Shown in pieces: positions 1 through 44,864 of a stretch of DNA of 44,864 nt. The position numbers were made by a program, and so were the translations under genes. The stretch is taken from the NCBI GenBank assembly GCA_013115125.1, contig JABANN010000268.1, forward strand, positions 1 through 44,864, written 5' to 3'. Numbering within the stretch: position 1 is the stretch's first letter; every line of letters starts with the position of its first letter. The notes under the pieces were generated by a model. That model saw nothing but the letters and a program-made list of their open reading frames with translations. It searched no databases and was not told where the DNA came from. The stretch comes from Perkinsus olseni (Eukaryota).

Positions 1-71
<71 letters not shown>
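1..71. repeat. (TTG)n microsatellite, truncated by window edge
   Basis: Perfect TTG run from base 1 to 71; explains the poly-Leu ORF. Confidence 0.98.
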
Positions 72-72
<1 letters not shown>

Positions 73-579
73 CAGCATTTGGCAACAGGAGGATGTACAG
101 ACCCAGCACGTCAACTTTATACGGGAGCTCCAGGAGAAGACCCGACGGGTTGGGCAACGCCGCAGCATTGATGCATGCGAGGAGCAGCTCTTCGAGTACG
201 CCTTGGCGATCGCGGGCCGGACTGGTGCAGACGTGAAGGACACGAGGCTATCACGGGAGCTCCGTGAGAGGCAAAGTCAACTGAGGGCAGCTGTGGGTAT
301 TGTCTATACGGCTTGGATGAAGGGAGGCTCATGAAGGCTCATCATTCCGATGTGCATCTATGATGTTATTGATGTTGGATGTCCAAGTTCTCGTTGGTTG
401 TGTTCACCTTCTTGTCACGGATTGGCGGAGGAAGTAGCTCATGCTGTTGCTTCGTGGGTGCTTACCACTCGTCCGAGATGGCTGACCGTGTCTGCTTCGT
501 TTTACGGCTCGGGAAAAGTAGAGCTGAATCGAGGGATCAGGCTGAATAAGCCCTCTTGCTCAGTGCAGCTGTTGTTGTG

Positions 580-3500
580 ATGATGATGGATGGCCCCTAC
601 AGAGTCAGAGCGGACTCGGAGCAGTCGAGGGACGTCCACGCCTGTGAGTTGGTACGTCCAGCAGTGATCATCCCAGAGCTCACTATCCAAGGCTACGATA
701 GAACGCTGAGGGCTGTGGCTGGCAGCGAGGCGGCCCTTAGAGACTATGGGGCTATGATGAGCAGTAATATCTGAGGGAGCACCCACTCGCCTTCCATTGC
801 TACTATGACGTCCGATTGCTATTTTGCATAGTCATTGCGAAAAGGTATTCAGCGGCGATTTCGTACGGGAACGACGACAATTGAGCGACCATAGGTTGAG
901 GCATAGACTAGCGTACCTTCATCGCGGATGATGAGCGTTACGCCGGGTTGAATATGCTATCGTGTATGTCAACGGAACGCCCCGCACGCGGTGACGTAGT
1001 TGGACTTTCTGTAGGCCTCGGGCTGAATGGATCCGAAGACGGTGGCAGTGATGTACCCTTCAAGACTCGACTGATGCCCACAACCCTCCTGCCAAGGCCT
1101 TTCCCAAGAGAGCAGTGAGTTGATCATTGAGGAGACTGGGGCAGTGTCCGAGCCTCGTCAGATTCGACTACGTCTATCACGCGAGCGCTGTGATGGTGCG
1201 TTTGATTGATACAGCGGCCGTTGACAGCGCATGGATTGGAGATAGAGTCAGCACGGTGAGCTGGTGCTCCGTGTACGAAGGGCCTTTGAGCTCATGTGCT
1301 AGGCTCCTAGCCTCGACCGACGATTGGTGGATACCTGGCGGCAAGTCTACTTGGAAGGGAGGGGGAGGTATGAGGATCAGATCAGACTGTAATGTTCATC
1401 GAGGGCCGGAGCTGTTGGGATGCCGGCTCGATATCGCTTCGCAGCTGCGCAGCTGGTACATATACGAAGAGATCAACCCCTCGGTGTTCACTGGAGGAAA
1501 AAGTCCCGCTGGTCGTCGTCGTGGCAACTCGAGGCAGCTGGATTTCACAAGTCCGTTTCCTTGCTATTCGTGATTATTGCTCCGGTATTCTGGGAATACC
1601 AGCAGTTGTTGGAATTTTGATATGGCATTCCGGGGAAAGGGTAGCAGGAAGAAAGAAAAATGCTGAGAAGGGATACTAGAGCGGCGAAATGTAGCGGGAG
1701 TGTTGGAGGCACTCGGCATCTGTTCGGGAGCCGAAGTTGCCGGAGCGTTGGTGCTTGGTAGCATACTGTTCCCTCTTAGGCATTTGATGAGGCTCGACTA
1801 TTCGCCAGGAGCTCCTTCTGGTCCGTCCGCTTCGTTGAAGGCAGTCCACGTCACTCCGGAGTTGGCAACGGCGGCTCAAAGGGTCTCTGTGAGTTGGCAG
1901 GGACAGCACTGTTCGGCATGTCACCGAGGTCCGACAGGAAAAGATACGCTTTTGTGTGCAGTGTCTCCACCATATGACAACATTGACATCAGCGCTCAAC
2001 AAAATTGGTCAGTGCGAGCTGCCCGATAATAAGACGGCCAATGAGATCGCTACTGCAATGGCCGAGGCTGTCCGGCTCTATAACGAGAGGTATTCGGCGG
2101 ACTTTCCCCTTTCGTGGCGGGGCGTGCACGGGAATTACGTAATAGCTGCGAGTGGTATCTTTAGTGTCTGTTGTACGCAGTGGTCGACCTTCCTCTCCGG
2201 ATTGTCTTGTCAGTGGAGGAGTGGAGACTATCGGAATCCTTGGGCGACTGTTGGGACATTATCGTTCGAGATTGCCAGTTTTTCGTCTATCACCGGCAGT
2301 AGTGTTACGGCGCTCATCGAGGTTCCACTCCGTTCTGGTAAGAGGAGCTGCACAGCCTCTCTCCCTTGCACAAGGTACCATAGGAGTAGTCGCGACGTCT
2401 GTATCGTGAGGAACGCAAAGAGTGGTACTGCGGCTGGCAGTGGACTGATAGAGTAACAGCTGAGGCAGCGGTGGTACTGTCGGAAGAGGCTTTCATTCGC
2501 CAGAGCGGCGCTGTTGGTGAATCACGCCCTAGCCAGTCATAGACGGACAGTGGAGGAGCTTATGAGGGACGTGCAAGTGGATGAACAATCACGGGTAGTT
2601 CGACGCTTTTCATGAGAATAGCTGGCGTCTTGGCATAAGCGATCCACATTTGCTCAGCTCGGTATCCATGATGGGTGCTCTCTCTTGTCAGGTGGTCCGA
2701 CTTGTGAGGCCTCTGGACCCGGCGAGGACGGTGGAGGTTGCCCTAGTATATTACGAGTCGCCCGGATACGATTTCGATGGTAGTATTCCCAAGGGACTTT
2801 ACGGCAAAGAGTTGCAGAGCTCAGATGAAGCGGCTTGGACCGTCCGTCGAGCGCTAGAGGAGAGTCTGGCTGTAACGTCCCCGTCGATTCCGCTGCAGCT
2901 CCTCGGTGAGGCCCTCGCAGTGGTGCTTTAGATTGGGGGTAGGGGCCGTCACTTCAGGACAGCCGGAGTTGCAGTTGTTGTGGCGGGGTGACGAGCGTCT
3001 TCGGTCTGCGCTGAGGTTCGATGAGCATTCTCCTGAAGACCTGTCGAAGTGTCTAGCGGTAGTGGCTCATCTCTCTGTATCATCCTTGGAAGCAGGATGC
3101 ATCAGGTTCTCCAGGATACCTCCTCCGGACCACTGGTTCCTAGTGGGATGCCGTGCGCGGCTGTAGACGTAGATTGGGCGTGAGTTTCATTCTCCGTAGA
3201 CGTCGATTTTGACTCCATCATGCCGAACTTGGTGTAGTCATGACACCAAGCACCGTAGGATCTCCTGTCACGAGCCTCATCGAAACTCTTTTCATATTAC
3301 TGATACTAGTATGTATATATTAGGGCATTAGAATCATCTTTATGCTTTACCAATGGTTTATATAGGACGTAGATGATACTGTGAATTATCTATAAAGCGT
3401 GACTCGGCGGATGATGCGCCGCCTCCACTAGGACCTGTGATCGACTGGTCGTCGTGTCTATGTGAGACTGTCTCGCAGAGTAGGGGTTGGGGCATTGCTT

Positions 3501-3831
3501 CGTACGGTAGCCAATAGCGTGACGTCGGCAGTAGTTGGACGGTTCAGGTGGAATTGAGCTCTAAGGAAGGGAGGGTTGTGAGTAAGGTTGTGGAGGATAC
3601 TGAGTGCGCTGTGGGTATATTCTCATGCCTGGTGATGAACGGAATGGAGGTGGCCTTCGATAGGACTGCTGGACATGTACTGCGAACCTTCGGGTGAGAG
3701 GGGCCTATCGAACTGAGAATCTTCACGACCATGATTGATCCAGGGACGACCTGTCCGAGCCTTTGATCGATACCGCCCTGCTCACTCCCAGAGATATCAC
3801 TGAGGATGGGAGTGACAGTGTTGTCGAATGA
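580..3831 (+). CDS. Divergent glutathione synthetase-like protein (multi-exon), probably catalytically inactive
   Basis: Exons are colinear with the two downstream GSS genes: SEAALRDYGAMMS, LMPTTLLPRPFP, LMRLDYSP, ELPDNKTANEIATAMAEAVRLYNE, AALLVNH..HRRT, DPARTVEVALVYY, LEESLAVTSPSIPLQLLG, VGIFSCLVM, GHVLRTFG, IDTALLT, then TGA at 3829-3831. Start and the exons at about 3060-3545 are uncertain. Confidence 0.8.
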
Positions 3832-4036
3832 TGCGGGTCTCTGTTAAGCTGACTTAGTTCACACGATGACTTGACTGAATGTTCTAGTGGACTTAATGTC
3901 CCTTCACACGAGATTTTCTGTCAAGTGCTCGAGAACTGTGTTTTTCCGGGTCCCTTGCGGGGCCATGGGGTTGCTTGTTTCATCTCTCTTATCGAGCAGG
4001 TTGAAACTGATTGACTGAATTTTTCCATCCCCTTTC

Positions 4037-6780
4037 ATGCCGGAATTGGTGACCGTAGTAGCATCAGCGGAGGAGAGTACCTCGTCGAGGCCATGGTCGC
4101 TGAAGTCGTATGAAAAATCCCTGAGGGCGATGGCTTCTAGCGACGCTGCCCTGAGAGGGTGTGGTGCGATGCTGAGCAGTAGGACCGAAGAGAACCGTTC
4201 TTTTAGTTCGAGGACTTGTTCTCTATCATCAGGTCTCGGAATTGCGGTGATACCGGAGAGTGACACCAGGCCACTGAAGAGCGCCGTCCTGCCTGTCGCC
4301 CTCCTCCCGAGACCCTTCCCGGCCCGCCAGTAGGTTCAGTGGGGGCGTTCCAGTGATAGCTAAGTCGATGGATGGTCAGGTTTAAGGCGGCGTGGCAGCT
4401 GGGCAGCACCATTGCTAAGCTCGTCGACAACATGTCCATCGATCCACAGTGGCTGGTGGACAGTCTGGCGGAAGTAAGGCACCGGTCTATTGATAGCATC
4501 ATCTCCCGGAGGATCCCTCGGTCACAGGTCGCGAAGGCTGATGACTTCACGAGACGGCTGGTGGACATCTGTCGTCGTGTCTACATCGATGGTGGCCGAG
4601 ATCATTCTAAGGACATACGCATGTGAGTTGTGTCGGACTTCCCTCCCGCGCGCAGGAGGGAGGGAGGGCTTCAACGGGCAGCTCCTTTGCGTTCGCTTGC
4701 AAATCTGGAAGTGCTCGACATTCTAATCGACACGCTGGTCGCAATGCTCGCCTTAGTAATACTGTAACCCTGCTGGGCATACCTACTTTTCACGAACTTA
4801 CATGGATCCAGTGCACTGTCGTGTGAGCATCCTGGGTTTCTCAGTCATCTACTCCGCCACGACTATCTCCCCACTACAGTTGATGGCCGCCTTCTACAAG
4901 TTGAAGTCAACACCATAGCTGCTGGCTTTGCGGGGATGGGAACTCAAGTCTCGGTAAGTCATCGAGGCGATGCGTTTCATGGATATACTCAGCGTGATTC
5001 CGTGGAAAGTTGGTACTCGATGTGAGCAGCTATTGCCGCTCCTAATCGTAGTGCGCTTCTTACCAAGTGTCTTTCAGACGTTCCATCGGATGACCGCTTC
5101 TGCGGCCCTCAATGATCTCAAGCCCTCCCAAGTACCGGAGAACAAGCCTATCGCCGACTTTGCGAACGCTATGGCCGAGGCTGTGAGCGCTTACAATGAG
5201 AAGTGGGTCTTGGCCGTAGAATTTCGAGACCCATCTGAGTGTTTGCAGATTCGGTCGCCATTCGCGCACTATTTGCATGGTGGTGGACGCCCCGGAAGAC
5301 AACGAATGCGACCAACGTTTTATAGAGTGGGATTTATTCCAAAATAAACGGTCGTTTATACTCGCACCGCAGGTCTGTGCTTCTTGCCAATCACGGTATT
5401 AACGTTGAACGCCGGACCATGACCGAGTTGGCTGATCATGTTTCTGTGGACAGCCAGACGCACGTGAGACGATGTTCGTCTTCGAGTCGGAGGATTCAAC
5501 TTTTCTTCTTGCAGATTGTCCTGATACCCTCATTAATAGATCCTGAGCGGATGGTGGAAGTAGCTCTTTTTTATTTCCGGACTGGTTACGGACCGAGCCA
5601 GTATCTCAATGGTGAGGGCATGGGGGCAGCGGTGGTGGTCGAAGCGACTGGTGTGGGTAGATTCACACTGGGCCCTCCGTGAGAGTTTGGAGAGGAGCAA
5701 AGCCGTCATGTGTCCATCGGTTCCACAACAGCTCACTGGTAGGCGGAGCGAAGCGATGTCATTTTCGTGCGATTATCGCTGGTTTTGGTTGGACCGGTTT
5801 GCCTTAGGCACTAAAAAAGTACAGCAGCTTTGGTACAGCGATCCGAGTGTGATGACTCAATTTGGATTGACCGAAGAGGAGGCTGATAGGATGAGGGAGC
5901 ATTTTGCGGTGGGTGTGGTGGGCGTGGTGACGGGGGTGGTTGATGGAGTGGCAGGTGCAAGTGGATCCCTCGGTGGCCAAGGAGACTGTCGCAGCTGCTT
6001 TGAAGGACCAAACGGCCTGGGTAGGGAGGACCTCCTCGACATCATCATCATCATCATCATCATCATTTGTCCATCAACAGGTTTTGAAGCCCCAACGTGA
6101 AGGAGGGGGTCACAACATGTACGGCGACGAGCTAGTCGACACCCTCACAACAAGCTCCAACGACGAACTAAAACAGTAACACCCTCGATGGTGACAGCTG
6201 ATCTGAGCTAAGGATCTTGCAGGTTCGTGTTGATGGAGCGGATGCTGCCCGCCCCCCTGCCCTGCCTGGCCATCGATGTGAGTACATCATCCCTCTCCTC
6301 TCCCCACTACGATTCTTGTCTTCAGACCCCAGCCAGTCGGGAAGCCTCTCGAGTGGTACCGAAGATCATCTCCGAGGGGGTATCAGAGTTGGGCATCTAC
6401 TCAGCTTTGGTTATGAAGGGCAATCATACCGTTATGGACAAACCATGTGGGCATATGCTCAGGACTAAGGATGTGTAAGGACCTCTCCCTTCCCGATTCC
6501 ACCACCTTACATTAAGCGTAGGTGGTTTAATACAATAATACTATTTAATAATAATAATTAATACTATGTATAATACAATTAAACAATTAATACAATACTA
6601 TTTAAATTAGGTTTAAATGTATTTAAACCTCCCCCCTCACCTCGCGCTTTCCATTTCCGACTGTCCATCGGCATCCTCTTCTCCCCGATCAGGAACGTCG
6701 CTGAGGGTGGTGTCCATGCCGGCTTCTCGGTTATTGACTCGGCCCTGCTAGTTGATGAAGACGTCTCTTCCTCCTCGTAG
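4037..6780 (+). CDS. GSS: Eukaryotic glutathione synthetase, copy 1 (multi-exon)
   Basis: Spliced product has LLRHDY, QVEVNTIAAGF, YFRTGYGP, CPSVPQQLTGTKKVQQ, VLKPQREGGGHN, FVLMER, SELGIYS, GHMLRTK and EGGVHAGFSVIDS; stop TAG ends at 6780. The start could be the ATG at 3965. Confidence 0.93.
5796..6484 (+). repeat. Near-identical duplicated tract (copy A) shared with 9041-9717
   Basis: Exons and introns of GSS copy 1 match those of copy 2 almost base for base over about 680 nt. Confidence 0.95.
6040..6066. repeat. (CAT)9 microsatellite in a GSS1 intron
   Basis: Nine CAT units; the paralogous intron in GSS2 has only GACATCATCGTCACT. Confidence 0.9.
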
Positions 6781-6944
6781 CGGTCACTGACTTGTCTTGC
6801 TGTTTGTTTAGAATTGTCTATCGATTGTTCTCAAGATTGCTCTGGACTGATGTAGCACTGTCATTTCAGTTTTCCCAAACACTGCAAGTCCCTTGGAGGG
6901 AAATCTTAGCTCGACGCTTCCATCCAGTAATTGTCCTCGAGTTC

Positions 6945-9900
6945 ATGTCCCACCCGATGGTCAGATCAGTCCTCTGACACCAGTTTACGTCGTCTTTGTT
7001 GTTACGTTCCCTGATGCCCTCCCCTCCGAATGCTCATATAGCCTCAGTTGCAGGGCCCTTGCGTGGCAGTGGTGTAGCTGTCCATTCAGTGCCAGGATCG
7101 CCGCCTTTGACGAGAGCCGTCTATGAGAAGTCTCTGAGATCGCTGGCATCCAGCGAGGCTGCACTTCGGGACTGCGGTGCTATGATCAGCAGTACGTCAT
7201 TGCTTGCTTGTGGCATCCTCTTTGCGGTTTTGAAGCTCGTAGCCACGTTCTAGTACTGATAGAGGGAATTCGAGGATTTATTGGTATCTTTTTCTCTGTC
7301 GGGCACCACCTTTGACTGTGTAAATAGTCGCTAGGCTGAGGCTGGACAGAGCGGCTGGTCCCTCTCAACGTCATCATTATTCGACTCACGACCTATGATG
7401 TATCGGACTTCGCGTGATCAACCCGCCCTATCCTCAGGTCTCGGGATATCAGTTCTCCCTGAAAGCAAGACGCAGCCTTTGAACAGCCAAGTTTTACCGT
7501 TGGCTCTTCTGCCCAAACCATTCCCTAAGAAAGAGTAAATCGCGGTCAAGTATGGCTTCGCGGCAGAATCGATTTGCTAAGGTTTGAGGAAGTGTGGGAG
7601 CTCAGCAGCGTCGTGGACAAGCTCATCGACGGTCTGACTACTCACCCTGAGTGGCTCGTCGAGCAATTGCAGGGCGTAAGAGCAGGCCTCTAGGAGTTGG
7701 TTTGATCTGAGGAGTTCGAGTAGGTCACCGAAGCTGATGACTTCACGAGACGGCTGGTCGACATTTGTCGAGATGTCTACATCGATGGCGGCCGAGATCA
7801 TTCTAAGGACATACGCATGTAAGTACCGGTTTCCTGAGCTTCGTCTTGGTCGGGGAGAAGGACTCGCAGCGCTGGCGAGAGCATACGGATAATCTGCGGG
7901 TGGTTCATTGGCTGGTCCTCAAGGTACCTTCTCCGACAGGACTACCTGCCAACGACAGTAGGTAACAGGCTGTTGCAGGTGGAGGTCAACACTGTGGCTG
8001 CTGCTTTCGCTGGGATCGTATCGCGGGTGTCGGTAAGTTCCAACTCGCTCTTTCGGTCCGCATCTTTGGTGACGGCATCCAGTCTGAAATGCCGAAGAAC
8101 CTTTTCGCTACAACCAATTTTGAGTATCATGCCCATCATCTCAGTGCCTCCATCGGATGACGACTCTGGCTGCGCTCGACGGAGTAGCCCAGTTCACCTT
8201 GCCTGATAACAAGGTTGTCAACGCTTTCGCTGATGCCATTGCGGCGGTCAATCGGGTTTATAACGAGACGTAAGACGCGCCGCCCATCGGGGGAGGAAGA
8301 AAAATCGATTTTCGGGGTGGCGCTGCTGTAGATGACTCGATACTGTCAGGTACTGCCGTGACACTCATGATGTCTGCATGGTGGTTGAGGACGGCGAGGA
8401 CAATGAGTGCGACCAGAGATTCCTCGAGTAGGTTGCGCACAGTGAAGATTTTGGATATCCGCTCCATCTTCAGGGCAGCGCTGTTGGTCAACCACAACAT
8501 AGCTGTACATCGAAGGACACTGAAGCAGCTCGCACAGCAGGTCTGTGTTGATGGAAGGACGAAAGTAGGCTGCTGGAGGGGAGGTACTTGGTGAGTTATG
8601 GCTGTGTCGCGATTCTATTCCGTGGCGTCCACGGGTGAACCTCGGATACTAGTGGCATGCACGAGTTAGGACTATCATTTCCTACTTGCGGTTTATCTGT
8701 TATTGCGATTCGCGAATCTCACGAAGGGCCATACCACTCCTTTCGCGCATCCTGCAGAGGCGAAGAGCACAGCGTATCTTCAGGTCGCAAAGATCCCCAA
8801 TATCATCGACCCCAGCCGTATGGTAGAGATCTCGGTCTTCTACTATCGTGCTGGTTATGGACCTGCCCACTACGTCGATGGTGGGTGAGGGCGGAGGGAC
8901 GAACGCGACGGGAATCACTTCTGCTCAGAGTCCTGCTGGGATGTCCGGAAGCGTTTGGAAGAGAGCGTGGCTGTGAAGTGCCCATCAATTCCCGAGCAGC
9001 TGGCCGGTGGGGCTGAGGTGTATCGCACGGGGGGCTAGTTGGTTTGCCTTAGGCACTAAAAAAGTGCAGCAGCTTTGGTACAGCGATCCGAGTGTGATGA
9101 TTCGATTTGGATTGACCGAAGAGGAGGCTGATAGGATGAGGGAGCATTTTGCGGTGGGTGTGGTGGGCGTGGTGACGGGGGTGGTTGATGGAGTGGCAGG
9201 TGCAAGTGGATCCCTCGGTGGCCAAGGAGACTGTCGCAGCTGCTTTGAAGGACCCAACGGCCTGGGTAAGAAAGAGCTCCTCGACGACATCATCGTCACT
9301 TGTCCATCAACAGGTTTTGAAGCCCCAACGTGAAGGAGGGGGTCACAACATGTACGGCGATGAGCTAGTCGACACCCTCACAACAAGCTCCAATGACGAA
9401 CTAAAACAGTAACACCCTCGATGGTGACAGCTGATGTAAAGTGGGCATCTTGCAGGTTCGTGCTGATGGAGCGGATGCTGCCCACCCCCCTGCCCTGCCT
9501 AGCCATCGATGTGAGTACATCTGCCCCCTCCCCTCCCCACTACGATTCTCATCTTCAGACCCCAGCCAGTCGGGAAGCCTCTCGAGTGGTACCTAAGATC
9601 ATCTCCGAGGGGGTATCAGAGTTGGGCATCTACTCAGCTTTGGTTATGAAGGGCAATCATACCGTCATGGACAAACCATGTGGGCATATGCTCAGGACTA
9701 AGGATGTGTAAGGACCTGAGGGGTATCCTGTGAGACCTCACCTGAGCTCCACGAGCGCTCCTAGGATTGGATTTCCCATACAAAAACGATAGCGAATTCA
9801 ACGCTGTTGGAGGTCTATTGAGCATCAATATAGTATGCGAGCCCTTGGGGGCCGGTCTGAGTGACGCAGCCAGGCGCATTCGGAAGCCTCTCGAATGATG

Positions 9901-10000
9901 ATCTTTTCTCAGGAGCGTTATGGAAGGGGGAGTGCACGCCGGCTATGCTGTCATGGACACTGCCTTGCTGACGGAAGATGATATTACTGATTCTCATTAG
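6945..10000 (+). CDS. GSS: Eukaryotic glutathione synthetase, copy 2 (multi-exon)
   Basis: LLRQDY, QVEVNTVAAAF, YYRAGYGP, CPSIPEQLAGTKKVQQ, KPQREGGGHN, SELGIYS, GHMLRTK; last exon SVMEGGVHAGYAVMDTALL ends TAG at 10000. Confidence 0.93.
9041..9717 (+). repeat. Near-identical duplicated tract (copy B) shared with 5796-6484
   Basis: Direct comparison with copy A, from ggtttgccttaggcactaaaaaag to gtaaggacct. Confidence 0.95.
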
Positions 10001-11046
10001 AGTGTTGCTCAACTCCCATTTATGTTAACGGCCCTCGACCCCGTTTCCATTTTTTCTGCGGGTTTATCTCCCTCATGATAGCTGCGTTCAAAGGGTCAAT
10101 CGCGCATCACCGTGTAGCGTATCAGTACGTTGGCAGTTTATGTCAGCCGGGCTTGGTGCTAGCCATGATGTCTGGTGCACTCTCTCGTGATCGCTCTCCA
10201 CCTGTGTCACCAGCAGTCTCAGCCTTGTCGGCTACCAGCGAGGCTTCCTTCAAATCGGTCAGGGGGGCACAGGTATCTTTGAAACTCGTGAATGTCAAGG
10301 TTAACCTCTGATGCACTCAGATCGGTCGAGGCAGAACGGCCAAGCTCACTGGAGCCAGTCGCAGTTCAGGCCCGCTGGTTCGGAGTTGGTTTAGTAAAGT
10401 CGTGAGCGTTAGCGTTCCTAATAACGCGGCCGACGACGACACTCCGGGTCCCTTCGAGCAGCTCCTCGTTGTCGCCTTCGCTGTGGCCTCGTCACATTCC
10501 GAGGGATCCTTGTGGCAGCAGAAGGTACCTTGTGTATGGTCGACAACTCTATTCGAGAAGACGCCCCTCTGTCAGCTGTACTGGTGCATGCTGGCTTTGG
10601 CTGCGACAAGTCTGCTGTGTGTGTGCCTCGTCCCTCCTGGGGTGAGCTCAACGACTCCAACTCGGATGCCGATATTACCATTGAGGTTGCTCTTCTTGTT
10701 GTATCGACTCGTAGCTGTACGACGTTGCTCATGGACTCTAGGGCGATCACTCTAGGGTGTTAATCGAATCATCACCGGAATACCGCTCGAATCCACGGCA
10801 ACCACAGACTTGTCGGTAGTAAATACGATGAGATTCCAATATAGACGACGCCGCTTCATTGTAGCAGTCCTTCTAACTGTGTGATGGTGTGGGTACTCAC
10901 GACTACCGTTAACGCCCGCTGTGAGGCTGTGCCTTCTATCGCCACGCTTTAACGCACCGCGTGTGCCCTTTTCTCAGGCGAATAGGAAGCCTGGCGGAGT
11001 AGCGGCTGTGGTTGGCTGGCTACCTCGACAAGTGTGCGACTTTTTC

Positions 11047-12153
11047 ATGCTGCGTTGGCCTTCCATAATAGCCACTTCCCTCGCGTACCGCGGCCTAGTG
11101 CTCCTAGCCTTCCCCATGACCCTGGGTTACCTCCTCTCTCTGGTAAGCTGGGACACTTGGTTGAAGGTCGAGGAAGGCGCTCCCTTCAGGTCTTCTCCTG
11201 CTACCGTTTCACCATGTATCTCGTCTATGTGATAACGTACCTCAGCTTCTCCTTTCCCCTCAGCACCCTCCTGCTTCTCCCCGTCACCGTCATCGTTGGA
11301 CCGAAGTACCTGAGTAAGTCCACACGTAACGGCACGATTGCATATCAAAAGTGTACATTGACGCTCACGAAATTCACACTGTGCTCTCTACAACGATGAA
11401 ACGGTCGGTGAAACGGCTGATCGATATGTCAATGATTTTCTCTTCACAAAACATAAGCATTCTAATGTAAGTACCACATACTAGTGGAGAAATCTCTATT
11501 TTTTACGACTTCCACATCAGAATGGTGTGCATTGTAGACGCTCGTTGGACATGTGTTGGCTTCTCAGAGTGGATTCTGCTGCTACTGGGGTGGAGTATTT
11601 TGATCTACGTCGCCCTCAGTGGTCTGATAGCGATGTACACCATCAATAACGTCACCCAGGTGAGGGCCCTCGATGGCGGTAGCTTCCTGCTTCGCTGGGC
11701 GGGATAGGCTTCCCAGGTTGAATGCCCAATACTCGCGAGAATTGTTGTTCAAGTTGGCGATTCATACTCCTTGCCCTTCCTGAGTGGTCCTCTGACGCAG
11801 TCTGCGAGTGAGATTGAGGCCGCACGAGTTGTGACTTGTTGGTGATCTCCTAGGTCCGGGTGCCTGCTTTGTTGGCCTGGAGGCTGGACCACTTCGGTAG
11901 GCGGTCACGTAGGAGGGCGAGCAGCAGCAGACATCACCGAGTAAGGAAACGTCCTGCGCCGCGACCAGTGGCTGAGATCACAACGCCGGGTCGGAAGAAG
12001 GTTGCATCGTTAAAGTCCGAGGTGAAGCCGACTATCCTTGAAAAGCACCTAGAAGGGGACTCCAGAGACCGAATTAGCTCGCTGATCTCCCAGTCGACCA
12101 TGGCTTCGGTTGGACGAACGGGGTCCGGGCCTTTGGTCGGGGATGACAGCTGA
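11047..12153 (+). CDS. Hypothetical multi-pass membrane protein (multi-exon; may begin upstream near 10165)
   Basis: Hydrophobic exons bounded by GT/AG (LVLLAFPMTLGYLLSL; YLVYVITYLSFSFPLSTLLLLPV; WILLLLGWSILIYVALSGLIAMY) followed by a basic C-terminal exon. No family recognised. Confidence 0.45.
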
Positions 12154-12305
12154 CCTGGCCCGCTTGGTGACGAGGAGAATCGCACCCCAATGTTTTCCTA
12201 CTCACGATTTCGCCTAATTTGATCGTTTTTTATGCCGCCCGAGCGTTGCGCTGTCGTCTCTCGCTGAGCTGTTGGTGATGAGGATGGTCTCAGCTGATTT
12301 GAGCG

Positions 12306-13782
12306 ATGCTTTTGAATGCTTATGACAGTGCTTCCAGCGGCAGCAGTGATTCCTCCGACTGTGATGGTGAGGGAGAAGGAGTAAAACGCGAGCTACCATC
12401 TCCCTTTGCGGGGGAGGAAGATGAGACGGTGGAGCCACACGCTGATCATGTCAATAAAAGAATACGACGGATACCTCACATCGAGGGAAACTACGCTTGT
12501 GAGAAGTCGAGGGGGTGTAGGGTGCACTTCTATCGTAGCGACACCACCTTTTCAGGCACTATTTTTCTGCCATGGACCTCGAATGAAGGAGAAGATTCAT
12601 CGCTGCCAGGCCTGTATCAGAGTGCTCTTCGGCGGGCCTCCGCGTTCTGGCCGGGGCGCGAATGGGAGAAGATGCCGAGTGGAAGTGTTCACTGTAGCTT
12701 GTCCCGGACGGTGATGTTGAAGTAGGCCGGCCAAGGTTGCCTCGCGAAGATTCCACGTTGTTGTTCAGGCATCACCTAATAGGACTGTTCAAGCGAAAGA
12801 TAGCAACCCGGCTCCGAGGAAAACCTCAATTTACGATGTGAGCGTTGGGCTTGGGGGGAGCGGGACAACTTCTGTGTCACCAGGTACGTATCACCGTCCG
12901 CTGTCGACCTCTTCCTGTCGGAGGACAGGACCACTGCATTCTTAGTATCGCCAATAGTTGAGCCAGGACCGGTACCCTCCCTCCCACGTTTCTCCCATCT
13001 TCTCGTTATTGGCCGCAGGTCGTGTCTATGGTACATGCGGTAGATGAGGTGATGAGCGAGTTAGACCTGGAGACGTTCTACGACCCCCCGAAGCCGCACT
13101 TGTCTCTGGCGTGGACTACCATAGATGTTGAAGTATGCCGGCCTACAACAGCCCTCCTTCGAGACAGCGTTGTCCTTGCTCTTTTGGATAGTGCTCGACA
13201 GGCCAATCCTGAATTTCAGAAACGCTCACGAGATTCGAGGTCAATTTATTGGGCAGATTAATTCGAATCAGGATGACGCAGCGGGAGTGCGGGATACCCC
13301 GTGAAGAGCCACATAAGCTCTTGCCCAGCGGCAATGCTGCGCGCAAGGCGCAAGGGATAAGTATAAGCGCTAGTAGCGCGATCCCCAATCTTTCTTTCCA
13401 CCCGCCCGCCCAGGCGGTGCCCCTCGAGCCCAGGCTCTTCAGGCACGGGTCAGGCAGCTACCTAGCCTCGCGTGCCACCCGACCTACTACCCAAGGCCTG
13501 GTCGGAAGGACAGAGAATTATGAATTATACGTGCAAAGTTTTCTCCTGACCCTCTGGAGACCAAACTTGAAACTTGCGCTCTGGTTGGAGAAGAGCACTA
13601 CGCGGTCCTCTCAGGTCCTGTGCGAGAAGGTTCAAAGCCTAGCTGATGGAGAGCAGCATTTCCACCTGTCGTCCAAGAGCGACGAGAGCGCCCCAGCTGA
13701 CGATCTTCTGGGCATCGATGTTACTTCTGCTGTTCTTCGGATTGGTAAAGAGGATACTGTTATTCCTTTGAGTGACGAGTAA
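12306..13782 (+). CDS. USB1: U6 snRNA phosphodiesterase USB1/Mpn1 (2H phosphodiesterase, multi-exon)
   Basis: N-terminal LLNAYDS.., RIRRIPHIEGNYA, two HxS motifs (VHCSLSR and FYDPPKPHLSLAW), EDRTTAFL, C-terminal LRIGKEDTVIPL. Confidence 0.9.
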
Positions 13783-14268
13783 CGTAGTGAGTTTCTTATT
13801 TTGGGTCGGTGTCGTGTAGGGGAGTAGCGGAGACACTTGCTATCTGTACTCGGCTGCTCACCTCGGCCACGTGAGACCTGTCCCCTACCACCATCGTATG
13901 GGGCGACTGACGAATGGCTCTTCTTCGCGCGTCGATTATATCCAGCACACTTGTGCCGGTCCCGGCGTGAAGCAGAGGATTGCTAAGACAGCAACATGAT
14001 GAGTTGCGACTGTGCGAGTGCTTGTCTTGGTGCACGCCAGTCACATGGCGTTTGAGTCAGTGTTGAAAGTTGTGCGTCATGCATCGTAGAACGACTATCC
14101 CGTCTTTATCGTCTCTTCACTTGATAAAACCAGCACTTGTACATCGAGTTGGCAATGTTGCTTGTATGGGCTACCGACCACAAGCACTATCACGACAAGT
14201 GTCTAATGCTCAAGCCAACTGTTATGCGGACAACGACTGTGCAACATGTTCAACGCGCATGAATGATT

Positions 14269-17200
14269 CTAAGCGTAGACGAACCCCCGTTCCTCGTAGA
14301 AGTGCTTCAACACTTTCGGGCGTTGGAAGTCGAGACTGACCAGGACCTGTCAGAAGCGTCAGGGGAGAAGGGAGAGCGACTGTTGCCTTACGCAGTCGAT
14401 GGTTTCTGGATCGAGTCCCACGTCCCGCAGAGCCTTCTGGGCATCATCTAGAAAGCAGTCAAAGAAGAAGTCGTTGATCGACAAGAACGCATGGATATCT
14501 TCCAGAGGTCGGCCGGCGTATCCAGCCGGTCCGCCAAGTACCATTGTCAAGTAGTCAACCTGAGAGCAGCCCATCCTACACGTGAAAAACAAGGCAAGAG
14601 TGTGGTACAGTCACAATCGAGTAGCTTGTCTATGGCTTCGTTAAATAGACCGAACAAGATCGGCTCAAGATGGGGGTCCGGTACAACAGTCACTTACCAG
14701 CGATGGCTTCATGGCTTTCACTTTCTCGCTATCAAAGAACATGTTAACTCGCCTGTCGAGACCAATGACCTCAAACAACCGATGGACGAAGCCTTCAACA
14801 CCTGCAGTTAACTGCGTAGTGGCGGGAGCTTCGAGCTTCCCACCTTCGGCGCCTCCAAGTGAGGAGAAGAGGAAGTCATGACCATGCACTTGCCCTTGCC
14901 GCCGAGCCATCTCAGTTCTTACCTGAAAGACCGAAGCTGCGGAACTTGTCGGAATTCACGGTCCCACCGAGCAGCCCGTAGTGATGTCCGGACGGACCAT
15001 ATTCATGATCTGCAGCGCATCATCGATGGCGTCTCCATTCAGGCTCATCGAGCTGACAAGAGAAGTCAGGCGTGAACTAACGGCAGCCCTCACCCCATGA
15101 CTTCTTGGGCGAGCTGCAGGACAGTGTCAAAGTGATAGTCTCTGATGTTCATAGAATAGTGAGCGGGCTTGAGGTGTGCCATGTCGTATTGGACCGGTCC
15201 ACCTGCACGTATGACTGCAGCGAGGCGAACGCTACGACAGTCGGGTCATACCGAAGAGACCACTGAGAAGCTGGTACATCTTGATCCTGACTTGTCGGGC
15301 CTTTGCCTTCCCTTTGTCGAAGAAGTACCTTCACGTGTCCAACCCCCTTTTCACAGCGAGGGCGTATCTGGCTTACTTTATTCTCGTGTCTTCCTGGCAC
15401 CTCTCGTACAGACTCTCCACAACGCTCTCCAAGTTGAGGTCACCGCCCAAGCGCTCAACAAGAGCCTGAAAGGCTGTATCGTCAGAGCTTCTGCGGTGGC
15501 AGCGGCCATCTCACCACGCCCTCCTTGTGGGCTAGTTGTGTTGCATCATTATCCTTCCGGCCAAGTACGCCCTGCCGCAAGGGCTCGACAGTTACCATGA
15601 CCTTCAATGGAACGGTATCGCGATCAGCAGTAGCGGCACGACGCACCTCATCGATAAGCTGTTCGTCCGCGCCACCTCCCATCAAAGCCTTCTGCAAGTC
15701 AGCGAGGAACGCATCGAAGTGGTAGTCATCCAACCCGACTTCTCGGTGTATATTGGCTATTTCACGACCTGGGCAGACACTACTTGTGCGGTCCGAAGGC
15801 TAAGCCCGTCTTTGCGGCCGGGCTACTGAGCTGAGCTTACCTTGATATGTCTTTGGGCCGCCCCAGGTCTCAACAAGAACCGTCGTGATTCCTTTCTTAA
15901 TAGCATTGACTTTTGCTTCTTTCCGATTCTCGAAGAATTCCCTCACTCGAGGATCGGCCACCAGGACGCCGAAGAGTTTGTCTATAAGGGCGATAATCCC
16001 ATCGCTCTCGCCTAACTTCCGGAACAGCTGATCTCGCCCCTTCTCTAAGTTCCTTTTGGCTAGTTCGCTCCGCAAAGTGAACCCGGTCGTGACGAGCTTC
16101 CTCACTGGCTGCAGGGCCTTCAGAAAATCTCGGACTATAGGCCGGTCGACCTTCTCTGCTATCAAGCAACCTCTGAATAACTCCAGGATTGAGTCGAAGT
16201 GGTAGTTGGTGATGTTCATGGCGTAATGGACCGGTTGAAGATCGGCTTCATCGTACTTAACAGGCCCGCCGATCAGACCGCAAATGTATTGCGACATCTT
16301 CTTCTTGATGGACTGTATTTTCGCCTTGTTCTTCTCGAAGAAAGAGCGCAGACGACTATCAAGGATGGCCTCCTCATATACCCTGTCGACTAAACCTGTT
16401 ACAGCCTAACAAAAGCAACGCATACAAGAAGCTGTCGCACGAAAGAGACTGATTATTATCAGTCAGTTTGGCCGAGTGGTCTAAGGCGCCAGACTCAAGT
16501 TCTGGTGGAGAAATCCGCGTGGGTTCGAACCCCACAGCTGACATATCACTCCTCTTATTCTGTCTCACCGGCTCGTCTCCCAAAATCTCGTATACCGTCT
16601 TCTTATTAGCAAGAGTAAGAAATTTCCGCACATCGTGTTCTCTTCTGTTTGAATTAATCACGGATGCCCGGCTCCCTTCCAGTAATACAACGCCTGACGA
16701 AGATATCCACTGAATGTGTGCACACAGCGGCTAGCCACGGCCATCGAATTCTCTCATCTTGAGGCACAACAGCTTCGGAAAGCACTATTCAGTTTTTTTC
16801 AGCTACTTACACTCATCAGTAGCTTCCTGGTCAAGCCCGGCCTCTTTGAATGATAGCGCACATGCGTGTATAAAACAATCGAAATGGAAGTCACTGATCT
16901 GTATAAGACTGTGAACTTGAGCTATATCTCTACCAGTGTATCTGACATGAGGCACCTTTACCCTCATGAGTGTTTGAAGCGACAGCAACTTCATCAGGAT
17001 GTTCGGGGCGAGAAGCAGTCATAGCGAATGTTTAATTGAATTCCGCACACATACGAACACGCAATTTAAGATTCTGGATTACTCATCGACTCCACCGAAC
17101 ATCTGGTTGAGGTAGAGGCTTAGCTTTCCTTTGAGAACATCTGTCTTGGCGCCCGCGAAGAAGTATGCTATGCGTTGATCTGCGTGCAGGCGCCTGAGAT

Positions 17201-20200
17201 GGATTAATTCTCCGGAGGGCCTCAATCTGAGACGCAGCCGAGTCGACTGATCTCGAGGTTACTTGAAAAGCTTGTCGACAAATACGACGATGCCGTCTTT
17301 CTTGCCCAGCTGTGAGTACAGGCTTGCTGTTCCTGCACTTTCAATACTGCGATGGGCGATTTCGAGACGAATAGTGCCTACAGCAAGTTTGAAAGATACT
17401 TCTTGAAATGCTCGCGAACGCCGCCATGCACTGGCTCACATCCGCTGGTGATTTCCTGGCGTAACTTCACAACCGTCTCCATGAGCTCATCGATGAATGT
17501 AGGTGAAACGTCCATGACTTCGCAGGAGACTCGCAGATTCTCACAGACAGCGTCGAAATGATAATCAGTGATGTTGTGATTGAAGTGGGCGGGCTTCAAT
17601 CGTGCAATGTCGTACAGCTTGGGCCCTCCGCAAGCCCCTATCAGGAGCTGCGTTAAGCGAATCTTTATTTGCCTCATGCGGGCAGCGTCCAAATGGAAGA
17701 AAAATTTAACGCGAGGGTCCAAGTTGAGCGCGCTGAACAAGGTGTCTACGACGCCCTCGATCGTCATTTCTCCGCCGACGCGCTCCAGTAGATTCTTCCC
17801 ATCTACAATACGAGCGCTGGACTCCACTCGCTTTTTCTGGCCGGAGAGAACGCTGGTCCGCTGAGGCTCGAGGATAACCATGATCTCATCTACTGTGTCG
17901 TCATCGACGCCGAGACTAGACAGTGCCCGCTCGATGTCCATCAGGAAGGCATCGAAATGAAAGTCATTGAGCTCCAGTGAACGGTGTAGAGAAGAAAGGT
18001 TCTTTCCCTTATACGTTAGAGGACCACCCAAAACATCAGTTAGATAGTACAGCAGACCTTCTTGTATGGTGTCGATGTCCCGGTCTTCAAAGGCCCACAA
18101 GATACGCTTATCCAAGGATATGATGTCCATCAAACGCTCTATGAAGGGGACTAGGTCGTCGTTGTCTCCGATAAGCTTCTCGTAAAGGCCCTCGAGGCCA
18201 CGCTCGTTGTTGCGACGAGCGATTTCTGTTCTCACAGTGTATCCGGTGGTAACTTCTCGACGTGTCTGAGTGGGAGAGATGCACTCAGATGATGGCCTCG
18301 GCGCGATGCAGCAACCGTGTTATCAATTCGAGCATCATTGACAGGGATTCGGTTGTTGGTACCTTTCCTAGCAGGGTCCCCACCTCCTCCGTTACTGCCG
18401 GATGAATTCCAACCTGATCCAAATTATTCCGGTCACTACGGGCTTATCTCTGAGCGAGAGTAGCTCCCACCTCGTTGAACGCCGCAGTGAAAAGCTCGAC
18501 GACACAATCGAAATGCACATCGGTGATGTTGAGATAGTAGTGAGCGGTTTTAACCGCTGTGACGTCGTAGCTGTAGGGCCCACCGAGAGTTCTGAGGGAG
18601 GGACAAACTCAGCGACGGGCGAGGAGAGATGGGATAGAGAGCAATCAGGAGATCTACAGAAAAATCGACAGGCTTATTGATATAGATAGAATGAAGAAGC
18701 CCCCTGACTCCGAACTTCATTTCGATCGATCGACCGCCGCCATCGTATTATACGGTATCATTTATTTGAACGTGCTTTCCACATCACCAAGCATTACAGC
18801 ATTCTACTGTAATGGATGTCGGTGGTGATTACCAACCAGCAAACCGGATCCGTTTACATACTACATATTCAACAAGCAGCTTGGCGCAGTGGATAGCGTG
18901 TTGGGCTCATAACCCAAAGGTCCTTTGATCGAAACAAGGAGCTGCTATTTTTCCGGCAAAAATACTAAACGTCGATAAATTCAATACGTAGGCAGACGCA
19001 CGCAATCACATCTCGACACTCATACAGTTCATAGGCCCATGGCCAGTCACCAGACTGCAAGAGAAGCAGCACAGTTGAGCGAGTCTCAGAAAGCCTACAG
19101 AAGACACACGACTCAGATCCCGTCTCACGCAGCGAGGAACGTCTGTAACTTCTGCTTCAAGTGTTTCACTTTACGAGAGTTCTTCTCGAAGTACGCCCGA
19201 GTTCGGGGCTCCGTAATAGCCTTATCTGTCCACAAGACAAACCCTTGATTGTAGCCCAGGAAGTTCATGAACCACTGCAGCGAAATCTACCGTAGAAATT
19301 GGCAACGATAGCTTCGAGTTTTCGGTCGCCCCCGGCTCTTTCGAATAACGATCGCGATTTGTCGTCATGTCCGATCCTTCTCTTCACTAAAGCCGCTTTC
19401 TGAGGATGCACGAAACTGCTTTGAAAGCACTGCTCGGACGACGAGGAAAGAGGAGTGTCTTAAGATATGTGTCAAGCGTACTTGATGCCTCTTCTCCTCT
19501 TGAGCGGAGGCGGCATCACGCACCATGGCCTTGAACCTGAGCACAATCGCGAGGTTTGTCCCAAGGTTTGCGGTTCAACGGCGTCTGAACGCAGGGATCC
19601 GCAAATAGCCGAAGCTCTATCCCTCCTATCAGCTGCCACCCACTTCGACATATCCTGAGATATCTTGTCCAGCGCGGTTTCGACTATCCCCGAGTTCAGC
19701 GTAACCGAGTGTTCTTTCCCTCCCTGTGCAAGTCCAGTCGACTCGACGTTCTTCACGAGATCGTCTTGCAACACGTCCATCCTCTTTATTACATCCCCAA
19801 GGCGATCCTTCACAACTGAGCGGAGCGAAGGAGCTCGCGTTCTCTGGTACCTCCACGTTATAACGTTAAACCCGGTCTACTTAATTCCGGTATCCTCAGA
19901 AGCGAATTCGCCACATTTTGCCGGAAACTAGAACACTGAGATTGCTCCTGGTTTAGCCTCGAGCCAATTCAGGAGGCGGGCAGAGATCATTGGTGTCCAG
20001 CAGTAAAGTTTGCGAGAACATCGCCGATGAGTATGAGACTTCAACTCGCTCTCATACTCATCGGCGTCCAGGTGGCTCTGTACTACCTCCGATTTCCGAC
20101 TGAGACTTCTCAACCGCGGAAAGGAGACGATTGATGTTGGCCATGGGAAGCGGCGACTCGCCACTGGCTAGCATAACGCTGATCGACTCGACTGGCGAGA

Positions 20201-20702
20201 ACCCACGAAGCACGCACCCCGAAAGAGCGTCAAACTATCTCTCGTCAGCGGTAGAATTCTTGACCTTTCCTGCCAATCATGCAGGTGAAACCCGGCACGG
20301 CAATGAGGAAGCCGATGGCTGTTTAATGTAGCCGAAGACGGCGCTAGTAAGACTAAATTTGTCACGAATAAGAGAAAGTTCAGAGTATGTCCAACCCACC
20401 GGCAGCGGCCAAAGTCCCAGGAACCACGCGTGGCAATCAGGAAAAAGCAACAGGAAAAAATAGAAGTGCGGATCAAGCTAGGAATGGGAGACCCGAAACT
20501 CGAGAGGGCAACCTGAACCCCCAGCCGTTAGCCAGGACCAGATCTCTTCCTTAATTTGTACTTGTACCTACGGTCCAGAAAATTTGATCTTGCTCACTAG
20601 ACACAACTTGAAATTCCTCAGCTCGTCTCCGAAAGCGCGCCGTATCGGTCGGGGCAGAGTTAATGTGGTGCTGTACACTTGGCATAGGGGTGATAGGGGC
20701 AT
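14269..20702 (-). CDS. Protein with eight tandem group I truncated (2/2) haemoglobin domains plus an N-terminal non-globin extension
   Basis: Hand-splicing through GT-AG introns joins domains starting SLFERAGG, GLYEKLIG, NLLERVGG, SLYSQLGK, TVYEILGD, QLFRKLGE, ALVERLGG and FLFSSLGG in one frame. Each has a D/E-x-R-hydrophobic-x-x-aromatic CD motif, GG[P/V]xxY, the proximal His and an [H/F]FD G-helix motif. Stop TAG at 14269-14271. Globin part about 14269-19350 is well supported; exons and start above about 19900 are tentative. Confidence 0.85.
16462..16543 (+). tRNA. trnL-CAA: tRNA-Leu(CAA), antisense within globin-gene intron 16406-16568
   Basis: Acceptor GTCAGTT/AGCTGAC, D arm GCC..GGC, anticodon arm CCAGA-CTCAAGT-TCTGG, long variable arm, T arm GTGGG-TTCGAAC-CCCAC, discriminator A. 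Confidence 0.96.
18875..18947 (+). tRNA. trnM-CAT: Initiator tRNA-Met(CAT), antisense within globin-gene intron 18592-19128
   Basis: A1:T72 pair (AGCAGCT/AGCTGCT), anticodon stem TTGGG/CCCAA with three G-C pairs, T-loop ATCGAAA typical of eukaryotic initiators, TTTTT at 18948-18952. Confidence 0.97.
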
Positions 20703-20975
20703 GGCCGCCCTTCTGGGGAGAGGGGAGGGTCTCCTCTATGCCTTCGTCGTTATTTCAGAAGTCGAAATGGGTAGCATACGGGGTACGGTGACAGCAGCTG
20801 ACGTAGGAGGTCAGATAATAAGGAAATTGAACTCTTCCAAATCGCGCGGGCTTGGAACGCATAACGAACTTTGTACGGTCGAGCCCCTATCTCTTCAGTT
20901 GATACTTTAGTAATTAGTGGCAATTCCGTACCTTGCCGCTGCTGCAACTACTAGTGCAATAGAACTAATTACAAA

Positions 20976-23900
20976 ATGGCTTGGTTCACCTACGTGCCAC
21001 ATAATGTGTTTTACATCTTCTCCCACTTATATCTAGAGGAGATCGTCGCTTTGCTCATCGCCCTCACCGTTAGTCTATCCTTGGTCACCGCCAACCATGT
21101 AGGTGCCTAATACCGACAATCTGCCCCATGTTACTCGTAGGTGCTTACTGACGCTGATTTGTTCTGGTGGACCATTATGGGCTGCTGGGCTTCACTGGGG
21201 TGTGCATTGCTCTACAAAATGTACGGTAGTCCTCATCCTTGCGTGGCATTCTCGGAATCTTTCAGGGGAGTCCTGTGCAACCCTCGATTCGCCAAGGCCC
21301 CCGAGCACGATGAGCCTTCTGTTCGAGAGCCTGACGACTATTCTAAGTGAGCCGCTCTTGGTAGCCTGTAGGGAGTGGGCTGGAAACATGTGGTGCAGGT
21401 TCGGTGCACCGGCCCAGGTTGAGCGTGACGTCATTCTTGACGGGACGTCATTCAGAGATTCAGCTGGTCGAAGGGTCCATCTCAGAGGCATCAATGTTGG
21501 AGGCATGTCGAAGATGCCAATCGGTAATGAGGAGCTTCCTTTCGCTGGGCTGTCATGGAGGGCGGCTCAGTAGCACACGCTTGATAGTAGAGGATCATAG
21601 ATATTAGACATCATTGGACGTACTCTACTATAATTATATATATTTACGAAGCTTTACGATCCCCCGTGCGGTGACATTTGGCTGACGGATAGAGCTCTGG
21701 CGCAAGAACTAGGGGGGACGCAGATTGAGGAGACCAACCTGTATAATAGCCTTGTAATAGTGAACCAATAGTCGTAGAATGCATGGATTAATAGGATATC
21801 AGTTACTCTACGTATTATTGAATAGCTGTATATTGTCAAGTGATTGAAGAGATCCTCGCTGGCTTTCAGGCAGTAACAGCAGTCAGTCGACCATTCCCTA
21901 CGGCGAGGGCGCTACCTTTGTCGGCCGACCGTTCGCCTTGGAGGAGGCTGATGTCCATCTCCAGAGATTGAGGGCTTGGGGTCTAACATTCGTAATAAGC
22001 AGCTTCGTTCGTGGACGTGGACGCGGCCCGCGCCAGTGAACGACGAGTTGGATGAAAATTATCATCCGCTCTCTGACGAGCATCCCTGGAAGTGTCTGGG
22101 CTGTAGTTACGGTTTATCGTCACTTGGGAGGCATTGGAACCTCGTGTTCCAGGAGAGTATGACACTGAGTATATCCAGTATTTGGTTGAGATCATTCGGA
22201 AGTGCCGAGAGTAGGACTTGGGGGCCGCTCACTTGTCAGAGTGATGATGCATCTATGTGGTAGGTACGGCATCAGCGTGCTCATTGACCCTCATCAGGAC
22301 GTAAGGGCTCGTGAATGATTAGGGGGAAATGTGGTAGAGTTTGGTCGTCCGTGTGCAGGCCTGGTCCCGATGGACGGGTGGTGACGGCGCTCCTCGCTGG
22401 ACCTTGGAGAAGATCGGGTTCGATCCCGAGAAGCTTTCAGAGTCCGGGGCCTGCTTCTTGCATCAGTGCCACTTGGCAGACGAGAGTGACCCTAAGGGGT
22501 AAGGGCTGGGGTCATCCGGGCTTCCAGTGAACCGCTTCGCCTGACGGTCCACCAGGGCCACGAAGGTTAATTATTCGCGCTCAATTAAGAGATTGACGAC
22601 TAGGATCGCGCTACTGGGCGACGAGCCATGGCGGGGGCCCAACTGTGGCATCTCAGATTCTTCCCTAAAATGTCGTGGCCTGTTAATAACCTTTTCTACC
22701 CAGCTGCTACCATGTGGGCTATCTTCTTCGCTGGCGAGGATTACGCTCCGAAGACTAAGATTGGTGAGTATCTTTGTCTTAAGCGGGGAAGATACGGTAT
22801 AGGTTGGTATAGATAATGTTTCACAGGTGATGAGAACGCTGGTGCATACCTCCGTCGTCATTACTATGGTGCTGTTAGCGCCCTGGCGGAGGCGCTGAAA
22901 GGCGAACCCAATGTGCTGGGCTTTGAAACTTTGAATGAGCCCAACATGGGATGGGTTGGCCGAACCTTATCGTTGGATAAGTAAACATTCGGTCACTTGG
23001 TGGCATCGGCCTGTCTGTCTCCTTTCCGAATCTTGAACCAGGTTCAACGCCCCGCAGCCTCTAGGATATCTGATGAGTCCGTGGGAGACGATACAGCTCG
23101 CCAACGGAGAGTCGTTGAAATTACCCAAATACGGCGAAGACTTCAAGTATCTCGGCCACTTCGTAAGGAGATGGCGGGCAGCAGGGGAGTGCCGGACGAT
23201 TGTTGTCATCATCAGGCATTGAACGAGCACCATACACAAGTGTTCTTGCCGGGCTATAGGGATCCGTGGAATGATAACGGCGTCTGGGATTATGATGCCA
23301 ATGGGAAGATGCGCCTCTTGAAGAAGAGATATTTTGACTTGAAGACTAAAGAAGACTTCCAAAGTAGTGTTGGGGTGATTTTCGATTGGTGGAAGCGCAA
23401 GCAACGTGCTTGTTTCGACGCGTGCTGTCTTCACGCGGGCGAATAACAAAAGAGGTGGAGTATTTTCTCGTGTTTCAGCTCGTTACATGAGGCCTTTCTG
23501 GAGGGACTTCGCCGAGGCGGTGACTTCCAAGATGCCTGACGGGATCATCTTCCTAGGTGGGAGTCATCTAATGAATAGTCTTTCACCATCGTTTTATAGG
23601 GCCTACGATGGACATGGAGTGGCCTAAGCTCCATGTTGCTACTAAGGATGATGTACCAGAGGATACCCGCATCGTGTGGGCGCCGCATTGGTAGAAGTCT
23701 TCGCTGTCTGAGGGTTCGCGAGTTGGTCTTGTGTGCAGGTACGATGGTCCGACGCTGCAGTATTCCAACTATCGAACGTGGCTCGGCTGCGAGATTGCCA
23801 CATATGGGCTGAAGGTGAGAAGCTCACTGCGACCGTGTGTGGGGGAGCATATTGCTTCAGTTCGATGTGGGTCCGGGAGTGGCACCTAATACCCATAAGA

Positions 23901-25275
23901 GATGTCTCCGTAACTTAAAAGCTAGTGGCAAGGATGTTGGTCCTACACTGCTGGGGGAAGTTGGGATACCGTGGTGCGGCGACTATGGTAAGCTGGGACG
24001 GCTCCGAAGGTTGCTCACGGATGCTTGTTCACTACGATTTATCTCGAGTTCGGGCGGCCTGCTGTCTGGGCAGAGGCTGCGTGTTTGCTGGATGTTACGA
24101 TTGGTATCAGGTTCCACTGATAGAGCCATGAACGACACAATGGAGGCTGTTGAGAGTAGCAATCTGCAAGCAGTGACTGTGTGGAACTACGTCCCTTCCA
24201 ACACTAAGGAGATGAAGGTAATTGTGATAGTGGGACTAGCCTGTAGACTTTTTCCTGCATATCACGTGCTTAGTACAAGCAGGTTGAGGGTTCTTGATCG
24301 AGTGGCGTCGTTTGGGACACTTGAGCTCTGCTTGATCGGTGCTGTATTGCCGCGTGCCATTGTAGCTTGTCTGGTCGCATGGTTCCGGTAGGGTACCCCC
24401 GAGGCTTGTCATAGTAAGGGTCAGCTCACCCTGAATCCGAGCTGACGTACTGTCACCCGAAGGAGTGATGTCCTTTGAGACACTGTAGCTCCGCGTGAGA
24501 GAAACTGTATTGCCGCGTAACATTCTCAGTGTGTTTTCCGTCGCACAGGATCGGACATGTTGATAACAATGCTTCCCTTGGCAGGATGGCTGGAACAAGG
24601 AAGACCTTTCCATCTTTACCAGCGAGCCCAATCCTCGTTGCGACAGCAACGGCGGCCCTCATCTCAGAATGCCCTCAGTCGTCCGCCCGTATGCCTTCAA
24701 GTAGGAGACGATGTTCGCCGCTCTTATTGTCCGTCACCTGATGACTGTTAGGTTGGCAGGCAAGCTCGTGTCGGCACGCTTCGACGGCCTTCATGATGAC
24801 AAGTGTTTCATCATGCGATTCGAGCAGGACCCGACCGCCAGTAGTAGCGGGGTCCACTAGGTGACGTCCATTCACACGACCTTTCCTCAGAGACCAACAG
24901 ATCGGAGATCTTCGTCCCGCTAGGAGTACATTATCCCAGAGGAATTGATATTGAGGTGGGCAGGAAGAGGTGAAGGAGCGGTATCATAACACGTCGCTTG
25001 TTGTAGGTGTCTGATGGCAGCTACGAGCTGGATAAGGTGAGGCAGACTCTGACCTTCAGTCATGACCCTCAGGTAGGCCTTCGACCACTGAACGGGCTCT
25101 GCCGGATATACCAACGGAGATGTCCTGTTGTTATTGTAGTGACGGCGAGTATCCTCAGATCCTGTCCCACTGGCTATGCATTCGTCATAGACCATGCATG
25201 AACAATGCCCCTTCAAGTCGTATGCCGGCATCTAAACTCTTCGCATCCTCTCCTCTACTGGAAGCTCGGGCCTAA
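20976..25275 (+). CDS. GH5 endoglycoceramidase-related protein (EGCase/EGCrP-like), copy 1, with hydrophobic N-terminal extension
   Basis: FRDSAGRRVHLRGINVGGMSK, FVGRPF, LIDPHQD, GGDGAPRW, acid/base motif GFETLNEP, nucleophile motif LLGEVGIPW, VWNY, DGWNKEDLSI, AVRPY. First and last exons tentative. Confidence 0.88.
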
Positions 25276-25576
25276 TGACGGCTCGAGCACCTCAAGTTGT
25301 CTCAAGCATTGTCCCCGTCAGGGCCACCTGCGGGACAGTGTCGTCTTGAGTTCACCATCATCAGGAACCGACATTCCTAAAAGTTGGTTCGTCGGCCTGC
25401 TGCTTGCCTTGGGCAGGGACCCTATTTTAGGCAGCTATATGGTTCATCTATATATTCTCTCGTTTGTTGCAGTTTGTTTGGCTCACCCTTCGGATGAGCC
25501 CCCCTTCTGTTGCTCACCAATTTATTCTACTGGCATTTGTCTCGCTCTTTAGCACTCTTGCGACCCTCTAGCGCCC

Positions 25577-28500
25577 ATGCCACTCTGGCAAAGGCAAGAG
25601 GGACGTTCAGTGGGTGCTTGCTATACCATTCCTACCATCATTTGGATTTACATCTGTTGTGTGCCTAGGGTATGCTGTTAGCCTAGCTGCTACACTAGCA
25701 TTTCACAGGTTCAACCCGTAGTAGTAGTAGAAGTACTGTTCTTAAGGTGTGCTTGCAGAGCCTGCTGTTATGCGTTATTGGGTTACAGGGTTAATGGCGT
25801 TGGCTGCTTGGAATAAGACTAGTAGGCGCTCAACCGGGTCCTCGTGTCATGAAGAGGAGAGGACTCGGCCGATTGCGGACTTGACGATGAGCGTGGGGAT
25901 TGAGTTAATATGCGGTCATGGTAGCGTCGTTTCCGTGGCCCTACTGTAACATGTCTGGAACATGAAGGTGGTACTAAGGCTTTCCACAGTGTCTGTCGTT
26001 CTCGGCAGTACGAGGTACTTCCTTTGAAGTTCATTTTTCTCATATTTGTCTTTAAATGCCGTGGTTCACACACGTACCACACCAAGTTTTCCGATTTACT
26101 GCCAAGCTTTATGCTGAAGAGCTGGTGGCGATGCTGCTGGGCACCTCGATGGTCATCTGGCTGCCCTTACTAGAATACGTAGGCCTCTTCGAACTCAAGG
26201 CGACGTCATAGCTGATCCAGAAGGCTTTGATGGATCTACAATGGCGTCTACTACCCATTCTAAGTCGCATCTCTCGTCTGCGGCAGCTGTTGCTGTCTAA
26301 TCAGCAGGCCGGATTTTTCCTGCTCAGTTGCTTCGAGGCACCGGAATTTTTTCATGGCTATTCGTCGGCAGTATTGGCTCACTTGGATGCATAGTTTTGT
26401 TCGAGATGTAATACTACAGCGGCTGTGATGCGCTGGGGAGACGCTGGCTCTTCTACACTGTCAGGGCGGTTGTTCGGAACCCTCGATTCATGCTCAAGCC
26501 GAAGCATGATTGTCCGAATATTTTGGAGCCGACCGACTATAAGAAGTGCGCGGAGGGAGCGCTGCCGGGGTGACTGGGACGTTTCCTTCAGGTTCGGCGC
26601 GCCCCGGCAAGTCGAGAGGGATGTTATTATACAGGGAACGCAATTCCGGGACTCCAAGGGCCGCAGGGTCCACTTGAGAGGAATTAACGTTGGGGGGATG
26701 TCGAAGATTCCTTATGGTGATAAAGCCACGGCTGCCAACCGTTACGCTACTTTCCCGCTTTTCTTTCTCACACTATGATTTATTTTAGGGACTTCCACCG
26801 ACGAACCGTCGGTACCGTATGGCGAGGGGGTTACCTTTGTGGGGAGGCCTTTCCCAATAGCCGAGGCTGACGTTCACCTAGCCCGACTACGCGCCTGGGG
26901 ACTCACATTCGTAAGTGTCTAGGTCTGGCAGTATGTGTATCGTGAGTGGTAGTTGCGCATGATTGTCACTTGGGAAGCGCTGGAGCCCCACAGGCCAGGA
27001 CAATACGACAGGGAGTACATCGGCTACATTGTGCAGATAGTGAAGAAGTGTCGAGAGTAATAGGGCGGGTGTGGGCAGGTCGGCGCCGTGACGGTCGCGT
27101 ACTGGGAATCCGGGTATCACGGGCTGGTCACTGATATGTCTAGTACTCGCTCCATTATGCCGTGGATCGACGGCATTACACGTAGTCGTAGCTCGGTCTG
27201 ATCACCCTGACTAGTGGAGATGCTAGTGTGCAGTTAGCTCCATGTGTAGCTTGAGTCTGGTGTGTGGAATGATGTGTGGTTCGTGCGTCTACGTGGGGCT
27301 GTTATGGCGTGGCCTTCAGGTACGGCATCAGCGTCGTGATGGATCCTCATCAAGACGTAGGTCCCCACGAGACATGAGAATCCTTTATGTTGTCAGCAGG
27401 CGTGGTGTCGCTGGACTGGTGGAGATGGTGCGCCCCGATGGACTCTAGAGAAGCTAGGCTTGAACCCTGATGCGCTATCCGAGGCTGGCGTGGCGATGCT
27501 GCATCAGGCCAACTTGGCAGATGATGAGGATGAGGACCCAAGGAGGTAGTAGGACGGGTATTGGGTCTCCGCCCTTCGCCTAGGAGGAATCGATTTGTTA
27601 GTGGGTTTGATGTTCCCTTCCTTGGGATAGATTTTATCCGCATATGGTTTGGCCGACGAACAACTTTATGTACCCAGCTGCTACCATGTGGGCTATCTTC
27701 TTCGCTGGCGAGGATTACGCTCCGAAGACTAAGATTGGTGAGTATCTTTGTCTTGAGCGGGGAAGATACGGTATAGGTTGGTATAGGTAATGTTTCACAG
27801 GTGATGAGAACGCTGGTGCATACCTCCGTCGTCATTACTACGGTGCTGTTAGCGCCCTGGCGGAGGCACTGAAGGATGAACCCAATGTGTTGGGCTTTGA
27901 GACCATGAATGAGCCCAACATGGGATGGATCGGTCGAGAACTAGGCTTGGATAAGTAGACAGTGCGTAGGTGAGTATTGCTGAGTTTCAGTTTTTCGCTG
28001 AGTAGGTACGATTCTTCTCAGCCACTGGGCTATCTAGCAAGTCCGTGGGAAAGCATGCAGCTCGCTAACGGCAACTCTGTAGCTGTAGCTAAATACGGAG
28101 AGGCTTACAAATACCTCGGACACTATGTAGTAGTTGGTTCCATTAGTCACCGGATGCTGCGATCAGCGACGAGTTTCGAGAGGCCCCTCGTTTTCATCAG
28201 GCACTGAACGAGAACCATACTAAAGTGTTCTTGCCGGGGTACAGGGATCCGTGGTATGATAACGGCGTCTGGGATTATGATGCCAATGGGAAGATGCGCC
28301 TATTGAAGAAGAGATATTTCGACTTGAAGACTAAAGAAGATTTTCAAAGTAGTGGCTCTCCTACATATCTGGCGAACGCTCAAGCGATCTTTAGCTCGAT
28401 ACATGCGCCCGTTCTGGAAGGGCGTGACTGAGGCTGTGAGGGCGAAGATTCCGGACGCCATCATTCTCATGGGTGAGGATTTGCCGCATTGAGCGCTAGG

Positions 28501-30128
28501 GTTGGTCGTGGAGACGGAATGCTCCAAAGGTCCTGCACTCGATATGGAGAAACCGAGGCTGCATGTGGCGTCCGCGGATGACGCTCCTTCGGATAATCGT
28601 CTGGTGTGGGCACCGCACTGGTGAGAACAGTTTTGGGCATACGGCGCGGCAGATCGCTCGGGTGCTCAGGTATGATGGGCTTACTTTTCAATTTTGCGTC
28701 TACCGCACATGGGCGGCCATGAGAGTCTCGGAAGAGGGAATGAGCGTGAGCCATGAGGTCCCGGGTTCAAATCCTGGTGATGGTATTTTGGCAGCTTGCC
28801 CTGGGCCCGGATGTCGCAGAAGGCGTTCATGAGGAGTCCCTTAAGAGGGTGGCCGGCAGCGGTGACGCGGTTGGTCCAACTTTACTCGGGGAGTCGGGCG
28901 TGCACTGGTGTGGGGGTTACGGTAAGGGCTGAGAGTTTGTGGACGGTCTACTGTTTCTATGCAGCTATCACTGACATGGCTCTGAATGACAGCATGTGCG
29001 CTATTGAAAATAGCCTCGTACCAGCGGTGACTATATGGAACTATGCACCTAATAACAATGAGAAGGAACAGGTGAGTATGATGGTGGACAATGACGATGC
29101 GTCTTCGTGACGCAGGGCTGGAAATTGTTTTTTGTGTGGGTGTGTAGCTCAGTGGTAGAGCGGCTGACTGCAGATCAGCAGGTCCTCGGTTCAAATCCGG
29201 GCGCGCCCTCTTTTTTCCAGCTGTTTCACACTGCAGTTTGAGCGACTGGATTCTGTTATCCTCCAGGATGGCTGGAACAAGGAAGATCTTTCGATCTTTA
29301 CTAGCGAGCCTAATCCTCGACCTGACAGCAACGGCGGCCCTCACCTCCGAATGCCATCCTCGGTCAGGCCGTACCCTTTCAAGTATTACGGTGACTGCTC
29401 TTCGTTTCACTGCGTGTTTGTTTCACCTCATTCGCACGCCGTGTTTTGCGTGCATGGATCCGCTCTGCTGCCATTCTTCCAGGTTGGCGGGTAAACCAGT
29501 AGAAGTACACTTCAACGGCTTGAGCAACGACAAGTCCTTCATTTTGCGATTCGAGATGGATCCGAAATGCAGTAGGAAACTGAGATCAACTAATGTCGTC
29601 CGACTCTCCGTTTTCAGCGACTAGTGTGTCGGAGATTTTTGTACCTCTGTGCATCCACTATCCGAACGGAATAGAAGTCAAGGTCAGTCACCTCCTTATC
29701 GGTGAGCTTGAGTGCGACACGTCAGGTTTCTGATGGGAGCTGGGAGCTAGACGCCGCGAATCAGACTTTGTTTTATATACATAATCCAGATGTAGTGCGG
29801 GGGCAGGGCTCTCGGAGTGATTGACATGCAGTCGTCGTTTACTGTCAGTTTACTACACACACGTTGCGTGTGTCTCGCGCGTCGACAGCACCATCCCGTA
29901 CTGAGGTAGGGATCAGTCGGGCAACGATGACGAATGGAAAGAAATAGAAAGATGGCAGCGAGTCTACATGCCCATTGGGGCCGCCCTGGCCTGCCTTCTC
30001 TGGTACTTTTGTATGTGATATGCTTCAACATTCTCTGCGGCACAGGCTCAGTATTCCGAAATTGTCGCTGTTTAGGGAGCGTCTCCCTCATTCTCCAGTA
30101 CGCTGACGGAGGTTGCGTTTTTCAATAA
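25577..30128 (+). CDS. GH5 endoglycoceramidase-related protein, copy 2, probable C-terminal CaaX (CVFQ)
   Basis: FRDSKGRRVHLRGINVGGMSK, MDPHQD, GGDGAPRW, GFETMNEP, LLGESGVHW, IWNY, DGWNKEDLSI, RPYP. Last exon YADGGCVFQ* joins in phase to ..SRTE. Ends tentative. Confidence 0.88.
28750..28785 (+). pseudogene. Collapsed tRNA relic (acceptor strands, variable loop and T arm; D and anticodon arms missing) filling intron 28746-28794
   Basis: GCCAT-GAGGTC-CCGGG-TTCAAAT-CCTGG-TGATGGT-A-TTTT: intact B box, paired T stem, GCCAT pairs with ATGGT, followed by an oligo-T. Confidence 0.75.
29138..29209 (+). tRNA. trnC-GCA: tRNA-Cys(GCA), sense within GH5 copy 2 intron 29072-29266
   Basis: Acceptor GGGTGTG/CGCGCCC, D arm GCTC/GAGC, anticodon arm GCTGA-CTGCAGA-TCAGC, T arm CTCGG-TTCAAAT-CCGGG, T73, TTTTTT at 29211-29216. 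Confidence 0.97.
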
Positions 30129-30327
30129 AGTTCATCATGGTCGGGTATGCGGTCGACGCTACTCATATGCTCAGTCGCATAGTCCGCGATGAGTCGACAG
30201 TCGACCTAAGCGGGCCGGATAGGAGCTCGTCCGACTAAATGGGTGCATCAGCTGGATGGGCTACAGCTCGTGAAGCCTCAGTTTGTCTGCGCTATTCATC
30301 TTGCCTACGCTGCCCTCTCCCTGCGCC

Positions 30328-33300
30328 ATGGGCACGCAGATTCGGACGACATTAGATCCGAATTTCCAGGAAGAGTTGGACGGGTCTCCACTCGCGCCCG
30401 ATGATATCAGCAGAGCCGTAGCGATGTTCGTGGAGGAACGTGTAGCGACGGGTATATCTCATTTCTGAGGGGGGCCATTGAAAGGCCTTGTGGGGATTTT
30501 CGAGGGTCGATGATGTTAATCAGGTGTTTACGTTGCAGCAGCTCGGCCAGTTACCTGAGAAGGAATTCGACGGACTGATGAATGAGCAGCAGCCTAGGCT
30601 TCAACGCGGGATAAAAGTGGTGTTGAAGGACTTGTGGTCTAGTTGGCACAAATGGGTAATCGCTTGGCCCTCCATCGGGATGGGTTGTGAACATGTGGGC
30701 GCCGTTGGTAGGCCGAGCAGAAGAAGAAGGAAGAGGAGCTGGCGCAGAAGGAGCGGATAAGGGAGGTCCGATGTTTCGGCGTTCGACGCGTATTGACTCG
30801 ATACCATCGTGCATTCAGGAGGAGAAGCTGAAGAGACTGAAAGAGAAAGAGGAAATGAAGGTGGCTGGGGATCTGCTGCGCGGTATTCTTGGAGCGGTGG
30901 ATTGCCAGTTACAAGCCGCGGACATGAAACGACGGATGCAGGAGGAAGCGCGGCAACAGAAGCAGCAAGTACTGTGGCATAGATGGCTGGTTGCGGGGAG
31001 GTTTTCGTGGTGGTAGGAGCGAGAGAGACAGAAGGAGCAGGAACGGTTGGCCAGAGAGAAGGCCAGGGAGGAAGAGAAGTTAGCTCGGCAAGCCGCTAAA
31101 GAGAAGGCGAAGGAAGAGGAGAGACTTCGGAGAGGAGTATGGGATGGTGTTGGGCTTTAAGGCAAGTAGTAGTGGGCTTGGTCTTCAGGAGGAGAAAGCG
31201 CGAAAGCAGAAGGAAAGGGCAAGCTCTGCTAAGGTGGGCGGGACAGTCTCTGGAGGAGTGTGTGATTCTCTGACTGTTGTTGTGTGACTGTTACGGGAGT
31301 CAATGGTGCGAGTTGGTCCATGTGTGCCCTCAGGGACCGGGAAGGAACTCCTCAGCGGCCTCGGCAGGTCGACGGCAGAGTTTCGTAAGGGCGATGCGTC
31401 ATATGCCCAATGGTCGAAGCTCGATGGTAGATATCTTCCTACTTGATCACGGCCAATGGACAGAACGGGGCAGCATCCCCTGGGAAGGCATCGAACCCAC
31501 CGGAGAAGGGTAGGGCAGGAGTGGCATGTGCGCTTTGGAAACTGTCGCTGTGGCTGACGATGTGGATAGGGCCGTGGCGCCTTGGACTGCTGCGGCTCTC
31601 ACTCTCAGAGAAAGTTGTGGGATCTGCTGTGCCGAACTTGGAGGGGTGGCGGGACTACTGGCGGAAGACGAGGAGGAAATTCACCCATGCACAGTTGAAG
31701 GAGTGGGGTGAGTCTCGCGAGGACAGGGCTGACGGATGGTTGCGGCAATGAGGAGGAATTGCACCATGGCTGCATCGGTGGAGTATGGCTTCCTTGTGGT
31801 AGATGCTCGTCGGTTCGTGTCGAGCAAAAAGAATGGGGAGACTCCTGATGGTTCACAGAGCAGCGCGGCCTCCGAAGACCGCCGGGACTTGGTTCCCCCG
31901 TCGGAGCTCGATACGAAGGGTGTAACCACGGCCGTGTATGCCTTCGGTAAGGTCTGGTTTGGCGCTGATGCTTGGAAGGGGGGAGCCGAATCCCACGGAA
32001 CCAGCACAGTAGTTGGCTCTCCTTGAGTACCCGTCATTGACGATCATCGATCGCTCCCGGTTGGTCTTTACCTGTAGCTTCCGTACTTTCAGAAGCGGCT
32101 AAGCCGGCAGATTCCAGGCAACGGTATAGCGGACGGCGTAAGCCTCGCTGTGTCTTTGTGGATCTTGATGAGCGAGATCGGCCGCCGGTCCAACTGGTGA
32201 GCAGCAGGGAAGTCCATCACGGAGTAACGATGGAGCGTGGTCGGGTCGAGAGGCCCTTTCCTGCCAGCTGCACGGCCTATTGATCTTCTTTTAATTGGGA
32301 CGTGCTCAAGAATGATGGTTTTTCATCGCGGCTGGTGTGGCCTTGGTGGACCGTCCTTGTTTGTGCCCGTGAGGAATTCTGTTGGGGATATGATTATCAT
32401 GCCCCAATGATGAAGAATTGAAACTTCGACTTTGGTGTGATTGGGATGGATTCATCGGCTTCAGATCATCACTTGCGAGTCCAAGGCCGTGTCGGGGCGA
32501 AACCCATTGGGGAAGGACCCTGCTCTTGATTACGAGATCGACAGGTCAGTCGACTCTGATGGGCATGATAAATGAGAGGTAGTCTACTGTAGCGATGCCG
32601 AGTGGGCTGAGCAGGCAGAGGGGGAGGATCTGGGTGATGATGATGACGAGAGCGAAGACGATGAGACAGCGAGTGATGCTGATGTGAGCAGGCGGCTCAG
32701 TCGTGGTGGCGGCGCGGATGCTTTGGTCAGTCCTGTGTGGTCTCTGATGGCAAACTGAGTGCTGATGAGATGTCGGAGGACGAGGAGTGTGCTGCGGCGG
32801 AGAGGGAGCTGATCAAGAAGAAGAGCAAGAAGGTAAAGCAAATATGGAGAAGACTTCCCGTAGTGGCGGTCGCTGCTCATCGCGTTGCATCCTCCTCCGG
32901 GCCCTCCTTAGTCGGCGTGTCACGGGGTTCATAATTTTCTACCTCTTGATTGTATTATTGTCCCCTCAGCGTCGGTCGGCGGGTGTCTTGGCTACGGCCT
33001 GCATATCTCTGGCTGAGATAGACGCTGCGGAGTGGCCTCCTTCAAGCGGTGCCTCTGCGCTTCTCTCATCACTGCGGGAGACTGTCATCAACGACTTTAC
33101 CATCGACATTTTAGATCAAAGTGAGCGAGTTTGGCTCGCTGTCTCGGCCTTTCCAAAATGACCCGCAGATCTGATCGATGCCCCGGGTGAAGACGACCCG
33201 AAACCGACCGCGCAGTCAACTACTGCTGGCTCGCGAGGTCCCCAGCAAGGTGGTGCTTCGGGAGAGGGTCCAATGAAGTCTCCCTCTGGCAGCGATGCCG

Positions 33301-34493
33301 GACAGCCGAGCGACTCGGACGCGTGAGTCCACTTATTTTCGTGTCTGCTTTCATATTACTTTGGTAGGAACGGCGGAGCGAAGTCCCAGCAGCAGCGGAA
33401 GAAGGTGGTGTTGTACGAGTGACTGCCTCCTGGGAGATGCTGATGACTGTTAGGTGTGGAGCGACATCAAGCTGAGGAGGAAGCTTGCCAAATTCGTGCA
33501 TGCTAGTTCAATGGCATTGGGGAAGTTGAAGCAGGGCTTCGAAGAACAGTAAGATGCGGTGGTCGGGTCCGATATGGGGTAGGGCGGCGTTCGTCCAGGC
33601 ATCCCCAGTGCGCTGGTTGCGGTACTGCAGCGCAGATCAAACGGATTGCCAAATACGAACGGCGCGGCACTAACTCTTGCATGGCCTGGTGGGTGACGCA
33701 AGAAGCTATCAAAGAGGTGGGCTACTGGGTGTATCTTATGTCGATGCTGGTCTTTCGCAGTTGAAGCTTCAGCCCAAAACCATGGAGAATCTAGCGGAGA
33801 AGCGGAGCTGGTCACTCCATCGGGTAGGGGGAATTTTCGTGGATTGTCCACCTGCTGCCATGAAATTTTTTTTCAGAGTGTACCTCTCCAGCCTCGGAAG
33901 CGTCGCAAACCGGGGCCGCCGCCTCCGCCGACTAGCCGGGAGACGGCGAACTCCGGTAGTGGAGAAGGCGGAGGCGAATCAGGAGAAGGGGGTGGTAGTA
34001 GCAGCGATGGTGGTGGAGGTGAGGGTGCATCGGATGGACCTAAGCAAGGTGATTTTCCGGGGTTTTCTCAATCTGTCTGGTAGTGTAGTGGACAGGATAT
34101 AGTTATAGTGTATAGCTTCACTGTAAAATATAGCATGGACGCAGGCATAGTATTCTAAGACGTATAGTGGACTTAACTGGATATGCGGAGTTGCCGTTGA
34201 ATGGCGAGGGATAGGGAATAGTCAAATTGCCACATTGTTTCATATCGCATTCACGCAGATGCCAAGCGTATGCGGCGAATCACCGATTATTTTCCGGCGA
34301 AGTCCGCAACTCCTGGCCCGAAGGACACCCCGTTGGCTGCCTCCACGCCAGTTCCGGTGAGTTCAGACCAGAAAGCTGACGGCTGTATCTGATCGTGCTG
34401 CAGGACCCTGCTCCGCCGCCGGTTGACGATCCGCAGGAAGCAGCTCAGCCTCCAGCGGTGGAAGCGGACGTGCCTCCGGTGACGCCGCTGTGA
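30328..34493 (+). CDS. CHAF1A: Chromatin assembly factor 1 subunit A (p150/Cac1-like, multi-exon)
   Basis: Long K/E/R-rich coiled-coil exons, then the signature NPLGKDPALDYEIDSDAEWAEQAEGEDLGDDDDE and VSDGKLSADE. A late exon carries PIP-box-like MRRITDYF; TGA at 34491-34493. Confidence 0.8.
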
Positions 34494-34707
34494 TTCCCTA
34501 ATTGATTGGCTGGCTCTGCTGGAGAGGATTCCCGCCCTTCTCGAAGCAGCTGCTGGCCCGAACGTTTACACTACTGCCATCATCCTAATTGTACACATTT
34601 CTAACGTAGGATACTGCACTGACCAATGCATAACGAATTTCCAGTACCACATCTTTGGTTGTTTTCAATGAGGTTGGAGTGGCAATTCATAGGGGCTCAT
34701 TTCTGCG

Positions 34708-35469
34708 ATGAACCTTGCTGTGTTGATTGGCCAGGAGTTGACGAACCACGTGAGATTCCTCTGCCCTTACAGTGAGCTCGCTGTTGCTTTCCGCTAGAAA
34801 CATGCTCTGTGCTGAAGGTACTGACGAGGAGATCTGCGCAGCTCTTGAGGCGTGCAACGGCGACCCGAATGAGGCGGTCATGAAGCTCGCAGCTAGTCAA
34901 GCCTCTAAGAAGTACCCAGCATTAGGCCAGACGTAGGATTCTCGCAGAGTATTCGCCATCCGATGGGCCTCATTGGAGTAGCGAGCTCACTTGGTTCCAC
35001 AACGCAATGGTGTGGCGTCGAATTTCATCTGAAAGAAATTCTCCCCGCAGTGACTTGTGCGTGATGAATATTTATGAGTAAAATCTTAGGGTTGCCTGGT
35101 CAGGTTCATGCGAGCCCCCCGTGCAAGTGAGGTGAGGTTCGTTATTGTCTGGCCAGCTACAAGCGACGCCTGAATCGTCAGTACTTCTTCTCCGCTCAGG
35201 AACCTTGCTCAGCCGACGGCCTCCGTCTTGTGCATGTTGTGTGCGGTAACTGTACTTACGTCTTTACTACAGCCGTCTCGGGCAGAGGTGAGGAGACTAG
35301 CAGTTGGCGCGTCGAACTGCTCATTCTCACAGTCGTGCCACCAATAACCACACGGTACGTTTATGATCATGAGCTTCTTGTTATTTCAGCTGATCGGCAA
35401 GCCACTGGTTGTCTGGACTGTCCCTACTGCGAGAGTCCGCAGAGATTCGTGGTCCCCGGCATTCGATGA
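34708..35469 (+). CDS. Small protein with UBA-like helical region and CxxC..CxxC zinc ribbon (multi-exon)
   Basis: Exons EICAALEACNGDPNEAVMKL (UBA-like), VVCGNCTYVF and LDCPYCESPQRF. Confidence 0.55.
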
Positions 35470-35714
35470 TTATTCGCAGCCCAGTCTTGATGTGGCGAAA
35501 CTGAACACACTCGAAGGGCTTCAGCCCGGCAACGCACGCTGTCTGCATGTTACTTGCACTAGCGCGTCGCGGTGTTTTCCAATACTAGTAGTATTGGAAA
35601 ACACCGTGACTAGTAGTATTATACTACTACGTGGACGTCTGACCCCACTAGCGCTTGATGGTTCTACTTGATACTTCAAGCTTTTTGAATAAGCATTCTT
35701 TATTTAATCCCCGC

Positions 35715-36110
35715 ATGACTTTCACTGATCCTGAGAAGGTTTGTGAAGAGGCTCAGCGGTATCTAAAGACCGTGGATCATCTCCCACAGTTTCAGGATCC
35801 GATGGCCAATGGAACATTGGTAGTATCGAGAGCGAGGGGTCACTGGGCACCGTTTCCCTTCCAGGTCGAAACGCCGTACGGAGTTGGCGTTATGTGTGGT
35901 GTGGATTCTCACGGCCGGGCCTCCGTGCAGCTCGGCTCGATGCGACTCTGCATTAATCAGTCTCAAGTCAACTTCCTCCCTGAGAAGCTACCCGCTGGGG
36001 GGAGCTTCGATGGTACCTCCGTCTGTCATGACAATTTGAAACGTGGTCGTCACTCTGTTGATGAAGCGAACGCTTCCGGATGGAGTGGTAGAAAATGCAA
36101 GCGGTCTTGA
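35715..36110 (+). CDS. Small hypothetical protein
   Basis: ATG followed by an open frame with plausible in-frame short introns; VETPYGVGV beta-hairpin-like segment; no family recognised. Confidence 0.4.
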   Translation: MTFTDPEKVCEEAQRYLKTVDHLPQFQDPMANGTLVVSRARGHWAPFPFQVETPYGVGVMCGVDSHGRASVQLGSMRLCINQSQVNFLPEKLPAGGSFDGTSVCHDNLKRGRHSVDEANASGWSGRKCKRS

Positions 36111-38010
36111 ATTTCTTGCTAGACCAGGCTTGCTTGCCGGGCCCGGTCTGAGAAAGTTGATTCGATTCGAGTGTCGTAACACTGCCATCGGAATGGTTAC
36201 CCCGCTGTCTGGCTGATAGCCGCATAGGAGTAAAGGCAGGTTGATCTCGGAATTGCATTGGAGGGGTCGAGTTGTCGGTCAATGGGGCTGCGGTAGGACA
36301 TGGAAACATTGCGGTGAGGCGTTGGTTCGCACTTATGGTAAAGTGTTTTCGCAGGATTCGCAGGCGATTTGGGAAGGACTGGTCTCTACTTGCGGATGGC
36401 TCAGAGAAACTAGCGAGAACGCAGCGTGGTGGAAGTCAGTGGCAAGGTGATAGGGGGTCTCTGGGTACACATACTTACGGAAATTCTCGGGAGGACTCGG
36501 GAGGAGCCGTTCCTGGAAGCTCAGAGTTTAGTTCATGACTTCTCGACGATCGCTTTATTAGACTTTTCGCGGCGATGTTTCAATTAAAGTTGCCTCGGGA
36601 GAGGCGAGGGTATGCCACACGCGGCGAGTAGTGCAAGGCCGAGGCGACATTCGAGAGAAGCCTCTGTCAGAGACAAAAGGACATTTCTCCCCTGCTAAAA
36701 ATTGTTGTGACAGTTCTAGCTTGCAGTAGCAAGCATATGAGTTGTCACACTCATAAGAACAGATACTACACTTGATCATAGCCAAAAGGCCGAGAAGGTA
36801 TGCTTCTTAGTAACCCCGATAATCTATTCGCAAAAGCGATGCAACGAAGATGTGGTATGATGGAAACTCGCCCGCCCTGAACTTAGCGTACGGGCTCCTC
36901 CACACAATGGTGCTGTCTCCCTCTGGATGGGCTTTGCTTCGCACTGTACGACACCATAAGTCGTCGTCGATGCGCCAATTGCCAAATGCGGCGTTGGGGA
37001 GGGTAAGCTGCAGATGAATGGGTAACTGGCGACGGTTCTCGCCATCGTCACCTGCGGGCCGCCGGGGCTATGCCACTGCGACTCTTCCGGCGGCGGGGTT
37101 GTTCGGACAGTGTCCGCGTTGGGTGCGGATATTCTGGCTACGGCTTGGGCCGACCGGAAAGAGAGGACGGAGTTTACTGAGATGAGGCTATGGAGGAGAT
37201 TGGTGATTAAATCAACAGCGCCCCAGCGCGGATGAGAGGCCCTCAGGTACTTAAGGGCATGCGCGAAAAAGTGAGATTCTTAGAGGCTTCCGCGCCTACA
37301 ATCAGAGTATCCTTTGCGCCGTGCCTCGCTTTGGTCAGCGTTACGTAGACCCTGAAGGCGCCGCCACTGCGCCTCTTCGAGTGTTTATTACAGTTGCCCG
37401 CTAACGGGCGCCCTAAAAATTGCCTAAATGACCGTTAGATCATTAGGACGGGAATTGGAGTAGTTTTCAACTAGCAATAAGCGCATCTCCGCAAGGCGTC
37501 ATAGATAGCGCTATTGCCCCTCCCGCAAGGATAGCTGAAATGGCGCCGACAGAAGCTTCTCGGGCGCGATGTGGGAATGGAGTGGTATGGGAGTGACAGC
37601 GGAGCGAAGCGAGACATGTTTATCACTTTCGCTTTTTATTCTTCATCCTGTTACTCCCGCTCAAACCGGATCACATAACCATACCGTATTAGCGTGGACC
37701 ACCACGGGAATCTGGATAATGATCATTGGATGACAGCAGCCACTCGGCAGTCGGTTATTGCCGAGCCAGCTCATGTTCTCGGGCCTCGTAGCAGACAATC
37801 TGCTAGCGCGGGGAGACAATCGACACAAGCTATAATCCCGACCGCCAGTGTGCAGACGCCCCCCTCAAGCGTGAATGAATGATTTTGTCGCAGACGGTGG
37901 GTACTTTGTGGAGAAAAAAACTCCTCCCTTTGCCGGTTAGGCTTTGTGAGCAGCAATGTGTATAATGTGCAGTTGCGTCTTCCTCTCAGTTCGTTGCTCC
38001 AGTCGCCGTT

Positions 38011-39171
38011 ATGTTTAGTCGACTCTGCACCCTCGCAATCATCACCGCCCCCTGCGTCTCCGCTTGGGGTGTTGACGGTCACTCGACCGTGGCCGAGGTT
38101 GGCGACAACCGTCTCTCGGTGAACGCCAGACAGGCCGTCAATGCCATTATGGGTGATGGCGTCCGCCTTGGAGAGTTCTCTAGCTGGCCCGACTTCATTC
38201 TCCACGGTACTCCTGAGGAGAAGGAAGACTGGGGATGGTCTGCCGGATTGCACTATGCCGATTCTCAAGACTGCACTTTCGTGTACGACCGTGACTGCAA
38301 GGACGACTGGTGCGTCGCTGGTGCCATCAAGAACTACACCCGAAGGGTTGCCGATGAGTCCCTCTCCCGTTACGAGCGTCAGGTGGCAATGAAGTTCCTC
38401 GTCCATTTCATGGGTGACATCCACCAGCCCCTTCACGCTGGAAGCTCCTCCAACCTTGGTGGTAACTTGATCAAGGTCACCACTGACTTTGCCAACAACA
38501 AGAGCACCAACCTTCACTCCGTGTGGGACTTCAGTCTCCTCGATCAGTGGGAGCTCGAGCGTTATGCCGGCCAGTACGTCTTCCAGGACGATCCGGCTGA
38601 TCACCCCGGCGAGGATGACGAGATTCAGAGGATTGATCGCACCCGCTTCTGGACTAACATCGTCGACTCTATCGGTGTTGATTTGATGGTTGGTGGAAAG
38701 TACGCCGACAAGGTCGACGGCTGGCTGAAGGACTGTGAGACTAGGGGTATTGATGAGTGTGTCAACACTATGCTCGAAGACGATGTGAATGTCGCCTGCA
38801 GTATGGCCTACACTAACGTCGACGGCACTCCGGTGAAGAGCGGTGATGTCCTCTCCTTCGACTACTACACTACTCGTATTGAGACTGTCAGGGAACAGCT
38901 GGCTAAGGGAGGTGTTCGTTTCGCCTGGTTGTTGAACAACATCTTCGAAGATGGCACCACCGTCATCGATGACGCCACTACCACTCCCGCTCCTGCGACT
39001 ACTACTGCCCCCACCACTACCCCCAGTATGTCTTGCGAGGAGGCCGATAAGGTCTGCGCCAAGTCTTTCGATGGCTCTTATTGCAAGTACTGGCTTGACC
39101 AGCCCGTTTGCTCCGGTAGCGATGAGCCTTGCTCCTGCTCAGCTCAGTCCACCGCTGCGGCCGACTTGTAA
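38011..39171 (+). CDS. Secreted S1/P1 nuclease with Thr/Pro linker and C-terminal Cys-rich module; intronless
   Basis: 386-aa ORF: signal peptide, mature N-terminus WGVDGH, WPD, LHYAD, CVAGAIKNYT, FLVHFMGDIHQPLH, NLHSVWD, QLAKGGVRFAWLLN; then TTTPAPATTTAPTTTP and a six-Cys tail. Confidence 0.96.
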   Translation: MFSRLCTLAIITAPCVSAWGVDGHSTVAEVGDNRLSVNARQAVNAIMGDGVRLGEFSSWPDFILHGTPEEKEDWGWSAGLHYADSQDCTFVYDRDCKDDWCVAGAIKNYTRRVADESLSRYERQVAMKFLVHFMGDIHQPLHAGSSSNLGGNLIKVTTDFANNKSTNLHSVWDFSLLDQWELERYAGQYVFQDDPADHPGEDDEIQRIDRTRFWTNIVDSIGVDLMVGGKYADKVDGWLKDCETRGIDECVNTMLEDDVNVACSMAYTNVDGTPVKSGDVLSFDYYTTRIETVREQLAKGGVRFAWLLNNIFEDGTTVIDDATTTPAPATTTAPTTTPSMSCEEADKVCAKSFDGSYCKYWLDQPVCSGSDEPCSCSAQSTAAADL

Positions 39172-41339
39172 ATCCCTTGCTTTCGTTACAGTAGCTTAGG
39201 ATTCCCCTATGTACGTGTACGTGTGCGCTTTAGTGAGGCCATGTGAATGGCCATCACGGCGTTTTCGATTTCTTTCCTGTTCTCGTTTCGTGTGCGCTTA
39301 CTCTGTATCTATAGCGGATGGTGTGTATTCTACTTCTTCTCGAGATTTAAATTTCTATTGATGCCATAACTGGGTCGGATTGGATCACACACGTGCGTGC
39401 TTTGTGGCCCAGATCAGCGTGTGCTCGCGTTGTGTTGAGAGTAGTCAATATGTGTGACCTGGGGTTCATCAGGAGTTCCAGCCGGGCAGGGGCTCGTTTC
39501 GTGGTGCGCACTGTGCGTGTCGTTCCTTTTCTGGCTACCTTCCCTGAGCGGCGCGACGGGGGTGCGCTGCTTCCTCCCTTTGTTCTTCATACTTCGGTTC
39601 TACGTCGCTGGCCGGCAAGACGAGGGCTTGTTTTCAACCCTTCGTTCCCGCTGGCAGCTCTTTGTTTTCAATGATAGGTGGGCCCTGTTTCGTGAGCTTC
39701 TAGGGGTCGTATGTTGTTCACAGGTGTGGGCTAGGTGAATGATGACGCGGAACGAAGGGCTTGGCACCCAGACACCGGTTATTTGTTCACATCGACGAGG
39801 TTCTACGTTCAGCAGGCGGAGGTGATCCTGGGTTGGTGTAGCCTGCCCTGGGGGCGAGTCGACGCGGAATGCTGCGCCAGGCGCGCACCTCGAAGCTCGT
39901 GGCGGTGTAGAGCACAGACACCGTGGAGGGCTACAGCACTGACGGCGCCCTGGGCACTACGAAAAATAATGATTCATGAAGATGTTAGAACTTCAAGCCG
40001 ACAGCCAACGGAGAGCGGACGAAATCCAATGGTAGGCAGTTTTTGTGCGGCGGAGTCAGTGAGGCCGTCTTCCGCCAGTAGCCGCCCGATCGTCGGCGGC
40101 ATGTGACCGTGGTAGCGTCGCATTGCCGATGCGCAAGCTTCGCTATGTTTTCCTCGCGGCTCGGCTTCGGCCAAACCCTACCAATGTTCTTGTTACGTAG
40201 TTGGAGCACCAGGCTCCGCAAAAATTGTGTAAGGTCACATACGTGCAGTCACAACACGGCAATCTTTAGTAAAAGGCGAAAGATTGATTCGCGGTGAAAT
40301 GACCACTGTGTTACGCTTAGATGTCCTTCAGATGCCTTGTGGGGCGATTTTTCGGGAAAGGAGTGGTATGCACGCATGCGCGTTGCGTGCTGCTCCTGTC
40401 TCCTTTCTCTCCGACAATAACATGATAACCCCTATGCGCGTATCCTACTCAACGAGCTGTGGAGTCTCCCACAAAGAATGAGTGGTGTGAGCTCGGACAC
40501 ATTAAAACACTGATATTCGACAGCACGATAATTCGGAATCCGGAGACATCGGTTTTCGACCAAGGCAGCCGATCCTTTCGTCGCTACCATTCGAAATTTC
40601 GAGTGGATACTTTTGGCGGTTCTACTTGGGAGATCAGTGGGACCCCGAGAAGTAGGCCCAACATTACGGGTTGCGTCTGTGGCTGTGGGAAGGCGGTGCG
40701 TATCATTACTGGCCGTCTGAGGATAGTTGATCATTCGACTTCGATCAGGGAGCAGTTGAGGCATCCCAGTTACCCTGGCAGGAATGCTGGCTCCTATTCC
40801 TTGACTAAAAACTTTAGTGAAACAATTCTCTACTAGTTGTTCAGGTTGCTGCCATAATCTATGGCGCCCTGGCTGCCAGGGCCCGGCACTGGGAGCCCAG
40901 CCTAGGGCCTTTTCTGATGTGATGTTTGTGATCGCACTCGTCCGGCGTGTGCACGTCCTAATGCTGTCGAAATGCCCATATCAGGCCTGGCGGTCATAAT
41001 GTAACCCTTCATTATGTTTACGAGTTGTTGTTCTTCCTGCGACTTGACGCGACTTGTGTGCTGACAGTTAATCTCTGATCGGTGATTGAACGGGATCGCG
41101 TATGGTATGGCATGGAAGCGGGCATTTCGTCCACTCCGAGATCGATACATCTGTCACTAATTGGTGTACCATTGTTTCATACTACCCTACCGGCCCATGA
41201 TTGTAGAATCTTGGCTGTCGCGCATCGTAGGTCTATTCACCCGTTCAACCTAGCAGGCCGCATGCATTCAGCTGCCTCATTTTTAGAAGCGGGAAGAGCA
41301 GCGAGCCGTTACTGGTGAGTCACAAGTAACGTCACCAGT

Positions 41340-41640
41340 GGTGACGAGCTAGTACCGCTATCACCGTTCTCGTTTTGGGACTCATTCTCATCCTTTTGTC
41401 GTCCTCGGCGGATTCGTATTCTGGAGATTCGACCTACAGTACATGTGGGTGGTCTATGATTGTCAGCTCGTTCGTGCCCGTCTGATGCGCGGCCATTGAG
41501 GTTCTCAGACTAGTAGATGTTCTGTTATAGGGCGCGGTTTGAACTATTGGATCGCGAGAGGAGTCCTCCGTATTCCGTATTGTATTGCGCTCCAGTTGAG
41601 AGAGCGCAAGGCGGAGACCGACATGCACTTGGGGCTCCGC
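41340..41640 (-). pseudogene. Decayed ORF of unknown family, copy 1
   Basis: Reads GTNELTIIDHPHVL*VESPEYESAE..RTVIAVLARH; homologous to 43545-43686; in-frame stop. Boundaries unknown. Confidence 0.5.
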
Positions 41641-42513
41641 GCTTGAAGCCGTGAATTCTACTGAGCATCCTTGGAAGAGGACTTGAGCGTCATTTCAAAA
41701 AGCATCTTCGAACCAGTTGTCCGCATCTGAAAATTGAGGATATGCCTGGGCGTCCATGATATTTGCGAATGGGCATGATATACATGGCAGTGTGAAGTGT
41801 ATGAGGTAATTTACCTAAGGTAAGTGACTTACCGTAAGTCTTCACTGATAACCATGTAGGCCTATTGACGGTGAGCCATAATCTTCCCGGTCCAGGTGGC
41901 CTATCTTCATTTGAGGAATAGGGCATATCTCCATGGTGCGCTTTTGCCTCACGGTAGCCACTATAGTGAATTGCGTTGAGACGTTTGTCAATCTAACCCT
42001 TCTCCCGCCAAGATCATCTCTGTAGATCCATGCAGGGGAAACAGCTTTCCGCTCGTTCCCGCGTGTCGGGAAGAATGAACTTTCATGGCCTCGGGGGCCT
42101 TTCACGCCCTAACTTGGCACCTGAAGCCATGCAATGGCGCTCGTAGCTAGATGTAATATAATGTATATATACTACTATGCTGCCGCGAAATCATCACATT
42201 TTGCAGTCGCCCAGGTACCGCGCAGTCCTTGGTCAGGCTAGTGACTTTGTAGCACTACGATCGAATCTCAGTCGCGGGAGGGAGAAGCGGTAACTGCTTT
42301 CTGACTTGATTGAGCCACTCTAGTCAGTGTCGCTCGTCCCGTCCTCATGCCTGCTGAAGCCAAGACCCTTTCGACGAATGAACCAGCGGGGGGCGAATCT
42401 GGAGGTAGGGTAAACAAGGTGCTCGAATCAGCAAGCATTTTCTTCTTGGCGTGGCGTCACTCCCAACAGTAAACTGGCTTCTCGAGCTTCCCTTTATAGC
42501 CTAGTTGTAGTAG

Positions 42514-42960
42514 TTGCAGCCACTACAGGATAGTGTTACAGTTTCTTACTGCCCTTCAGTGAGACGAGATGGGAAAATATCCGAGCTCGTCTTTCGTGTT
42601 GGCGACGTCGCAAAGTACGAAGTCGGAGAGGTTATCTGCTCACCAACGAAACTGTTTGAGCTCTTCAACTACCATGTAAACCGCACCTTCTGCTCTGCTG
42701 GGTGTTCCCTATATTGCTATCTGTGCTCTCTACCCTGTCAGCTCGAAGTGTGTCCCATGGGCGAGGCCGAAGACAGCTTCAGCGCTTACATTTGCCGGGT
42801 CCCCATAGACGTTACGTAAGCAGGCTTTGCGGTATAATTCTGGCGGGAATATCTCCAGCCCATACTCTGAGTTCAGGTGTGGACTCCCGAATCGTGTACG
42901 AAAACGTTAACTACGAGATTATCCTAGTGAACCAGCGGAATAGCGGGGAATCGATCGTAA
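42514..42960 (+). CDS. Fragment of a spliced hypothetical gene
   Basis: Three protein-like exons separated by GTAA..CAG introns of about 60 nt (..LFNYH | LEVCPM..PIDVT | VDSRIVYENVNYEIILV..). Ends unknown. Confidence 0.35.
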
Positions 42961-43539
42961 GCATTCTCTCCTTCGGCTGCCGAAGCTCGGCAACTGGTGC
43001 TCCTGTATGAAGGCACGTTAAATGCTTATGTATCACTGCTTTCGCGGCTCCTCCTTAGACAGTTAGCCTTACTACGCACGAGACATCCGATCAGACTGAT
43101 AAATCGGTTCCTGCTGAGCAGAGGGACCGCAGGAGTTAGTTAACGCCGCGTTTTCATATCTCATTGAGGGCTGCCACAGTAGAGCATGCTTCGTGTTTTC
43201 CTGGTCCGCCAAGAAGAGAAGGCTCTCCGGAAGCGAAATTGCCCAGCGGGGAGCGGCTGAGGTTTTGAAATGAAGCTGACCTCTTGACGGCTCTTGATGG
43301 AGCACGGTGTTCCTGTCTTTCACAACTTCGCCATGATGTATGGGCTGGAATCTTTTGAGAACGCCTGTTTCACAAGAACAGTTCTCGATTGCGTTGCTAG
43401 TACTCTGGCTCCGCGCATTATGGTAGTAGAATAGCACCTCGGCTATTGTGCATCATAGGTCAATTAACCCGTTCTCAATCGAGCTGTCCGCAAAAATCAG
43501 CCGCCCAACTTCAAGAAGCCGGAAGAGCAGTCAACATTC

Positions 43540-44600
43540 ACTGATGACGGGCTAGTACCGCGATCACCATCCTCGCCATTGAGGCTCATTTCTATCGTTT
43601 TATCGCCTCGGCGGAATTATATGCAGGGGAATCACCATACAATACATCTAGGTCGCCCATGATTGTCAATTTGTTGGTTCCCCGTTCTCCCATCTGAGCG
43701 CCGCATCGGTCGTGGAAATGGATGTCCCCAGCGGCTGAATTGACTTTCTTGATCATTAGCTCGATGGCCTTATTCGCGGTATCGAACTCTTTATTCCTAA
43801 ATGCCCGCCCCTCAAGTGACTTTTCTATCCGCCAACTTGAGGCATCCAGCGCAGGCGCTTGTGGTTCAGGCCCGCTGCTTCGGAGGGCATGTTTAAAAGA
43901 AGGGCTCTAGTGGATCCATTTTAGTCGATCGATGCAAGATTGCGACGTAATGATGCTTGGGCGAACAGAAATTTTGAGCCAATTGGAATGCTCCCGGTGC
44001 CAGCGTAGTGATACTGTATTCTCCCTCCCTCCGCGGTGACCGTAAATCGTTACAGCTGGAAACACCGGATGTATTGCAGTGTTACTCCTTGGGCTTAGTT
44101 CTCATGCCCGGAGTAATGAGAATCTCGGCCGAAGGCGCGGAGAGTGGAGGTAGGCTTGAGAATGATACTCATGCCGACCTTCGAATCATATCAGCCCTTC
44201 TTGATGCTTTCGGCACTACATGTCGAAAACTCAGTGCAGGGCGCAGAGCGATCAGCCGTTGGGCAGGCCTCAGCTTGGAAACCCCATGCAGGGGCGCTGA
44301 AAGGTCTACTTCTGCTTCTACTCAGATGACGAACACCCAAGAGTATCCGAGCTTGTCTTCCGCATCGAGAATGTCACCAAGTACAAAGTCTGGGAATCTA
44401 TTAAGTCGCCAACCAAACTCGTCGAGCACTTCAACTATCAGGTGAATGGTGACTTCGTGTTGCCGATCACTAGTAGCTGTTCGTGTCTATATTGGATATT
44501 GGAGCTCCTTAATATTCCCAAGGTCGTCGCGTATCCGGGAGGTCACCCTGATCATCCGGCTGGCGGCGAGGAATTGGCTGTGTATGTACATTTACTAGGT
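43540..44600 (-). pseudogene. Decayed ORF of unknown family, copy 2
   Basis: Reads GTNKLTIMGDLDVLYGDSPAYNSAEAIKR*K*..RMVIAVLARHQ*; protein-like upstream pieces (LIVEVLDEFGWRLNRFPDFVLGDILD) are broken by stops and frameshifts. Confidence 0.45.
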
Positions 44601-44864
44601 AGGGAAAGTGAGGAAGGTCTAAGGCTTGTCTTCATCTCTTCTTCGGCTCCACAGCGCTTACATCTCAGGAACCGAAGAAGCTCCTCAGCCACTCAAGCTT
44701 ACCGTCACGCTGGTGAATCATAGAAAGCTACAGTAGCGGATTCTCATGTGAGCAGGATCGTCAGCGCCACGTTTTCAAGAATGTGTGATTTTGTAGATGG
44801 ATGACGATTGCTCGCATCGTATCTTCCGGCATATCTTGTCACACCTCGCTCCGCCCAGCGGTTT

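What the first reader, a model, noticed from the sequence alone, without database searches (positions are those of the whole stretch)
14269..19350. Octa-globin: eight truncated haemoglobin domains in one polypeptide, built as (A-B)x4
Seen: eight 2/2-globin domains splice into one frame and all keep the proximal His (KTAH, SSLH, KPAH, AQVH, QPVH, ANIH, KPAH, EDIH). Each odd-to-even junction has the same linker (EVTTGYTVRTEIARRN, EITSGCTIRLEIAHRS, LVTTGFTLRSELAKRN, DITTGCSVRTEMARRQ), while even-to-odd junctions differ, so a fused didomain was amplified fourfold. The distal B9-B10 position varies (FY, LM, LF, LF, VY, LF, LY, LF), with Tyr only in odd domains. Known: group I trHbs are normally single-domain O2/NO-binding proteins. 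Inference: a multi-haem array with functionally distinct A and B sites, acting as an NO/O2 sink, haem store, sensor or electron wire.
Basis: partly seen in the sequence, partly recalled or inferred. Interest (0 to 1): 0.85.

Follow-up and report, generated by a model that had tools for sequence, protein, structure and literature searches.

The report
Eight-haem globin gene of Perkinsus
A gene of a Perkinsus-type shellfish parasite joins eight small haemoglobin domains of two alternating types into one protein that is predicted to pack as a single unit; the design is old and shared with a free-living relative, and its job (probably handling oxygen or nitric oxide) is untested.

Summary
Observation confirmed and extended. 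A spliced alignment gives one minus-strand gene, 20144-14269, with 23 exons, 22 GT-AG introns and 1176 codons. Eight group I truncated globin domains follow; all keep His F8. The same leader plus eight domains in fixed order occurs in at least six P. olseni paralogues, in other Perkinsus, in a complete Oxyrrhis marina transcript and in unnamed eukaryotes. Trees support A/B alternation and two doublings (AB, then ABAB, then twice that). Family-wide, A sites carry Lys/Arg E10 and Met E11; B sites carry small E10, Gln E11 and Phe G8. 'Tyr B10 only in odd domains' holds for this paralogue only: it lost Tyr B10 and Gln E11 in all four B sites. AlphaFold2 of the 82%-identical orthologue gives pTM 0.68 (control 0.36, imperfect), suggesting a compact octamer. 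Best reading: a cytosolic multi-haem O2/NO buffer (0.5). Multi-unit truncated globins are known in silico from ciliates; this fixed (AB)x4 family was not found in eight literature searches. The scan noted paralogues before on other pieces of this genome. No haem, expression or activity data exist.

The parts
14269..20144 (-). Octa-globin gene, 23 exons, 22 GT-AG introns, 1176 aa, 132.5 kDa
   Evidence: colinear with Oxyrrhis transcript P0193, 474 of 1158 identical, largest gap 5 aa
19355..20144 (-).
   Evidence: helices 2-49 and 61-97 in the orthologue model, pLDDT about 60-70
18248..19354 (-). Globin domain 1 (type A): Tyr B10, Lys E10, Leu E11, His F8 181
18197..18262 (-). A-to-B linker 1, helical extension of helix H
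17846..18196 (-). Globin domain 2 (type B): Met B10, Gly E10, Leu E11, His F8 315, Phe G8
17447..17800 (-). Globin domain 3 (type A): Phe B10, Arg E10, Leu E11, His F8 448
17331..17461 (-). A-to-B linker 2, split by a 62-nt intron
16656..17330 (-). Globin domain 4 (type B): Phe B10, Lys E10, Leu E11, His F8 582, Phe G8
16088..16601 (-). Globin domain 5 (type A): Tyr B10, Lys E10, Met E11, His F8 717
16034..16105 (-). A-to-B linker 3
15563..16033 (-). Globin domain 6 (type B): Phe B10, Gly E10, Ile E11, His F8 853, Phe G8
14980..15465 (-). Globin domain 7 (type A): Tyr B10, Lys E10, Met E11, His F8 984
14884..14994 (-). A-to-B linker 4, split by a 45-nt intron
14308..14883 (-). Globin domain 8 (type B): Phe B10, Ser E10, Leu E11, His F8 1118, Phe G8
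16462..16543 (+). tRNA-Leu(CAA) gene nested antisense in intron 12 (16568-16406)
   Evidence: ARAGORN; Rfam RF00005 57 bits
18875..18947 (+). tRNA-Met(CAT) gene nested antisense in intron 5 (19128-18592); initiator type by recalled hallmarks, not tested
   Evidence: ARAGORN; Rfam RF00005 56.6 bits

Best explanation
A soluble, cytosolic 132 kDa protein that holds up to eight b-type haems in four A-B pairs. SHOWN: gene structure, eight His F8 globin domains, A/B alternation, an origin before Perkinsus and Oxyrrhis parted, two doublings. PREDICTED: each A domain runs into its B partner through one continuous conserved helix, and the domains pack as one body. INFERRED: it binds O2 and NO and acts as a high-capacity buffer and scavenger. 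In the family consensus B is the open, O2-holding site (Tyr B10, Gln E11, small E10). A carries Lys/Arg E10 and Met E11, which can give a displaceable sixth ligand that favours re-reduction, as with the distal lysine of Chlamydomonas THB1. There is no flavin domain, so turnover needs an outside reductant. In this paralogue the four B pockets are apolar, so they should bind O2 weakly and reversibly (store), while A domains 1, 5 and 7 keep Tyr B10 plus Lys E10 and are the likelier NO-reactive sites.
For: His F8 in 117 of 117 family domains; E10 Lys/Arg in 55 of 58 A against 4 of 59 B; E11 Met in 41 of 58 A with no Gln, Gln in 33 of 59 B; G8 Phe in 50 of 59 B against 8 of 58 A. Closest solved structures are ciliate and mycobacterial group I globins (TM to target 0.89-0.91, rmsd 1.8 A). 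The A-to-B linkers are the best-conserved segments (0.66-0.78 against 0.58-0.66 for domains) and are modelled as continuous helices. pTM 0.68 and mean pLDDT 83.5 for the orthologue against 0.36 and 74.6 for a Tetrahymena seven-globin array. No membrane or signal segment (best hydropathy window 1.37; 0.19 at the N terminus). PMC11904497 section 4: E10 may ligate iron and ease electron transfer; polar B10/E7/E11 goes with high O2 affinity, apolar with storage. PMC4304232 passages: THB1 has a displaceable distal lysine and NO dioxygenase activity in vitro.
Against: No haem, ligand, expression or localisation data for any member. A basic E10 also simply supports haem binding in many truncated globins (PMC4720485 passage), so A need not be six-coordinate. 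E7 is apolar throughout, so the full Tyr/Gln/Gln network of Tetrahymena globin is absent. The pTM control is imperfect: 309 of 1137 control residues were unfolded and its alignment was not in register; no coordinates or haem distances were available. The family is in free-living Oxyrrhis too, so it is not a parasite-specific defence. The odd-domain clade had weak support in the smaller IQ-TREE run (35.9/70).
Confidence: 0.5

Rival explanations
1. A plain oxygen store, like a polymeric myoglobin: joining eight domains raises capacity per molecule, and A/B differences only tune affinity.
For: All four B pockets of this paralogue and its P. chesapeaki orthologue lack Tyr B10 and Gln E11 (2 of 24 sequences with four scorable B domains); apolar pockets go with storage (PMC11904497). 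At least six P. olseni paralogues suggest a need for bulk. No reductase domain.
Against: Most family members keep Tyr B10/Gln E11 in B sites. Strict alternation and a linker better conserved than the domains are more than storage needs; independent arrays in other protists lack both.
Confidence: 0.2
2. A multi-haem electron relay or redox capacitor on the globin fold: six-coordinate A haems (His/Lys or His/Met) pass electrons to B haems or along the chain.
For: Near-fixed Lys/Arg E10 and Met E11 in A only; rigid predicted packing; linker position after the Gly is Cys or an aromatic residue in most members; methionine and lysine ligation are on record for THB1 and a variant.
Against: No haem-haem distance could be measured. 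In a solved globin tetramer the inter-haem distances are 22 and 30 A (PMC11904497 passage), long for fast transfer by general knowledge. Domain 1 and 3 of the window have Leu at E11. No partner reductase known.
Confidence: 0.13
3. A gas or redox sensor or scaffold: ligand binding moves the linker helices and the helical leader passes the signal on or anchors the protein.
For: The leader is kept in all complete members and has two long amphipathic helices. Truncated globins fused to kinases and a chemoreceptor domain occur among the wider hits.
Against: No output domain in the protein; the leader is the least conserved long segment (0.49) and matches no family; eight sites and six paralogues are many for a sensor.
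Confidence: 0.1
4. A haem or iron sink that binds haem taken from prey or host, with no gas chemistry.
For: Eight kept proximal histidines and expansion in Perkinsus.
Against: Type-specific distal residues kept over the whole family point to ligand chemistry at the iron.
Confidence: 0.05
5. An annotation artefact: several tandem globin genes read as one.
For: The guide protein P0001 is itself a gene prediction, and no reads were laid on this gene.
Against: Four of 7 junctions lie within one exon, three span 45-62 nt introns; a complete 1159-aa Oxyrrhis transcript ORF is colinear end to end.
Confidence: 0.02

Closest known systems
Multi-unit T1 (group I) truncated globins of ciliates (Hade et al. 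2017, PMID 28394017; seen only as a title and through the summary in PMC7475203), e.g. Tetrahymena thermophila P0191
   Same: Several 2/2 group I globin domains in one chain of an alveolate; P0191 has 7.
   Different: P0191 carries an AhpC/TSA-Redoxin domain, very short links, no A/B alternation, no linker helix motif; it matches at 25% only. The family here has a fixed eight-domain order, a leader and two pocket types. Whether Hade et al. list a Perkinsus protein could not be checked.
Single-domain group I truncated haemoglobins: Tetrahymena pyriformis trHb (PDB 3AQ5), Paramecium (1DLW), M. tuberculosis HbN (1IDR)
   Same: Fold (TM to target 0.83-0.92), His F8, Phe CD1, Gly-Gly motifs; B domains keep the usual EF-loop pattern.
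   Different: Single domain; polar E7/E11 network, which the window's domains lack at E7 everywhere and at E11 in all eight.
Chlamydomonas reinhardtii THB1 (PDB 4XDI, 6CII)
   Same: Group I globin with Lys at E10; NO dioxygenase in vitro. A domains share the basic E10.
   Different: THB1 is a monomeric single domain; lysine ligation in A domains is untested, and A has Met rather than a polar residue at E11.
TrHbN-2 globins such as Shewanella benthica HbN (PDB 8UGZ)
   Same: Apolar B10, E7, E11, G8, as in this paralogue's B sites.
   Different: Bacterial single domain; here the apolar pocket is a derived state of one paralogue, since most relatives keep Tyr/Gln.
Polymeric 3/3 globins of invertebrates (Artemia, Biomphalaria, Barbatia; recalled, no call)
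   Same: Covalent strings of globin domains made by tandem duplication.
   Different: Different fold class (3/3), mostly extracellular O2 carriers; this protein is 2/2 and has no signal peptide.

Membership tests
Group I (N, T1) truncated haemoglobin domain | 2-over-2 helical globin fold | tested here: met
   AlphaFold2 model of the 82%-identical orthologue; Foldseek best hits T. pyriformis trHb, TM to target 0.89-0.91, rmsd 1.8 A
Group I (N, T1) truncated haemoglobin domain | Proximal His F8 in each domain | tested here: met
   8 of 8 in the window model; 117 of 117 family domains
Group I (N, T1) truncated haemoglobin domain | PF01152 match and group I rather than group II/III as nearest solved relatives | tested here: met
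   8 stretches in 5 of 6 homologues; top 24 PDB sequence hits are group I-type, group II follow at lower scores
Group I (N, T1) truncated haemoglobin domain | Phe CD1; no Trp G8 as in group II | tested here: met
   Phe CD1 in 8 of 8 window domains; G8 is Val/Ile in A, Phe in B
Group I (N, T1) truncated haemoglobin domain | Binds haem b and diatomic ligands | not testable with these tools
   Needs purified protein
High-affinity NO dioxygenase-type trHbN-1 | Tyr B10 with Gln at E7 and/or E11 | tested here: not met
   0 of 8 window domains have Gln at E7 or E11; Tyr B10 in 3 of 8. Met in 33 of 59 family B domains for Gln E11. The window protein is not filed here.
High-affinity NO dioxygenase-type trHbN-1 | Catalytic NO turnover with an electron donor | not testable with these tools
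   No reductase domain in the chain; criterion from PMC3820574 passages
THB1-like Lys E10-ligated globins | Lys at E10 | tested here: met
   Lys in window domains 1, 4, 5, 7, Arg in 3; Lys/Arg in 55 of 58 A domains
THB1-like Lys E10-ligated globins | Lys E10 coordinates the iron | not testable with these tools
   Needs spectra or a holo structure
Multi-unit T1 globins | Two or more T1 domains in one chain | tested here: met
   independent transcript ORF in Oxyrrhis
Ciliate multi-unit T1 lineage | Descent from the ciliate arrays | tested here: inconclusive
   Family domains group apart from the 46 outgroup domains but rooting is weak; no shared linker or register
Flavohaemoglobin or globin-coupled sensor | FAD/NAD reductase or output domain fused to the globin | tested here: not met
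   Only globin matches in Pfam, none in NCBIfam

The most novel reading that the evidence does not exclude
The protein is a self-contained eight-haem redox machine built on the truncated globin fold: a rigid pseudo-tetramer of A-B pairs in which six-coordinate A haems (His/Lys or His/Met) store and hand electrons to ligand-binding B haems, a role otherwise filled by flavin domains or multi-haem cytochromes. It arose once near the base of the Perkinsus-dinoflagellate lineage, and Perkinsus paralogues have since retuned the B sites.
Probability: 0.18. Interest if true: 0.85.

Novelty: new variant of a known kind. Interest (0 to 1): 0.55.

Why it matters
Multi-unit truncated globins are known only in silico, per the review passages read, and no solved chain gave more than one matched stretch. 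This family gives a clean test case: eight sites in fixed order, two pocket types kept from Oxyrrhis to Perkinsus, a predicted compact assembly, and a natural variant (this gene) that has lost the polar distal residues in all B sites. It could show whether covalently joined 2/2 globins cooperate or pass electrons between haems. It also bears on how Perkinsus, which lacks catalase (PMC6642578), copes with oxygen and reactive species; with at least six paralogues P. olseni encodes some 48 such haem sites. A harmless, culturable carrier (Oxyrrhis marina) makes the biochemistry directly testable.

Tried and rejected
No whole genome is held for this window, so paralogues were counted from protein records. 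Sequencing runs: no RNA holder listed; the one read-laying run gave no result, so splicing of this gene stays unobserved. Complex prediction for two copies of the leader: no answer, score 0.01 against a mark of 0.32, alignment not used; neither for nor against oligomers. ESM Atlas gave no usable hit for the whole orthologue or its leader. NCBIfam: 0 families for 3 of 3 proteins. Prokaryotic genomes: 546 stretches matched two patterns, none confirmed; a narrow search. Metagenome contigs: 1 of 20 candidate stretches confirmed. Intron positions do not repeat in register across domains, apart from a phase-0 intron at the same column in domains 6 and 8, so they do not record the doublings. 'Tyr B10 marks A' rejected as a family rule. 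'Eight is a record' rejected: Lacrimia P0037 has 11 Pfam stretches, 12 by my HMMs. P. olseni records of 1386-2375 aa with more than eight domains contain a second leader mid-chain and are read as fused predictions of tandem genes, not 16-mers; not checked on DNA. Parasite-specific defence rejected as the origin, since Oxyrrhis has it. Hade 2017 and the THB1 Biochemistry paper were not held. Neighbouring ORFs gave no functional clue (3 glutathione synthase or HVSL-type weak hits and 1 nuclease among 48 ORFs).
Full report
OBSERVATION. The region holds one intron-rich gene on the minus strand. A protein search with the longest exon found a 1176-aa Perkinsus chesapeaki protein, P0001, and seven other long relatives. 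A spliced alignment guided by P0001 gave 23 exons: 20144-20087, 19815-19644, 19536-19482, 19399-19291, 19225-19129, 18591-18471, 18413-18363, 18265-17440, 17377-17263, 17193-17083, 16941-16811, 16693-16569, 16405-15841, 15768-15647, 15601-15518, 15465-15377, 15328-15252, 15202-15094, 15052-14968, 14922-14844, 14801-14698, 14559-14392, 14346-14272, then a stop at 14271-14269. All 22 introns are GT-AG, 41-537 nt. The product is 1176 aa, 132.5 kDa, 961 of 1176 identical to P0001 without gaps. A partial P. olseni record matches 283 of 295 residues, so the window is probably P. olseni or very close.

ONE CHAIN. P0001 is itself a prediction, so it is no independent proof. Independent points: four of seven inter-domain junctions lie inside one exon, and the other three span introns of 62, 52 and 45 nt. 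A complete 1159-aa ORF from an Oxyrrhis marina transcript (P0193) aligns end to end, 474 of 1158 identical, largest gap 5 residues. Full-length relatives from unnamed contigs align likewise; they are probably intron-free, which I infer from their annotation and from L001, where domains 7-8 run in one frame. Pfam finds 8 stretches in 5 of 6 full-length homologues. HMMs for each position, built without the window protein, find its 8 domains in order at 147-182 bits. Splicing of this gene was not seen in reads.

FAMILY. A profile search of 1.84 billion representatives (best 150 listed) and two further protein searches show a family with a fixed plan: leader, then domains 1-8, each matching its own position best. 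Named members are P. olseni, P. chesapeaki, P. marinus and O. marina; many members are unnamed. No named core dinoflagellate, chromerid, apicomplexan or ciliate member appeared, but only 28 proteins were looked up by name, so absence is weak. No prokaryotic locus was confirmed. A tree of 41 family sequences puts most Perkinsus copies in one clade (support 1.0) with at least six P. olseni lineages; one P. chesapeaki fragment, P0209, falls outside.

HOW IT WAS BUILT. Mean identity is 34-40% among odd positions, 32-40% among even, 22-28% between, and 43-50% for the same position across proteins (117 domains of 15 proteins, 3 domains under 100 aa dropped, 46 outgroup domains). FastTree gives an odd clade at 0.993 and an even clade at 0.878, with pairs 2+6 (0.90), 4+8 (0.91) and 3+7 (0.81). 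IQ-TREE on 70 of the 163 domains keeps the even clade (91/96) but supports the odd clade weakly (36/70) and splits domain 5. A tree of 34 didomain units separates units 1+3 from 2+4 at 99.9/100, though unit 4 is not monophyletic. An AU test rejects the two other pairings at p 0.038 and 0.033, a modest margin. Junctions 2-3 and 6-7 share a consensus that junction 4-5 lacks. So a didomain doubled to four domains, and that doubled to eight, before Perkinsus and Oxyrrhis parted.

POCKETS. Positions were read against a Tetrahymena domain; the helix labels follow the standard numbering as I recall it. His F8 is present in 117 of 117. A domains: Lys/Arg E10 in 55 of 58, Met E11 in 41 of 58, no Gln E11, Tyr B10 in 47 of 58, Phe G8 in 8 of 58. 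B domains: Lys/Arg E10 in 4 of 59, Gln E11 in 33 of 59, Tyr B10 in 32 of 59, Phe G8 in 50 of 59. Among 24 of 39 sequences with four scorable B domains, only the window protein and its orthologue lack both Tyr B10 and Gln E11 in all four; the Oxyrrhis P0193 type keeps the pair in one of four. This gene is thus a paralogue with apolar B sites.

STRUCTURE. AlphaFold2 on P0001 with 38 sequences gave mean pLDDT 83.5 and pTM 0.68. Each A-to-B linker is a continuous helix of 19-36 residues; the B-to-A links 2-3 and 6-7 are low-confidence. These helices are the best-conserved segments. A control, the Tetrahymena seven-globin protein with 27 sequences, gave well-folded domains but pTM 0.36. That favours a compact octamer, with two cautions: 27% of the control was unfolded and its alignment was out of register. 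Foldseek finds only single-domain globins. The leader forms two long helices at pLDDT 60-70 and matches nothing. No membrane or signal segment is seen.

MECHANISM. Shown: gene, domains, alternation, age, doublings. Predicted: rigid A-B pairs in one body. Inferred: haem binding and O2/NO chemistry. PMC11904497 (section 4 and passages) states that E10 can ligate the iron and ease electron transfer, and that polar B10/E7/E11 goes with high O2 affinity and apolar with storage. PMC4304232 (passages) reports a displaceable distal lysine and NO dioxygenase activity for THB1. PMC3820574 (passages) notes that turnover needs an electron donor, ascorbate being one for cytoglobin; PMC6642578 (passages) says P. 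marinus lacks catalase and cites unpublished millimolar ascorbate. Against this, PMC4720485 (passages) lists basic E10 among ordinary haem-binding residues. I put 0.5 on an O2/NO buffer with two site types, 0.2 on a plain O2 store, 0.13 on an electron relay, 0.1 on a sensor or scaffold, 0.05 on a haem sink, 0.02 on an artefact.

WHAT IS KNOWN. PMC7475203 (passages) says multi-unit T globins were identified in silico and that T1 forms occur in ciliates, citing Hade et al. 2017. I saw only that paper's title; it is not held, and its text or supplement may list Perkinsus. Vinogradov et al. 2013 on microbial eukaryote globins is recalled as mentioning multidomain TrHb1; not seen. Eight searches listed no paper on a Perkinsus or Oxyrrhis multi-globin; of these I saw listings, plus passages of PMC3631397, PMC7082302 and PMC11453091, none naming it. 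Subscription journals are mostly outside the library. The scan itself noted paralogues on other pieces of this genome: an eight-domain gene, the alternating pockets, and a tRNA array in an intron. I read them after forming my view; they agree and are not independent evidence.

VERDICT. It is a member of the group I truncated globins by fold and sequence, and of the multi-unit kind by build; it is not filed as a high-affinity NO dioxygenase, since Gln E7/E11 is absent. The fixed (AB)x4 plan with a leader and a conserved linker helix is a new variant of a known kind. Interest 0.55; 0.85 if inter-haem electron relay is shown (probability 0.18).

Noticed in passing
window 16462-16543 and 18875-18947: Two of the window's three tRNA genes lie antisense in introns of this gene. 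An earlier scan note (e1-7223229, unchecked) reports a tRNA-Thr array in an intron of another octa-globin paralogue.
   Followed up: partly
L001 827-910: In an unnamed eukaryote contig a tRNA-Leu(CAA) lies antisense just after the stop of a homologous globin gene: same anticodon and relative strand as in the window's intron 12; 62 of 82 bases identical. One case; may be chance.
   Followed up: partly
L001 927-1769 and 1855-2634: The homologue's neighbours are a mitochondrial carrier and an MCM gene in long open frames, so the unnamed carrier is an intron-poor eukaryote. The globin frame itself breaks near base 600.
   Followed up: partly
P0008, P0028, P0029, P0033: A fast-evolving paralogue group with decayed domains 5-7, some lacking His F8; P0008 and P0004 list the same longest contig length, 31603, suggesting neighbours.
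   Followed up: partly
P0191; P0063, P0079, P0101, P0118; P0081: Other globin fusions among the hits: peroxiredoxin-type domain plus 7 globins (Tetrahymena), protein kinase plus globins, globins plus chemoreceptor signalling domain.
   Followed up: no
P0037, P0041: Independent long arrays of truncated globins: 11-12 domains in the diplonemid Lacrimia, 6-7 in an unnamed record on a 1.03 Mb contig.
   Followed up: no
window 5564-6097 and 7838-8203 (+): Pieces matching eukaryotic glutathione synthase.
   Followed up: no
window 12303-12722 (+): Weak HVSL (PF09749) match, below its cut-off; the gene converges on the globin gene's 3' end.
   Followed up: no
window 37966-39171 (+) and 37771-39138 (-): S1/P1 nuclease in one long open frame in an intron-rich genome, overlapped by a 455-codon antisense open frame.
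   Followed up: no
window 29138-29210 (+): tRNA-Cys(GCA) gene, inside a 193-codon antisense open frame.
   Followed up: no
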